Notes: generated from the sequence alone by a model not told the origin. A stretch of 64,000 nt of DNA from Syntrophales bacterium (GCA_963666365.2 CAXXNF010000001.1:64001-128000); one strand, 5' to 3'; positions 1 through 64,000 are shown, counted from the first letter of the stretch. Program-made: numbers and translations.

Positions 1-151
1 GGCTGTGGTCTCAGTCATCGATGCAGGCATCCACACGTCCGATATTGCAATGGAAAAGGCGAACGCGGTCACCACGACCGAGATGGGCAACGCGATTGCC
101 GAGAAAATTATTGATGTACAATATGAATCTCAAGAGGCGGGAAGGATTTAA
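1..151 (+). CDS. leuB: 3' end of 3-isopropylmalate dehydrogenase (isocitrate/isopropylmalate dehydrogenase family), partial
   Basis: Frame 2 reads AVVSVIDAGIHTSDIAMEKANAVTTTEMGNAIAEKI...*, the G.(R/H)T.DI...T.EMG.AI C-terminal motif; adjacent to leuCD/leuA. Confidence 0.7.
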   Translation, partial: AVVSVIDAGIHTSDIAMEKANAVTTTEMGNAIAEKIIDVQYESQEAGRI

Positions 152-154
152 GTA

Positions 155-364
155 ATGATACTACGCGGAAAGAAGAGCGGAACAACGAGACTCGAAGACA
201 TCGTCGCCATGATTCGGTTCGATGGCACGGTTCTCTGCATGAAATGCGCCGACGACAAGGATCTGGGCGGCGTCATGTCGGATGAAGATCTGATTACACG
301 GCAAAGCATCAGGGATGACGACTGCTATATCTGCGACCGCTGCGGAAAAGAAATACGGGGATAA
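155..364 (+). CDS. small putative zinc-finger protein (CxxC...CxxC)
   Basis: 69 aa with CMKC and CDRC motifs; starts 3 nt after the upstream stop. Confidence 0.6.
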   Translation: MILRGKKSGTTRLEDIVAMIRFDGTVLCMKCADDKDLGGVMSDEDLITRQSIRDDDCYICDRCGKEIRG

Positions 365-476
365 ACTATTCTATCCCCGCCCTCAGAACCGGTAAAAACG
401 CCTGTCGCTGATTGAGCTCGTCGCCGGAGCGCTCACCTCATCGATTTACCGCGACAGAGGGCTTTTTGCGAAACCG

Positions 477-974
477 TCATTGGTGCTTTTTTTTCTTTCT
501 CGTGTACTCCACCAACCCCCCTGCCCCAATCAGTTCAGCCATAAACAGAGGAATTGCATTTCCTTCAAACCGTTTGACATCGCAAACCCTTTCAATAATT
601 CCCGTTGAGAGCTCCACGCGCGCCTCATCGCCATCGGACAATTCCTTCGCGGCGTCTTGAGACTCAATGAGAGGAAGCCCGATATTGAAGGCATTGCGAT
701 AAAAAATTCGGGCAAAACTTTCGGCGATTATCAGCGCGATGCCGGCCTCCTTGATTGCAAGGGGGGCATGTTCCCTGGAGGAACCACAGCCGAAGTTGCG
801 CCCTGCAACGATAATATCACCCGAAGACACCGACTTTGCAAAGTCCGGTCTAAGATCGGCAAAGCAACTCTTGGCGAGCTCGGCCCCATCGGATACGTTG
901 AGAAATCTGGCGGGTATGATGAGATCCGTATCAATGTCGTCGCCGAATTTCCATACTTTCCCCTCTATCTTCAT
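477..974 (-). CDS. leuD: 3-isopropylmalate dehydratase small subunit
   Basis: GDDIDTDLIIPAR, NFGCGSSREHA, SFARIFYRNA motifs; start placed at MKIEG. Confidence 0.93.
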   Translation of the reverse strand: MKIEGKVWKFGDDIDTDLIIPARFLNVSDGAELAKSCFADLRPDFAKSVSSGDIIVAGRNFGCGSSREHAPLAIKEAGIALIIAESFARIFYRNAFNIGLPLIESQDAAKELSDGDEARVELSTGIIERVCDVKRFEGNAIPLFMAELIGAGGLVEYTRKKKKHQ

Positions 975-1070
975 AATGCTGTCCATCCTTTCACGTTCCA
1001 GAATGCTTCTTGTGACGTTTATTACGTGCCGCAGTGTGCGATTGAAGCCTTGCTGCACCTCAATCAACCG

Positions 1071-2330
1071 CTACAGATCATCGGGCCCCCCAATTTTACC
1101 GAGCACCGCCGAGGCCGCTGCCACAGCGGGGTTACTGAGATAAACCTCGCTTCGGGGGTGCCCCATCCTGCCAATGAAATTTCTGTTCGTTGTGGCGACG
1201 GCCCGCTCGCCCTCGGCAAGGATGCCCATATGGCCGCCCAGGCAGGGGCCGCAGCAGGGAGGTCCGATGACGGCGCCTGCATCGAGCAGCGTCTCTACAA
1301 TGCCTTCCTGAATGGCCTGCTTATAGATGAGAGGAGATCCGGGTATTACAATGAGCCGCAGTCCCTTCGCGGCACGGCGTCCCTTCAGAATGGCAGCGGC
1401 ATCCCTTAAATCCTCCAGTGATCCGTTGGTGCAGGAACCGATAAAGGCCTGATCGATCTCTACCGTGCCGACCTGCGACAGTTCACGCACATTGGCGGGA
1501 GAATGGGGAAATGCTACCTGAGGCGCCACAGCGGTTGCATCTATTTCAATGACCCGTTCATAGCGCGCGTCGGGATCGCTTTTAAGTACTGCCGGCGTTA
1601 CCGGCATTTTTGCCTTGAGGAATGAGAATGTTGCCTCATCGGGTTCGAATATGCCGTTCTTTCCGCCTGCTTCTATTGCCATGTTGGCCATCGTCAGACG
1701 GTGGGACATCGTAAGGCCGCTGACCGTGTCGCCCGTAAATTCGAGCGCCGAATAAAGGGCGCCCTCCACGCCGATCATGCCGATCAGATAGAGAATCAAA
1801 TCCTTCCCCCCCACATAGGGCCTGCGGGTTCCCTTGATTATGATCCTGATCGTGGGCGGAACTTTGAGCCATATCTCACCCGTTGCCATAGTGACCCCGA
1901 GGTCGGTACTTCCCACACCGGTAGAAAAAGCGCCAAGGGCCCCGTAAGTGCATGTATGGCTATCGGCGCCGATAATTACCTCGCCCGGAAGGACCAGTCC
2001 CTTTTCGGGGAGAATTACGTGTTCAATTCCCGATTCGCCTCCCTCATAATAATGGGTGATATTCTGCTCACGGGCAAAATCGCGCATCAATTTCACCTGT
2101 TGGGCGGACGCGATATCTTTGTTCGGCACAAAGTGATCGGCCACCAGTGTAACCCTGTCCCTGTCAAACACCCCCTTTACACCGGTTTCCCTGAATACCT
2201 TAATTGCAATCGGCGCCGTTATGTCGTTGGCAAGCGTTCTGTCCACCTTGACCTCTATCAGATCTCCCGGGGCAACCGCATCCAGCCCCGCGTGCCTTGC
2301 CAGGATCTTTTCCGTCATTGTCATCGGCAT
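1071..2330 (-). CDS. leuC: 3-isopropylmalate dehydratase large subunit
   Basis: GADSHTCTYGA, IGSCTNG, CGPCLGGH aconitase-family Fe-S motifs; GGAG RBS before MPMTMTEKIL. Confidence 0.95.
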   Translation of the reverse strand: MPMTMTEKILARHAGLDAVAPGDLIEVKVDRTLANDITAPIAIKVFRETGVKGVFDRDRVTLVADHFVPNKDIASAQQVKLMRDFAREQNITHYYEGGESGIEHVILPEKGLVLPGEVIIGADSHTCTYGALGAFSTGVGSTDLGVTMATGEIWLKVPPTIRIIIKGTRRPYVGGKDLILYLIGMIGVEGALYSALEFTGDTVSGLTMSHRLTMANMAIEAGGKNGIFEPDEATFSFLKAKMPVTPAVLKSDPDARYERVIEIDATAVAPQVAFPHSPANVRELSQVGTVEIDQAFIGSCTNGSLEDLRDAAAILKGRRAAKGLRLIVIPGSPLIYKQAIQEGIVETLLDAGAVIGPPCCGPCLGGHMGILAEGERAVATTNRNFIGRMGHPRSEVYLSNPAVAAASAVLGKIGGPDDL

Positions 2331-2488
2331 AGTATCAGTCTCCACAGTTTATTTCTCACCAGCGCGTATAGTATATGTTTTCACGCTTGTAAATCAAATA
2401 GTAATTACTTGAAGGATTTGCGCATACCTTTCCTTTTTCCGGGGATATTATGCATATGCAAAAACATCGAACGTCGGAAACTTCGCTG

Positions 2489-4045
2489 TCAGACAGATGG
2501 TTCTTCCGGACGTCTCCGTTCCAGGTTTTTCATCGACTCCAGACGGTTGAGCGCATTAATGTATGCCTTTGCGGTTGCGACCAGCACATCGGGATCCGAC
2601 CCTCTTCCACTTACGGTATAGCCGTTAAAACCGATCTGCACGGTGACCACGCCCTGAGCGTCGGTTCCTCCGGTAATGGCATTCACGGCATATTTAACGA
2701 GTGAGTGCTTTGTTTTCGTAATTTTCTTTATTGCGGCAAAGGTGGCATCCACCGGTCCGACGCCAAACTCCGCATCCTGCAGCACCTTTCCCGCCACCTC
2801 CATACGGACCGCTGCCGTCGGGATGGCCGCATTGCCGCTGACCACATTGAGATAGAGCAGTTTGTACTTGTCCGGCTCCCTGAAAATAATATCGGAAATG
2901 ATTTCCTCCAGATCCTCGTCGAATACCTCCTTCTTGATATCAGCCACTTCCTTGAAACGGCTGAACACCTTGTCCACCTCCTCACCGGTCAGATTAAACC
3001 CAAGCTTTTTCAGGTGTTCCTTTATGGCATGTCGTCCCGAATGTTTTCCCAGAACGATATTGGTTTCCGTCACACCGACGCTTTCCGGCGTCATAATCTC
3101 GTAGGTAATCTTCTCCTTGATTAAACCGTCCTGATGTATGCCCGATTCATGAGAAAAGGCGTTTGTTCCCACGATAGCCTTGTTCGGCTGTACGGGCACG
3201 CCGGTAATATCCTGAAGCAGCCGCGAGGTACGGTACAGGTTCTTCGTCTTTATGTTGGTATGAAATCCCAGAATGTCTTTTCTGGTTTCCAGGGCCATGA
3301 CCACTTCCTCCAGTGAACAGTTCCCCGCTCTTTCACCGATACCATTGATCGCACACTCTATCTGTCGCGCACCCTGCTTTACCGCCGCGATACTGTTTGC
3401 CACGGCGACACCCAGATCGTTGTGGCAATGAATCGATATGACGGCGTCGTGTATGTTGGACACATGGGCAAAGAGATAGGCAACCAGTTCACCCAGTTCA
3501 TCGGGCATAGCATACCCCACAGTATCGGGAATGTTTACTGTCGCCGCGCCCGCCGCAATGACTGCGCCCACCATTTCGCAGAGGTAGTCCCTGTCGGTCC
3601 TTGTGGCATCCATTGGGGAAAACTCCACATTGTCCGTATGCCCTTTCGCATGTTCCACCGCACGTACCGCCTCTTTCAGAACCTGATCTCTCGTTTTTTT
3701 CAGCTGGTACTTCAGGTGAATGTCCGATGACGATATAAAGGTATGGATGCGAGGGTGGGCGGCCTCCTTGACCGCGTTCCAGGCCCGGTCGATATCTTTG
3801 AGATCGGCCCGTGCAAGAGCCGCGATCTGGGGTCTTCTAATCTGCCGGGCTATTTCCCGCACTGCCGTAAAATCTCCCTCAGATGCAACCGGAAATCCGG
3901 CTTCAATGATATCGACGCCCAGCTTTTCCAACTGACGGGCAAAACGGAGTTTCTCCTGCAGGTTCATGCTGAATCCGGGCGATTGCTCTCCGTCTCTTAA
4001 GGTCGTATCAAAAATAAATACCCTGTTGTTTTTCGCTGACATCAT
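2489..4045 (-). CDS. leuA: 2-isopropylmalate synthase
   Basis: DTTLRDGEQSPG, HCHNDLG, HESGIHQDG and a C-terminal regulatory domain. Confidence 0.95.
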   Translation of the reverse strand: MMSAKNNRVFIFDTTLRDGEQSPGFSMNLQEKLRFARQLEKLGVDIIEAGFPVASEGDFTAVREIARQIRRPQIAALARADLKDIDRAWNAVKEAAHPRIHTFISSSDIHLKYQLKKTRDQVLKEAVRAVEHAKGHTDNVEFSPMDATRTDRDYLCEMVGAVIAAGAATVNIPDTVGYAMPDELGELVAYLFAHVSNIHDAVISIHCHNDLGVAVANSIAAVKQGARQIECAINGIGERAGNCSLEEVVMALETRKDILGFHTNIKTKNLYRTSRLLQDITGVPVQPNKAIVGTNAFSHESGIHQDGLIKEKITYEIMTPESVGVTETNIVLGKHSGRHAIKEHLKKLGFNLTGEEVDKVFSRFKEVADIKKEVFDEDLEEIISDIIFREPDKYKLLYLNVVSGNAAIPTAAVRMEVAGKVLQDAEFGVGPVDATFAAIKKITKTKHSLVKYAVNAITGGTDAQGVVTVQIGFNGYTVSGRGSDPDVLVATAKAYINALNRLESMKNLERRRPEEPSV

Positions 4046-4088
4046 TTTATCCTCCTTATTTCACAAAATATTTCTTTGAAATTGCCAT

Positions 4089-4123
4089 AAAAAAAGGCCA
4101 TGAGCGTGATGCCCATGGCCTTT
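4089..4123 (-). terminator. intrinsic terminator of the leuA attenuator
   Basis: Minus strand GGCCATGGGC-ATCAC-GCTCATGGCC followed by 7 T, about 45 nt upstream of the leuA start. Confidence 0.85.
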
Positions 4124-4146
4124 GAAGTCTCTTTTTCTATATCAGA

Positions 4147-4263
4147 TCATTCTCTCCATAAAGGGGCGGGCAGCACGCGGGAGATGTGCCTAAGGGTAAG
4201 AGCGAGGCTAAGACCCAGCAGAACTATCGCGTATAAAGAAATCAACTGCCCCAAAATAGTCAC
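4147..4263 (-). CDS. Leu-rich attenuator leader peptide (38 aa)
   Basis: GTG start after AAGGATAGGA; MTILGQLISLYAIVLLGLSLALTLRHISRVLPAPLWRE*, 11 Leu; followed by a terminator. Confidence 0.75.
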   Translation of the reverse strand: MTILGQLISLYAIVLLGLSLALTLRHISRVLPAPLWRE

Positions 4264-4330
4264 AATTCCTATCCTTCGAAAAAATTAAAGCGTATGCTAA
4301 CCTAATATTTCGGTTCTGTCAAATGTTTTT

Positions 4331-4371
4331 TGGTCTAGCTGGTCTATCTGGTCTATTTGGTCTGTTTGGTC
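4331..4371. repeat. 9-bp tandem repeat (TGGTCTATN-like) x5
   Basis: TGGTC recurs at 4331, 4340, 4349, 4358 and 4367. Confidence 0.85.
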
Positions 4372-5965
4372 ACGTCGACACCGGTTTTGGCCCGCCGTTC
4401 TTACACAGCTTGTACTGCAGGCTGTCAATCAATGCCTGCCAGCTGGCCTCAATAATGTTTGCCGACACGCCGATGGTCGTCCAGATTTCTTCTTCATCCC
4501 TTGATTCCAGCAAAACTCTCACCTTGGCAGCCGTACCGTCGCTTCCTTCGAGAATTCGCACTTTGAAGTCCACCAGATGCATCTCATTCAACTGGGGATA
4601 AAACTTTCTCAAGGCCTTTCTCAACGCGTTGTCGAGAGCATTTACGGGACCGATACCTTCAGCCGCGGTGATTTCAGTCTCTTTACCCACCGATATCTTG
4701 ATCGTCGCCTGTGAAGCGGAGGCGCTTTTTTTGTTTTTCTCATCGATCACTCTGAATGATTCAAGCGTAAAGGGCTCGACAAATTCCCCAATGGCCTTCT
4801 TTATCAGCAGGGCCAGTGATCCGTCGGCGGCATCGAACTGATACCCCTCGTCTTCCATTTTCTTGATGGCACTTACAATCTTTCTGCTGACTCCATTCGT
4901 CCCATCAAGCGATATTCCCAGTTCCTGAGCCTTGTACTCTATATTACTTTTACCGGCCAGATCCGATACAATCACCCTTCGATGGTTTCCCACCAACTCC
5001 GGATCGGCATGCTCATAGGCGACGGGATTTTTCAGGATGGCGCTCACATGCACCCCCCCTTTATGTGCAAAAGCGCTCTTGCCTACATAAGGGCGGGAAT
5101 TCACAGGCGGCACATTGGCCACATCGCTCACGTAACGGGACAGAGTCGTCAGGTGGCTGATCGACGACGGGGGGAGTGAATTCCGTTTCATTTTGATGGC
5201 CAGGTTTCCTGCAATCGTGATCAAATCCGCGTTTCCACAACGCTCGCCGTAGCCGTTCACCGTGCCCTGAACCATCCGGACCCCTGCATGCACAGCGGCA
5301 ATCGAATTTGCAACAGCAATTCCGCAGTCGTTGTGTGCATGGATGCCGAGTTCACCGGGCGGTATGATTTTTTTCACATCCTCGATAATGTCCAACAGCT
5401 CCCAGGTAAGGGTTCCGCCGTTCGTATCGCAGAGGACCACCATGTCGGCGCCGGCCGCCCGTGCTCTTGTGATTGTGGTAAGGGCATATTCCCTGTTGTG
5501 TTTGTATCCATCAAAGAAATGCTCCGCATCATAAATGACTTCTTTTCCGCGCGCCTTCAAGTAGGCAACCGTATCTTCGATCATGCTGAGATTTTCCTCA
5601 AGCGATACGCTGAGGATCTCAATTGCATGAAGATCCCAGCTCTTACCGAAAACAGTTACAACCGGCGTACAGGCATCGACAAGGGCCTGTACGTTGGGAC
5701 ACTCCTCCGGACGAATCCCCTGCTTCCGGGTGCTTCCAAAGGCGGCAAGGCGTATGTGGTTGAATTTTTCTTTTTTGGCCAGTTTAAAAAACCGCATATC
5801 CTTCGGATTTGATCCCGGCCATCCGCCCTCCACATAATGAAAGGACGCCTCATCCAGCCGCCGCGCGATGGCAAGTTTCTCTTCCACGGAAAACCCTACC
5901 TGTTCACCCTGGGCACCGTCTCTTAATGTGGTATCATAAATAAGCACGTCTGTTGTATCCATCAC
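4370..5965 (-). CDS. cimA: citramalate synthase
   Basis: YDTTLRDGAQ, EGGWPGSNPKD, FGKSWDLH, DAEHFFDG, HKGGVHVSA motifs typical of CimA. Confidence 0.92.
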   Translation of the reverse strand: MMDTTDVLIYDTTLRDGAQGEQVGFSVEEKLAIARRLDEASFHYVEGGWPGSNPKDMRFFKLAKKEKFNHIRLAAFGSTRKQGIRPEECPNVQALVDACTPVVTVFGKSWDLHAIEILSVSLEENLSMIEDTVAYLKARGKEVIYDAEHFFDGYKHNREYALTTITRARAAGADMVVLCDTNGGTLTWELLDIIEDVKKIIPPGELGIHAHNDCGIAVANSIAAVHAGVRMVQGTVNGYGERCGNADLITIAGNLAIKMKRNSLPPSSISHLTTLSRYVSDVANVPPVNSRPYVGKSAFAHKGGVHVSAILKNPVAYEHADPELVGNHRRVIVSDLAGKSNIEYKAQELGISLDGTNGVSRKIVSAIKKMEDEGYQFDAADGSLALLIKKAIGEFVEPFTLESFRVIDEKNKKSASASQATIKISVGKETEITAAEGIGPVNALDNALRKALRKFYPQLNEMHLVDFKVRILEGSDGTAAKVRVLLESRDEEEIWTTIGVSANIIEASWQALIDSLQYKLCKNGGPKPVST

Positions 5966-5979
5966 CGTTATTCTCCCAT

Positions 5980-6017
5980 AAAAAAACCCGCTGCCAGCGA
6001 CGCTGATAACGGGTTTT
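5980..6017 (-). terminator. intrinsic terminator of the cimA attenuator
   Basis: Minus strand AAAACCCGTTATCAGC-GTC-GCTGGCAGCGGG followed by a T7 run, just upstream of the cimA RBS. Confidence 0.85.
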
Positions 6018-6053
6018 GTATTTTTCTCATTCAGAAAGAATCTTATACCATCA

Positions 6054-6125
6054 TCAGGTCGGGCGTCTACATGCCTCCCTAATTATGCCACTAATTATAA
6101 TGATGGTTATAAGAATTCTCATCAT
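6054..6125 (-). CDS. Ile-rich attenuator leader peptide (23 aa)
   Basis: MMRILITIIIISGIIREACRRPT*; 8 Ile, three of them ATA codons. Confidence 0.85.
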   Translation of the reverse strand: MMRILITIIIISGIIREACRRPT

Positions 6126-6231
6126 ATGGATGTAACTGCTTCTTTCCTGTAGTGTAATTTTGCATTTATAGCCTTGAACCACTTTCTTGTCAATGAGAAA
6201 AATGCGTTTATCCCACAGTTCCTGAAAAAAT

Positions 6232-7026
6232 CTAAAGATAGGAACGGCCGCCTATATAGCAGCTGTGGTAAAATCCCTGTAACAGTTCATCAACACGGAC
6301 GTGCTTTCCCGTTCTCGGTGCATGGATAAAATAGCCATCGCCGGCATAAATGCCGACATGCGATACATTGCCGCTCCCTTTCGTATCGAAGAACACCAGA
6401 TCCCCTTCCGCAAGACTGTCAAAATCAACGGCCTCACCACACTCATACTGGCGCCATGATGTCCGGGGAAGACGCAGGCCATTAAGCCGGTACACCGACA
6501 TGGCCAACCCGCTGCAATCGAACCCTTCATCTTCCGAGGCAGCACCCCATTTATAAGGAATACCGAGAAAGCTCCTTGCTGTTTTAACCAGTTCCTGACG
6601 GACATACCTTTCTCCATAGGTTCCTCGCCGGGCCAGAGAAAGCTCGTCGGGACGGACGATGTAGAACTCTTCAATAATATGCGCATCCTTGAGCTCCTGC
6701 GCTTTGACGCGTGCGATCTCCTGAGTGGCAAAATCTCCAAATCTGACCTTGTAAAGACCGCTTTTATACACGAAATAGTACGCATCGAGGCCGTAACCGT
6801 TCAAACAATCGGTGAGACTGCTCGCATTGTCCACGTTCGAAAAGGCTCCTGCCTGGATGGTATACCCAATCGGTGCCGGCAGTTCCTTTTTTATAATCTC
6901 AAGTCTTTTGCTCGGCGCTGCCGGTCTGTAGACAGCGCATGAGGCAACAAACAGGAGTGACGCGATACATAACACTACCTTTGTGGCGACACCGCAAATC
7001 GGCTTCTTTCCGTCGTGAGAGATCAT
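6232..7026 (-). CDS. NlpC/P60 peptidoglycan endopeptidase with SPOR domain, lipoprotein
   Basis: Lipobox VASC; YTIQAGAF SPOR motif; GFDCSGL and HVGIYAG...FIHAP catalytic motifs; start uncertain. Confidence 0.88.
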   Translation of the reverse strand: MISHDGKKPICGVATKVVLCIASLLFVASCAVYRPAAPSKRLEIIKKELPAPIGYTIQAGAFSNVDNASSLTDCLNGYGLDAYYFVYKSGLYKVRFGDFATQEIARVKAQELKDAHIIEEFYIVRPDELSLARRGTYGERYVRQELVKTARSFLGIPYKWGAASEDEGFDCSGLAMSVYRLNGLRLPRTSWRQYECGEAVDFDSLAEGDLVFFDTKGSGNVSHVGIYAGDGYFIHAPRTGKHVRVDELLQGFYHSCYIGGRSYL

Positions 7027-7230
7027 AGAGGTCCTTTTCCAAGGCGGATATCTTTTTTGATACTTTACAGCCAATACACCATGAGTTCAAGTTTTTGCTC
7101 TCACCCCCCTTTGTGCCCCAGACTCAGGGAATGCCTCGCATAAAATTGCAAAGTGGAGTACAAGGAATGTTCTATTCGAGGACGCGGGATTTTGCCTCCC
7201 CGAATAAAGACAAGAGGAGATAGACCGACT

Positions 7231-8670
7231 ATGCAGGGCATTTCCCGGCGTATTGCCGATCGATGGCGCCGGAAAGGAGGATATCGAGAGCTCCTGACCA
7301 TTGCTATTCCTCTGATTGCCAGCACTTCGACTTGGTCTATTCAACATTTCATAGATCGCATGTTTCTGACCTGGCATTCTCCGGCTGCCATTGCCGCCTC
7401 AATGCCGGCAGGCATGCTGTCTTTTACGATCACCTGCATTTTTATTGGCACCGCAAGCTATGCAGGAACATTCATCGCGCAATATTACGGAGCGGGACAG
7501 TACGAGAGATGCGGGCACTCTCTCTGGCAGGGCATATATGTGGGCCTTATCGGGGGATCGATACAGATTCTTCTTATTCCCTTTGCCGGCCAGATATTCA
7601 ATCTGATCGGACATGCGCAGGAAGTCCGGGAGGCTGAACACACTTATTTTGTTATTCTCAGCTTCGGTGCACCTTTCGTCATTGTTTCATCGGCCATCGC
7701 CAGTCTCTTTTCGGGTCTGGGACGTACCTGGCCCGTACTATGGGTAAACGTTATCGCCATGATGGTCAACCTGTTCATGGACTGGGCTTTAATATTCGGG
7801 AACTGGGGATTCCCTGCAATGGGCATTGCCGGCGCCGGAATCGCCACGGTTCTGGGATTTATTGCCGCCACGGCAGCGTATTTATTTCTCATCCTTCGCC
7901 CCGGCTATGCCGAAAAATACGCCACAATCAGAGGCTGGCGCTTCGAATGGACGCTATTCAAAAGGCTTATCAGGTTCGGTGTTCCGAGCGGAGTGCAGTT
8001 TTTCATAGATATAGCCGGTTTTACGGTCTTCGTCCTTCTAATCGGCCGTCTGGGAACTGTATCGCTCGCAGCCACCAATATCGCCTTCAATATAAGCACC
8101 CTGGCCTTCATGCCTATGATCGGCCTAGGCATCGCAACCTCCATGCTCACAGGTCAGAGACTGGGAGAACAAAAGCCTGAACTGGCGGAAAGATCCGCCT
8201 ATTCGGCCTTTCACCTTGCCTTTCTCTATATGGGACTCATCGCATCACTCTTCATGTTCTTTCCCGATTGCTTTATCGCTGCCTTTTCACACCATTCCGA
8301 ACCAGAAAGTTTTATTGCCATTCGAACCCTTACGGTAACCCTTCTTCGATTCGTCGCACTCTACTGCCTCTTTGATGCAGTAGGCATTATCTTCGCCTCG
8401 GCCGTGAAGGGCGCAGGCGATACACGCTTTGTCATGACCATGATGCTTGTCCTGTCAGCGGTACTTCTTGTAATCCCCAGTTATCTGGCAATCGTGCATT
8501 TTTCGCTGGGCATCTACATCGCATGGACCTTCGCAACGATATATGTGATAATTCTCAGCATCGCCTTTTACCTGCGATTCGCAGGGGGCAAATGGAAATC
8601 GATGCGCGTCATAGAAGAGGTTGCCACGGTTGTTCCTCCCACATTTCCGGAGTCACCGGTGACCGAATAG
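7231..8670 (+). CDS. MATE family efflux transporter
   Basis: About 12 TM segments; GIAGAGIAT, GAGDT and C-terminal RFAGGKWK motifs; GAGGAG RBS. Confidence 0.9.
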   Translation: MQGISRRIADRWRRKGGYRELLTIAIPLIASTSTWSIQHFIDRMFLTWHSPAAIAASMPAGMLSFTITCIFIGTASYAGTFIAQYYGAGQYERCGHSLWQGIYVGLIGGSIQILLIPFAGQIFNLIGHAQEVREAEHTYFVILSFGAPFVIVSSAIASLFSGLGRTWPVLWVNVIAMMVNLFMDWALIFGNWGFPAMGIAGAGIATVLGFIAATAAYLFLILRPGYAEKYATIRGWRFEWTLFKRLIRFGVPSGVQFFIDIAGFTVFVLLIGRLGTVSLAATNIAFNISTLAFMPMIGLGIATSMLTGQRLGEQKPELAERSAYSAFHLAFLYMGLIASLFMFFPDCFIAAFSHHSEPESFIAIRTLTVTLLRFVALYCLFDAVGIIFASAVKGAGDTRFVMTMMLVLSAVLLVIPSYLAIVHFSLGIYIAWTFATIYVIILSIAFYLRFAGGKWKSMRVIEEVATVVPPTFPESPVTE

Positions 8671-8788
8671 CGCAGACGCGTAAAAAGTTATCCTTGAACT
8701 TAGAAACCCAAACATTTATGGTATACCCCATTCGGAAGGATCAGCAGCGGCAGTACTTGCAACATACATCCAAAATAGGAGACAGTGC

Positions 8789-10210
8789 ATGAGTGGTAAT
8801 GGGAATATGCTCAATCGGTTTCTCGCGCCGGAAAGCATCGCAGTATTCGGAAGCATGCAGGAGAACTGGTTCTTCGGCGGCGGGGTCATCATAAACGACC
8901 TTTTAAAGTGGGGCTACAAGGGCGCGATCTTTCCCATTCATCCTAAAACTGAACGGGTATACGGGCTAAAGGTATTCAAGACACTGACTGAGGTGAAGGA
9001 AGTGCCGACACTTGCCGTGATTGTCACGTCCTACCGGAATGTCCCGGCCATTCTCGAACAATGCGGACGCAAGGGAGTCACATCGGCGGTCATCGTCTCA
9101 GATGGTTTCGGTGAAGCGGGACCTGAAGGAATCATGCGCGAACAGGAACTGATAAAAATCGCCCGATCCTTCAGCATCCGTATTATCGGACCGAACACAG
9201 TGGGCATCTTTAATGCGGCTGACTGGATTTCCACCGTCCCTTATGAAAAGGGATATGAGTACCACACCACGGGCAGTCTGTCCGTCATCACGCAGACAGG
9301 CATGTACGGACCCCAGGCAATGGCGTGGAACGAATATCACCAGGGGATCAACAAGGTAATCGATCTCGGGAACATGTGCGACGTCGACGAAACGGATTGT
9401 CTGGAGTATCTGGCAACGGACGAGGGCACCTCGATCGTGTCGCTCTATATGGAACACACCCGGCGGCCCGCTGCGTTTCGTAATGCGGCCCTTCAGGTGG
9501 CGCTGAGAAAACCGCTCCTCTGCCTGAAACCGGGAAAATCCTCAGGGGCGGCCCAGGCCATGGCATCTCATACGGGCTCGCTGGCAGGAGACGACAATCT
9601 CTACAGGGGGCTTTTTGCGCAGGCGGGCATCATCCGGGTGGAAGAATATGAAGATCTTCGGGACTGCGCCACCCCATTTGTACGCTACCCCCTTCCGAAG
9701 GGGAATCGCCTCGGCGTGATCACCTTTTCGGGCGCCGTGGGCATCCAGAGTATCGACGTCGCAGAGGCGATGGGACTGACATTGTCGCCTCTCACCCACA
9801 AAAGCAGAAAGGCGCTTGACCTCCTTCACGACACCCTGGGGGGACATCCTGTCGACATCGGCCCGGTCTCAGCTACGGCAGGCGTTGAAATATTCACCAT
9901 ATATAAAAGATGTTTCGATATTCTTACACACGACGACACCGTGGATTGCATCTACCTCAACACCTATGTTTCCCATGGACTGAAACCGGAATTTTACAAC
10001 GAACTTTTGGACTATATTGGAAACTACAGGGAAAAGCCGGTCGTTGCCTGGTCCTACGGTCCTTCGCGAAAACTGGTTACAGAATTCGGCGAACTGGCGG
10101 AATCATACGGAATCCCCTTTTTCTTCACCACCGCCAAGGCGATACGAAGCCTCGGCTATATGGCGCGGTATGCGGGGTGGAGGAAGGGTGTGGAAAGTAG
10201 GAAAGGTTGA
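8789..10210 (+). CDS. CoA-binding protein, NDP-forming acyl-CoA synthetase alpha-like (no ATP-grasp domain)
   Basis: P.SIAVFG, IIGPNTVG, SHTGSLAG phospho-His motif. Confidence 0.85.
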   Translation: MSGNGNMLNRFLAPESIAVFGSMQENWFFGGGVIINDLLKWGYKGAIFPIHPKTERVYGLKVFKTLTEVKEVPTLAVIVTSYRNVPAILEQCGRKGVTSAVIVSDGFGEAGPEGIMREQELIKIARSFSIRIIGPNTVGIFNAADWISTVPYEKGYEYHTTGSLSVITQTGMYGPQAMAWNEYHQGINKVIDLGNMCDVDETDCLEYLATDEGTSIVSLYMEHTRRPAAFRNAALQVALRKPLLCLKPGKSSGAAQAMASHTGSLAGDDNLYRGLFAQAGIIRVEEYEDLRDCATPFVRYPLPKGNRLGVITFSGAVGIQSIDVAEAMGLTLSPLTHKSRKALDLLHDTLGGHPVDIGPVSATAGVEIFTIYKRCFDILTHDDTVDCIYLNTYVSHGLKPEFYNELLDYIGNYREKPVVAWSYGPSRKLVTEFGELAESYGIPFFFTTAKAIRSLGYMARYAGWRKGVESRKG

Positions 10211-10308
10211 AAAGAAAAAACTTCCCAAAAAAGGTATGGCTTTGTTTTCGCTTGTCTTTTCTTACTTTTTTAACTCTTCCTACTCTTCATACTTTTCCTA
10301 CTACATTC

Positions 10309-10824
10309 CTATATACATATCCTCCATTCGCAGGACACATTGTCCGGGGTTCCCTCCGGTCGGGAATCGGGAGGAGTAAAGATGCGGGTTACCCGGGCAC
10401 GAGGGGTGAGCTTTCTGAAAAAGCCCTCCCGGAGCACCAGACCTCCTCGACCGCAGGCGTAGTATTCCATGCCCCACTTTTTTACGGCCTTTTGCGCCGT
10501 GCATCCGATGGTTCTCATAATCAATTCCCTGTCGGAGATCTTTGTCATCTCGATATCTTCAAAGGCGCACCAGTGGGAACGCTTCAGGAATTCCACCAGC
10601 CGATCGACTCCCCCGGCATCCTCTTCCACCACCCTTTGAAGCCTCCCGGCCTCGTAGGCGCCGAAATCCTCTGAAAGCTTTAAAAATTCATCGCTTTCCG
10701 CTTTTTCGGGGCAATGCTCCTTAATCCATCCCTCCATGAGAAACCACATATAGTTGAAACTGAATAACAGCTCACGCGTTACTTTGTGCAGATGGTCCTT
10801 GCTCCAATGGTCGATTTCGAACAT
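10309..10824 (-). CDS. conserved hypothetical protein (DUF6125-like, Cys-containing ligand-binding fold)
   Basis: GGAGGAGG RBS; WF...C.AQ...C...CEW pattern. Confidence 0.65.
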   Translation of the reverse strand: MFEIDHWSKDHLHKVTRELLFSFNYMWFLMEGWIKEHCPEKAESDEFLKLSEDFGAYEAGRLQRVVEEDAGGVDRLVEFLKRSHWCAFEDIEMTKISDRELIMRTIGCTAQKAVKKWGMEYYACGRGGLVLREGFFRKLTPRARVTRIFTPPDSRPEGTPDNVSCEWRICI

Positions 10825-11060
10825 TAATTCCTCCTCCACCTTGTAATCCACACCGAACAGATGATGAATGAAGATATAGAAGCGCCGCCGCACTGTCAAG
10901 ACCTTCATCCTCATTTGCAACACTTTTTCGTCCCTGCCCGCTCTTTCACTTTTACGGGCGCTCTCGGGAATCTCCATCTCGATTTTCCTGAAATAGCGCT
11001 TTTCTTACAGCCTTTTTTGTGCAATAAAAACCGGAGAGACCACAGGAAGGAGGGACGGTC

Positions 11061-11486
11061 ATGCTTTCACGAGAAGAAATCATAGCGGCGCTCGAGGAAT
11101 GGAATCGCGCATGGGACGCTCATGATCTTGATGGGGTAATGAATCTTTTTCACGATGATATTATCTTCAACAACTGGACAGAGGGAAAGGCGCACGGGAA
11201 AGAGGCCCTGCGCAAGGCGTGGGCTCCCTGGTTTCAGAATAACGGCGGTTTCCGGTTTATCGAGGAGGATCTCTTTATCGACGAGATGCAGCAGAAGGTG
11301 CTCTACCAGTGGAGTCTCGAATGGCCCTCTTCCGAAGCGGGCTTTGAAGGTCTGCCGGAGAAACGGCGCGGAGTCGATGTCATCTATTTCAAAGAAGGAA
11401 AAATATTCCGTAAAACAACCTTTATAAAAACCGCCGTGGAAATCAATGGGCGCCGAATGCAACTTTCGCCCCTGCGGGGCAGATAA
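11061..11486 (+). CDS. NTF2/SnoaL-like protein
   Basis: WN.AWD.HDLD.VM, GVDVIYF.EGKI motifs; AGGAGG RBS. Confidence 0.85.
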   Translation: MLSREEIIAALEEWNRAWDAHDLDGVMNLFHDDIIFNNWTEGKAHGKEALRKAWAPWFQNNGGFRFIEEDLFIDEMQQKVLYQWSLEWPSSEAGFEGLPEKRRGVDVIYFKEGKIFRKTTFIKTAVEINGRRMQLSPLRGR

Positions 11487-11622
11487 GGGTGTTCGACAAC
11501 CCCTTTGATTCTGAAACACTGCAAATGACAGCAGAATGCCTGTGGGTGCACGCACTGCGTGCCCCGGTATCTTTTTTTCTATGAACGCAACGACTCAAGA
11601 TCCTCTGTCCCGGCGTTTAAAG

Positions 11623-12246
11623 ATGAATATAGTACCGCACAGACGCGCTATCTCACAAATGACAGTCACGGCAATTGTGCTGGCGGCGGTTTTCATATGT
11701 TCTGCTTCGCTGCTTTACAGTGCAGATATCTATATGTACATCGACAAGGACGGTGTATACAATTTCACCGACCAACCACCGTCCCCTAAGTACAAACTCT
11801 TCATAAAGGACTGGAGCACCTCTCGTGTTTCCCCGGGCAGCTCAGCCCAATTTGACGAGCATATCAAGGCGGCTGCGAGAACTCATGAAATCGAAACACA
11901 TCTTTTAAAGGCCGTGGTGAAGGCCGAGTCAAATTTCAACCCCCGTGCCGTTTCAAAAAAGGGGGCGCTGGGTTTGATGCAGATTATGCCGGAAAATATT
12001 AAGGAATTGAACATAGAAAATCCCTTCGATCCACGCGAAAATATTATGGCCGGAGCCCGATACCTGCGGGAACTTCTCAACCGTTTTCAAGGAGATGTCC
12101 CCCTTGCCCTCGCCGCATATAACGCTGGTCCCGGAAGCGTTGAACGCGCCAACAGCATTCCCCCCATCAAAGAAACGGAAACCTTTGTCAAAAAGGTCCT
12201 GATGTACTACCGCGATTTCAAAAAGAAGAAGGAGGCACCCCGATGA
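11623..12246 (+). CDS. lytic transglycosylase (SLT domain) with N-terminal DUF4124-like domain
   Basis: AESNFNPRAVS, GALGLMQIMP, ALAAYNAG; start uncertain. Confidence 0.9.
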   Translation: MNIVPHRRAISQMTVTAIVLAAVFICSASLLYSADIYMYIDKDGVYNFTDQPPSPKYKLFIKDWSTSRVSPGSSAQFDEHIKAAARTHEIETHLLKAVVKAESNFNPRAVSKKGALGLMQIMPENIKELNIENPFDPRENIMAGARYLRELLNRFQGDVPLALAAYNAGPGSVERANSIPPIKETETFVKKVLMYYRDFKKKKEAPR

Positions 12247-12941
12247 TTGCGTCAATGAGCCGACTCATTCACAGGAGCTGCGGGTTCCTATGGATTCTTC
12301 CGCCCATGCTTTTATTGATCTCTTCTTGTACAACCCCCGCAGTGTACAATGTGGATATACTGTACATCCCGACAGAAGCTGAAAGAGAGATGATGCCGCA
12401 TAAGACTGCCGTCCCACCCGTTACGGTGGCTCTTTTTCAGGATGTACGGAACAGGGAAGATCCCATCGTAGTCGGTGCGGTACTGCCTGACGCGGAGAGG
12501 GAGAAGCCTCGACCGGTTCTTCCCAAATACAAAAAGCCTCCACAGGCCCTAGTGAACGCGATAGGAGATTTCCTGACTCGGCAAGGATACGCTGTCTCGG
12601 GTTCCCATCCTGACTGGGATCTTACGGAAGATACTATTGACGGATCATGGGGGGAGGTACTCCTGGGAGGGACAATTGAAGAGCTTTTCATAGAATGTGA
12701 TCGCTCGGGGATAATTAATAAGTATCGTGCGCGAGCGGGCGTTACAATCGTCCTTGCCGATATAAAGACAAAACAAATACTCTACCGGGTATCCGCTGCA
12801 TCCAACCCATCAAGGGATGACATCCGGTTCTCGGAAATAATGATGGAAAGAGAAATTAATCGGGCCCTTTCTTCTGCCATTGAAAAGGCCTTTGCGGAAA
12901 GCGCCCTCCTGTCGCACATAGACGCCATGTCCGGCATGTGA
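12243..12941 (+). CDS. hypothetical lipoprotein (YajG-like)
   Basis: Lipobox LISSC; ATGA overlap with the upstream gene. Confidence 0.65.
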   Translation: MIASMSRLIHRSCGFLWILPPMLLLISSCTTPAVYNVDILYIPTEAEREMMPHKTAVPPVTVALFQDVRNREDPIVVGAVLPDAEREKPRPVLPKYKKPPQALVNAIGDFLTRQGYAVSGSHPDWDLTEDTIDGSWGEVLLGGTIEELFIECDRSGIINKYRARAGVTIVLADIKTKQILYRVSAASNPSRDDIRFSEIMMEREINRALSSAIEKAFAESALLSHIDAMSGM

Positions 12942-13616
12942 CTAGAGGTAAAGTTTTGACGTACGCTTTTTCTCTCGCCTTCCCATGATCAACCCTATTA
13001 TCAGGCCGAAAAGAAGCACCAGCGCACCTGCCAGGAACCATCTGTGCCTGTGCGATGACCGCAACTGCATGTTTTCTTCTGTTACCTTTGCCAAATCTTC
13101 CTGCACTCTTGCAAGGTCGGCTTTGGTTGTATCGAAGTGTTTCTTCAGGTCAAGAAAACCGGATGCTTCATTTTTCAGTATCTCATAGTCATTTTTCACC
13201 GTGCGCAACGCTTCCGTCGTTTTTTTCAATTCCTTTTCAATCTCTACATTGCGGGCCTTGACCTCCTGAAGCTCCCCTTGCACTGGATTAACTGTTTCCC
13301 TGAGTTTTGCATTTTCCGCTTCCAGTGATTTGACACGCCTCTCCCAGGGTTCTCGGCTCATGAGATACCGGGTGAGTATCCAGCCTTCCTTCCCGCCGCT
13401 TTCCCTGGTCGTGCGGACATTACTCCACCCTTGCTTTTCAGTTATCACCTCAACCGCCTGCCCCGACCGAAGCATGCCGACAATTCTGAACTCTGTACCG
13501 GGACCGATTCTAAGCGGAGCATCCAGCTTGTCCGACACGTACACGGCAGCCGACACTGAAAGAGCCGTTGTACAGAGCCCTATTACTATAAGCGCAGTTA
13601 TAATTCCCCTTTTCAT
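12942..13616 (-). CDS. SH3-domain coiled-coil membrane protein (YgiM/TIGR04211-like)
   Basis: Signal peptide, YVSD...LR.GPG...EGWI SH3b motif, coiled coil, C-terminal TM WFLAGA. Confidence 0.85.
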   Translation of the reverse strand: MKRGIITALIVIGLCTTALSVSAAVYVSDKLDAPLRIGPGTEFRIVGMLRSGQAVEVITEKQGWSNVRTTRESGGKEGWILTRYLMSREPWERRVKSLEAENAKLRETVNPVQGELQEVKARNVEIEKELKKTTEALRTVKNDYEILKNEASGFLDLKKHFDTTKADLARVQEDLAKVTEENMQLRSSHRHRWFLAGALVLLFGLIIGLIMGRREKKRTSKLYL

Positions 13617-13774
13617 GGCAGATATCCCTTTGTGGTAAGTCTTTTTCTGTGTCCAATCCTATAACCCATAATCGACATGGCGGATAATTTCAAGTGATAC
13701 TCTATTTTTTTAAAGGAGCTTTTTACAAGACCGTCAGAACTTATTGGATTCCGGGATCACTCGCGAACCAATCT

Positions 13775-15148
13775 CTAGTCCCGCTCGAAAGATATACCGT
13801 ACTTTTCGAGCTTTCTTTCGAAGGTTGGTCGTGAAATTCCAAGAATTTCACATAACTCCCCTTTGTTTTTGTCGGTTTCTCTCAGCACTTTCCGAATGTG
13901 CATCTCCTCGACCTCGTCAAGAGTCATGAACCGTCCCGATTCCGTCCGGCCGCTTGTGCGGGGTTCACTTAGCCCCCCCTCTTTTTCTCGGAGAAGTTCA
14001 GGAAAATCACCCTTTCCCAATATTTGGCTCTTTGCGACCACCACGGCGCGCACCAGCAGATTCTCGAGCTCTCTGATATTGCCCGGCCAGCTGTAGTTGA
14101 GAAATACCTCCATCATTTCATCGGAAATGCCTGCAACTCGCTTATGGAGATCCATATTGATCTTCGTTAACAGATAGTCGACAAGATGAGAAATATCTTC
14201 ACGCCGCTCCCTCAGGGGCGGTATTTTTACAGTAACAATATTAAGGCGGTAATAGAGATCGTCTCTGAACTTTCCCTCCTTCACCATCTCCTCGAGATCT
14301 CTATTGGTTGCCGCAATCACCCGGGCATTCAGTTTGACACGATCTTTTCCACCCACCCGCTCGAATTCGCGCTCCTGCAAGACGCGAAGCAACTTAGCCT
14401 GAAGATTGACCGACATCTCGCTGATTTCATCCAAAAATACGGTCCCGAATCTTCCAAGTTCGAATTTGCCCTGTTTTCTGGCGATGGCGCCGGTAAAAGA
14501 GCCTTTTTCGTGCCCGAAGAGTTCCGATTCGAGCAATGTTTCCACGATTGCGGAACAGTTAACGGCGATGTATGGCTCATCGCGGGAGGTATTGTGATGG
14601 ATCACCTTTGCAATCAATTCCTTTCCTGTACCGCTTTCACCCTGAATCAACACCGTCGCCCGGTTCTGGGACACCACGCCGATCGTTTTAAAAATTTCCC
14701 TCATTCGATCGCCGTTGCCGATAATATCTCCCAGCTTGAAGTCTCTGGCAGGTTCCATGAGCAGGCTGTCGATTTTTCTTTCCATTTCGACGGTCTTCAA
14801 GGCTTTTTTTATGGCGATGTCCAGTTCATCTATATTGATCGGCTTATGAATATAATCGAAGGCGCCCAACTTCATGGCATTGATAGTGGTTTCCATGTCA
14901 TGGTGGGCGGTAATCATAATGACCTTGGCGTTCTCATTCTCCTCCTTTAAATCTTCAAGCACGGTAAACCCGTCAATATCGGGGAGCCGTATGTCCAGCA
15001 CCACCACATCAGGCAGCCGCTCTACATACCGGTTCAATCCCTCGGTCCCGGTGGAGGCGACAGACACATCGTACCCTTCTTCCGACAGATAGAGCTCCAG
15101 TGACTCGCGAATCGATTTATCATCATCAATAACAAGAATTTTCGCCAT
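13775..15148 (-). CDS. sigma-54-dependent response regulator (NtrC/AtoC family)
   Basis: Receiver domain (LDIRLPD), GESGTGKE, ESELFGHEKGSFTGA, WPGNIREL, Fis-type HTH. Confidence 0.95.
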   Translation of the reverse strand: MAKILVIDDDKSIRESLELYLSEEGYDVSVASTGTEGLNRYVERLPDVVVLDIRLPDIDGFTVLEDLKEENENAKVIMITAHHDMETTINAMKLGAFDYIHKPINIDELDIAIKKALKTVEMERKIDSLLMEPARDFKLGDIIGNGDRMREIFKTIGVVSQNRATVLIQGESGTGKELIAKVIHHNTSRDEPYIAVNCSAIVETLLESELFGHEKGSFTGAIARKQGKFELGRFGTVFLDEISEMSVNLQAKLLRVLQEREFERVGGKDRVKLNARVIAATNRDLEEMVKEGKFRDDLYYRLNIVTVKIPPLRERREDISHLVDYLLTKINMDLHKRVAGISDEMMEVFLNYSWPGNIRELENLLVRAVVVAKSQILGKGDFPELLREKEGGLSEPRTSGRTESGRFMTLDEVEEMHIRKVLRETDKNKGELCEILGISRPTFERKLEKYGISFERD

Positions 15149-15151
15149 AGT

Positions 15152-17827
15152 TTAATCCTTGGGAACAGTGAAAGCGGCGCCGGCATCTCCGTCGCTCCTC
15201 AGTTCTTGTCGACTCTCGGAGTAGGGGAAGGTCACAACAACCTTCGTGCCCTGCGATTTAACACTGAGAATCTCTATGCTTCCCTGATGAAGATCTACGA
15301 TCTTCTTTACCTGCGCAAGTCCCAGTCCGGTACCGTACTGCTTTTTTGTGAAGAAGGGGTTGTAAATTGACGGCATGTCCTCCTCGTCGATGCCGCATCC
15401 ATTATCCACTATTTCCACGGTCAGTGAGTGTGGGTCGTCATCGTTCAGACGGGTTGACAGGGTAAGCTCGCCCCCTTCGCCCATGGCATCAACGGCATTA
15501 TAAATAATGTTCAAAAATGCCTGCGCCAGAAGTGCTGGATCTACAACGATGGGCGATAATTTTTTCTCATAGCGCTTTCGAATTAAAATTTTCTTGTCTA
15601 AGAGCACCATATCAGCCATATGGAGGGCGTGGTCAAGAATCGCCTCGATCTCGGAGAACTCCTTTTGTGGATCATCAGGCTTGGCATAGATCAAGACGTC
15701 ACTGACGAGCTTCTCCAGGTGCCCCACCTCCCGTGCCGCTATTTTAAAACGTTTCAGATCGTTTCCGCCGGGCGTCATCCGCTTCTCCAGAATTTGAAGA
15801 CTCATTTTTATTGATGACAGGGCGTTCCTCAATTCATGGGCGATCCCCGCGGAGAGCTGCCCGAGGGCGGCAAGCTTTTCATTCTCAAAACTTTTTTTCT
15901 CCAGCTTCTTCAAAGCCGTGATATCCTGCTGAACAAGAATGATTCGGTCGGAACCGGGAACGGGACGCGGGGTAATGAGGAGATCTCTCTTTGACCCGTC
16001 GCGGGCAAGAGCTCTTATCTCGTAGGGGGTGAAGTCGCCCTGTTTCCCGTCTTCCCACTTTTGAAGCACGAATTCCCTGTTTTCGGGATCGACAAAATCG
16101 GCAAAATGCTTCCCCTTCAGTTGAGGTATTCCCGATACGCCTTCACGTTTGATATTATCCCGGCTCACATAATTAATGACGCCTTCGCTGCTCAGATCGT
16201 AGACCTTCTCCGGCATCGTATCTATTATGGACTGCAGATAATTATAGAGTTCCTCGATTTCCTTTCTCAACCGGATATTCTCATCAAGCTCGTTCTGGAG
16301 AGTCTCTGCATATTCCTTGAGACTCAGCTCCATTTCTTTTTCTTTGGTTATGTCCTGAAGAGTTTCTATCGCAGCGGTAATGCTGCCGTTTTCGTCGTAA
16401 ATCGGCGCCGCGAGAAAATAGAGATACCGTTCTTTGCCTCCAAGGTTCTCATAATGATCGAATGCTTCAAAGGCGCCTTCCACCCGGTCTGATTTTTTCA
16501 CCTCCTTTGTCCCGTAATAGTGTTCGAGAATTTCAAAACTCTGATCAATAATGATATCGGCAACCAGGGGGCGTGCATCCTTGTAAAGAGGCATGTAGTG
16601 CTTGTTCGTCCCGATCATCTCCGCGGCCGTGTACCCTGTCAGATCGGCGCAGGCCTTGTTCCATAGAATTACCCTGTGATTCGTATCGATCACCATGGTG
16701 GGGATCGGTGAGCCTTCAATAATGCCCTCGATGGTTTTGTGCTCCCGGATAAGCCGTCCCTGCCACTCTTCCCGCTCTTTGAGGCGCTTCAGTTCTTCCT
16801 CAGCCCTCAGTTGTCTGGTGGCGACAAAGCCGATTACAAAGGCAGCGGCTATCACGATTATGATAAGCCCCATGGCGCCCGCCATTATATTAATAAACGC
16901 CTTACGCATGAGATCTATCACTCTTCCATAGGGGGTCACAAGGACAAGGGTCCATCGATCACCCTTGACGTGCACGGGGGCATAAGCCACGATCTGCTTC
17001 TCCTCATTTCCCATGGCATCGCGGATCAACCACTGATCGTATCCGGCATTTCCTTTCAGAAAAACCTCTCTGAGTTGAGAGACCGCCGCATTTCCTCCCG
17101 TTACGAGGACGCTCACGTCCATGCCGATCAAATAGGGGTTGGAATGCGCCATGAAGGTTCCCCCCTTTTCGATAAGCCAGCTGTCGGTAAATTCACGGCG
17201 GCTCAGTGGACCTGCATAGCGGTCTATCACTGCGTCAAGCAAGAGAAAGGCTATCACTGATCCTGTATACTGCTTGTGATGATTATATTTAGGGACGGGT
17301 ACCGCTATTGCCGATTCGGTGGCACTCATGCAGTTCGACCCCAGAGGCAGACGAATCAGCGGCGTGACCGTCGATTCCGGCAGAAGGCCGGCTTCTCCCA
17401 AGGCGGTCTGCCATGCATCGAAACAGGCTTTTGTTTTTACCTTCTTTTCCGGCCAGAGGAATACCAGTTCTCCCGCTGAATTGGTCATTCCAATAAGGCG
17501 CACCTGATGACCCACATTGTCATAAAGGAGCTTCAGAAGTTCCTTTGTCTTCTCCACATCGTAGTTTTCCCTTTCCGCAATATTGACAAAGGCGGAAAGG
17601 TTTTCTCTCGCTCCGTCAATCAGATCCTCGATACCTGCGGCCGCGGCATTTGCTATCGCCACATGCTGGTCTCCGAATTGCCTTGCGATGTCTTTTTCCC
17701 TGGCATGATTCACCGTCAATGCCAAAAGGAGAATAAGAATGATCAGCGACGCCGTTGCCAACCAGACGGAAATATTCATATCAAGTCTGAAAGTCCGCCT
17801 TTTTTTTTCTCTGTCTCTCGCATTCAT
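15152..17827 (-). CDS. membrane sensor histidine kinase (Cache-PAS-PAS-HisKA-HATPase)
   Basis: Two TMs flanking a periplasmic domain; PAS motifs; AHELRN H-box; DNGCGI, FFT and GTGLGL boxes. Confidence 0.93.
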   Translation of the reverse strand: MNARDREKKRRTFRLDMNISVWLATASLIILILLLALTVNHAREKDIARQFGDQHVAIANAAAAGIEDLIDGARENLSAFVNIAERENYDVEKTKELLKLLYDNVGHQVRLIGMTNSAGELVFLWPEKKVKTKACFDAWQTALGEAGLLPESTVTPLIRLPLGSNCMSATESAIAVPVPKYNHHKQYTGSVIAFLLLDAVIDRYAGPLSRREFTDSWLIEKGGTFMAHSNPYLIGMDVSVLVTGGNAAVSQLREVFLKGNAGYDQWLIRDAMGNEEKQIVAYAPVHVKGDRWTLVLVTPYGRVIDLMRKAFINIMAGAMGLIIIVIAAAFVIGFVATRQLRAEEELKRLKEREEWQGRLIREHKTIEGIIEGSPIPTMVIDTNHRVILWNKACADLTGYTAAEMIGTNKHYMPLYKDARPLVADIIIDQSFEILEHYYGTKEVKKSDRVEGAFEAFDHYENLGGKERYLYFLAAPIYDENGSITAAIETLQDITKEKEMELSLKEYAETLQNELDENIRLRKEIEELYNYLQSIIDTMPEKVYDLSSEGVINYVSRDNIKREGVSGIPQLKGKHFADFVDPENREFVLQKWEDGKQGDFTPYEIRALARDGSKRDLLITPRPVPGSDRIILVQQDITALKKLEKKSFENEKLAALGQLSAGIAHELRNALSSIKMSLQILEKRMTPGGNDLKRFKIAAREVGHLEKLVSDVLIYAKPDDPQKEFSEIEAILDHALHMADMVLLDKKILIRKRYEKKLSPIVVDPALLAQAFLNIIYNAVDAMGEGGELTLSTRLNDDDPHSLTVEIVDNGCGIDEEDMPSIYNPFFTKKQYGTGLGLAQVKKIVDLHQGSIEILSVKSQGTKVVVTFPYSESRQELRSDGDAGAAFTVPKD

Positions 17828-18185
17828 GCCTATGGGGCCTATGGAAATACCTTTTAATTTTATGGGGGACCTACGCTTTTTCAGTCAGAGTCTTCTTCAT
17901 CTTCCTCATGACGCGACTTGATTGCAATAAATACATACACCCCCACTGCGGCGCCAAGGGAAATGAGCAGCGTTGCAAGCCCGCTTTCAATGCCCAGCAC
18001 CCACTTACAAAGGAGCCATGCCACAAGATATGTTACCAAAGTCAAGATTTCCTGCATGCCACACCCTCGCTCACGTTGTCACAAGACCATGTAGAGATTT
18101 TCATAAGGGGCTTGCTTCATCCTCAATGCACTGACGGACCTTATCCGGATCGCCACGATTCCAACCGAGTACTTCTCAAATAGCG

Positions 18186-18209
18186 CAACCCGTCATTATT
18201 GACGGGTTG
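18186..18209. promoter_or_regulatory. perfect palindrome, candidate enhancer (activator binding site)
   Basis: CAACCCGTCA-TTAT-TGACGGGTTG about 190 bp upstream of the sigma-54 -24 box. Confidence 0.45.
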
Positions 18210-18399
18210 ATACTACAGGCGACGCAGGTTATTTTCAATAAAATTATCCATTCTACTTTTCGTTCAATGCAATGAGTCAATTTAAAAAAACGTTCAACGA
18301 AAGCATGCAGAACCATCCTTATGGAGGCGCCAATCAAAAGCGCCATAGTCTCTTTTAATACGAATGGTTGCATAGCAATGGCTTCTTGCTGCTTCACAA

Positions 18400-18415
18400 T
18401 GGCACGGCTATTGCT
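18400..18415 (+). promoter_or_regulatory. sigma-54 (-24/-12) promoter
   Basis: TGGCACGGCTATTGCT matches TGGCACG-N4-TTGCW with GG-N10-GC spacing; about 100 bp upstream of atpE. Confidence 0.85.
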
Positions 18416-18516
18416 GAACTGCAGATACATTGAAAATATCATTTTCATAATAAAAGGATTTATTGTACAAGGGTGTACAAATGAATGGAGAAAGAAGAAT
18501 GAAAGGAGTCTCAACA

Positions 18517-18894
18517 ATGAAAAGGAAGTCAAGAAAACTGCTCTTCGGATTACTGGCAGCAATAGTGATCCTCATGGCGACATCGCCTGTTGCCCTTGCC
18601 GCTGATGCAATTCCGGCGGAAGGCGCCCCGTTAATGAAGGTAATCTTTTCCGTCGGAGCTATGATAGCGGCAGGTATCGCCATTGGGTGCGGAACCATCG
18701 GCGCCGGTGCCGGTATCGGTAATGCGGCAAACGGCGCCTGCGGCGCGGTAGGTAGAAACCCCGGCGTCCAGGGAAAAATCCTCATGACCATGCTGGTTGG
18801 TATGGCCATGGCCGAGTCCATCGCGATTTACGCCCTCGTCGTTTCGTTGGTTCTTTTGTATGCGAATCCCTACAAGAGTTTCCTTTTTGGCTAG
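18517..18894 (+). CDS. atpE: F0F1 ATP synthase subunit c, stand-alone, with N-terminal signal-peptide-like extension
   Basis: GxGxGxG motif, loop RNP, AESIAIY catalytic Glu; AAGGAG RBS. Confidence 0.92.
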   Translation: MKRKSRKLLFGLLAAIVILMATSPVALAADAIPAEGAPLMKVIFSVGAMIAAGIAIGCGTIGAGAGIGNAANGACGAVGRNPGVQGKILMTMLVGMAMAESIAIYALVVSLVLLYANPYKSFLFG

Positions 18895-18948
18895 AGAAAA
18901 AAATCTGAATTATAAACGCCAAAAAAATAAACTTAGGGGGAGAATACA

Positions 18949-20250
18949 ATGACAGAAACGAAAAAAGGTAAGCAGCTTTTTACTGTATCACGGTTGTTCT
19001 TCCTGCTTATCGTCATCCCCTTGCTATTAATGGCTTTTCTCATCGCCAACGGTATATTTCAATTAGGGGACACATCAAAGAAAGGCGCCATATCGGCTCT
19101 TGATGAGAAATTCCAGCAGGAACTGCTGGCCCGCGCCATATCCGTGTCGGACAGTGTTGCCGATTTCCTGAGGCAGATCGAGAAGGATACGCTGGTTGCC
19201 ACAATCCTTCCGGTCAACGAAGAGACGTACATTGACTTTGTCGAGAAAAACAAGCAAGGTCTCTGGGTGAAAAAGGACGGCACTATTGCGAAGGTTATGA
19301 AACCGCTCTACACAGAAATGGCCTATATCGACAGTAACGGCAACGAGATTGTCAAAATTGTCGATGGGCACGCGGTACCCAAAGCCGAGCTGGCAAACGT
19401 CAGCGACCCGGCACGCACCACTTACAAAAGTGAGGATTATTTCGAAAAGGCGAAAAATCTTAACAAGGCCCAGGTATACATGTCACATGTGATGGGCTGG
19501 TACGTCGATAAATCCGCCTTCGAAAAAGGTGAGCGATTTATGGGTATCATCAGGCTGGCAACACCTCTCTTTGACAAGCAGGGGTTCGCGGGAGTTATCA
19601 CTCTCGCCCTTGATGTGCAACACTTGGCAAAATTTACGGATAACATTATTCCGACTGAACCCGGATACGTTCTTGAAGCTGACGTATCCACGGGAAACTA
19701 CGCCTATATGGTTGATAACAGAGGGTTCGTCATCTCACATCCTGTGGACTCTCACATAGCCGGTCTTTATCCTGACGGTACCCCGGTACCTGCAGTTACG
19801 GAAAAAACGATCAGCGAGATGTCCAAGAAGGGTCAGGAGGTACTCAATCTCAACCTACTGGGCGCCATTGATCCCGAGCTGCCGGCGGTCGCCCAAGACG
19901 CGGCCAAGGGAAATTCGGGTGTCAAATCATACAAATTCGGCGGACACACCAAGATTGTGGCCTACTCTCCGATCAATTACTATTCAACGGTTTATCCTGA
20001 ACCTGCCGGTTTCGGCTGGGTCGGACTCGGCATAGACGTAGATAAATTCAACGAGATGGCCATGAAAGCTTCCGAGAAGATAGAGAAAGAAACACGGGCA
20101 TGGACGACAACGGTGGTACTCATTATCATCATATCCATCATTCTGCTCTTCTTCATTGCATCAATACTGGCACGGGGCGTTGGTCGTTCGATTGAAGCCG
20201 AAGTCCCGGAGGATGCTCTGGAACCACCGGGCTATGACGACGAAGATTAA
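18949..20250 (+). CDS. membrane-anchored Cache-domain protein without a cytoplasmic output domain
   Basis: TM, extracytoplasmic region with YAYMVDNRGFVISHP Cache motif, TM, short acidic tail. Confidence 0.8.
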   Translation: MTETKKGKQLFTVSRLFFLLIVIPLLLMAFLIANGIFQLGDTSKKGAISALDEKFQQELLARAISVSDSVADFLRQIEKDTLVATILPVNEETYIDFVEKNKQGLWVKKDGTIAKVMKPLYTEMAYIDSNGNEIVKIVDGHAVPKAELANVSDPARTTYKSEDYFEKAKNLNKAQVYMSHVMGWYVDKSAFEKGERFMGIIRLATPLFDKQGFAGVITLALDVQHLAKFTDNIIPTEPGYVLEADVSTGNYAYMVDNRGFVISHPVDSHIAGLYPDGTPVPAVTEKTISEMSKKGQEVLNLNLLGAIDPELPAVAQDAAKGNSGVKSYKFGGHTKIVAYSPINYYSTVYPEPAGFGWVGLGIDVDKFNEMAMKASEKIEKETRAWTTTVVLIIIISIILLFFIASILARGVGRSIEAEVPEDALEPPGYDDED

Positions 20251-20273
20251 CAACTGTTAACATCAGACGTCAC

Positions 20274-20311
20274 AGAGAGGCCGAACGCCGTAACGTTCGG
20301 CCTCTCTTTTT
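20274..20311 (+). terminator. intrinsic terminator
   Basis: AGAGAGGCCGAACG-6nt-CGTTCGGCCTCTCT followed by a T run. Confidence 0.9.
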
Positions 20312-20472
20312 ATTTAAAAGAGCAACAACCTTCCCTTGTCTTCGTTCTTCGGTCTATACTCCGATATTTTTTCACCACGGCCTCAAATATCTGGACTTGG
20401 GGACGATATATGTAGTATCCCCCGGAAGGGTTCTCCACGAATGGTGCTATTAAAAAATCAAAAGGTGTCCTC

Positions 20473-21540
20473 ATGAACGGCAATCTCCTGTTCCGGGCAG
20501 GGAAAAAAGCCATGGAAAAGATACGCAGCAAAGGTCTTTCTCCTGATATGGTCAAAGTCATCGCGGGTGCAGCCGGGGGACCCAAATATCTTGTCCTGAC
20601 ACAGCTTGACCGTGAAATTTTCTCCACCTGGCTCGCAACGAGGAAACAACCGCTCTTTCTCGTCGGATCATCAATCGGCGCCTGGCGCTTTGCCGCGATT
20701 GCCCAGCGCGATCCGCTCAAGGCTCTTGAAACATTTGAAGCAAATTATATTCATCAGCACTATCGCACACAGCCCAGCGCCGAAGACATTACTCGTGAAA
20801 GTATTCGAATTCTTTCTACCTTCCTGACTGACAAGGGTGCGCAGGAAATACTGTCCCACCCCTTTCTCAGGCTTTCCATCCTTGCGGTGAAGGCACGATG
20901 GCCCCTTTCCAGCGATAACAAGATGTTGCTTATTCCGGGGATCATCATGTCGGCCCTGGCCAATATGCTGAACAGAAAACTTCTCAAAATCTTTTTCAGG
21001 CGCGTGCTTTTCTACGATTCGAGAGAACCGCCCCCCTTCCTGCACATGTCCGATTTCCCCATCCACAGGATACCATTGACTGTCCACAACCTGAAACAGG
21101 CCGTAATTGCCTCGGGTTCGATTCCCCTGGTAATGAAGGGAGTACACAACATACCCGGCGCTCCCCCGGGCATGTATCGGGACGGCGGCGTCATCGATTA
21201 CCATGTAGACATCCCCTTTTTTAAAGACAATGACGATGGAATCGTCCTCTACCCCCACTACAGTGGAAGAATCACCCCGGGATGGTTTGACAAAAAAATT
21301 ACCTGGAGGAGTCCATCATACATGGATGATGTACTGCTTGTATGTCCCTCAGATGAGTTCATCGGTAGGCTCCCCTATAGCAAAATACCCGAGCGGAACG
21401 ATTTTTATCTTTTCAAAGGTCGCGATTCCGACCGGATCGCCTACTGGAAAAAGGTCATCGACGAAAGCCGGCGGCTGGCCGATGAGTTTGCAGATATTGT
21501 GTATACGGGAAAGATTGGCGATGTCGTCAGGCAATGGTAA
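20473..21540 (+). CDS. patatin-like phospholipase family protein
   Basis: GAAGGPK, GSSIGAW, ASGSIP and DGG motifs. Confidence 0.85.
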   Translation: MNGNLLFRAGKKAMEKIRSKGLSPDMVKVIAGAAGGPKYLVLTQLDREIFSTWLATRKQPLFLVGSSIGAWRFAAIAQRDPLKALETFEANYIHQHYRTQPSAEDITRESIRILSTFLTDKGAQEILSHPFLRLSILAVKARWPLSSDNKMLLIPGIIMSALANMLNRKLLKIFFRRVLFYDSREPPPFLHMSDFPIHRIPLTVHNLKQAVIASGSIPLVMKGVHNIPGAPPGMYRDGGVIDYHVDIPFFKDNDDGIVLYPHYSGRITPGWFDKKITWRSPSYMDDVLLVCPSDEFIGRLPYSKIPERNDFYLFKGRDSDRIAYWKKVIDESRRLADEFADIVYTGKIGDVVRQW

Positions 21541-21677
21541 CCGGCATGCATGGTTCCACTTCTGCCTTGACTTTTGCAGATCCTTCCATTTAATAAAGTG
21601 CTACTTTCGCAGGGCAGGAAAGTCACCGCCCTATTCACACTGCCGATTTTCATGAATCACGACAAAGGAAGATTATA

Positions 21678-23063
21678 ATGCGATCAGTTAAAGAAGTAAT
21701 GGAAGCCAAAAATATCGCCATCTTCGGCGCCTCTGAAGATCCCCTTAAACCAGGGTCGATGCTCATTGAATCGCTGTTAAACACCGGTTTTAAAGGCCGC
21801 ATCGCAGGGATTAACCCCCGGGGGGGGACATTAAGGGGCATTACGTTTTACCCACGCGTTGATCAAGTTCCCTTTGATGTGGACATTGCCGCCATGATCA
21901 TCCCGCCTGCCGCCATCCCGGCCGCCCTTAAGGACTGTGCTCGCAAGGGAGTCAAGGGAGTGGTGATCTCTTCCGAAGGGTTTGCCGAATCAGGGGCACC
22001 GGGCAAGGCCATGCAGGAAGAGATTCGCTCGATTCTTCGCGCCGCCGATATACGCGGCTTCGGGCCCAACACACTGGGACTCGTCAATACGGAAACGGGG
22101 CTCCTGACATCCTACTTTGCCAACAAAAACATGGCAAGCCCAGGTTCTGTGGGCTTTGTCGCGCAATCGGGCATTTTTGTGGGCGCACTGCTCATGTATA
22201 TGAGCTCTTTTCCGGTCTACAGGATTTCAAAAGGTCTGGGGCTCGGCAACAAGGTGGATGTCGATGAAAGCGACGCCCTGGAATATCTGGCGCAGGATAG
22301 GGCGACAAAGATAATCGGCATGTACCTGGAAGACATCCGCGACGGCAGACGCTTTCTCGAGGAGGCACGAAAGGCGGTGCGCCAGAAACCGGTCATTCTC
22401 ATTAAGGGGGGACGAAGCGAGGCGGGAAGTGCGGCAACGGCCTCCCACACGGCGAGCCTTGCCGTCAATGATGCGGTCCTGGATGGATGTCTGAGGCAGG
22501 CAGGGGTGCTGCGTGTAAAGAAAGTGGACGAACTGCTGGCGACAATCATGGGGTTTCAATGGGCGCCCCTTCCCCGGGGCAACAGAATCGCCCTTGTCAG
22601 CTTCAGCGGCGCCCAGGCAATTATGACCATCGATCAGGCAACGGAGGAGGGACTCGCACTGGCCGGTTTTACGGACGCCACTCAGGATCGGCTTTCCACG
22701 GTGATTGCCAACTACCCGAAACGAAAAAATCCCATCGACACCTATCCCGACATGAATATCCACGGCTTTGAAAAGACATCAACGGAAATCCTCAAGGCCC
22801 TTTTTGACGATGAGGAGGTGGACGGCATTTTCTTTATCTCCTTTGCCGCATACGGCGTAGACATGTTCAAACCGCTGGTCAAACTGATCAAAGAACAGGC
22901 CAGCAAACCGGTGTTTGTCTCACTTCTGGGGGATGCACAGGACATTGCCAATTCCCGCAATTTCTTTATGGAGCACGAAATTCCCATATTCGATTTTCCG
23001 GAAACAGGGGTGCAGGTTTTTGCCCGCATGCGGCGGTATGCCGAGATGATAGGAAATAGGTGA
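21678..23063 (+). CDS. CoA-binding protein, NDP-forming acyl-CoA synthetase alpha-like (second paralog)
   Basis: IAIFGAS, FGPNTLG, GNKVDVDE, SHTASL. Confidence 0.85.
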   Translation: MRSVKEVMEAKNIAIFGASEDPLKPGSMLIESLLNTGFKGRIAGINPRGGTLRGITFYPRVDQVPFDVDIAAMIIPPAAIPAALKDCARKGVKGVVISSEGFAESGAPGKAMQEEIRSILRAADIRGFGPNTLGLVNTETGLLTSYFANKNMASPGSVGFVAQSGIFVGALLMYMSSFPVYRISKGLGLGNKVDVDESDALEYLAQDRATKIIGMYLEDIRDGRRFLEEARKAVRQKPVILIKGGRSEAGSAATASHTASLAVNDAVLDGCLRQAGVLRVKKVDELLATIMGFQWAPLPRGNRIALVSFSGAQAIMTIDQATEEGLALAGFTDATQDRLSTVIANYPKRKNPIDTYPDMNIHGFEKTSTEILKALFDDEEVDGIFFISFAAYGVDMFKPLVKLIKEQASKPVFVSLLGDAQDIANSRNFFMEHEIPIFDFPETGVQVFARMRRYAEMIGNR

Positions 23064-23084
23064 TAGGCGATTGGTGATAATTTT

Positions 23085-24332
23085 TTACCAGTAGATAATA
23101 CCGATCACAGCGCCGGTCATGCAGGTGGCAAGCGTTCCGGCAATTATCGATCGAAAACCGAGGGCGACTATTTCATCACGGCGCTCAGGCGCCATGGTTC
23201 CCAGTCCACCGATCATAATTCCCAGGCTGCCCGGATTGGCGAATCCACACATGGCATAGGTCATAATCAGAAGGCTTCGCTTATCAAGAACCCCTTCCGG
23301 AAGCCGGCTCATCTGCAAATAGGCCAGCAGTTCGTTCAAAATTGTTTTCGTACCCATGAGTGCTCCCGCCTGGTGCGCTTCACCCCAGGGTATTCCCATA
23401 AGCCATACGACAGGGGCCATAAGAAATCCCAGAATTCTCTGCAGCGTCAGTGAACCGCCACCGACATCGGGAAATAACCCCAGAACAAGATTCACCAGGT
23501 GCACCAGCGCCACCAGCACTACCAGCATGGCAATAATATTAAGGAGCAATTGGAGCCCCTGCACGGTCCCCTTTGCAATGGCATCCACGGCATTGAGAGA
23601 GGATTCCGGTGGGGCAAGCGTGCCGGCAGTCGTCTCTTCCGTTTCGGGAACCATTACTTTGGCCACGGTAATGGCTGCCGGGACGCTGATGATCGAGGCC
23701 GTCAGAATATGTCCCATTACATTGGGAATGACTTTTTCGAGAATGGAAGCGTATAGAACCATCACCGTGCCTGCGATGGTCGCCATGCCGGTGGTCATAA
23801 GGGTGAATAGTTCGCTCCTGGTCATATCCTTCAGATAGGGTCGAATCAGGAGAGGCGCTTCCACCATGCCCACAAAGATGTTTGCGGACACTCCCAGTCC
23901 TTCGGCGCCGCCCAGCTTGAGCATTTTTTGTAAAACCCAGGAAAATCCCTTTACTACAAGGGGAAGTATCCGCCAGTAAAATAAAAGTGAAGAAAGCGCA
24001 CTGATGACCAGCACCAGAGGAAGTCCTCTGAAGGCAAGAATGAAACTTGCTCCCGGGTCGGTTTCTGCAAAGGGAAGCCTTCCTCCTCCGAGATAGCTGA
24101 ACACAAAAGAGGTGCCCGCCGTTGTCGCTTCTTCCACGATTGCGACAATCCGGTTCAAAAGGAGGAACATTTCATTAAAGACCGGAATCTTCAAAAGAAC
24201 GAATCCAACAGCGAGTTGCACTGCAATTCCCAGCGGAATTAAACCGATAGGCACTCCTCTCCTGTTTTCGCTCAGCACCAGGGCGATGACGGCGAAGACA
24301 CACAATCCTCCCATACTTTGGATGATGCACAT
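23085..24332 (-). CDS. NupC/CNT family nucleoside transporter
   Basis: ANIFVGMVEAPL, GMATIAG, NELLAY, CGFAN motifs. Confidence 0.92.
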   Translation of the reverse strand: MCIIQSMGGLCVFAVIALVLSENRRGVPIGLIPLGIAVQLAVGFVLLKIPVFNEMFLLLNRIVAIVEEATTAGTSFVFSYLGGGRLPFAETDPGASFILAFRGLPLVLVISALSSLLFYWRILPLVVKGFSWVLQKMLKLGGAEGLGVSANIFVGMVEAPLLIRPYLKDMTRSELFTLMTTGMATIAGTVMVLYASILEKVIPNVMGHILTASIISVPAAITVAKVMVPETEETTAGTLAPPESSLNAVDAIAKGTVQGLQLLLNIIAMLVVLVALVHLVNLVLGLFPDVGGGSLTLQRILGFLMAPVVWLMGIPWGEAHQAGALMGTKTILNELLAYLQMSRLPEGVLDKRSLLIMTYAMCGFANPGSLGIMIGGLGTMAPERRDEIVALGFRSIIAGTLATCMTGAVIGIIYW

Positions 24333-24398
24333 TCGATAGATCTCTCCTCGTTGCTATACTTCCCGTTGGACAGGAGGCAGCATCCCGTCAAGGCCTCA

Positions 24399-25298
24399 TC
24401 AGTTTCGATACATCCCGTTGATTTGCTCTGCTGTTTTTCTTATCACTGCATCGACAGCCTCATCTTTGCCGCAACAGGCGTCCGGAACGGTGAGAAGAAA
24501 GGGCAGTACGACGAGGGCGGAACCGACAACTGATTCCAGAGCGGCTTTCGTATCCTTTTTCCTCTTTTCGACCCTGTGAAAAACAGGGTACTCGCCCCCT
24601 GACGCTTCATTATGGCCGAAGTCGTCAACGAGGAGGACGCCCCCCTCTTTTATGCCGGGGCGCTTCGACGCCACAATCTCCCAAAACCTGCGCTCACTTT
24701 TATGGACCCCTGAATCGGCAGAGTTCGCCACGAAAAAGGAGCATTCCCCGCCCATGGATGCGGCATCCCCCAGTGCCGCGGCACTGATATTCAGCCTCGC
24801 AAGTTCTCTGATGATCGCTTCGGTGGCCTCCCTGTAGTGATCCGTGGCAATGACCACCTGAACCGCCGGGGCCTCGTTCAACCGGGACAGGAGCGGCGCC
24901 CACCGCAGATCTATTCGGCATGATTCGAAATAGCGATCGACAAAGTGCGAGGCGGCGCGCTTCATTGCATGAAAGGACTTCGCATCGCTGTGAATGTGAA
25001 AAAGCTCCTGCAGTCTCCTTTCCAGAAGCGATCTGTAGCCTGTCGAGGTGGTGCTTCCCTCCTGCCAGGTGGGATTGACGACCTCATTCCAGAAAAATTC
25101 TGTGCTTTTCACGCCCAAGGCGGCCAGACCCGATGCAGTGAGTTCCGCCATCAGATGTTCCCTTCGTCCAAATGCAACGGCATCGAGACTGAGCGTTCCC
25201 GAGTAATCAAAAATAACCGTATTCACCTCTGCCGCTGCTCCCTCATACTCATTTGGCGGATCAACGGAATGGTGGTCCTGGCGATCCCGGCCGCTCAT
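24399..25298 (-). CDS. HAD-like hydrolase, last gene of the thiamine operon
   Basis: VIFDYSGTL (motif I), HKS and LLVDD (motifs III/IV); ATGA overlap with thiC. Confidence 0.6.
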   Translation of the reverse strand: MSGRDRQDHHSVDPPNEYEGAAAEVNTVIFDYSGTLSLDAVAFGRREHLMAELTASGLAALGVKSTEFFWNEVVNPTWQEGSTTSTGYRSLLERRLQELFHIHSDAKSFHAMKRAASHFVDRYFESCRIDLRWAPLLSRLNEAPAVQVVIATDHYREATEAIIRELARLNISAAALGDAASMGGECSFFVANSADSGVHKSERRFWEIVASKRPGIKEGGVLLVDDFGHNEASGGEYPVFHRVEKRKKDTKAALESVVGSALVVLPFLLTVPDACCGKDEAVDAVIRKTAEQINGMYRN

Positions 25299-26584
25299 GG
25301 ATGATCGTGGGCGCCTCTTTTCCCCAGTTTGATCGCACAGAACTCACCGCACATAGTGCATCCCTCTTCGGCGGCGCTTTCACTTTTTTCGAGCAGCGCC
25401 TCCGTCTTATCGGGATCGATCGCCGCTCTGATCTGTCCCGCCCAGTCAAATTCATTTCGACAGCGCGCCATCGCCTCGTCTTTGGCCAGAGCGCCCGGAT
25501 ATTCCTTGGCAATATCGGCGATATGCGCGGCAATACGGGACGCGATGATTCCCTCTTTCACATCCGCCAATGTAGGAAGTTTCAAATGTTCCGCTGCAGT
25601 GACATAGCAGAGGAAGTCCGCACCTGCGGAGGCGGCAATGGCGCCGCCGACAGCCGACGTGATGTGGTCGTACCCGGGAGCGATGTCGGTGGGAAGCGGT
25701 CCGAGCACATAAAAGGGGGCATTCCCGCAGAGGCGCTTCTGCAGCGTCACATTTGCCTCTATCGCTCTCAAGGGCACGTGCCCGGGTCCCTCGATCATGA
25801 CCTGTACGCCCTGCGCACGCGCCCGCTTTGTCAATTCGCCGAGCAATATCAACTCCTGCACCTGCCCACGGTCCGTGGCGTCGGCAATACAGCCGGGTCT
25901 CAGACCGTCACCGAGACTTAATACCATATCGTAGTGACGGGCAATGGCAAGGAGACGCTCATATTCTTCGAAAAGAGGATTCTCCCTGTCGTTGAACTGC
26001 ATCCATTTTGTCAGAATGCTTCCGCCGCGGCTGACAATGCCGAGCAGCCGGCCCTCCGCCTCGATACGTCCTACGCTTTCTCTCGTCACGCCGCAGTGCA
26101 CGGTAATAAAGTCGACGCCGTCGGCGCCGTTTTCTTCACAGGCATCGAACATATCGTCGGCGGTCATTTCCACAATTGCCTTCCGGTTGTCCAGGGCACA
26201 GGTCGCCGCCTGGTAAATCGGCACGGTTCCCACCACTATCGGCGAAGCCCCGACAATTTCTTTTCTTATGTGCCGCACGTCACCGCCAGTGGATAAATCC
26301 ATTACCGCATCGGCGCCAGCGGCGCCGGCAATTTCCACTTTTTTCAATTCGAGATCCAGATCTACACAATCTCTTGATGTGCCCACATTGGCGTTTACCT
26401 TTGTCCGCAGCCCCTTCCCGATTGCGCAGGGGGGTATGTTCCCGTGGATTCTGTTCCGCACCACCACAATCGTTCCCTCTTCGACACCATGCCGTATGTA
26501 TTCTTCCGAAACCCCTTCCTGTCGGGCGCAAAGGGCCATTTCCTCCGATATCAGGCCCTCTCGGGCCATTTCCAGTTGCGTCAT
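25295..26584 (-). CDS. thiC: phosphomethylpyrimidine synthase
   Basis: TKVNANVGTS, MDLSTGG, VSRGGS, EGPGH, CTMCGEFC. Confidence 0.95.
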   Translation of the reverse strand: MTQLEMAREGLISEEMALCARQEGVSEEYIRHGVEEGTIVVVRNRIHGNIPPCAIGKGLRTKVNANVGTSRDCVDLDLELKKVEIAGAAGADAVMDLSTGGDVRHIRKEIVGASPIVVGTVPIYQAATCALDNRKAIVEMTADDMFDACEENGADGVDFITVHCGVTRESVGRIEAEGRLLGIVSRGGSILTKWMQFNDRENPLFEEYERLLAIARHYDMVLSLGDGLRPGCIADATDRGQVQELILLGELTKRARAQGVQVMIEGPGHVPLRAIEANVTLQKRLCGNAPFYVLGPLPTDIAPGYDHITSAVGGAIAASAGADFLCYVTAAEHLKLPTLADVKEGIIASRIAAHIADIAKEYPGALAKDEAMARCRNEFDWAGQIRAAIDPDKTEALLEKSESAAEEGCTMCGEFCAIKLGKRGAHDHP

Positions 26585-26608
26585 CTATACTACTTCCTTT
26601 CACGACCC

Positions 26609-27553
26609 TCAGGGTCTTTTAAAATCATATACCAATGTTTTCACGTTCACTGGCCTCTCTATAAGCCCGTAGTCGAGGGCGAAATCGGCAAATCGCTGCC
26701 AGCGTCCGATATCGTGATTCTGATCCTTCGCATAAAGGGGCAGCGTAATGTCGAAGGCTTTCTTTTCCAATTCATGGGGCGCCTCAGGCACTGCCTTAAA
26801 ATACAGTTCCAACGCGCGCGCAGGATCCTGTCTCACGGCGTCTGTCGCCCACTGCAGCACCTGCACAAAGGCACGAATCGTCTTTTCCCTTTTCGCCAGC
26901 ACTCCCGCACCGGCAATGAAAATCAATTCATCATAATCGGGAATTCCCCACTCAACGAGTTCAAAATATCCGGGATCGTATCCCTTCTCTTTCAGCTCGA
27001 CGACCTCGTAATTTTTATAGGGCCCCATGATGGCATCCACTTTCCCTGACACAAGAGAGGGAACAATGGTAAATCCTACATTGACAGGGGCATATTCTTT
27101 AATGCCGTTGCATTTCGCAAACGCATCGGTCAGTATGTCCATCATGCCGGGCACGGTATACCCGATGATCTTACCTTCCAGATCCGCCGGCCTTACGATT
27201 CCTTTCCCTTTCAAAAAAAGCAGCACGCTGAGCGGGTGCGTTACCAGTCTTCCCACCACCCTGACGGGAAGCCCAGCAGAGGCGGCCATAATCGCCTGAG
27301 GCGCATAGGAAACGGCCAGATCCACATTTCCCGACGACGCGAGTTTCAGGGCATCTGTCGTTGCTGAAGGACTGAGGATCTTCACGGCAATGCCCTCCCT
27401 GGCAAAAAGCCCCTCTTCCTGTGCCACAAAGAGCGGCAGGTGATCTACATTGGGAAACCAGTCGAGCATAAGGGTAAGTTTCTCTCCTGCACGGACCGGC
27501 GCCGCAACCGCCATAGAGATGACAATAATAATGAGAAAATACATTTTTTTCAA
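26609..27553 (-). CDS. thiY: ABC transporter substrate-binding protein, NMT1/ThiY family
   Basis: LDWFPNVDH motif, signal peptide, operon context. Confidence 0.8.
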   Translation of the reverse strand: MKKMYFLIIIVISMAVAAPVRAGEKLTLMLDWFPNVDHLPLFVAQEEGLFAREGIAVKILSPSATTDALKLASSGNVDLAVSYAPQAIMAASAGLPVRVVGRLVTHPLSVLLFLKGKGIVRPADLEGKIIGYTVPGMMDILTDAFAKCNGIKEYAPVNVGFTIVPSLVSGKVDAIMGPYKNYEVVELKEKGYDPGYFELVEWGIPDYDELIFIAGAGVLAKREKTIRAFVQVLQWATDAVRQDPARALELYFKAVPEAPHELEKKAFDITLPLYAKDQNHDIGRWQRFADFALDYGLIERPVNVKTLVYDFKRP

Positions 27554-27584
27554 ATCAACTACTCCTTCCTGCCGGCCCGTTCAC

Positions 27585-28334
27585 TTATCTCCAGTGGATT
27601 ATTTTACGTTCCATGAAGCCCACAAACCCCCAGAGGAACAGTCCCATGCACGAGAGCCAGAGTATGGCCGCGAAGACCAGGTCCACGCTCAAACGTGCAT
27701 TCGCCTGGATCATCACATACCCAAGTCCCCTCTGGGCGCCGACCCACTCGCCGATCACCGCACCAATGGTGGCCACCGTTACCCCGACCTTAAGCCCGGC
27801 AAACAAAAACGGCAGTGCCCAGGGCCAGCATAACAAACGCAGCGTATCCCAGAATCCCGCACCCATGAGACGGAAAAATACACGATACTCGGGATCGCAG
27901 TTCTTATATCCCTCGAGAAGACTCACAGTGATGGGGAAAAAAATAATAATCGCCGCCATGAGCACCTTGCTGGCAATACCGTACCCGAGCCAGACCACGA
28001 GAAGCGGTGCCAGCGCAAACACGGGGATTGCCTGAGAAACGACCAGAAAGGGGGCCAGCGCCCGCTCAACTGAAGGGCATGCAAACATCACTGTCGCCAA
28101 GGGAAGGGCCACGACAAGGGAGAGCGCCACGCCGAGAAAAATTTCAAGCGCCGTGACTCCTGCGTGGGGAAGTAAAAGAGGCGCTTTGAGGAGAGCCGCG
28201 GAGAGGATCACGGTGGGAGCGGGAAGAATGAAGTCCGGTACCTCAAAGAGCCGGCATGCCACTTCCCAGAACACCAGGATAAGGGCAACTCCTCCCGCCG
28301 ATATGTACCGTGAATGTATGATCGTCATCGCCAT
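27585..28334 (-). CDS. thiX: ABC transporter permease
   Basis: LPAP, GAVIGEW...GLG motif, hydrophobic. Confidence 0.8.
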   Translation of the reverse strand: MAMTIIHSRYISAGGVALILVFWEVACRLFEVPDFILPAPTVILSAALLKAPLLLPHAGVTALEIFLGVALSLVVALPLATVMFACPSVERALAPFLVVSQAIPVFALAPLLVVWLGYGIASKVLMAAIIIFFPITVSLLEGYKNCDPEYRVFFRLMGAGFWDTLRLLCWPWALPFLFAGLKVGVTVATIGAVIGEWVGAQRGLGYVMIQANARLSVDLVFAAILWLSCMGLFLWGFVGFMERKIIHWR

Positions 28335-29104
28335 ACCCTTTTTTCAGCGGTCCCGTGGACCGGCATCCCGTTGAAAGACTCGCGCTGCAGCCCCTCAAGC
28401 ACATGTTCCTTCACACGAAGCAATTCCGGATCATTCCCTTTTCGAGGCTTCGGCTCATTTAGCACAAACCGCTCCCTCATCCGCATGGGAAACGAACTCA
28501 GCACAATAACTTCATCGGCCAAAAGCAGGGCCTCCTCCACATCATGGGTAATCATGAGGATGGTTTTGCCGAATTCGCTCTGAAGCAAAAGCAGCATTGA
28601 TTGCAGGCTTCTTCGTGTAATTGCGTCAAGTGCGGATAGAGGTTCGTCAAGAAGCACCAGTTCATGGCGAAACATCAACGTGCGTACCAGCGCACATCTC
28701 TGGCGCATACCGCCCGACACCTTTTGAGGCAGATAATCCTTAAACTCCTCAAGACCCAGTCTGCGAAAAAGCATGGATGCTTTTCTGCCCGCCTCCGCCC
28801 TGTCCTCCCCTGCGATGTGGATCGGAAGAAGCGCATTCTCGATCAGAGTGCGCCACGGCAGAAGAAGATCCTTCTGCTGCATATAGGCGGTTCTGCCTCC
28901 CAGATGGCAATACATGACGCCGGCCCAGAGGATTTCGCCACCGTCTTTTTCGACGGCGCCGGTCAGCACATCAAAGAACGTACTCTTCCCACACCCCGAT
29001 GGACCCACAAGGATTGTAAAGGCGCCCCTTCGGACGGTCAGTGAAAACCCATCGAGGACGACAAGGTCATCAAAACATTTTCGCAGATTTTTTACTTCCA
29101 GCAT
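28325..29104 (-). CDS. thiZ: ABC transporter ATP-binding protein
   Basis: GPSGCGKST, SGGMRQR, LLDEP; TAATG overlap with thi4. Confidence 0.85.
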   Translation of the reverse strand: MLEVKNLRKCFDDLVVLDGFSLTVRRGAFTILVGPSGCGKSTFFDVLTGAVEKDGGEILWAGVMYCHLGGRTAYMQQKDLLLPWRTLIENALLPIHIAGEDRAEAGRKASMLFRRLGLEEFKDYLPQKVSGGMRQRCALVRTLMFRHELVLLDEPLSALDAITRRSLQSMLLLLQSEFGKTILMITHDVEEALLLADEVIVLSSFPMRMRERFVLNEPKPRKGNDPELLRVKEHVLEGLQRESFNGMPVHGTAEKRVWR

Positions 29105-29871
29105 TACTTCAGTATCAGTTCCGCCACCTTTTTTCCGGAAAGCAGCATGCCTCCGAAGATCGGTCCCATCCTGGGGCCTCCGAAGGCCGCATTGGCCGCC
29201 ATACCGGCGGCATAGACGCCCGGGCAGATCTCCTTTGTATTTTCGAGGGTAAGCTGTTCCGCCTTGTCGGCCCACATGGAGCGTTCTCCCATCACGCCGC
29301 CCGTCTCCGTATTGAGCGCAATATCGGCCTTTCTGGCAATGACCCGAAGAACCTCCGTATCATGCCCCGTCGTGTCGATAATGGTGTTCGCTTCGATCGA
29401 GAGCGGATCTACATGAAGACCGGCCATCTCCACAGGGGACCAGGTAACAACGAGCCCCGTCACCACCCCTTCGCGGATGATTACATCTTCCACACTCATG
29501 CAGTTGAAAATCTTGGCTCCCGCCTTCATGGCATGGGAACAGATAGTGGTGACGCTTTCCACTGCATCGGCGGTATAGTACCCCGGTTCATATTCACGGA
29601 CGGCAATGCCGAAGAGATCGAGAATCTCCTTTCCCTCTTCCTGAACGACGATTTCGTTGAACATCATGCCGCCACCCCACATGCCGCCGCCGATACTCAG
29701 TTTACGTTCGAAAATAGCCACTTTTTTTCCGGCCTTCGCCAGAAAATAGGCCGCCACAAGCCCGGAAGGGCCGGCGCCGACAATTGCCGTATCGACCGTC
29801 GCGTAATCGCTGAATTTTTCAAGAAAGCGGTTGATAATGGCCCGCGTAATTACTACTTCGTTTAATGACAT
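29104..29871 (-). CDS. thi4: sulfide-dependent adenosine diphosphate thiazole synthase
   Basis: [32 protein letters not shown]. Confidence 0.93.
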
Positions 29872-30004
29872 TGTAACCTCCTTGTGGTTTCTGAATAATT
29901 AACTTCTCGTTATTGTGTTCCCTATGGGCACAGAGGAAATCGTCCTTTTTTCTCCTGCAACATCATCTCCGCGGTGTCCGAGAGGGATGGTTTCTTGAAT
30001 AATC

Positions 30005-31354
30005 CTATATTGCTTGAAGGCGATTCGACAGGCGAAGCACCTTTTCGACCACCTCGGCAGGAGTTTTACCGAGCACTCGAATCACCGGTTCCTTTCCCAC
30101 ATCGCCGCGGTCAAAAATCATATCGGGAATCCTCGTCCGCTTCGAAAGGACCTCTGCAGTGCCCCATTCAAGCGAAGATCCTTCCCGTTCCTTCACATCA
30201 TCAGGCTCATCGGCACGGTCAAACGAATCCACTTTGTAGCCAAGTTCGCGACACACCGAAATTATCTCTTCAGAAAACCGTATATCGATTGCCGAACGGT
30301 AGAGCCCGTCGTATTTCATTGCCGTAAGCACGATACGCGCCACATGGCTGGAGGCGCCAAAATCCGGATCATGCAGCGTTTCAGCCTTTTCACCGACACG
30401 CACAATCCTTCCGGGCACTCCCGCCACATCGGCCCGATCAAGCGCATAGGGAAGCGCGTAGACAAAGTTCGACTGGATTTCGGGGATAAGATTGCCGCAC
30501 TTTGCATCTTTCAACGTTTCCACTGCATCGCGAAGCTCCTTCACACAGCGGTAACGATCACATTCCCGGAAGAGCATTGCCATGTGATTGGTGGGCCCGT
30601 GACCGGCGCCTATCCGAAGTGAAAAACGAATGGCCATGGTAATGTAGCGCTTTGCCCGCGCCACGGCCTCAAAGGCGCTCAACCCCTGGGCAAGGCCGGT
30701 GGCAATGGCTGCCGAAGTGGTGCACCCCGTGCCGTGCGTGTCTTCCGTGGGAATTCTCTCGGCGGAAAACTCATGAAACCGTACACCGTCATACAAGATA
30801 TCGCACGCATCACCGGACAGGTGTCCCCCTTTGATCAGAACGTTCTGTGCGCCCATGCCGTATATGGCCTGAGCGGCCTTTTTCATATCATCCTCATTGT
30901 CTATGGAACGCCCCGACAACACCTCCGCCTCCGGAATGTTGGGCGTTACCACGTAGGAAAGCGGGAGCAGGCGCTCAATAAGGGTTGTTTTTGCATCCTC
31001 CCTGATCAGCATCGCCCCTCCCTTCGCCACCATCACAGGGTCGACCACAAGTTTCTTGATCTGATACTGTACAATTTTTTCGGCCACCACCCCGATAATT
31101 TCCGGACTTGCCAGCATGCCTGTTTTTGCTCCGTCAATTCCGATATCCTCCGCCACTGCATCGAACTGCTTCGCCACAAAGTCGGGAGGCGTCTCATGAA
31201 TCCCGTGGACACCGAGGGTGTTTTGTGCCGTCAATGCCGTCACCACTGTCATACCAAAACCACCGAGGGCGGCAATCGTCTTCAAATCCGCCTGGATGCC
31301 GGCGCCACCACCGGAATCCGAACCTGCAATCGTCAACACTCTATGTACGGACAT
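30005..31354 (-). CDS. thiD: HMP/HMP-P kinase fused to an archaeal-type thiamine-phosphate synthase (ThiD-ThiN)
   Basis: [16 protein letters not shown] and HGTGCT, then C-terminal LIPEIQSN...FGASSHVAR...GKEP domain. Confidence 0.92.
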
Positions 31355-31365
31355 ATTCTATTTTC

Positions 31366-32025
31366 TCACTCTCTGGGCATCTGCCTATAATGAATGACCA
31401 GAAGGTATCCGGTCTTCACCGAAATATGACCTTCCGAACCCGTAAGCCTGTTGCTTATTCCATAGGGAGAGCCCTGCTCCATCCGGGCATCGGCGAGGGG
31501 ATATTCGAATCCCGACAGTGTGATGCCCGTTGCTTCTTCCGCAAGGGGAAGCAGCGATACCGTCTGTCCGGGAGCGCCCCGTATCGTCGCCGACCCATTC
31601 ACGACGAACAGTTCAGAACAGTCATCAAAAATCCGAATATCGACACCCTGTGCGACACCGGCAACCAGGAGCGAAATATTTGCCAGCCCGTGATCGATGC
31701 GACTCCCCAGGGCGCCCACTATGCGTATGCGGTGTGGCGTCAGCGAAAGGGCATGAATAAGGGCAAGCTCCGTATCCGTCTCATTCTTCGACCGCGGGTA
31801 ACGAAGGATTTTCGAGCCTTTCGCCTCATAAGCGCTGAGCAGATCATCGTCTATGGAATCCATATCGCCTATTATCACAGACGGAATCAGACCCAGGGCT
31901 TCGCAATAACGTGCGCCGCCGTCGGCACAGATAATTGTGGCATTCGCCTCCCGATCCAGTATCTTTTTCACCCATGCCGTATCAGCGATCGTTCCTCCTG
32001 AAATGATGTATACGGTGTCTTTCAT
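31366..32025 (-). CDS. thiN: thiamine diphosphokinase
   Basis: ADGGA, GDMDS, K.ETD.ELAL, GA.G.R.DH, GISN motifs. Confidence 0.9.
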
Positions 32026-32071
32026 GCCAGGCTGTCTCAAATACTCTTGGTCCCTTCAGTCAGTGTTCCAT

Positions 32072-32108
32072 AAAAAATGGGCGCACCCCTTACACCGGAT
32101 ACGCCCAT
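32072..32108 (-). terminator. riboswitch expression-platform terminator
   Basis: Minus strand ATGGGCGTATCC...GGGTGCGCCCAT followed by T5. Confidence 0.8.
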
Positions 32109-32120
32109 AAAAGATTTCAC

Positions 32121-32198
32121 ATCGTCTCCCTACGCTGGCATTACCCAGGTCAGGTTCAAAGGGTATCTTCTCAGCCGTTCCGGCACCCCTGAAAACAT
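32121..32198 (-). ncRNA. TPP riboswitch
   Basis: Minus strand CAGGGGTGCC...GGCTGAGA..ATACCCTTTGAACCTGACCTGGGTAATGCCAGCGTAGGGA. Confidence 0.97.
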
Positions 32199-32432
32199 CT
32201 CTATTTTTAAAAGAGATGTATGCTACCACACTCTCTCAACCGAATCAAGAGAAATGACAACAGAGAAATGACACACCTGACTGCCTCAATATGACGCACA
32301 CAGCAGTGCGCTGTCAGTGGAGAAAATATTGCTTGCAAAGGGATATCGATTTTGGCATAGCCTGTAGAGCACGCCTGAAAAATTTCATATACTGACAAAC
32401 CGCATCGCATGTAGAGAGACAAAGGAACCGAC

Positions 32433-33363
32433 ATGTCTGCATTGAAAACACCCGCCCTCTTTCTTGCATCGCTATCTGCACTGGTCACGGTTATAATCCT
32501 CATGACCGGCTGCCAGAGCAGGTATGAAAATCTGGATCTTTCGATGTATCAGTACCGCGATACAAAAAATCTGGTGAAATTTGTATATGATGCCGCATCC
32601 ATATTGGAAAAAGAAGGGATGAAGGGACTGGATTATTTTCGCCGCAATCGCACTATGTTCATAACTGAGGATTATTACCTTTATATATACGATACTGACG
32701 GCATCAATATGTTCCATGCGGGCATGGAACACCTTGAAGGGAAAAATCTCGCCGACATTACGGACAAAGACGGGAAAAAAACCCTATCAGATGGCCTTAC
32801 GGGCCCTGAAAGATCCTCACAATCCTCATGCCTGGGTACACTATTCCTGGTGGGAACCGGGGAAATTTTATCCTGTTCCCAAATCATCCTGTCATTTCAA
32901 GGTCACAACCCCTGAAGGAACACAGCTCTTCGTCGGTGGCGGATTGAATTATCCCTTCGAAGAAAAGGAATTTATCAGAATCATTGTGGACAGTGCGGTT
33001 GATCTCATCGAGAAAAAGGGGAAGAACGCCCTGTCCGAAATTTCAGATCCTCTGTCTAAATATCACTATCGTGATGTGTGCGTATTCGCCTTTCGCCCCA
33101 ACGGCGACATACTCATTTCTCCCATTATGGGCAGCAGCATCTACGGAATCCAACTCCTCGAGTGCAGGGACCAAGTCGGACACAGGCCCTTTATGAACGC
33201 CTTGAGCAAGCTTCAATCGACAGATCGTGCGTGGGAAATATTTATGGTGAAAAGCAGGTATCAGCGACAGCTTGTAAAAAAGTGCCTCTACCTTCGCAAC
33301 ACGGTCTTGTCGGGGGAAGAAATCTTTGTGGGTGCAATTACGAACCTCCCCATGCCGGTATAA
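32433..33363 (+). pseudogene. tandem Cache-domain lipoprotein, frameshifted in an A7 run
   Basis: ORFs 32433-32915 and 32716-33363 join into one Cache-like protein if one A is removed at 32775-32781; lipobox MTGC. Confidence 0.75.
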
Positions 33364-33376
33364 GAAGAACAGGAGT

Positions 33377-34732
33377 ATGTCGATGGACAAAGAAGAGTCT
33401 GCAATAGAGTATTCCGTAAATCAGGTTCCTCCCCTGCGGCACCTGTTGCTGTCGTCAATCCAGCATGTGCTTATTATGTTCGTGTCCCTTGCATTGCCCG
33501 TTATCTTTGCCAGCCAGATGATGGGAAGTGTTGAATTTACAAGAAATTTTATCGCCTTTTCCATGCTTGCGGCGGGTCTGGGATCTATTATGCAATCCGC
33601 CGGACTCCCCTTCATCGGTTCCCGCTATTTATGCCCCAATGTCTGCGGACCCTCCTATTTCAGTCTTTCATTATCCGCCGCATGGACGGGGGGCATTCCC
33701 CTGATGCGGGGAATGATCATTGTGGCAGGATTGATTGAGATGGCCCTTGCCCCGGTGCTTCAGAAGTTAAAGAATATATTCCCCACATTCATTGTGGGAC
33801 TCGTGGTCGCAATGGTCGGGGTAAGTGTAATAAAAATATCGGTGGCATCAGTGTTCGGCGTGGCCTATCAGGGAGACGGCATCCGCAACAGCGACATCAT
33901 CATCGGGATCTGCTCGCTGATGGTGATGGTGCTCTGTAATCTCTGGGGCAGGGGGTTTGTAAAGACTTATTGTCTCCTTATAGGAATGCTGGCGGGCTGG
34001 GTGCTTGCGGTCATGCTGCTTCCCGAATATTGGCATAACATCCTTGAAGTACGCAGCGTCCCCCTTTTCGCGCTCCCCTCGTTCGGCCATGAGTTCACCC
34101 ATATCACCTTTGATGTAAAAATGCTGATCCCCTTTACGATAATTGCAATCAGTGGTTCTCTGAAATCATTCGGCAATTTACTGGCGGCGCAGAAGATATC
34201 CGAACCAGGATTAGAGAAACCGAACTTTGTGCCCATCCGCAAAGGGCTTCTGGCGGATGGCGCCTCCACGGCACTGGCCGGTCTTCTTGGGGGAATGGCA
34301 GTCGATACGTCATCCAGCAACATCGGGCTCGCCGGCGCCACAAAGGTTCTCAGCCGCTGGATCAGCGTAGGCGCGGGCGTTATCTTCGTAATCCTGGCAT
34401 TCCTGCCAAAGATATCCGCTGTCCTGTCGCTTACACCTAAACCGGTATTCGGCGCGGCAATCGTGTTTACCGGCTGTTTCATGATATGCATCGGCCTCCA
34501 GGAAACGTTCAGTGAAACCTGGGACCCCCGGAAAACCTTTGTAGTGGGGATCGCGCTTTTTTCGGGCTTGAGCACCGCCTTTCTGCCGGGACTGTACGCA
34601 CGGGCGCCGCACGTGATTCAAATATTCTTTACCGACCCCCTGCCAACTACTGCAATTGTTGCGGTAATCCTTAATCAGATTTTTAACATCGATTTCGTAT
34701 TCGGGAAACTTAAGAAAAAAATTCACCGGTAA
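33377..34732 (+). CDS. NCS2 (xanthine/uracil) family permease
   Basis: IQHVL motif, GLLADG, NIGLAGATKV.SR signature. Confidence 0.88.
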   Translation: MSMDKEESAIEYSVNQVPPLRHLLLSSIQHVLIMFVSLALPVIFASQMMGSVEFTRNFIAFSMLAAGLGSIMQSAGLPFIGSRYLCPNVCGPSYFSLSLSAAWTGGIPLMRGMIIVAGLIEMALAPVLQKLKNIFPTFIVGLVVAMVGVSVIKISVASVFGVAYQGDGIRNSDIIIGICSLMVMVLCNLWGRGFVKTYCLLIGMLAGWVLAVMLLPEYWHNILEVRSVPLFALPSFGHEFTHITFDVKMLIPFTIIAISGSLKSFGNLLAAQKISEPGLEKPNFVPIRKGLLADGASTALAGLLGGMAVDTSSSNIGLAGATKVLSRWISVGAGVIFVILAFLPKISAVLSLTPKPVFGAAIVFTGCFMICIGLQETFSETWDPRKTFVVGIALFSGLSTAFLPGLYARAPHVIQIFFTDPLPTTAIVAVILNQIFNIDFVFGKLKKKIHR

Positions 34733-34768
34733 CGGTGTACAGCCGTCCGTTCTGTAAGGAGGGAACCT

Positions 34769-36691
34769 ATGCTGCAACGGATCTTTTCACCTATTGAAAT
34801 CGGGAGTGTGACGATTCCCAACCGGCTTGTAGTGCCAGCGATGGTCATGAACTATTGCAACACCGACGGTACGGCAACGGAACGGTACAGTGCCTATCAC
34901 GAGGCAAAGGCCCGTGGCGGCTGGGGGCTCATCATCACAGAGGATTATGCCGTAAACCCCCTGGGGAAGGGATTTCCGAACATTCCCGGACTTTGGGAAG
35001 ACAGCCAGATAGAAAGTCACCGGCACGTGACCGAACGGGTGCATAACGCCGGCGGCATCCTCTTTGCGCAGATCTATCACTGCGGGCGGCAAACCTCGAA
35101 TCGGGTAATCGGATGCCGGCCCGTTGCCCCGTCTCCCATACCATGCCCAGCGGTCAAAGAAATGCCCCGTGAACTCACCGTGCCGGAAATACACAGACTC
35201 GTCGAAGAATTCGGCGACTGCGCGCTCCGGGCACGGCAGGCGGGCTTTGACGGCATAGAGGTGCACGGCGCCCACGGCTATCTCATTGCCCAGTTTCTGT
35301 CCTCCTACTCCAACAAACGAACCGACGCCTATGGGGGGAATTTTTTGAATCGCCTCCGCTTCTCAATTGAAATTATAGAGAATATACGGGCAAAAGCGGG
35401 GGACGACTTCCCGGTCATATTTCGCATATCGGCAGACGAAATGGTACCGGGGGGCAGAACCATCGAAGACACGAAGGCCATCGCCATGATGCTCCAAGAC
35501 GCAGGCGTCCATGCGCTGCATGTCAGCGTCGGCGCCTATGGAAGCGGCTACGCGATCATTCCTCCTGGGGCGGTGGGTCACGGGTGGATCACTCACTGGG
35601 CGGAAGAAGTAAAAAAGGTGGTCGCCCTCCCGGTCATTACCGTCGGAAGGATCACCGATCCCTTTATTGCAGAATCGATACTCGCCTCCGGGGCGGCGGA
35701 TCTGATCGCCATGGGCAGGGCCTCGCTTGCCGATCCGGCACTTCCTCGAAAAGCAGCCGCAGGAAGGTACGATGACATTAATGCCTGTATCGCCTGCATG
35801 CAGGGATGCCAGGGAATGATTGCCGCCTACAAACCGGCCACCTGCCTTGTCAACCCCACCCTTGGAAAAGAAAAGGAAAGCGTGATCACGGCAGCCGAAA
35901 CCAAAAAGAAGGTCTTTATCGCCGGTGGCGGCCCCGCAGGAATGGAAACGGCAATGGTGGCGGCGCTGCGCGGACATGAAGTGCACCTTTTTGAAGAACG
36001 TCAATGGCTGGGGGGGCAGCTTTACCTCGCCGCCATTCCACCTGCCAAGGGCGAATTTTCCGGCTTCATCAGGTGGCTGAAGACGCGTCTCGACGACCTT
36101 GGCGTACAGGTCCACCTGTCAAGAACACTGACGGAGGAACAGGTCCGTGCGGACACACCGGACATCGTCGTGATTGCCACGGGAAGCATCGCGCGTTCTC
36201 TGGCCCTGCCGGGCATGGAAACAGCCTCCTTCGTTACAGCCCAGGATGCCCTGGAGGGCACGGTGGCCGTGGGCAGGAGAACCGCTGTTATAGGAGGAGG
36301 CTCGACCGGAGCGGAAACGGCGGCACATCTGGCGCATCATGGCAAATCGGTCGATCTTTTTGAGATGCTGCCCCACATTGCCTCAGATGAAGAAGCAACT
36401 ACTCGCCGATTTCTCCTTGAAATGCTGGCGGAAAAAAATGTTCGGATTCATGTAAACTCCATCGTGAAAGAAGTCTCGCGCGACGGCATCCTGATCGAAC
36501 ACGCGGGCATGAGAGAAACCTGTGGTCCCTTCGATACCGTGGTCACCGCAGTAGGATCGAAACCGCGCAATGAAGCGGTTGAGAGGATGAAGTCCCTGGG
36601 AGTCGAGGTCATCGTGGTGGGAGACGCCTCAATGGTGCGAAATGCGCTTGAAGCCGTTGCTGAAGGCTATCGCGCCGGCCTTTCGATTTAG
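34769..36691 (+). CDS. NADH:flavin oxidoreductase (OYE / 2,4-dienoyl-CoA reductase-like, Fe-S)
   Basis: HGAHGYLIAQFLS, CIACMQGC, GGGPAGM. Confidence 0.92.
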   Translation: MLQRIFSPIEIGSVTIPNRLVVPAMVMNYCNTDGTATERYSAYHEAKARGGWGLIITEDYAVNPLGKGFPNIPGLWEDSQIESHRHVTERVHNAGGILFAQIYHCGRQTSNRVIGCRPVAPSPIPCPAVKEMPRELTVPEIHRLVEEFGDCALRARQAGFDGIEVHGAHGYLIAQFLSSYSNKRTDAYGGNFLNRLRFSIEIIENIRAKAGDDFPVIFRISADEMVPGGRTIEDTKAIAMMLQDAGVHALHVSVGAYGSGYAIIPPGAVGHGWITHWAEEVKKVVALPVITVGRITDPFIAESILASGAADLIAMGRASLADPALPRKAAAGRYDDINACIACMQGCQGMIAAYKPATCLVNPTLGKEKESVITAAETKKKVFIAGGGPAGMETAMVAALRGHEVHLFEERQWLGGQLYLAAIPPAKGEFSGFIRWLKTRLDDLGVQVHLSRTLTEEQVRADTPDIVVIATGSIARSLALPGMETASFVTAQDALEGTVAVGRRTAVIGGGSTGAETAAHLAHHGKSVDLFEMLPHIASDEEATTRRFLLEMLAEKNVRIHVNSIVKEVSRDGILIEHAGMRETCGPFDTVVTAVGSKPRNEAVERMKSLGVEVIVVGDASMVRNALEAVAEGYRAGLSI

Positions 36692-36735
36692 GAACACCAC
36701 GCGCTTTGACCATACTCGCACGAAGCGTCCTTTCC

Positions 36736-37721
36736 TTACTTTTCCCGGACCTCAAGGCCGAGCCGTTCCAGCAGTGCAAGGTCCTCGTCGAGGGACCGCC
36801 CTTTCGTGGTCAGATAATTATTTGTCATGACCCCGCTGGCGCCGGCATAATAAATAAGCGGGTGAAGCTCCTTCAGGTTCCATTCTCTTCCGCCGCATAC
36901 AATGAGTTCCTTGTCGGGAAGCACATAGCGGAACAGGGCAATAATTTTGAGACACCGAAGCGGCGACAGCGGCGGCGCCTGGGCGAGCCTGGTTCCGGGA
37001 ATCGGCTAACCAGAAAATTGAGGGGCACTGCATCTACATCAAGGGTTTTCAGCGCCAAGGCCAGTTCCAGCACCTGCCTATCCGTCTCACCCGTTCCGAA
37101 CACCCCGCCTGAACAGATGGAAAGGCCCGCCTGTTTCGCTGCCAGTATCGTATCCACCCGCGCTCCATAGGAGTGGGAGGTGCACAGGCGATCGAAATGG
37201 CTTTCCGCTGTTTCGAGATTGTGATGGTATCTACCCACTCCGGCTTCCTTTAACAGCTGCAGGGCATCATCATCGAGAATGCCGAGAGAGGCACAGGCGC
37301 CGATGCCTTCCGCATCGAGACCGGAAAGCGCCGCCGCTACAACTGCAACCTCTCGCCGGGGAAGTCCTCTCCCGCTGGTGACCACGGAATAACGGTGCAC
37401 CGGCGTCAATGCTGCGCGCCTTCCTGTCTCATGAAGCTCATCACTGGAACGCAACGGATACACGGGGGCATCCGTGTCGGCCGCCGATGACTGCGCACAG
37501 AAGGCGCAGTTCTCACTGCACCTGCCCGACTTGCCGTTCACAATCGTGCAGAGCTGAATGGCATTGCCGAAAAAATGAGTCCGTATCAGGTCGGCCCCCG
37601 CCATAAGCGAAAGTATCTCCCTTTCGGGCGTTTCGGCAAGCTCCTCACATATTTCTCTTCCGGGGACATTCCCCTCTATCACCGCCTCGGCCAGTTCCAA
37701 CAGCCCTTTCCGGTTCATCAT
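36736..37721 (-). pseudogene. bioB: biotin synthase, frameshifted near 37007
   Basis: CSENCAFC and YHHNLET; after NFLV the conserved PIPGT...CGGRE...NYLTT continues in another frame. Confidence 0.85.
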
Positions 37722-37725
37722 TGAT

Positions 37726-38358
37726 TCAGCCTTTCACGCAAAAATATCTATCAAAGGCCTCTTTCAGCGCAGAGGCATCCATCGACGGCAGGGGGGGGAC
37801 CTCGGCAAGCACCTCCGTCTTTCCGTAATGCACTATGGCGTCCCGGTTGGACCCATTTTCAGGACCGTTCATGACCACGCCGAACACATCGAGCCCCCGC
37901 GCCCTGAGCGCTGCCAGAGAAAGCAGCGTATGATTGATGGTGCCCAGGGTGCTTCGTGCAACCAGAATCACGGGCAGATTCAGGAGCTGCATCAGATCAC
38001 CCATGTATTCCTTTTCATTCAGCGGCGCCATGATGCCTCCCGCCCCTTCCACTATCAGATAGCCCTCTGTGCGAGGCACGCTGAATGCGGCAAGATCGAT
38101 CAGCACACCCTCGGCAGCAGCCGATGCGTGAGGCGACAACGCACGGAGGAGCCGGTATGTTTCAGGAAAAAAATGAGTTTCCGGCAAACCGGTGGCCCGT
38201 CGAATCCATTCCGTATCGGTTGTGTCCTCAAGTCCGCTCTGGACAGGTTTCCAGTATGCGCCCTTAAGACCGGCCATCAGAATCGCCGAAATCACGGTCT
38301 TCCCTACATCGGTATCAGTGCCGGTTACAAAAAACCGGCGGGGAAATAATTTTTTCAT
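37726..38358 (-). CDS. bioD: dethiobiotin synthase
   Basis: GTDTDVGKT, KPVQSG, EGAGG, LGTINHT. Confidence 0.95.
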   Translation of the reverse strand: MKKLFPRRFFVTGTDTDVGKTVISAILMAGLKGAYWKPVQSGLEDTTDTEWIRRATGLPETHFFPETYRLLRALSPHASAAAEGVLIDLAAFSVPRTEGYLIVEGAGGIMAPLNEKEYMGDLMQLLNLPVILVARSTLGTINHTLLSLAALRARGLDVFGVVMNGPENGSNRDAIVHYGKTEVLAEVPPLPSMDASALKEAFDRYFCVKG

Positions 38359-39533
38359 TGTCCATGCTCCCACGACCACCGCCGAAACCCGTCAACAAGC
38401 CGGCGGATATGTTCATCAGTGTGTAATACCGAAAGGGTCAGACGGATTCTCGATTCCCCCCGTGCCACCGTGGGTGGCCGCACGGCGAGGGCCAGCAGAC
38501 CGCTCTCTTCCAGTTTTTTCGATAGCGCCAGGGTCTCTTCTTCGCCGCCGATGAGCACCGGAACGATCTGCGTAATCGAATCACCGGTGTCGAATCCCAG
38601 CGCATGGAGGGCATCCCTCAGATACTCCGCCTTTTGCCGGATCTCCCTTCTCTCCTTCTCCATGGAGGGAACCAGATCGAGGGCGGCATCTATCGCTCCC
38701 ACCACAGGGGGAGGAAGGGCCGTGCTGTAGATAAATCCTGAGCAGTAATTGACCATGTAGTCGCGCATCCTCTGCGACAGGGCAAAGTAGGCCCCGAAAG
38801 ATCCCAGCGCCTTGCCGAAGGTACCCACACAAATATCCGCCTTCCCGTCACAGGCGAGCCCCATGCCCCTTGCTCCCTGAACCCCGGTGGCGTGGGCCTC
38901 ATCAACAATGGTAATAATCTGATACTCGGCGCCCAGGGAGGCCAGCCTGTCGACATCTCCGCAGTCCCCGTCCATGCTGAAGACCGATTCGGTTACCACC
39001 AGCACCCGTGAATACCCCCTGGTCAGGCTCGCCTCGAGAAGTTCACGCAGGTGACCCATATCGTTATGGCGGTAGGGAATCACCTCGCATCTCGCCAGCC
39101 GGGCGCCCTCAATGATGCTTCGATGGTTCAATGCATCCGAAAGTATTAATGCATGCCGATCCGCCAGGGCGGCCAGCAGAGACAGATTTGCCTGATATCC
39201 CGAATTGAGAATCAGGGCCGCCTCGGTCCCTTTCAGACGGGCCAGTTTTTCTTCAACCTCTTCCATGCACTGATAGGTGCCGCAGATAAGCCGCGACGCC
39301 GTCGCACCCGTGCCGTATCGCCTGCTGAACTCCTGTGACCGCTCTATGAGAAGAGGATGTTTGGAAAGCCCCAGGTAATCATTGGAACAGAAATTGACCA
39401 TGGTGCGCCCCTCCGTTTCCACTTCGATCGCCGATGTGGGGAAAAGGGGCCGCAGTGTGCGAAACCGGCGACCGGACCTCCTTTTCTCAAGCGCCTCTTC
39501 GACAAATCCGTACGAGCGGGGAACCGGCATCAT
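38355..39533 (-). CDS. bioF: 8-amino-7-oxononanoate synthase
   Basis: [26 protein letters not shown]. Confidence 0.95.
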
Positions 39534-40819
39534 AGTCCTTCCTCTTCGACGGCTTCGACAATGGCGCCGGTGATCTGCAGCAGGTCGTCCTTTTCGATGC
39601 AATAGGGGGGCATGGTATAGACGCGTGTTCCGAAAGGTCGAAGCCAGACTCCTTTGTCCACAAACCGTTTCTGAATGGATGCCATGTGGACCGGCTTTTT
39701 GAGTTCAACAACGCCGATCGCACCGAGGACCCTCACATCGGCTACATTCGGATATTTTTCGCAGGGCATGAGCGCTTCTCGAAGGCATGTCTCTATTGCC
39801 GTCACCCGCTCCTTCCAGGGACTTTCACAGAGCAGTGCCACGCTTGCCCGCGCGACCGCGCAGGCAAGCGGGTTTCCCATGAATGTGGGACCATGCATGA
39901 ATGCCCCCGATCCATACCCGGAAATCCCTTCGCTTATCCGCTCGGTGGTCAATGTCGCGGCAAGGCTCATATATCCACCGGTGAGCGCCTTGCCCAGGCA
40001 CATAATGTCGGGAGCAATATCCGCGTGTTCGCAGGCGAAAAGGACACCGGTACGGCCGAACCCCGTGGCGATTTCATCAAGAATGAGCAGCACGTCGTAG
40101 GTATTGCAGAGTTCCCTTACGCGGCGAAGGTATCGGGGAGCGTAAAACCTCATCCCCCCCGCCCCCTGCACGACCGGTTCCAGGATTACCGCTGCCAGTT
40201 CTCTATGGTGCGTGGATATAAGGTTTTTAAAATCAATTATATATGATTCATCCCACAGTGCATCAAAGCGGCATCGGGGCGCCTCCGCAAAGTAGTGCTT
40301 CTGCAGCAGGCCGGAAAACATCTCATGCATACCCGTTATCGGATCGCACACGGCCATGGCCCCAAAGGTATCGCCATGGTAGCCCGAACGGATCGTCAGC
40401 AGCCGGTTCTTTTCAGGCCGGCCCAGCGCATACCAGTACTGGATCGCCATCTTGATGGCCACTTCCACGCTTACCGAACCCGAATCACAGAGGAAAACCT
40501 TCTGCAAGGGTTCCGGAGTGAGGTCGATCAGAAGCCGGGCCAGTTCGATCGCCGGTTTGTGAGTGAGACCGCCGAACATAACGTGCGACATTGACGCAAT
40601 CTGCCGGCAGGCCGCCTCATTCAGAACCGGGTGATTATACCCGTGTATGGCGGCCCACCACGACGACATGCCGTCTATCAGTTCCCGACCGTCGGCAAGC
40701 CTGAGCCGGACTCCCTCCGCCGACACCACGGGATAGGTAGGAATCGGATCGCGCATAGAGGTATAGGGATGCCAGAGGTGGTCCCGGTCGAATTCACCTG
40801 CACGCTGCCACTCATTCAT
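39530..40819 (-). CDS. bioA: adenosylmethionine-8-amino-7-oxononanoate transaminase
   Basis: [31 protein letters not shown]. Confidence 0.95.
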
Positions 40820-41786
40820 GCCGGGTTTTCCTTACCGATACATCCCCGGAAAGGATCTTTTGAAAACGGCCATCGACATTTTCAAGAATGAGCCCTCCCC
40901 CTTCATCAATGTCGACCACCAGGCCTTCTTCACATCCATCTCCTCTGGTTACCGTCACTTCCGCCCCTATCATGTCGCTCATCTCCTTCCACCTGCGGCG
41001 AAAAGGCTCAAAACCGGCGTGCTGAAATTCATCATAACACCCCTCAAGCTCGGCAAGAATGTCCTGGAGGAGTTTCACCCTTTCGACGGTACGCCCTCCT
41101 TCCGCTCTGAGCGATGTGGCGCTGCTCGCCAGTTCTTCGGGGAAATCGGCTTGTTCCGTATTCACATTAATGCCAATGCCGACCACGATCCATTCCAGAC
41201 GATCCATCTCGGCGCCCATCTCCGCAAGAATGCCGGCCACCTTTTTCCCCTTGATCAGCACATCGTTGGGCCATTTGAGCCGTGGAGAGAGGTGAGTCGC
41301 CTCTTCAATAGCCCCTGCAACGGCAACCCCTGCGACGAGAGGAATTTTCGGCGCCTCGGCGGGACGGATCGCCGGTCTCAGAATAATCGAGAAATAGATG
41401 CCTCCCCCAGGGGAACTCCAGGCCCTTCCCATGCGCCCCCGCCCTTCACTCTGCCTTTCGGCAACCACAACGGTTCCCTCTACGGCCCCTTCGGCCGCCA
41501 TCTTTTTGGCATAATCCTGCGTCGATTGCACTTCCGGACAGTAGGTGACGGAACGACCGAGCACACGCGTAACAAGTCCTGCGCCGATCTCTTCGGGCAG
41601 CAGAAAATCGGGCGCGCTCATCAGAGAATAGCCGCGGCGGGGCGTTGAACAGATTACATAACCTTCCCTTCGAAGCTCCTTCACATGCTTCCAGACGGCA
41701 CTTCGCGAAATGCCCGCAGCCCTTCCCAGAGCTTCTCCGGAAACTTCTCCGCCACGTTTAAGATGGGCCAGTATCGCCTTTTTCAT
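40812..41786 (-). CDS. birA: bifunctional biotin ligase/repressor
   Basis: N-terminal HTH (SGE.LG..SR.AVWK), GRGRMGR, KWPND. Confidence 0.95.
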
Positions 41787-41815
41787 GCTTCAGTGCTGTA
41801 AACGATCAGAAAATA

Positions 41816-41849
41816 ATTGTCAACCCTAATTTTAAATAAGGTTGACAAT
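41816..41849. promoter_or_regulatory. BirA operator
   Basis: ATTGTCAACC-N14-GGTTGACAAT perfect inverted repeat 30 bp upstream of birA. Confidence 0.9.
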
Positions 41850-42275
41850 GGCGTGGGTCTTGACATGGAATCGATCAGGCTATCCGCCAAGAGGGGAATT
41901 GTCTACCACGATCCAACTGATGCCGATGAATATAACGAAGGCAATGTAAATAACGTCTTGGTTGGCATTGTCAGCAAAGACACAAAAAAACTCACAAGCA
42001 GAAAATACGAATGGGGGGGCAACGACTATAGCACCGTCATCGAGCGGTTTTCATCAGGCCGATATTTGCAAATTAGCATTTCTACACCGATTGTGATTGT
42101 CCTTCAGTTCCTAGGGCATGATCAATTTCTGGGCAGTATACTTAATTAACAGTCTGCAGGATAATACGATAGCCAATAAAATACAACGACACTTATTAGT
42201 ACTTCTTGCTTATCTATACTGTCCCTGGAATTGACGCCGTTTTTTTGACGATGGATTCGGGGGTAAAGTGCATTC

Positions 42276-42303
42276 TTGACAAAGATGAAATCGTTGGTAT
42301 ATT
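42276..42303 (+). promoter_or_regulatory. sigma-70-type promoter of the arsR cluster
   Basis: TTGACA-16 bp-TATATT. Confidence 0.6.
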
Positions 42304-42361
42304 AGTTATTACGAATATATTATGATTAGAATATATTGTGATTCGAATCTTTTGATGGTGG

Positions 42362-42640
42362 ATGAATGCTATGGATTACAAAGCTGTATCGGCGTTTTTT
42401 AAGGCCATGGGTAACCCTACCAGACTGAAGATATTGGCGGAACTGGCAATAGAGGAACGGTGCGTCGCTGATGTGGAAAGCCTCATTGGAGCAGGTCAAG
42501 CAAACATTTCACAACATCTGGCGATCCTTAAACGGAATGAAATCGTCGACTGTCGGAAGGAGGGGAATTTACGATGCTACTTTCTGAAACAACCGGCTTT
42601 GGTGAAAAGCATCCTCGAGGCAGTCACAGAGAGGGAATAA
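42362..42640 (+). CDS. ArsR/SmtB family transcriptional regulator
   Basis: FKAMGNPTRLKIL, E.CV, Q.NISQHL. Confidence 0.92.
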   Translation: MNAMDYKAVSAFFKAMGNPTRLKILAELAIEERCVADVESLIGAGQANISQHLAILKRNEIVDCRKEGNLRCYFLKQPALVKSILEAVTERE

Positions 42641-42811
42641 CTGACGGGTAAATCACATCGGCCCAGTATATCAGCGGAACTGCCAAGAAAATGAAGGTAG
42701 AAATATTGATGCATATCCCACATTCGGCAAGAATTGCAGTTTCACAAACAGCAACTATTCCGAGACAGCCAGTCACTGGAAAGGCGAATCCACGTGAGGA
42801 GATTGGAGATT

Positions 42812-43861
42812 ATGGTATTTGACGATCAAACACGTCAGTATATTAAAGGGAAATTAGAGGAAGAACTTATGAATGATGTGCACATTAAGCTCTTTTCGAG
42901 TAATCTGATTACCGGCAATACCACCAGGGAGTATACGGATTTTACAGAAGACTTTTTGAAGGAATTGTCTGAGATTAATGATAAAATCCATGTCGAGTAT
43001 GACGACATGTATGGAGAAGAGGCAAAAAGGAGGAATATCACCGTTTCTCCGTCGGTGATCATCGGCGACGGCAATGGATGGTATCCGGTTCACTATTTCG
43101 GAGCTCCCGCGGGACACGAAGCCGCGTCATTCATAGAGGCCATATCGATGATCTCACGGAGGGACAGCACACTTCATCCCTCGTCCAGAGACAAACTGCA
43201 ACATATCGACAGGGACATGCTCATAGAGACATATGTCACCCCCAATTGTCCTCACTGTCCCCGTGCCGTTGTCCTCTCCAATCAGATTGCCATCGAGTCG
43301 GGCGGGAAAATCGTCTCGCGGTGCATAGAGGCCCAGGAGATGATGGACCGGGCTCGGATGTTCAATGTTTCTTCCGTTCCCCAGCAGGTCATCAACGAAG
43401 ACCACGACTCGGTCACGGTAGGGGTGCAACAGGAGAAGACCTTCGTCAATCAGGTGCTTCATTACGGTTCCGCCCGTGCACGGGAGATATTGGAGGAAGA
43501 AGAAAAAGCGACCAAGAAAGAGGAAATACTGCTCGATAATCCTGATTATCCAGTCGTGATCACCGATGGCAATATCGATGAGGCGATCGCCAAGTACCCC
43601 TTTCTGGTTGTCGACTGCTGGGCCGAGTGGTGCGCTCCCTGCAAGATGATAGGCCCCGTTATTGAAAAGCTAGCGTCGGACCACCAGGGGAAGATCACTT
43701 TCGGCAAGCTTGATGTCGACGGCAACCCTGAGACCTCGACCAGGTTCAACATCAGGTCCATTCCCACCCTTCTCGTGTTTAAAGAAGGGGATAAGGTGGG
43801 AGATATCATCGGCGCTATGCCGGAAGACATGCTCCTGGAGAAGATCAGCGCATACAGATAA
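42812..43861 (+). CDS. protein-disulfide oxidoreductase (AhpF-NTD/PDO-like) fused to thioredoxin
   Basis: G.PAGHE, CPHC, SSVP, then WCAPC and SIPT; GGAG RBS. Confidence 0.88.
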   Translation: MVFDDQTRQYIKGKLEEELMNDVHIKLFSSNLITGNTTREYTDFTEDFLKELSEINDKIHVEYDDMYGEEAKRRNITVSPSVIIGDGNGWYPVHYFGAPAGHEAASFIEAISMISRRDSTLHPSSRDKLQHIDRDMLIETYVTPNCPHCPRAVVLSNQIAIESGGKIVSRCIEAQEMMDRARMFNVSSVPQQVINEDHDSVTVGVQQEKTFVNQVLHYGSARAREILEEEEKATKKEEILLDNPDYPVVITDGNIDEAIAKYPFLVVDCWAEWCAPCKMIGPVIEKLASDHQGKITFGKLDVDGNPETSTRFNIRSIPTLLVFKEGDKVGDIIGAMPEDMLLEKISAYR

Positions 43862-43892
43862 AGCGTAAGCCGCACGCAGCTGGAGGATAGAT

Positions 43893-45032
43893 ATGAAAAT
43901 TGCCATTCCGAAGGAACAAACACCGCACGATCAGCGGATACCGATGGTCCCTTCAGATGTGAAACAGCTTGTTCAGCGGGGCGCCGAGGTCGAGATCGAG
44001 ACAAAAATGGGAGAACCCGTCGGCTATCCCGACGGTGCATACGAATCCGAAGGGGCAACGGTCAACCGGAACAGGCAGAGACTCCTGTCCGACGCCGATC
44101 TCGTGTTGCGACTGCACAAGCCTCCCCTCGAAGAAATCAAGCTTCTGAAAAAGGGAAGTATTCATATCAGCCATCTCGACCCCTTCAACGAGAAAGGGAT
44201 TCTCGACGCGTTCGTTTCACAGGGAGTAAGCGCTGTGAGCATGGAGATGATCCCGAGGATCACCAGGGCGCAGAAGATGGATGCTTTGAGTTCCCAGGCG
44301 AGCATTGCCGGATATGTCGCCGTCATCACTGCGGCGGCGAAACTCAACAAGATATTTCCCATGATGATGACTCCGGCGGGGACCATCGCCCCTTCCCGCG
44401 TGTTCATCATCGGGGTTGGCGTCGCCGGCCTCCAGGCAATCGCAACAGCGAAACGCCTGGGCGCCCGGGTGGAAGCCTTCGACACGAGGCCGGTTGTCGA
44501 GGAACAGGTACAGTCGCTCGGAGCGAAATTCGTCAAGATAGATCTTGGGGAGACGGGGGAAACACAGAGCGGATACGCCAAGGCCCTCTCTGAGGAACAG
44601 ATCCGGCTGCAGCGACAGGAAATGGCAAAACACTGCGCCACTGCCGACGTGGTCATCACGACCGCGCAGGTATTTGGGAAAAAAGCGCCTCTGATCGTCA
44701 CCAACGAGATGATCTCCTCCATGAATAAGGGGAGCTTCATCGTTGATCTTGCCGCGGGGAACGGGGGAAATGTTGAAGGTACTATTGCAGGCGAGGAGGT
44801 TGTCATAGACGGGGTAACGATTCTGGGGCTTGCCGACGCGGCGGGCCGTGCGGCTGGACACGCAAGCCAGATGTATTCGAGCAATCTGCTGAATTTAATT
44901 ACTGAATTCTGGGATGACGATGCAAAAAGACTGAATCTTCGCCTGGATGATGAAATTATCAAGGGGTGCCTGGTCGTTCACACCCATAGGATCTTCAGCG
45001 AATCTCTGAAAGAGTTCGTGCAAAGGAGATAG
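43893..45032 (+). CDS. pntAA: NAD(P) transhydrogenase alpha subunit part 1
   Basis: PRITRAQKMDALSSQ, GVGVAGLQAIATA. Confidence 0.95.
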   Translation: MKIAIPKEQTPHDQRIPMVPSDVKQLVQRGAEVEIETKMGEPVGYPDGAYESEGATVNRNRQRLLSDADLVLRLHKPPLEEIKLLKKGSIHISHLDPFNEKGILDAFVSQGVSAVSMEMIPRITRAQKMDALSSQASIAGYVAVITAAAKLNKIFPMMMTPAGTIAPSRVFIIGVGVAGLQAIATAKRLGARVEAFDTRPVVEEQVQSLGAKFVKIDLGETGETQSGYAKALSEEQIRLQRQEMAKHCATADVVITTAQVFGKKAPLIVTNEMISSMNKGSFIVDLAAGNGGNVEGTIAGEEVVIDGVTILGLADAAGRAAGHASQMYSSNLLNLITEFWDDDAKRLNLRLDDEIIKGCLVVHTHRIFSESLKEFVQRR

Positions 45033-45035
45033 AAC

Positions 45036-45353
45036 ATGGATGTAAACATCTGTCGAATTCCCTGCCTGGTCTGTATGGGTATGGTGCTTGTACTCGCTAT
45101 ATTCGTCGGGTTCGAGGTGATATCGAAGGTACCGTCACGCCTTCACACTCCTCTTATGTCGGGGAGTAACGCCATTTCCGGGATTACGCTCGTCGGTGCG
45201 GTACTGGCGAGCGGTTCGGCCGAGAGTGCCGTGGGGATCATCCTGGGAACTTCGGCCGTCATCTTCGCGACCATCAACGTGGTCGGCGGGTACATGGTTA
45301 CCAACCGAATGCTGGGAATGTTCAGGAAAAAAACGGATGGAGGCGATACATGA
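45036..45353 (+). CDS. pntAB: NAD(P) transhydrogenase alpha subunit part 2
   Basis: LHTPLMSGSNAISG, RMLGMF. Confidence 0.95.
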   Translation: MDVNICRIPCLVCMGMVLVLAIFVGFEVISKVPSRLHTPLMSGSNAISGITLVGAVLASGSAESAVGIILGTSAVIFATINVVGGYMVTNRMLGMFRKKTDGGDT

Positions 45354-46726
45354 CCACACAAATTATCGTGAATCTGGTGTATCTCGTTTCCGCCGTGCTG
45401 TTCATCTTCGGGCTGAAGTTGCTCACCTCGCAAACTACGGCACAGCGGGGAAACCTGCTTTCCGCAACGGGGATGTTTCTCGCGGTGGTGGTGACCCTTC
45501 TGAGTAATGAGATCCTCGATTATCGATGGGTTGCAACGGGGATCATCATAGGAAGCATTATCGGGGCCTTCGCTGCCCGCGTGGTCGCCATGACCCAGAT
45601 GCCCCAGATGGTGGCCTTGTTTAACGGTTTCGGCGGTGCTGCGAGTCTTCTCGTCGGATGGGCGGCCTATCGGACAATGAACATGTTCGATCTCTTTACC
45701 GCCACCACGATTTTTCTTGCCGTGTTAATCGGGGGCATTACGTTCTCGGGAAGCATGGCGGCCTGGGGCAAACTCGCCACATACATCAGTGGAAAGCCCA
45801 TTCTTTTCCCCGGCCAGACATTTTTGAACGGAGTCCTCTTCATCGGAGTACTGGTAGCGGGATCCCTCCTGCTCATGAATCTGCCGATCAGCTACGCGTT
45901 ATTAACAGCGATTATCGTCCTCTCCCTTATTCTCGGCGTTATGGCGGTTATCCCCATCGGAGGCGCTGATATGCCGGTCGTTATTTCCCTGCTGAACAGC
46001 TATTCCGGTATCGCCGGGTGCGCGGCGGGGCTGGCGATTCACAACAACATCCTGATCGTTGCCGGCGCTCTGGTCGGGGCAAGCGGGATTATATTGACCA
46101 ATGTGATGTGCAAAGCCATGAATCGTTCACTCACCAATGTGCTCTTCGGGGGATTTGGCGCCAGCAGCGGCGCACAGACCGTGCAGATCGAAGGCGAGGT
46201 CAAACCCATTTCGGCGGAAGACACCTATTTTATTCTCGAGGCCGCAAGTTCGGTGGTTTTTGTGCCGGGATACGGGATGGCCGTTGCGCAGGCGCAGCAC
46301 GCGATTCATGAACTGGAAGAACTCCTGGAAAAGAATGGGGGCGACGTGCGCTTTGCCATCCATCCCGTTGCAGGGCGCATGCCGGGGCATATGAACGTCC
46401 TCCTCGCCGAGGCCAACGTGTCGTATGACAAGCTTGTCGAGATGGATGATATCAACCGGACGATCGCGGGGGTCGATGTCTGCATCGTGGTCGGCGCCAA
46501 CGACGTGGTCAACCCGGCCGCCCGTGAGAGTAAGGGCAGTCCGATCTACGGCATGCCGATCATCAACGTGGATCGGGCAAAGACGGTCATCGTTCTGAAG
46601 CGTTCCATGGCGCCTGGTTTTGCCGGGATCGAAAACAATTTGTTCTATAAGGAAAACACCCGGATGCTCTTCGGTGACGCAAAGACGAGTATCGAAGCGC
46701 TTGTCTCGGAATTCAAGAGGAAATAA
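45350..46726 (+). CDS. pntB: NAD(P) transhydrogenase beta subunit
   Basis: GGADMPVVISLLNSYSG, HPVAGRMPGHMNVLLAEA. Confidence 0.96.
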   Translation: MTTQIIVNLVYLVSAVLFIFGLKLLTSQTTAQRGNLLSATGMFLAVVVTLLSNEILDYRWVATGIIIGSIIGAFAARVVAMTQMPQMVALFNGFGGAASLLVGWAAYRTMNMFDLFTATTIFLAVLIGGITFSGSMAAWGKLATYISGKPILFPGQTFLNGVLFIGVLVAGSLLLMNLPISYALLTAIIVLSLILGVMAVIPIGGADMPVVISLLNSYSGIAGCAAGLAIHNNILIVAGALVGASGIILTNVMCKAMNRSLTNVLFGGFGASSGAQTVQIEGEVKPISAEDTYFILEAASSVVFVPGYGMAVAQAQHAIHELEELLEKNGGDVRFAIHPVAGRMPGHMNVLLAEANVSYDKLVEMDDINRTIAGVDVCIVVGANDVVNPAARESKGSPIYGMPIINVDRAKTVIVLKRSMAPGFAGIENNLFYKENTRMLFGDAKTSIEALVSEFKRK

Positions 46727-46834
46727 TGATCAGGACGATGCACAATCCGGTTCATAATGGAGGAATGAAAATCAAGAGAAGACGAGACGGATACTGTGTG
46801 GTTTCGTTCGCCATGAAACACAACAAGAAGGGGA

Positions 46835-47248
46835 ATGTACATGAAATTGACGATTGCGTTCTCGACTGACGACGGGGATTTCTTCAACGACGATCACTTT
46901 GGAATGGCGCGGTATTTTCGCATTTATGAATTTTCAGACTCCACGGTAGCTTTAATCGAAATGCGAGAGAACGCAAAATATGTCGAAGATCAATCGATAC
47001 AGCATGGTGATCCCGGTAAGGCGAAGGCGACCTCCTCGGTCCTCGGCGGGGTCGATGTGATAGCAGGCAGGAAATTCGGACCGAATATCGTGAGGCTGCT
47101 GAAGAAATTCGTATGCGTCGCGGTAAAGACCGACAGGATTGCCGATGCCATACAGATGATACATGAAAATATGGAGGCAATAGAAGAGGCCAAAAGCAAA
47201 GGCGAGACGAGAAAACATATCGTGCTGAAGCGACCGGCGAACGGGTAA
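46835..47248 (+). CDS. NifB/NifX-family (FeMo-co binding-like) protein
   Basis: IAF.TDDG...HFG.A..F.IY motif. Confidence 0.8.
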   Translation: MYMKLTIAFSTDDGDFFNDDHFGMARYFRIYEFSDSTVALIEMRENAKYVEDQSIQHGDPGKAKATSSVLGGVDVIAGRKFGPNIVRLLKKFVCVAVKTDRIADAIQMIHENMEAIEEAKSKGETRKHIVLKRPANG

Positions 47249-47377
47249 TAAAGCTCAGCCCGATTGCTTGCAATATGGTCTAGGGAGCATGAAAACCGGG
47301 TGTCCGGGTTACGATAGCCGGGGCGCAATTATCACCGGGCGTCACTGCCGGATTGAAAACGAAAAGAGGAAACCGTA

Positions 47378-47605
47378 ATGCCGAGAGGAGATGGAACTGG
47401 ACCGCGGGGACCGGGACCGGGACGAGGTATGGGCCAGAGCTCGGGACGCGCCGTCGGCCGGGGACAAATGGGAGGCCGGGAACTCGGAACATGTGGAGGG
47501 TGTGTCTGCCCCGATTTCGGGCACCGGGTTGCCCATAAGATCGGGACTCCGGGTTCCGATTTGACCTGTCCCCTCTGCGGGAGCCGGATGAAACGGCAGG
47601 GGTGA
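47378..47605 (+). CDS. small Gly-rich protein (DUF5320-like) with a degenerate zinc ribbon
   Basis: MPRGDGTGP.G start, CVCP...CPLCG; AGAGGA RBS. Confidence 0.75.
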   Translation: MPRGDGTGPRGPGPGRGMGQSSGRAVGRGQMGGRELGTCGGCVCPDFGHRVAHKIGTPGSDLTCPLCGSRMKRQG

Positions 47606-47688
47606 AACATCGGTCGAGGATTGCCTTTTCTCTTTCCCTATCAGTTAGGGCGGACAGGGAAGCCCACAAATCATAACAGAAAAGAGCC

Positions 47689-48714
47689 ATGGTTGTCGAA
47701 ACTGTCAAGCACGCACTGATGATAACGAGCTTCGTGTTCATTATGATGCTGATCATTGAATATGTCAATGTGCTGACCAGGGGGCATTGGCAGGAATCAT
47801 TAAAGAAATACCCCTGGATGCAATATTTCCTGGCCGCTTTTCTGGGGGCCACTCCCGGTTGTCTGGGGGCTTTTACCGTCGTGGCCCTGTACACTCACGA
47901 CATCGTCAGCTTCGGCGCGCTGGTAACCGTCATGATCGCAACCAGCGGCGACGAAGCCTTCGTCATGCTCTCTCTGTTTCCGGGTACGGCAATCCTTTTG
48001 ACCGTGATCTTGCTGGCCATCGCTCTGGTTGCGGGTTTTGTGACGGACCTGCTCTTCACACCGGGGATGATTCCCCTGGAAAATCGGGACAGGGGATTCG
48101 CGTTTCACGATGAGGACTGTGTCTGTTTCCCCCGGGACGAGATCCTGAGCCAGTTGAAAAATCTCACCCTGCAGCGGGGGGTGCTCCTCTTTTCCCTGAT
48201 ATTATTCGTCTCTGCCCTGCTCTCCAGACAACTGGGTCCCCACGCATGGAACTGGATAAAGGTGACCCTGTTGGGGGGCTCCCTGGTCGCACTTTTTATC
48301 ACCGCAACGGTGCCCGAACACTTCCTCGAGGAGCACCTCTGGGAACATATCGTAAAAGTCCATATCCCGCGGGTGTTTCTCTGGACGTTGGGTGCCCTCG
48401 TTGTTATGGCCGTGCTGCTTCACTCTCTCGACCTAGGCTCCTGGATCGAGGCGAACTACCTGACGGTTCTCTTGATCGCATGTCTCGTGGGATTCATCCC
48501 TGAATCGGGACCGCACATGATATTCGTGACCCTCTTCGCCGAAGGAGCGATCCCCTTCGGTATCCTCCTGGCAAGTTCCGTCGTGCAGGACGGCCATGGG
48601 ATGCTCCCCCTCCTTGCGGAATCAAAGAAGGGTTTTATTTCCGTTAAGGTCATCAATCTCTCCACAGGCCTCTTGGTTGGGTTGGCCTGGTACGTCGGGG
48701 AGATCTATCTGTAA
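47689..48714 (+). CDS. putative heavy-metal/manganese permease (ArsP_2/DUF2899-like)
   Basis: PGCLGAF, ATSGDEAF, HFLEEHLWEH, PESGPH, QDGHG. Confidence 0.8.
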   Translation: MVVETVKHALMITSFVFIMMLIIEYVNVLTRGHWQESLKKYPWMQYFLAAFLGATPGCLGAFTVVALYTHDIVSFGALVTVMIATSGDEAFVMLSLFPGTAILLTVILLAIALVAGFVTDLLFTPGMIPLENRDRGFAFHDEDCVCFPRDEILSQLKNLTLQRGVLLFSLILFVSALLSRQLGPHAWNWIKVTLLGGSLVALFITATVPEHFLEEHLWEHIVKVHIPRVFLWTLGALVVMAVLLHSLDLGSWIEANYLTVLLIACLVGFIPESGPHMIFVTLFAEGAIPFGILLASSVVQDGHGMLPLLAESKKGFISVKVINLSTGLLVGLAWYVGEIYL

Positions 48715-48846
48715 CGGGAGATCGACCACCATAGTATACGCATAATATATCGTGCCGAATCAGATATTGATCAAAACATGCATGGTTCGATCAAATGGTA
48801 CACATAAACCAACATCGGTGTCGCACCGAACAAAAGGAGGCCTCTT

Positions 48847-50739
48847 ATGAAGATATTGTCAACCGAACTGTCCATCGGAAATGCGGTGATCAAAAACAGG
48901 GCTGTCATGGCCCCGATCAAGACGGGGTATGGCGTGCGGACAGGGGAAGTAACCAATCGTCACATCGAGTTTTTCGGCAGACGAAGCAGGCACGCAGGCG
49001 CCGTCACCCCGGAGCCGTTTTGTCTGCATCCGACACTGCGGGAATTACCCGTTCAGATAGGAATCCACAACGACGATATGCTGCCGGGGCTCGCAAGACT
49101 CTCGGACGCCATCCACGCAAACGGGGCCCTGGCAATCGCGCACCTCAATCACCCGGGGAGGATGGCGAATCCCGCTATCCCCGGCAATCGATTCCTGTCC
49201 TCCTCGGGACAGATGTGTCCCACCGGCGTCAAGGAGCCCGAGGCGATGGATCGATCTCTCATTGAAGAGTCTCAAACACTCTTTGAAAACGCCGCCGTCA
49301 GGGCCCAGCAGGCGGGATATGATTTCGTGGAGCTGCAATTCGGGCATGGATACCTGATCGCTCAATTTCTCTCGGAAGCGGTCAACGATCGAACCGATCA
49401 ATACGGCGGGAGCTGGGAAAACCGGCTGCGCTACGGCATCGAGGTCTTGGAACGGGTGAAACAGGCCGTCTCTCTACCGATCATCGTCCGTCTGAGCGCG
49501 GATGAAATGACGCCGAACGGCCTCAAACTCGAAGACGCGATCCGGCTCGCTCCCGTCCTCGCGGAACGGGGAGCGAACGCGCTGCATATATCAAGTGGTT
49601 CCCTGTGCGAAACACCCCCCTGGTATTTTCAGCACATGGCCGTGCCCAAGGGAAAGACATGGGACTTTGCCTCACATATCAGGGAGACGGTGAAAATCCC
49701 GGTGATCGCCGTCGGTCAGATCAATGAACGGGATGACCCGGAGACGATTCTCCAAGGCGGTATGGCGGACGCGATTGCCGTCGGAAGGGCCCTGGTAGCG
49801 GACCCCGATTTTATCGGCAAGGTCCTGGGAGAGATCAGCGGTCCTATCCGTCCCTGCGCATCCTGCCTCGAGGGGTGCCTTGGAGGGGTCAAGGGCGGAA
49901 AAGGCCTCATGTGCGTGGTGAACCCCGCCGTCGGCAAGGTCGAAGAAGCTATACCGCTCGTCGAGAAACCCCGGAAAATCGCCGTCGTGGGCGGCGGGCC
50001 TGCCGGAATGGAGGCGGCGCTCGTCCTGAACGAGAGGGGGCATACCGTGACCCTCTACGAAAAGGACAGACTGGGAGGGCTGTTCAATCTCGCCTATCTG
50101 ACACCGAGAAAAGGGAACCTCAAACGAATAAACGACTACCTCATACGGGAGGTGCAAGAAAAGATTACCGTGGTCGGCACGAAGGCAGACCCGGAGGAAC
50201 TGGCAGGCGCCTATGACGCCGTGATCGTGGCGACGGGCTCTCGCCCCCAGCCTCCCGATATTCCGGGTTTGCAGGAATGGAGCTGGGCGGAGCTTCTTCA
50301 GAAGAACAATATGCCGGCGGGAAAGAAGGGGGTCATTGTCGGCGGCGGCTTCATCGGAGCCGAGATGGCCGAGGCGCTCGTCAAAAACGGGAACGACATC
50401 ACCATACTGAAGCGATCGCGGGAGATCGCCCCCGCCATGGAGCCGATCGCGCGGAAATTGTTGTTACGGACCCTGGACGAACTGGGTGTCCCGATTATCA
50501 CGGATACGGATGTCACGAGGGTAGAAGGGAGAATGGTCTACCTGACAGTTGGTGATGGGGAAGAGGCTATCGAGGGCGTTGACTTTGTCGTCTATACGAA
50601 GGGGATGGTTCCGGAAGATTCACTCAAAGACCGGCTTTCCGGAAAAGTCCCGGTCTATGCGATCGGGGACTGCAGAGAAATAGGGAGGGCAATGGATGCC
50701 ATCCATGACGCGTATGATTATGCCATGTCCATCAGCTGA
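48847..50739 (+). CDS. NADH:flavin oxidoreductase (OYE family, Fe-S), second paralog
   Basis: GHGYLIAQFLS, CASCLEGC, GGGPAGM. Confidence 0.9.
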   Translation: MKILSTELSIGNAVIKNRAVMAPIKTGYGVRTGEVTNRHIEFFGRRSRHAGAVTPEPFCLHPTLRELPVQIGIHNDDMLPGLARLSDAIHANGALAIAHLNHPGRMANPAIPGNRFLSSSGQMCPTGVKEPEAMDRSLIEESQTLFENAAVRAQQAGYDFVELQFGHGYLIAQFLSEAVNDRTDQYGGSWENRLRYGIEVLERVKQAVSLPIIVRLSADEMTPNGLKLEDAIRLAPVLAERGANALHISSGSLCETPPWYFQHMAVPKGKTWDFASHIRETVKIPVIAVGQINERDDPETILQGGMADAIAVGRALVADPDFIGKVLGEISGPIRPCASCLEGCLGGVKGGKGLMCVVNPAVGKVEEAIPLVEKPRKIAVVGGGPAGMEAALVLNERGHTVTLYEKDRLGGLFNLAYLTPRKGNLKRINDYLIREVQEKITVVGTKADPEELAGAYDAVIVATGSRPQPPDIPGLQEWSWAELLQKNNMPAGKKGVIVGGGFIGAEMAEALVKNGNDITILKRSREIAPAMEPIARKLLLRTLDELGVPIITDTDVTRVEGRMVYLTVGDGEEAIEGVDFVVYTKGMVPEDSLKDRLSGKVPVYAIGDCREIGRAMDAIHDAYDYAMSIS

Positions 50740-50805
50740 CGGAAGCAGGCTGGCGGCATCGGGCGTACGCGCATACCCGTTACATAAAAGAAAGGAGGAA
50801 GAGAC

Positions 50806-52338
50806 ATGGGAGTCAAGACATACGATGAGTATCTCGACCGTCTGAAGAAGATGAAAAGGAACCTGTATATCGCCGGCGGTACATGCGACAGAACGGACGA
50901 GAGACTGGCGGCGCAGATGCGTGTCATACGTGAGACATACGACTGCGCGAACGACCCCGGCTGGGACGGCCTGGCAACGACGGCTTCTCACCTGACGGGG
51001 GAAAAGATCAATCGATTTACCCATATCCATCAGAGTGTCGATGATCTCCTGAAAAAACAACAGATGACCAGGCTTCTCTGCCACCGGGTCGGGGGGTGTA
51101 TTATGCGGTGCATGGGGATCGATGCCATGAACGCCCTCTCCGTTGTGACGTACGAGATGGATCAGGCGCTGGGGACGGATACCAATCAGAATTTCCTGAA
51201 GTACCTCAAATACTGGCAGGAAAACGATATCACCGCCAACTGTGCCCAGACCGACGTCAAGGGAGACAGGCTGAAGAGGCCCCATCAACAGGTCGACCCG
51301 GATCTGTATCTGCGGATCATCGAAAGCCGGACGGACGGAATCGTGGTAAACGGCGCCAAGATCGACAACACGACCGCCCCGGTAAGCGACGAAATCATCG
51401 CGATACCGACCCGATTCATGACCGACAAGGACAATGACTATGCCGTCGCGTTTGCCGTACCCGCCGACTGGGACGGGGTCAAGATGCTGGTCAGGCCGGC
51501 ATACAACCACAAACGGAATTACCTGCAGGCCCCCATCGCGGAGATAGGCGATGCCGAGTCCTATACCATTTTCGACAATGTATTTGTGCCCCGCGAGCGG
51601 GTCTTTCTCGACGGCAAAGGCGATCCGCGGCAGACGCCCTTTGCCGGTTTTCTTGCCCTGCTGTTCGCCCATTATCACCGGCACTCCTACACCGGATGCA
51701 AGCCCGCCACATCCGAGGTCCTGGCCAGCGCCGCGGCCCTCGCGGCGGAGTACAACGGGATCGAGAAGGAGCCCCACGCCAGGGAAAAGGTATCGCACAT
51801 GGTAGGGGTGGCGGAGCTCGTCTTCGCCGCCGGGCAGATGAGCGCCTATCGCGCGGAGAAATCGGCATCCGGGACGTACATACCCGACGAGGTCCTGACC
51901 AACGCCGGCAGAAGGCTGGCGGGTGAAGAAATCTACAATGAATACAGGATTGTCGCCGACCTTGCCGGGGGGCTGTGCGCCACGATGCCCTTTGAAGAGG
52001 AATTCTTCTCAGAAGAGACGGGGGAACTGGCGAACAAATACATGATGCGGAACCCCGACATCTCCGCGGAGAACCAGCACCGATGTTTCCGGGGCCTGGA
52101 AAATCTGATCGTCTCGGAGATGGCCGGTGTGGCACAGGTGGCGGGGCTGCACGGGGGCGGCTCGCCGCAGATGGAAACCATCACGATGATGGCCCGGTAC
52201 GATCTTGAGGGACTGAAGAGCGTAGCCAAGTATCTGTTCGGTATCGAGAAAGATCTGCCGAAATACGAACGGGCGACCGTCACGCCGCGCAAGATGCTGG
52301 AACGGTTCCAGAAGCTTTATGGTTCCTCGAAGACATAA
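50806..52338 (+). CDS. 4-hydroxybutyryl-CoA dehydratase-like protein (AbfD/HpaB family)
   Basis: CIMRCMG, TDVKGDR..RP, HRHSYTGCK Fe-S ligands, HGGGS. Confidence 0.85.
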   Translation: MGVKTYDEYLDRLKKMKRNLYIAGGTCDRTDERLAAQMRVIRETYDCANDPGWDGLATTASHLTGEKINRFTHIHQSVDDLLKKQQMTRLLCHRVGGCIMRCMGIDAMNALSVVTYEMDQALGTDTNQNFLKYLKYWQENDITANCAQTDVKGDRLKRPHQQVDPDLYLRIIESRTDGIVVNGAKIDNTTAPVSDEIIAIPTRFMTDKDNDYAVAFAVPADWDGVKMLVRPAYNHKRNYLQAPIAEIGDAESYTIFDNVFVPRERVFLDGKGDPRQTPFAGFLALLFAHYHRHSYTGCKPATSEVLASAAALAAEYNGIEKEPHAREKVSHMVGVAELVFAAGQMSAYRAEKSASGTYIPDEVLTNAGRRLAGEEIYNEYRIVADLAGGLCATMPFEEEFFSEETGELANKYMMRNPDISAENQHRCFRGLENLIVSEMAGVAQVAGLHGGGSPQMETITMMARYDLEGLKSVAKYLFGIEKDLPKYERATVTPRKMLERFQKLYGSSKT

Positions 52339-52503
52339 TCGTCTTGGCTGAGCGTTGCCCGGATTTATGTCTCACCCAGTTCGGAATTGATCCTGGCAAA
52401 ACTACCGTCACGGAGCCGATTGAGAATATGGAACAATTTGAAATCCCGCTTATTCCCTAAAAGCGGGAAGGGATTGGAAAATCAACGATATCAATGAAAC
52501 GGG

Positions 52504-52540
52504 AGGTCAAGGGGGAATGTCCGTTTTCCCCTTGACCTTT
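52504..52540. terminator. hairpin between convergent genes, probable terminator
   Basis: AGGTCAAGGGGGAA...TTTCCCCTTGACCT followed by T's. Confidence 0.6.
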
Positions 52541-52576
52541 ACTGCCGGAGAATACATCGGAGCAGACAAAACAAAC

Positions 52577-53176
52577 TCATGCTTCCTCTTCGACTTTTTC
52601 TCGACCGGTAATCATCGATTTTGTGTACGAGAGGACCGTTTCTCCCGTTGTTGCCATGCAGACATGCACTACAAAGAACTCCATCACCAGAAAAGCGACG
52701 GCGGTATGAATAACCGCAACCGTCCGAAGGCCGACACCGAGAGCCTGCTGGGTCCATATCGGATAGAAATACAACACTCCGCTTACGATCTGTATGCGCA
52801 GCAACAGGCATACGAAAAAGAAATAGGACACCTGCTGAAGAGGATTCAGCCTACGCTCGCGCGTCTTTTTGAAAGGATGCGTATGCCCTTTGAATATGCC
52901 GACGAAATAGTAAACGGCAACTCCCATGATATTCGCAACGCGAGGGATATACTGTTTCCATTCCCCGGTCACGACATGCCAGAAGAGAGCGAAAACCGTC
53001 AGAATAACGAGTATCCATCCAATGCAATTATGATACACACAGGCCTTTTCGAAACAGACGATATGATAGGAACCATGTACCTCAAAACCGGTGACAACCA
53101 GTAAAATAATAAGCAGTGCCTGGCTCCAATGCCAGAAACGTTCAAAAACGGGATATAAGAGAATTTCTTTTTTCAT
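52577..53176 (-). CDS. cytochrome b/b6-domain membrane anchor
   Basis: ERFWHW, TGFEVHG, NPLQ and His heme ligands. Confidence 0.85.
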   Translation of the reverse strand: MKKEILLYPVFERFWHWSQALLIILLVVTGFEVHGSYHIVCFEKACVYHNCIGWILVILTVFALFWHVVTGEWKQYIPRVANIMGVAVYYFVGIFKGHTHPFKKTRERRLNPLQQVSYFFFVCLLLRIQIVSGVLYFYPIWTQQALGVGLRTVAVIHTAVAFLVMEFFVVHVCMATTGETVLSYTKSMITGREKVEEEA

Positions 53177-54797
53177 GATTTATCCTTCTCCTTCGTATTG
53201 CAACACACACGCAATATGCTATGCGCGATGACACAGACAAGCGCCAGGATCACGAGTATCCAACCGGCGGTATCAACAACGGGAGACGAATCACGGCCGG
53301 GAAGATAGAAGCCGGCGAGATGTGCCAGACGACCATTTCTGCTGTGGCACGCGTCGCATTGAAGCGAATCCTCTTTCGGCGCCACCATATGATTCACTGG
53401 CCAGTATGATTCGGTCTTAACAAAGCCGATTTTCCCGCTGAAGGATTTACCCACCTCGGCCATTCCGGCCTTCGCGGATTATTCCCAGTCAAAATTTTCC
53501 CAGAAAGCTCACGAATCCTTGGATCCGAACAGCTTCGGCACAATCAGGACTTTGTTAACGGGATCGAATACCTGTTTACCCCGGAGCACCTTAAAGGGGA
53601 ATGTCTTCGCCCCCTCACGGCCATACGCCCCCCGGGGATTGTTCATCGCGATGATACCTGTCGCATCAACCGGACCATCGGGACAATGATAATCCATTCC
53701 TCCCGTATACCAACGATATTCCGGGATGAAAGAACTATTCCACGCAAGATCGTCTTTTTGGGTATGGTAACTGACATTACCATCAACATCCTTTTTAACA
53801 ATAAAGCGATTATTCTCATCAAACTTACCCTCCGTGCTCCAATCCCATCCGACAAGCGTCGATTTTCCACCTCTTCCTATTCCCGGAATGTGGCATGCCT
53901 GACAGGAAACGTTTGCTATATGATCGTTGAGCGTTGCGGATTCCTGATGTGGCGCCGCACCATGGCACGTCTCGCACCCGATAATATTTTCTTTATCATG
54001 CGGCATGGCACGCTGATGACTGTTCTGTGCCGGTGAGACATAGTACCGCCCCGGTATGACATGATTGTCCGTGGCATGACATGTTGTGCAGCTATAGTTC
54101 AATCCTTCGGCATCCATATGGACATCGATCGCCTTGTCGGGTTTTACCAGCAGAGAGTTCAGGTCACCGTGTTTCACGCCGCCCCCCTCCGCCGAAGAAG
54201 TGACATGCGCCGCATGCCTGTCTGCTCGCTTTCCCGACATGTTGAGCGATGTGGGCAAGATCAAGGGGTTCGAATGTCTTGCCACCGAACTTTTTCGTTT
54301 AGTACGCCGGATGACCGCACCTGCTAGGATATTTTTTATAGGTCCCCGTCATGTCATGACACACTAGGCAATCAATCCGATCCTGGGCGCTCAAATCGAA
54401 GTTCTCGTCCTTCCACCCATAACCGATGTGACAGCGGGTACACCTGCACCAGTTCGATTGCGGGGTGACTCAGAGATTATTTAAATATCGGGCCTTTCCG
54501 AGGCATTGATCGTCCGATTTGTCCGGTACCCACGTCCAGTGAAAGGTGTGTTGAATCTGCGAGGCTGCCTCGGTATGACACGAGGGGCATGCCTGCGTGA
54601 CTTCCGGACCCGATTTAAAGTCTTTTTGCAGCTCTTCGAATTTACTATGGTCCGCGGTCGATTCTCCTGCCTGTCCAGGAATAACTGGTAATGATTACGC
54701 GTTGCCTGCAAGGATAATAATATATCCGAAGGTACAGAAAAACAGGAACGGGCGCAGAAGTGATTGATATAGTGTGGGTCCCCCCTCCTTAACCATG
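53173..54797 (-). pseudogene. octaheme tetrathionate-reductase-family c-type cytochrome, multiply disrupted
   Basis: Across frames there are 8 heme motifs (CPSCH, CTRCH, CLVCH, CGACH, CTTCH, CETCH, CQACH, CDACH) plus STADHSKF and NHMVAP; several stops and frameshifts. Confidence 0.88.
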
Positions 54798-55044
54798 ACG
54801 ATAATTCCTCCTTTCAACAGCAGTTGCTCATGATATGAAAACCATCCACCGGAAGGGAAAATGGTACCATTCCCCCCCCAGCCGACAATCATCTCAGAAA
54901 TAGAGAACTGTCGGTTCCGGCGGCAAGATCACTTCGTAGATATGGGCTAGGAAGATAACCGAAGGATACCGATAAATAGATATGGTGTCCCTATATTTAT
55001 GCGATCCGTTCCCTTTTGTCATCCTGTCTGCTCCGGCACTCGTC

Positions 55045-55722
55045 TCAGATGCGCACGGTAAGCTCTAAACCGCCTTTAAACGGGACCGTCATCGTGCGAA
55101 GTCTGTTCCCGGGGTCATGTACAAACTCAAAGTAGCTGCGGTAGAGACTGGCGAACGCCTTGGTATTATCGCATATCACGATGGCCCCGGGACGCAGATT
55201 CGGGGCCACAAGTTCCAGAGCGGGAAGTGCCACTTCCCAGACGTCAATCAGCATGAAATCTACTGGGCCGCCGATGTCGCAGAGCGTCTCCCGGAGATCG
55301 CCCTCACGCAGTTCGATGAACTCGCTGAGCCCTGCCTGCTGGAAGTTCGTCCGTGCGGCTCTCGCCTTCTTTGGCTCGTATTCCGTGCCAATGACCACTC
55401 CGTGCTCGCCCTGATTGTCGCGCACCGCCGCGGCCAGATAGAGCGTCGATACCCCGTACGATGTGCCCGCTTCCACAACTCGGGTCGCTCTCAGTGAACG
55501 GCAGAGCGCGTAGCAGAACTGCGCCTTCTCCCTGTCAAAGGCAACCATTTTGTCAGAGAAAAACCGATGCATGTCGTCGTCAAAGCGGACCTCCTTGTCG
55601 AGGGTGCCTTCTCGTACCCGACGTGCAATGTAGTCTTTGATTTCGCCAACCTGGGCGTCGCTTTGTGCATGCAAGCGGTCGAGCAGGACCTCAAGTCTCG
55701 GATCATTCAGCAAGGACGTCAT
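55045..55722 (-). CDS. class I SAM-dependent O-methyltransferase
   Basis: VVEAGTSYGVST, GDLRETL, PGAIVICDN. Confidence 0.9.
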   Translation of the reverse strand: MTSLLNDPRLEVLLDRLHAQSDAQVGEIKDYIARRVREGTLDKEVRFDDDMHRFFSDKMVAFDREKAQFCYALCRSLRATRVVEAGTSYGVSTLYLAAAVRDNQGEHGVVIGTEYEPKKARAARTNFQQAGLSEFIELREGDLRETLCDIGGPVDFMLIDVWEVALPALELVAPNLRPGAIVICDNTKAFASLYRSYFEFVHDPGNRLRTMTVPFKGGLELTVRI

Positions 55723-56136
55723 ATTTCGCTTCTCCTGTGGAATGCCACATCAATCTGGGCAGCGCCGAACCATGCTCTGAGCACAAGACACATTCGAACA
55801 TTTCATGTGCTGTAACGGGATGTCCTGTGCTCTTTATATTTTTGAATGTCTGTCTCTATTGGCGTCGGCAAGGACATCCCATTCAGTAAATGTCCCTTCC
55901 CGGCATGTTACGGTATCACATAGTCAATTTTTTCCCCGTTGGCAAGCCGGTTTTTCAGGGCATCACAAGAGCCTGTTCGACGCAGCCAAATTTCCGCCCA
56001 CCCAAACACTTGCCGAAATGCCGCATCAAATTGTGTTTTATTTCATTGACCCTGTAAATCATCTATAGGATAAGTCAGTTCTTCTTGATTATGTCTTAAC
56101 AAGTGAAAAGGCTAACGAATGATGGAAGGTAGGTAG

Positions 56137-58466
56137 ATGAAATTATTTTCACGGTGGGTTGAAAGTTATTATAGGAAGTCCTTGGGCATTTTTCTTCATC
56201 TTATTTTCGTTACTTACCTCTTCACTCCTGCAGCTCTTAATGCCGGAGTCCTGACGATGCCATCCTCCTCTTTAAATGTATCACTGGGCGGGAGCGTGAC
56301 GTTGAGCGCTTCGGCGGAGGGGTTGGCCGATTCGACTGTGAGCTGGTCGATAGTCTCCGGGGGCGGCTCCATCGATGCGGCTACCGGGGTTTACACAGCA
56401 CCGGAGGTAATGCCCGTGGGTGGTCTTGCCGTGGTCTGCGCCACTTCGAATGCCGATCCGACCCGGTCGGGCTGTGTCACGATCCGGCTGAGCCCCGCTT
56501 TGGCGTTGGGGGGTCTGGGGGAGCCGATCGATTTGCCCGGAGTGAGCGAGGGGGTGATCGTGGCCGATATGAACGGCGACGGCCGGCCGGATCTGGTTGC
56601 GGGGGATAATTTCAGCCGAAAGCTCAGCGTGGTTTTGAATGCGGGGGAAGGCGCATGGGAGGCGGCGAAGACCTATGAAGTGGGAGAGGCGCCCTATCCG
56701 TCCGTTGGAGATTTTACCGGTGACGGCTGGGCGGATGTCGTTATGACCGGCGGGGACGGTTCGCTTCATCTGCTGGCGAACACCGCCGATTTCACGGGGA
56801 CATTGACGCCTTCGCCCGCGATCATGACTCTCCCCGCCGATGTCCGCAATCTGAAGCCGGTGCATGTGGATACCGACGGCACGCTCGATCTCGTGGCATT
56901 GGCCGGGAACAGCGCTTCGATGATGCTGCGGGGTACCGAGGGCGATTTTGAGGGTCCTGCCTGGCTTTTTTATGGATCCATTTCCGGAGCCGGCATTGCG
57001 GATTTCGATGGCGACGGACGGCCTGATATCGTCGCATCCGGGCTCAATGAGGGTAAGACGTACATTTTGCCGGGTCTTGAAAGCGGCACATATGGATTTT
57101 CCGTGCATCCGGCCATGAGGTGTGTGAACCTGGGGCGCAAGGAGCAGTTCAGCTGGCGCGCGCTCAATCCGCAGACAGGGCCGCCGCGATCCTACGAGGT
57201 AAGCTGGAATGCAGGATCGGACATGGCAGGGACGGTTACCTATCAGGCGCCTGCGACAATGCCGCCGGATCCGGTGACTGTGTCGGTGACCCGGAGCGAC
57301 ACCGGGGAGATGGCGAGCGCCGCAGTGGTTTTGACCGATATCGGGTTCAGCTACGGCCAGCCTGCGGGCCAGGCGGTCTGGAGCATTTTCAGTGATCCCG
57401 CGGACCCGGCCATCCTTTATGTGGCAGGGGAGGCAGGGGTTGTGTACCGCTCGGAGGGTGGCAAGAGCGCCGAGCAGCTTGGCGATTCTTTCAGCAGCAA
57501 TGCCATTAGCCAGGTCGGCGTAACCCTGGATATCGATGGCAACGCGATACTGCTGGCATCGGACAATGTGAGGGTATACCGCTACGATTTAAGTGCCGGC
57601 ACGACGGGGATCTGGCAGTCTTCCGGGGATGAGGCATGGGGTGTTTCCTTCGCATCGATACCCGGCAGCAGTGTGGTGTATGCCCAGAGGAGTGAAGCGC
57701 TCTATCGCAGCAGCGATGGAGGGGTAGACTGGAGTGCGGTCGGATTGCCGGATTGGATCGAGAGCGTGAAGGCGGTCTGGGCTGTAGATGTCAACCAAGT
57801 CTATATCAGCTGCCTTTCCGGAGACGCCTATAAAGTGGCGTACAGCGCCGACGGCGGCGCGACCTGGTCGGATTGCAGCTCAGGTCTGGGAGATCACCTT
57901 CAGGAGATTGTTTCTCTCGTATGGGACCATGGGGATCCGAACCGGTTGATGCTCTCCTTTCGAAGCGGCGTCTTGACCGAGGGAGATCTGGTTTTTCGCT
58001 CCACTGACATGGGACACACTGGCAGCCTGTGCTGGATCTGCCGCTCACCCGCGGCCGCGGGCTGGCATCGGATCCCGGAGGATCGGGAACGGTCTATGCG
58101 ATGGGAGACAGCGGCTACGAGGAGTACGTGATTTATAAGAGCGGGGACTGGGGCGCCAGTTGGTGGGATATTACCACCGGGCTGCCGACCGGTTATAAGT
58201 CGGCTATCGCGGCCTCCCCCCTCGGACCCGATTTCCTCTATGTCGGCGGCGCCGGCGGACTGTTTGCAACCAAGTTCCCGTCAGTTCCAGGAGATTTAAG
58301 TGGGAACAGATCGTTAGGCCTTGAGGACGTGATTATTGTCCTCCAATTAAGCTCGGGGATTAACTTGGAATTTGAAGGTACTTTGAACATAGACATCAAC
58401 GGCGACGGTAGGGTAGGTTTAGCTGAGGCGATCTATATACTCAAGAAAATTGCAGAACCGAATTGA
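56137..58466 (+). pseudogene. secreted Ig-like/FG-GAP/BNR-repeat protein with a dockerin-like C-terminus, frameshift near 58015
   Basis: Signal peptide; DMNGDGRPDL repeats; S.DGG..W BNR repeats; RSTDMG continues as HWQPVLDL in the frame of ORF 58029-58466, ending GDLSG...DINGDG. Confidence 0.75.
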
Positions 58467-58523
58467 ATCTTTTTATCACTGCTGTCCCAAGGTTAAGAGT
58501 ATTTATAGGGGTCAGCCGTTGAC

Positions 58524-59662
58524 GGCCTGTTACCCAAATGATTTTTTTAAAAATACAGACACTCCCATATCCCTATAGAAGAGTCCGGGAGAAATTTTTG
58601 CACGTCCGTTAAGCAGGGCTCGGCAAAACATGGCCGATACCGAAAAGGTTCTTAAATATATTAACAATAACAACTATTTGTAAATATTTTGCATCGCCCC
58701 AATGCATTTCTCCTGTCCGAACATTGCTCTTTGACATCTTTCCCGTGGACTGCCGCATCAGGATGGCAATATTCTGGACGGCGGCAATAAGAAAGTCTTG
58801 AATCTCCATGCGCCACAAATTTCGCCATCTCGCTCGCTTATACCCATATCTCGTTGACCAGGCAAACGACCTCTCGGATAAATCCTGACGGCGCTTCACA
58901 TCCTTCCGCGCTTTTTTGCTTCCCGCTTCTCTCAGCTCTGCTTCGAGATCATCATGCCGTGCGTGTCGTTTAAGCGATCGTCCGTCCTTTGCCCGCGTAC
59001 ACTGTTTTCTCAGCGGACAGGCCGAGCAGATTGCCGATGAAGCTTTATATTCATAGTAGGTTCGTTTCTTGTTGTAATTCCGTCTTTGCAGCATGCGACC
59101 AGCAGGGCAGAGGAAGGCGTCCTTCACAGGGTCGTAGATGAACTCTTCCTTCGGGAAAATGCCTTTTTGTCTTCCCGACCCGCGGCCGGTCTTTTCAAGG
59201 GAAGGCATGTGCGCCTTTATCTTTCTGTCGCGGCAGAGAAGGAAATTGTCGATCGTCCCGTATTTGCTGTCGGCCACCGCCGTTTCCACCGTATGCTCCG
59301 TATTGCGCTCGTGAGCGTCAATCATATCTTCCAGAGCATGGCCGTCATCCACTGATCCGGCGGTCACTTTTGTGGCAGTGATGATCTCGTGCTTTTCATC
59401 GACGGCACGATGCGTTTTGTAGCGTACCTTTGATTTACTCCCCCGGTGACGGGTAACGGAAGCGTCGGGATCGGTCGTGGAGATATACCGTTTGTCTACG
59501 GGGGTCGTCTTCGACGCCTCTATGTCATCCAATCGCTTTTCAAGACGCCGATAACTTTTATTTAAATGCGTTTGTCGATCATCTGACGCAACAAAAATAC
59601 AACGGAATACTTACTTAATCCTATTCGCGTCTATTCGGCATAGGGGATTTGGGCAACAGGCC
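58524..59662 (-). mobile_element. IS1182-family element, internally deleted (only the 3' part of the transposase remains, 58609-~59580)
   Basis: STTDPDA, ADSKYG, CPAG and ERSF motifs; inverted ends GGCCTGTTACCCAAAT / ATTTGGGCAACAGGCC. Confidence 0.8.
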
Positions 59663-59687
59663 GTCAACGACTGACCCCATTTTTGGC

Positions 59688-59822
59688 CCATACGCCTCTT
59701 CAAATCGCATCTTCCGGATCTCCTGTAGTATCTCCGTCCGTCTCATTCGCCACCTCCCGGTGACGCATTCTAACTGGACAGATTATGTGCTACAACTCCG
59801 GACATATTACTTGCTCCTAACA
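59688..59822 (-). mobile_element. truncated left end of a second copy of the IS1202-type element
   Basis: 59688-59839 is identical to 61080-61231. Confidence 0.9.
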
Positions 59823-59839
59823 CAAATTATTGTATTATC

Positions 59840-61214
59840 TGTTGTCAACAAATAGAACTGTCCGGTTTTGTAGCAAATGAGTTGTCCGCTTTGTAACCCT
59901 CATAAGAGTAGCGGAAGGCGTAGCCTGGAGCTACTCTTATGAGGGTTTGGCGAGCGGCGGACTTACGCTGCCTTTTCTCTCTGGGACTTCTCCAGGTTCC
60001 CGTGTGCATCATAGTCAGCCAGTTTTCTAGGACCGTGGAAAATGGCAAGCGAGCCGTCGGTATAACGGTGAACGCGCACTCTGACCTTGACGTAATGACA
60101 TCGATACCGGTTTGCCGGGATTTGTAACGTTTTGCCTTCAAAGCTGACGCAGTTGTCAGCGGTTACCGTTCTCTGGTACTGCTCACACAGGATATCGTCA
60201 AGATTTACTTGGCCCAAGGGTACAAAGGCTGAATCATTCTCGGTAGCAGGGTGCATGAATTCGGCGTTGAAAGCAGGTCGGTACACATCGGCCAGATACC
60301 GATTGGCCACCTCCATCGTGGTGATCCCATAGAGAGCCAATTCCTTGGGAATCCGACCCTGGTGCGTACCGAAGGCACGCTCGCTCCTTCCCCGTGCCTC
60401 CGGAGAATAGGCGGGGATCATCTCGATCCCCATCTGCTTCATGGCACGCCCAAACTGCGTAAGCTGTCCTTTACTGACCGCTCCCCCGGCTTTAGGGGTA
60501 TACCAGTAGTGACTGCCACGATCTGTGTAAATTGAGCTAAACAAGCCCTTTTGAAGAATCACATCTCGTACGCCCTGAAAGCTGCTGGTGGTGCCTTCCT
60601 CCTGGACAAAGAACATGCTGTAGTGCTCATTGGTCGCATCATCCATTGTCACGATCAGATCCCACTTCTTCCCCGGCACCCACTCATGGGCGCTACCGTC
60701 CTGATGAACAATCATCCCTGTCAACGGCGAGGGATCACGACGTTTCCGATGGGAGCCTTTCCTGGCCGTCTTCAAAACTAATCCCCTCGACTGAAGCGTG
60801 TTCTTCACCCAGGTGTAACTTCGCTGTCCTCCATCACGCCGATACCATGAATAAAAATGTTTCACATTCCAGCCTCGGTAACGACCTTCATACTGCCGGG
60901 AAAGCGCCATGACTTCATCCACGGGAGCTCGACGTGATGACGCCTGCGTCATCCGCTTGTCTAATAAGCCATCTAAACCCCTCTCCTCGTAACGATCAAC
61001 GTAGCGCCGGAATGTCCGGTCGCATACTCCCAATATCCGCGCCGCTTCCTCTTGGGTTAATCGACCTTCTGTCCATACACCATACGCCTCTTCAAATCGC
61101 ATCTTCCGGATCTCCTGTAGTATCTCCGTCCGTCTCATTCGCCACCTCCCGGTGACGCATTCTAACTGGACAGATTATGTGCTACAACTCCGGACATATT
61201 ACTTGCTCCTAACA
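59840..61214 (-). mobile_element. IS1202-family (ISNCY/IS481-related) element with a 17-bp target duplication
   Basis: TGT...ACA ends with repeated TGTCC/TTGTAGCA subterminal motifs; CAAATTATTGTATTATC at 59823-59839 and 61215-61231. Confidence 0.85.
59963..61138 (-). CDS. DDE transposase (IS1202/ISNCY type)
   Basis: HTH; HQDGS.H.W, DDAT, YTDRGS, SPEARGRSER. Confidence 0.92.
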   Translation of the reverse strand: MRRTEILQEIRKMRFEEAYGVWTEGRLTQEEAARILGVCDRTFRRYVDRYEERGLDGLLDKRMTQASSRRAPVDEVMALSRQYEGRYRGWNVKHFYSWYRRDGGQRSYTWVKNTLQSRGLVLKTARKGSHRKRRDPSPLTGMIVHQDGSAHEWVPGKKWDLIVTMDDATNEHYSMFFVQEEGTTSSFQGVRDVILQKGLFSSIYTDRGSHYWYTPKAGGAVSKGQLTQFGRAMKQMGIEMIPAYSPEARGRSERAFGTHQGRIPKELALYGITTMEVANRYLADVYRPAFNAEFMHPATENDSAFVPLGQVNLDDILCEQYQRTVTADNCVSFEGKTLQIPANRYRCHYVKVRVRVHRYTDGSLAIFHGPRKLADYDAHGNLEKSQREKAA

Positions 61215-61422
61215 CAAATTATTGTATTATCTTGACATACAACGACAGGTGAGGTAGTGTGCAGACTCATCCGTTTTTGCGCCTCCACCGTTTTTTTCTT
61301 ACCTGCTGTTATTTAAAAGGATGTTATACCTTGGAATAAATCAAAAGCCTTGAACAACCTGCTTATTCCATTCTTCACATTGTCAAGCAAAGATTGCCCA
61401 AAATAAAAAAGGAAGTACAGGA

Positions 61423-61794
61423 ATGAATGGGAAAAAAAACACAGATCTGAGATTAAGCGATTTTTTAAAAAACTACTTGCCGGAAATTTATAGTTTTTCA
61501 CTAAACAAACTGGGAGAATTCACTTTTCATAAAGAGCAAAAACTATGGGAACAAGGCAAAATGACTGCACCTTTCCTTAAGCAAGTCGGCGGAAGGTTGG
61601 GTTTTCCAACGTCCCAGGTAAGCAACTATAAGCTTTTATATTCATTGAAGAACCAGAGAGAAAAACTAATTGAGCTTCTTAAAGAGCAGCCGGAATTGGA
61701 TCAATATATAGCTATAAAGACACGGCCGCGCCTGAGCGCACTGAATCATAAAAAATCAAAAAAAGAGGGACCACCAGCCTCAGCAGACTTATAA
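61423..61794 (+). CDS. hypothetical AT-rich protein abutting IS1634
   Basis: 123-aa ORF whose stop lies immediately before the IS end. Confidence 0.35.
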   Translation: MNGKKNTDLRLSDFLKNYLPEIYSFSLNKLGEFTFHKEQKLWEQGKMTAPFLKQVGGRLGFPTSQVSNYKLLYSLKNQREKLIELLKEQPELDQYIAIKTRPRLSALNHKKSKKEGPPASADL

Positions 61795-63564
61795 CCTGGA
61801 TTCCCGCTATCTCATAACGATGAGGGAGGAGCGACCCCGAGAATGGTGTAGAGTTCCTGTTGTTTTTTTGTGATTTCGCCCGCCCTCAAGTTTTTTCCGG
61901 GTCTGCCGAAGCATTCGATCACATCGAATTGATCCAGCAAGCCTTGAAGTGTGTACTTGCCAAACAGGTTGTTCTTCTGCATGGCTTTTTTTATACAGGA
62001 CAGATATATCAGAGCAACGAACTGCACGAACAATTTCCCCTCCAGTGATTGCTCCGACGAAACCAGCAACCTTCGCATGCTCAGGCGCTCCTTGAGATTG
62101 CCGAACGTTTTTTCTACCAGATCCTTGTTGCGGTAGACATCGAGCGCCCTGACGGGATCTTTTATTTCATTGCTGAGGAGCGCAAAGTACCCATAATTCC
62201 TTCTGGCCTCATCTATTGCCTCTTGTCTGGCAATCACCTTGATGCCTCTTGCCGGTGTTTCATGGGTTTCAAAGTATTTATCATAGAGCTTTGAGTTCTC
62301 GGGCTTCATGACGCCACCGTGCAGTTTCTGCTGGAGTGCCAGCAGGCGCCGCGTTAGTCTTTGCTCATCTTCGGCAGCCCGCTCGCTGTTGAAATACAGA
62401 TGAAGATACATCCTTCGCTCTCCCTGGATGGTATCCCCTTTATAGGGACGCTCATGGGAATAGTTCCATTTCATGGGAACGCACAGTGCAAAGACTTCAT
62501 GGCTCTCGCAGTAATTCGACCATTCACGCAGAGAATGATGAACGCTATCGAGCTGCTCTTTTACACGCTTCAAAGAAAGCCTGGCTCCAATGAGAAACTT
62601 ATGGTGCTCTTTGTACAAGTCATTGATGTTGTTGATGCTGTAGAATCCCCGATCCATGACCAGATGAACCTTCTTGAGGTTCAGGAAGTCTATGTCTGCC
62701 AGCATGTTCCTGACGGTTTTCACATCGGTGACGTTTCCCGGCAGCTTGCGATAATAAAACGGCAGGCTTGATTCCTGGCCGAATACAAGGGCCAGATTGA
62801 GTTGCGCCAGATGGTCCCGCTCCTTGTTGTAGCCATATCTGAACTGTTTCAGGCACTCCGAATAGCTTGATACAGAGGTGATATCATAGGCCCAGTATTC
62901 CTTCTCACAGCGTCTTGCGGCCTGGAGCTGAAAGAATCGATAGCGGTCCTCTTCCGTTATGGAAGCAAAGAGTTCGCTGCTTCTTTGGGATGGAATATCC
63001 TGCCCGTGCGGGTGCTGATGCAGCGAAGACCATTTCGAAAAGCGACTTAAATGGCTGTCTGCCTCAAGAATCAGATAGTAGGCAATTGAGATGATTTGTT
63101 TATAGCTGTCAGGAAAACACTGCTTCAAGTCCGAAGCCAGTCCAAGCCTTTGACCAAGGACATCGAGAAGGTAGGTGGCGCCGTAGAATTTCCGGGAGGT
63201 TTCCGTGCTCGAAACAGGGCCTCTCCTGACAGCCTTCGGGGTGGCAATCCCATTTTTTGGTTTGTTTGTTCCTTTGGTCGGCGTAATCTCTCCGGTGCTT
63301 TCATCCACTCGACCAATCAGAGTTCGTTTTGCCCGGGATTGTTTCTTTTCCTTATCCCAATGAGAAATAGATTCGTAGGCATAGGTGATACCGGATCGCT
63401 TGTCATGCTGATGTACAATGGCCATAAAACCCCCTTATCATCGTTATGTTCTAATACCTCATAACGATGATAAGGGCAAGCAAAATAACAGAATTAATTC
63501 ATAATTATTTATGGGTTACAACAAAATATTAGAAACCTATCGTTATGATCTCCGGGAATCTAGG
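61795..63564 (-). mobile_element. IS1634-family element
   Basis: Inverted ends CCTGGATTCCCG..TCATAACGAT / ATCGTTATGA..CGGGAATCTAGG around the transposase. Confidence 0.85.
61812..63425 (-). CDS. IS1634-family transposase
   Basis: YDITS, GN..DV, VMDRGFYS, Y..KD.VEK.F..LK. Confidence 0.92.
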   Translation of the reverse strand: MAIVHQHDKRSGITYAYESISHWDKEKKQSRAKRTLIGRVDESTGEITPTKGTNKPKNGIATPKAVRRGPVSSTETSRKFYGATYLLDVLGQRLGLASDLKQCFPDSYKQIISIAYYLILEADSHLSRFSKWSSLHQHPHGQDIPSQRSSELFASITEEDRYRFFQLQAARRCEKEYWAYDITSVSSYSECLKQFRYGYNKERDHLAQLNLALVFGQESSLPFYYRKLPGNVTDVKTVRNMLADIDFLNLKKVHLVMDRGFYSINNINDLYKEHHKFLIGARLSLKRVKEQLDSVHHSLREWSNYCESHEVFALCVPMKWNYSHERPYKGDTIQGERRMYLHLYFNSERAAEDEQRLTRRLLALQQKLHGGVMKPENSKLYDKYFETHETPARGIKVIARQEAIDEARRNYGYFALLSNEIKDPVRALDVYRNKDLVEKTFGNLKERLSMRRLLVSSEQSLEGKLFVQFVALIYLSCIKKAMQKNNLFGKYTLQGLLDQFDVIECFGRPGKNLRAGEITKKQQELYTILGVAPPSSL

Positions 63565-63678
63565 TTGTATGGTACGCATGGATAACCTTTCCGCCGCCAC
63601 GACAACCTCCTGTTTTTGACCGAAGATTCTAACGGCTTTTATGGATTTTATCCAGCGTCGCATATGCCGAATTCAGGG

Positions 63679-63772
63679 GGTGGCGGAATGATCATATTCC
63701 GGTGGCGGAATGAATCATATTCGGGTGGCGCGTTCCATCATATTTGGGTGGCGGAATGCGTCGGAATATCCA
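63679..63772. mobile_element. IS21-family-like terminal repeat array (orphan end)
   Basis: GGTGGCG units at 63679, 63701, 63724 and 63747 (22-23 bp period) ending ...GGAATATCCA. Confidence 0.6.
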
Positions 63773-63937
63773 CCTGCTATCTTTCGCACGCTCATGCCCG
63801 GGAACTCGCTAAAGCGTATGATCTCTCGTATCTTCTTCATGCTTATCCTTTTCCGTGCCATTTGCATCTCCTCTTCTCGCATTCACGTTCAGAGAAGATG
63901 GCATATCATCTTAATGGGAAAAGGATGTAGAGGATGA

Positions 63938-64000
63938 ATGCGTTGCATTCCGGAAATAACCCGAAAAGTGGCAAACTATCCTCCGGAATGGGTGGCAGGT
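63938..64000. mobile_element. probable terminus of another IS21-like element running off the window
   Basis: TGCGTTGCATTCCGG...GTGGCA...CCGGAATGGGTGGCA repeated motifs. Confidence 0.45.

Follow-up and report, generated by a model that had tools for sequence, protein, structure and literature searches.

The window analysed here, a 64,000-nucleotide stretch of the genome of a Syntrophales bacterium, contains two divergently transcribed operons. One encodes a two-component system and a small membrane protein, and the other an F-type ATP synthase c-subunit paralog (c1) together with a membrane protein of the double-Cache type, placed behind a sigma-54 promoter. The features, with positions counted from the first letter of the window, are as follows:

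13775..15148, minus strand: NtrC-type response regulator / sigma-54 enhancer-binding protein, 457 aa, with REC, AAA+ and HTH_8 domains
15152..17827, minus strand: membrane sensor histidine kinase, 891 aa, with a weak dCache-like periplasmic domain, two PAS domains, HisKA and HATPase
17881..18057, minus strand: 58-aa protein of unknown family, two hydrophobic helices plus an acidic tail; its ORF opens the kinase operon
18186..18209, no strand: perfect palindrome CAACCCGTCA-TTAT-TGACGGGTTG, 10-bp arms and 4-nt spacer, 191 nt 5′ of the sigma-54 box
18256..18303, plus strand: upstream activating sequence (putative enhancer) TTTCGTTCAA ... ACGTTCAA with a conserved GTTCAA pair
18400..18415, plus strand: sigma-54 promoter TGGCACGGCTATTGCT, −24 TGGCAC and −12 TTGCT, an exact match to TGGCAC-N5-TTGCW
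18517..18894, plus strand: c1, F-type ATP synthase c-subunit paralog, 125 aa, with an N-terminal signal-peptide-like extension
18949..20250, plus strand: output-less double-Cache membrane protein, 433 aa, TM – dCache – TM – 25-aa acidic tail ending DDED
20274..20317, plus strand: intrinsic terminator, 14-pair stem (9 G-C) at 20274–20307, 6-nt loop and T run, closing the c1-Cache operon

Direct reading of the sequence (13775..20311) confirmed the lone c gene, the sigma-54 box, the palindrome, the Cache gene, the terminator and the divergent kinase and activator at the positions given in the original prediction, in which the 58-aa ORF had been overlooked. No atpB/F/H/A genes lie near c1, and the F1 operon is found on the other contig. 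We compared 80 related loci, with denominators that vary with the loci assessable for each feature (75, 72, 69, 65 or 53). The c1 gene immediately precedes Cache in 74 of 75, and among loci with enough upstream DNA a divergent kinase is present in 48/53 and a divergent NtrC-type activator in 47/53. An adjacent two-component system is missing from five of the 53, and the Cache gene is still paired with c1 in those five. Conservation of the −24/−12 box, of the divergent kinase/activator and of the Cache gene extends throughout the order. Judged by this synteny, which had been proposed beforehand, the arrangement is far from chance and represents a conserved module of syntrophic deltaproteobacteria, for which we found no published description.

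The regulator matches the Pfam families Sigma54_activat (226 bits), Response_reg (109 bits) and HTH_8 (36 bits), and its translation reads GSFTGA in the loop and GESGTGKE in the Walker A motif, as expected of GAFTGA-type members of the NtrC family. The kinase matches HATPase_c (86 bits), PAS_9 (60 bits) and HisKA (43 bits), with its periplasmic domain reaching 26.7 bits on dCache_1, under the 45-bit cut-off. AtoC, NtrC and ZraR are the best NCBIfam models for the regulator, every one of them below cut-off, and regulator and kinase also fall short of the cut-offs set for AtoC/AtoS and ZraR/ZraS (486.8 against 714; 363.3 against 760). The 58-aa protein has a divergent homolog in 62/69 loci (tblastn), no match in Pfam or NCBIfam, and only unnamed Thermodesulfobacteriota clusters as counterparts in the protein atlas.

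The pattern TGGCAY-N5-TTGCW has a single match in the 64-kb window, where 0.11 are expected from shuffles, and 15 matches in the 4.0-Mb genome, the c1 box among them. Most of the other boxes precede ORFs resembling sigma-54 targets, for example an ammonium transporter and a pilin, as judged by N-terminal sequence with no profile scan. Among relatives, a strict box lies about 90–135 nt 5′ of the c gene in 64/72 loci, and a one-mismatch box in four more brings the count to 68/72; of three further loci that have no box, L035 carries TGGTAC-N5-TTGCT. The transcription start of the c1 operon is predicted near 18425–18427; a sigma-54 promoter would place it about 11 nt past the GC, in an rpoN-dependent manner. 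Upstream, the two GTTCAA sequences (18262 and 18292) are 30 bp apart and lie 138 and 108 nt 5′ of the −24 box. The 7-mers CGTTCAA and ATTGAAC occur in 50/65 and 52/65 intergenic regions, respectively, at positions fixed at about −135 and −105, and an enhancer half-site falls within −150 to −90 in 66/72 loci. The combination of enhancer and box occurs only once in the 4.0-Mb genome, so the c1-Cache operon looks like the sole target of the two-component system. Together with the presence of rpoN (C2:821340-821816), this agrees with the earlier proposal of a sigma-54 promoter served by an adjacent activator.

The palindrome, previously put forward as the binding site of the regulator, is absent from the other intergenic regions compared, including that of L055 from the same genus, and by this comparison it is strain-specific. 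It was rejected as a conserved enhancer in favour of the GTTCAA pair at 18256–18303. A weak sigma-70-like site (9/12 matches) is found at 18238–18210 on the minus strand, and the palindrome lies just 3′ of its −10.

Two F-type c genes, c1 and c2, are present in the genome, along with one V-type K gene. The original prediction hinged on c1 not being the sole atpE and on conservation of both box and linkage; it holds on these counts, since c1 is a paralog and the box and linkage are conserved. The c1 ORF starts 101 nt 3′ of the sigma-54 box and is preceded by the ribosome-binding site GAAAGGAG. Its product scores 62.8 bits against Pfam ATP-synt_C (PF00137; cut-off 24), its profile aligns without gaps to the c subunits of Spirulina, chloroplast and Ilyobacter (2wie, 4mjn, 1yce), and the GxGxGxG motif (G57, G59, G62, G64, G66, G68), the R80-N81-P82 loop and E100 are invariant in 20/20 c1 sequences. 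By these sequence features c1 is a true, complete F-type c subunit, which may assemble into an F1Fo rotor. It nevertheless stays below every NCBIfam equivalog cut-off (best NF005608, 72.3 against 128), and on TIGR01260 (cut-off 43.95) it scores 37.1 whereas c2 passes with 46.4. Canonical c subunits have an acidic residue after RNP, as does c2 (RNP[D/E]); the c1 loop reads RNPG, and loss of the acidic residue could weaken F1 binding.

The c2 gene, whose product is 52.8% identical to c1 of the same genome, lies near hemL/arfB, has no sigma-54 box 5′ of it and adjoins no atp operon here. The description of c1 as an orphan is thus correct but not special: c2 is an orphan too and atpB is absent from the assembly, so being an orphan appears to be the normal state in this lineage. 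Of a separate atpB-atpE locus, the second F-type c gene was recovered but not atpB, the a-subunit gene, which is missing from the whole assembly, probably through an assembly gap; an intact Fo is therefore not demonstrable for this genome. In relatives, c1 likewise lies outside the atp operon, with atpB elsewhere or with the two-component system between atpB and c1. In contrast, nine relatives have c2 in synteny with hemL/arfB and atpZ-atpI-atpB (G010, G031, G033, G036, G037, G038 and G040; in the others atpB is beside the hemL contig), a linkage that spans seven families across the order and that c1 does not share. Two genomes with neither Cache gene nor module, G029 and G037, keep c2 with atpB as their sole F-type c, and another (G034) has a canonical atpB-c pair and no Cache gene. 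The linkage of c2 to atpZ-atpI-atpB and its presence alone in module-less genomes argue that c1 is the accessory copy.

No change of ion specificity is indicated. The Na+-binding criterion applied (Ilyobacter type) comprises a helix-1 Gln/Glu, a helix-2 Glu with Ser and Thr, and a Tyr. In the gapless alignment both c1 and c2 keep Glu, Ser and Tyr and have Ile at the Thr position, leaving the motif incomplete, and the sole ion-site difference is the helix-1 position, Ile in c1 and Met in c2; specificity is probably unchanged when c1 is induced. Consensus sequences of c1 and c2 match at 22/31 positions of the outer helix but only 13/28 of the inner helix, and group-specific residues cluster at positions 42–49, 67 and 84. 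Because the differences affect the inner helix and the loop on the cytoplasmic side, a swap to c1 would most likely alter ring geometry or F1 coupling, which suggests the same stator with a different ring.

The gene content, the promoter and the enhancer, the conservation of all these and the paralogy of the c genes were observed directly. The explanation that we favour is a dedicated signal-to-rotor switch. The kinase, co-transcribed with the 58-aa membrane protein, would phosphorylate the NtrC-type activator, which would bind the two GTTCAA-type sites 30 bp apart, about 105–140 nt 5′ of the sigma-54 promoter, and switch on the operon of c1 and the output-less Cache protein. With c2 as the constitutive copy and c1 as the accessory paralog, induced c1 would replace c2 in the F1Fo rotor or mix with it, and the Cache protein would act as an assembly or regulatory partner of the c subunit, not as an ordinary signalling sensor. 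We infer activation by the regulator, incorporation of c1 into the rotor and contact between Cache and c subunit; the explanation as a whole, joining regulation, rotor entry and the Cache partnership, we hold to be somewhat probable, and the interpretation offered in the original prediction is partly supported. The module would suggest signal-triggered rotor rebuilding in energy-starved anaerobes. A physiological rationale for such a switch is that, according to a study on Syntrophus aciditrophicus (PMC8805022), proton-motive force is generated in crotonate growth and consumed in syntrophic growth.

The Cache ORF starts 54 nt after the c1 stop codon. Its product matches Pfam dCache_1 (63.3 bits, cut-off 45), and a Foldseek search with its AlphaFold model (pLDDT 83.5) retrieved 141 PDB chains at E ≤ 0.001, the top ones being dCache sensor domains of kinases and chemoreceptors (best 3lid_A, E 1.1e-11, probability 1.00). 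Only about 25 residues follow the second TM helix, leaving no HAMP, kinase, MCP or GGDEF transmitter; orthologs share 57–94% identity and the same length, and relatives at 30–50% identity carry HAMP, GAF or kinase modules. In all four of four genomes of the sister lineage f62, a c2-like gene and, after it, a Cache paralog (37–39% identity, also about 434 aa, with the DDED tail) make up a second pair, which adjoins rnf rather than atp genes and has no two-component system or sigma-54 box nearby. As this pair occurs without a two-component system, the Cache protein appears to be tied to the c subunit itself. The c2 of Syntrophales lacks a Cache partner, so such c subunits do not in general require the protein.

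A possible but not probable alternative, compatible with c1 as a rotor variant, makes the Cache protein a feedback co-sensor of the kinase, like periplasmic ZraP, with no direct tie to the c subunit. In the enterobacterial ZraPSR/AtoSC systems, a kinase and an NtrC-family activator are divergent from a single sigma-54 target operon; in zraP/zraSR, this operon serves an extracytoplasmic protein. Tandem activator sites about 100–140 nt upstream and a target operon encoding an envelope protein are common to both, the better NCBIfam matches include ZraS and ZraR, and the Cache protein corresponds to a kinase sensor module minus its transmitter, with kinase-fused homologs 50% identical. However, the Cache gene stays beside c1 in the five loci that lack an adjacent two-component system, the f62 pair has none either, and no similarity was found between the periplasmic domain of the kinase and the Cache protein. 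The target here also differs from those systems in being a c-subunit paralog plus a double-Cache protein, and a 58-aa membrane protein leads the kinase operon.

The partnership could go further, although we consider this unlikely: the Cache protein might be a ligand-sensing accessory of the c ring, through which a periplasmic metabolite directly controls assembly or rotation. Its two membrane helices and conserved acidic DDED tail would then dock on or inside the c1 ring (in the sister lineage, the c2 ring). If so, the two-component system would decide only when the sensor-equipped rotor gets built, and bacteria would have, in this protein, an equivalent of the accessory proteins embedded in V-ATPase rings, with a small-molecule sensor as the head. 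The V-ATPase accessories ATP6AP1/Ac45 and ATP6AP2 place helices inside the c ring and carry a large extracytoplasmic domain, and AtpI/UncI is a c-ring assembly factor. All are membrane proteins acting on a proteolipid ring, as is hypothesized here for the Cache protein, which is unrelated to them in sequence and has instead a double-Cache ligand-binding fold, two helices and the DDED tail.

It also seems doubtful that c1 and the Cache protein form a membrane complex of their own, apart from ATP synthase, in which a proteolipid ring serves as scaffold or ion path, the Cache protein senses a periplasmic ligand and the two-component system switches the device. Such a complex would suit a c1 that never adjoins atpB in the usual operon sense, the near-constant pairing with Cache, the second pair near rnf genes, the equivalog scores and the lost acidic residue. 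Against it, c1 keeps the hallmarks expected only of a rotor, namely the F1-facing RNP loop, the outer-helix Glu and an outer helix almost equal to that of c2; the two genomes of this genus differ less in c1 than in c2 (tree paths of 0.03 and 0.32); and the operon has no gene for an ion-conducting partner.

We likewise find it improbable that c1 is the main rotor subunit, with the switch setting the amount of Fo and c2 specialised or a back-up. In a quick tree (88 columns, search unfinished, midpoint root) c2 is nested within a grade of c1-like sequences, which would allow c1 to be the older of the two. In one clade of eight loci c1 lies on the atpB strand with the two-component system in between, which fits c1 as an original operon member; G010 and G017 have atpZ-atpI-atpB, next the two-component system on the opposite strand, and last c1-Cache on the atpB strand, an arrangement that resembles an atp operon split by insertion. 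The c1 ribosome-binding site is also strong and conserved (GAAAGGA in 58/65 intergenic regions). Nevertheless, this atpB-adjacent layout is limited to that one clade, and the retention of c2 with atpB in module-less genomes, its linkage across seven families and its passing of the curated c-subunit model all favour c1 as the accessory paralog of the switch.

Several known systems combine more than one c subunit. In eukaryotes, differentially expressed c genes feed one ATP synthase; the mammalian isoforms ATP5MC1-3 differ mainly in their targeting peptides, whereas here the mature inner helix and loop differ and control would be by a bacterial two-component system. Three c-subunit isoforms are described for Trypanosoma brucei (PMC3542316).

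Genomes with N-ATPase operons also have a second F-type c, which lies inside an atpDCQRBEFAG-type operon, whereas c1 has no adjacent atp gene and is not part of such an operon. Relatives such as G001, G031 and G033 hold a second, adjacent atpB-c pair that is N-ATPase-like by analogy only; it has its own atpB, branches off far away in the tree (stem length 2.5) and was not found in this genome. The best profile match of c1 is 4bem, the Na+ F1Fo of Acetobacterium woodii with its mixed c ring. As in A. woodii, more than one kind of F-type c is encoded per genome, so rotor composition can vary. The A. woodii c genes are part of the atp operon, and one of them encodes a fused double hairpin, whereas both copies here are single hairpins with N-terminal signal-like extensions, encoded outside any atp operon, and one of them has its own sigma-54 switch.

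Direct reading of 13775–20317 resolved two divergent units, a kinase, a regulator and a small gene on one side and a c subunit–Cache operon on the other, with the features listed here (c1 denotes the F-type c-subunit gene linked to the sigma-54 box, and c2 the second F-type c gene of the same genome):

13775–15148, minus strand: response regulator, 457 aa (Pfam Response_reg, Sigma54_activat at 226 bits, HTH_8)
15152–17827, minus strand: membrane histidine kinase, 891 aa (Pfam HATPase_c, HisKA and PAS domains)
17881–18057, minus strand: ORF of 58 aa (two hydrophobic helices, acidic tail)
18400–18415, plus strand: sigma-54 box TGGCACGGCTATTGCT, a motif match
before the c1 ORF, plus strand: ribosome-binding site GAAAGGAG
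18517–18894, plus strand: c1 ORF, 125 aa (ATP-synt_C, 62.8 bits)
18949–20250, plus strand: Cache ORF, 433 aa (dCache_1, 63.3 bits), starting 54 nt past c1
20274–20307, plus strand: terminator with a 14-pair stem

This reading bore out in every detail the features described in the original prediction, but the 58-aa gene had been overlooked there. The kinase also has a weak dCache_1 match in Pfam (26.7 bits against a cut-off of 45 bits), and the translated regulator contains GESGTGKE and GSFTGA. The best NCBIfam matches of the two proteins are AtoS/AtoC, NtrC and ZraS/ZraR, all under cut-off. An Rfam scan of 17800–20450 returned only sau-63, over the terminator, and at 29 against a threshold of 100 bits this match was taken as chance. 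Beyond the terminator lies a patatin-like phospholipase gene (20473–21540) with a counterpart of 60% identity downstream of the module in a same-genus locus; it is absent from that position in the other loci.

Both the gene linkage and the promoter box are clearly kept in relatives. Orthologs of the Cache protein number in the hundreds, are of the same length and share 57–94% identity, and those that are named carry the labels Syntrophales, Syntrophobacterales or Deltaproteobacteria. A scan with one genome per species yielded 148 relatives; the 80 best were retained together with their flanks. A c1 homolog lies immediately 5′ of the Cache gene in 74 of the 75 loci with at least 500 nt upstream, the exception being L026. 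In the 72 c1 genes for which 400 nt or more of upstream sequence is available, a strict sigma-54 box occurs in 64, a box with one mismatch in four more, and an enhancer half-site 90–150 nt before the box in 66. The remaining box-less loci are L044 (masked by N), L031, L035 and L043; direct reading of L035 gave TGGTAC-N5-TTGCT. The divergent 58-aa gene was found in 62/69 loci, and the divergent kinase and regulator in 48 and 47, respectively, of the 53 loci with at least 5.5 kb upstream; both are missing in L021, L027, L031, L035 and L043, and L051 has a partial regulator match only. Within the order, 107 of the 151 genomes sampled have a Cache ortholog (97/137 high-quality genomes, 41/58 genera), and whole families are without one. 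Outside the order, full-length orthologs were found among 301 sampled genomes of the phylum only in the sister family f62.

Two variants of the locus were seen along the way. In the G010/G017 clade (L099:1815–3456 and 13/80 loci), the Cache gene is followed by four further genes, for an acidic repeat protein, a FlgT_N-like lipoprotein, a GNA1162-like lipoprotein and a CDP-alcohol phosphatidyltransferase, none of which occurs in the window. In the complete long-read genome G030, the Cache ortholog (L103:6650–8362; G030:C1:584613–586196) has seven in-frame stops and the signal-peptide region of c1 has one, with c2 convergent just downstream; the stops reflect either a decaying module or sequencing errors.

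The motif TGGCAY-N5-TTGCW has a single match in the window (18400–18415), against 0.11 expected, and 15 in the 4.0-Mb genome including the c1 box. Most of the other genomic boxes precede ORFs which, judged from N-terminal sequence alone, resemble sigma-54 targets, among them an ammonium transporter and a pilin. The gene rpoN was found in the genome. Upstream of the box, CGTTCAA occurs in 50/65 and ATTGAAC in 52/65 intergenic regions. Their distances from the box are fixed, at about −135 and −105, and an inverted TTGAAC is frequently present near −116. The two GTTCAA copies of the window begin at 18262 and 18292, a spacing of 30 bp or about three helical turns. Two such sites 60–220 nt before a consensus box occur only once in the whole genome, so that the two-component system appears, on these motif counts, to be dedicated to the c1-Cache operon alone. 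The regulatory logic as a whole, in which a membrane kinase and an NtrC-type activator would act through tandem sites and a sigma-54 promoter on a two-gene operon, has good backing from sequence and conservation and is very probably as described.

The palindrome at 18186–18209, originally proposed as the target of the regulator, is real but was rejected as the activator site because it is not conserved: no other intergenic region shown contains it, including that of the same-genus locus L055. Since it lies just after a weak sigma-70-like −10 on the minus strand, it may instead be part of the kinase operon's own leader or operator. Short palindromes are also present in the predicted 5′ leader of c1, namely TGAAAATATCATTTTCA (18431–18447) and TTGTACAAGGGTGTACAA (18463–18480), and the f62-like clade has a different hairpin of 9–10 bp at about −60 from the start codon; these may be leader structures.

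The assembly comprises two contigs (4.0 Mb, 94% complete) with three PF00137 matches. A count of atpE paralogs thus gives two F-type c genes, c1 and c2, and one V-type K subunit, the latter inside a complete V/A-type operon on contig 2. Located at C1:1522215, c2 is likewise an orphan, flanked by an RF-1-domain (arfB-like) gene and a class-III aminotransferase (hemL-like) gene. It shares 52.8% identity with c1, and both have a signal-peptide-like N-terminal extension. The F1 operon, atpF′-F-H-A-G-D-C, is on contig 2 and carries neither atpB nor atpE; its alpha, beta, gamma, delta and epsilon subunits score above NCBIfam cut-offs. No atpB was found in the assembly with PF00119, TIGR01131 or tblastn with a relative's atpB, atpI and atpZ, and among the 41 genomes searched (this one and 40 relatives) 35 have the gene.

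The missing atpB is probably an assembly gap. G000:C1:1–3877 and G000:C2:1–19569 are the same tandem array in opposite orientation (units of about 531 bp, 95–98% identity), and since both contigs start in it, the break in the assembly falls within a repeat no shorter than 20 kb; the opposite end of each contig is unique sequence, which leaves one gap. Downstream of hemL, on the side where relatives carry atpZ-atpI-atpB, contig 1 stops after 12 kb. A repeat of about 350 bp, present in eight copies (e.g. C1:134604–134950 and C2:435016–435371), is 76% identical to sequence flanking atpB in a same-genus genome (L094:112–460); it may belong to a mobile element and could account for the atpZ-atpI-atpB region being unassembled or rearranged. 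Contigs of four public runs were compared with the same-genus atpB-atpI-atpZ stretch, and two were about 80% identical to it: one of 2084 nt and low depth (3.7 and 3.2), common to both runs from the likely source sample, and one of 1234 nt (depth 107) in an independent sediment run that contains 94% of the window's words. These hint that the organism has atpB, with a co-occurring relative as another possible source. A synteny route to the gene was abandoned, as the homolog of the gene upstream of atpZ in the relative G033 has other neighbours here. Several relatives, including the same-genus genome, possess a second adjacent atpB-c pair (L102:8641–9554, L110, L114, L118), distant and called N-ATPase-like by analogy only; no such pair was found in the genome of the window.

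The two c genes occupy distinct loci in relatives. One consists of arfB, c2, a divergent AsnC-like gene (named from sequence reading) and hemL, with atpZ-atpI-atpB, confirmed by Pfam, 0–5 kb further; the other is the module with c1-Cache. Among genomes without the Cache gene, G029 and G037 have c2 only, and G034 has a canonical adjacent atpB-c pair. Against TIGR01260 (cut-off 43.95), c2 passes with 46.4 and c1 fails with 37.1. On these sequence and context criteria, c2 behaves as the putative housekeeping copy and c1 as an accessory one. The rival that c1 is the main subunit has on its side a clade (G010, G017; 8/80 loci) in which the module directly follows atpB, its two-component system being convergent with that gene; the c2-only genomes and the TIGR01260 scores point the other way. 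In a quick maximum-likelihood tree built from 68 distinct c sequences (88 columns, midpoint root, search incomplete; rows above 175 aa and duplicate cores left out), c2 forms one clade (support 99) inside a poorly resolved c1-like grade, and c1 and c2 both lie far from the atpB-adjacent c of the second pair. Tree and locus context together indicate that c1 and c2 arose by a duplication within this lineage, in which either copy may be the older.

A profile of 20 c1 sequences was aligned without gaps to solved c subunits. At the position equivalent to the Na+-ligating Gln in helix 1 of Ilyobacter c, c1 has Ile and c2 has Met; both copies keep the helix 2 Glu, Ser and Tyr and have Ile at the place of the Thr. 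Given these substitutions, both copies are expected to be proton-coupled. The ion-site residues are alike save for Ile versus Met, and the suggested change of ion specificity between the copies is unsupported. The c1 and c2 consensus sequences agree at 22/31 in the outer helix, which faces the a subunit, and at 13/28 in the inner helix, with group-specific residues at 42–49, 67 and loop 84; the loop reads RNPGVQ in c1 and RNP[D/E]AQ in c2. The pattern would fit the same stator with another packing or F1 coupling, and is suggestive only because outer helices are generally more conserved. Cys75 of c1 (18739–18741), in an NGAC motif of the cytoplasmic loop, is nearly invariant (at least 90% of the 20 sequences), and the equivalent position in c2 is Ala, Thr or Ser.

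Because c1 is a fully canonical and strongly conserved c paralog, the most economical reading, and the one we lean towards, is that it serves as an inducible alternative rotor subunit. The c ring sets the number of ions that the ATP synthase moves per ATP and is usually regarded as a species constant, and syntrophic degraders of fatty and aromatic acids subsist on fractions of an ATP. If the reading is true, a signal-controlled second rotor subunit would make the gear ratio or coupling of the enzyme adjustable on demand. With the promoter, enhancer, regulator and both c genes defined, the idea is now directly testable.

A physiological motive for a rotor switch exists: passages of one publication (PMC8805022) describe how Syntrophus draws on its proton-motive force when growing syntrophically and builds it up when respiring crotonate, and how syntrophic degraders switch between using membrane potential, in reverse electron transfer, and generating it. 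Full-text literature searches found no publication tying sigma-54, a Cache protein and a c subunit together, and no paper on Syntrophus ATP synthase or sigma-54 regulons that describes the module. Term look-ups found ATP synthase, atpE and Cache unmentioned in a Desulfovibrio sigma-54 regulome paper (PMC4641369) and a 2025 cross-phylum sigma-54 regulon paper (PMC12316311), and likewise, save for an atpA-H presence table, in a 2026 Smithellaceae comparative-genomics paper (PMC13685792).

The Cache protein was modelled with a 33-sequence alignment (pLDDT 83.5), which superseded an unusable model from 12 close sequences (pLDDT 47.4). Structures similar to the model are double-Cache sensor domains from kinases and chemoreceptors (3lid_A, E 1.1e-11, probability 1.00), with 141 chains at E ≤ 0.001; a sequence search of the PDB with the Cache profile gave no match. 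Relatives at 30–51% identity are kinases or HAMP/GAF proteins. Among 50%-identity representatives covering the whole query (423–438 aa), four have no output domain: P0141 (59% identical to the Cache protein), which belongs to the c1-linked family, P0143, a paralog (39%), and the more distant P0165 (37%) and P0203 (32%), both judged from the representative sequence. In the c1-linked family and in the P0143-type paralog, Cache2, the transmitter is replaced by a short cytoplasmic tail with DDED at its end; the conserved first helix is not peculiar to c-linked forms, being also found in the closest kinase-fused homologs.

Cache2 is present in 4/4 sampled f62 genomes, each time 200–300 nt 3′ of a c2-like gene, and no two-component system or sigma-54 box was found near these four pairs. 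The pairing of c subunit and Cache protein has thus survived duplication or arisen twice, independently of the regulatory genes, and this is the strongest reason to think that the Cache protein acts on the c subunit or together with it. Such recurring pairs of a c subunit and a Cache protein without a transmitter also suggest a hitherto undescribed partner of the proteolipid ring. They would also suit a stand-alone c1-Cache complex. A structure prediction for two mature c1 and one Cache protein reached 0.01 where the mark was 0.32, which speaks neither for nor against a contact. A ZraP-like feedback sensor, the remaining rival for the Cache protein, recalls the sub-threshold ZraS/ZraR matches of the two-component system; no similarity was found between the kinase periplasmic domain and the Cache protein, and the f62 pairs have no such system nearby. 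We favour c1 as a candidate alternative rotor subunit, with the Cache protein as its putative partner.

In two f62 loci (L132:7941–12383 and L134:8050–12471), Cache2 is followed by rnfA/E-, rnfB-, rnfC-, rnfD- and rnfG-like genes, and upstream of the pair are genes for a PiT-like transporter and for a protein whose start resembles GspE-N/MshEN, all judged from N-terminal sequences. The closest transmitter-bearing relative of the Cache protein is a PAS/GAF histidine kinase of 1143 aa (L125:3770–7201) whose sensor part is 50% identical to it; a Mrp/Nuo-type antiporter-subunit gene and an SPFH gene precede this kinase, and a REC-PAS regulator follows it.
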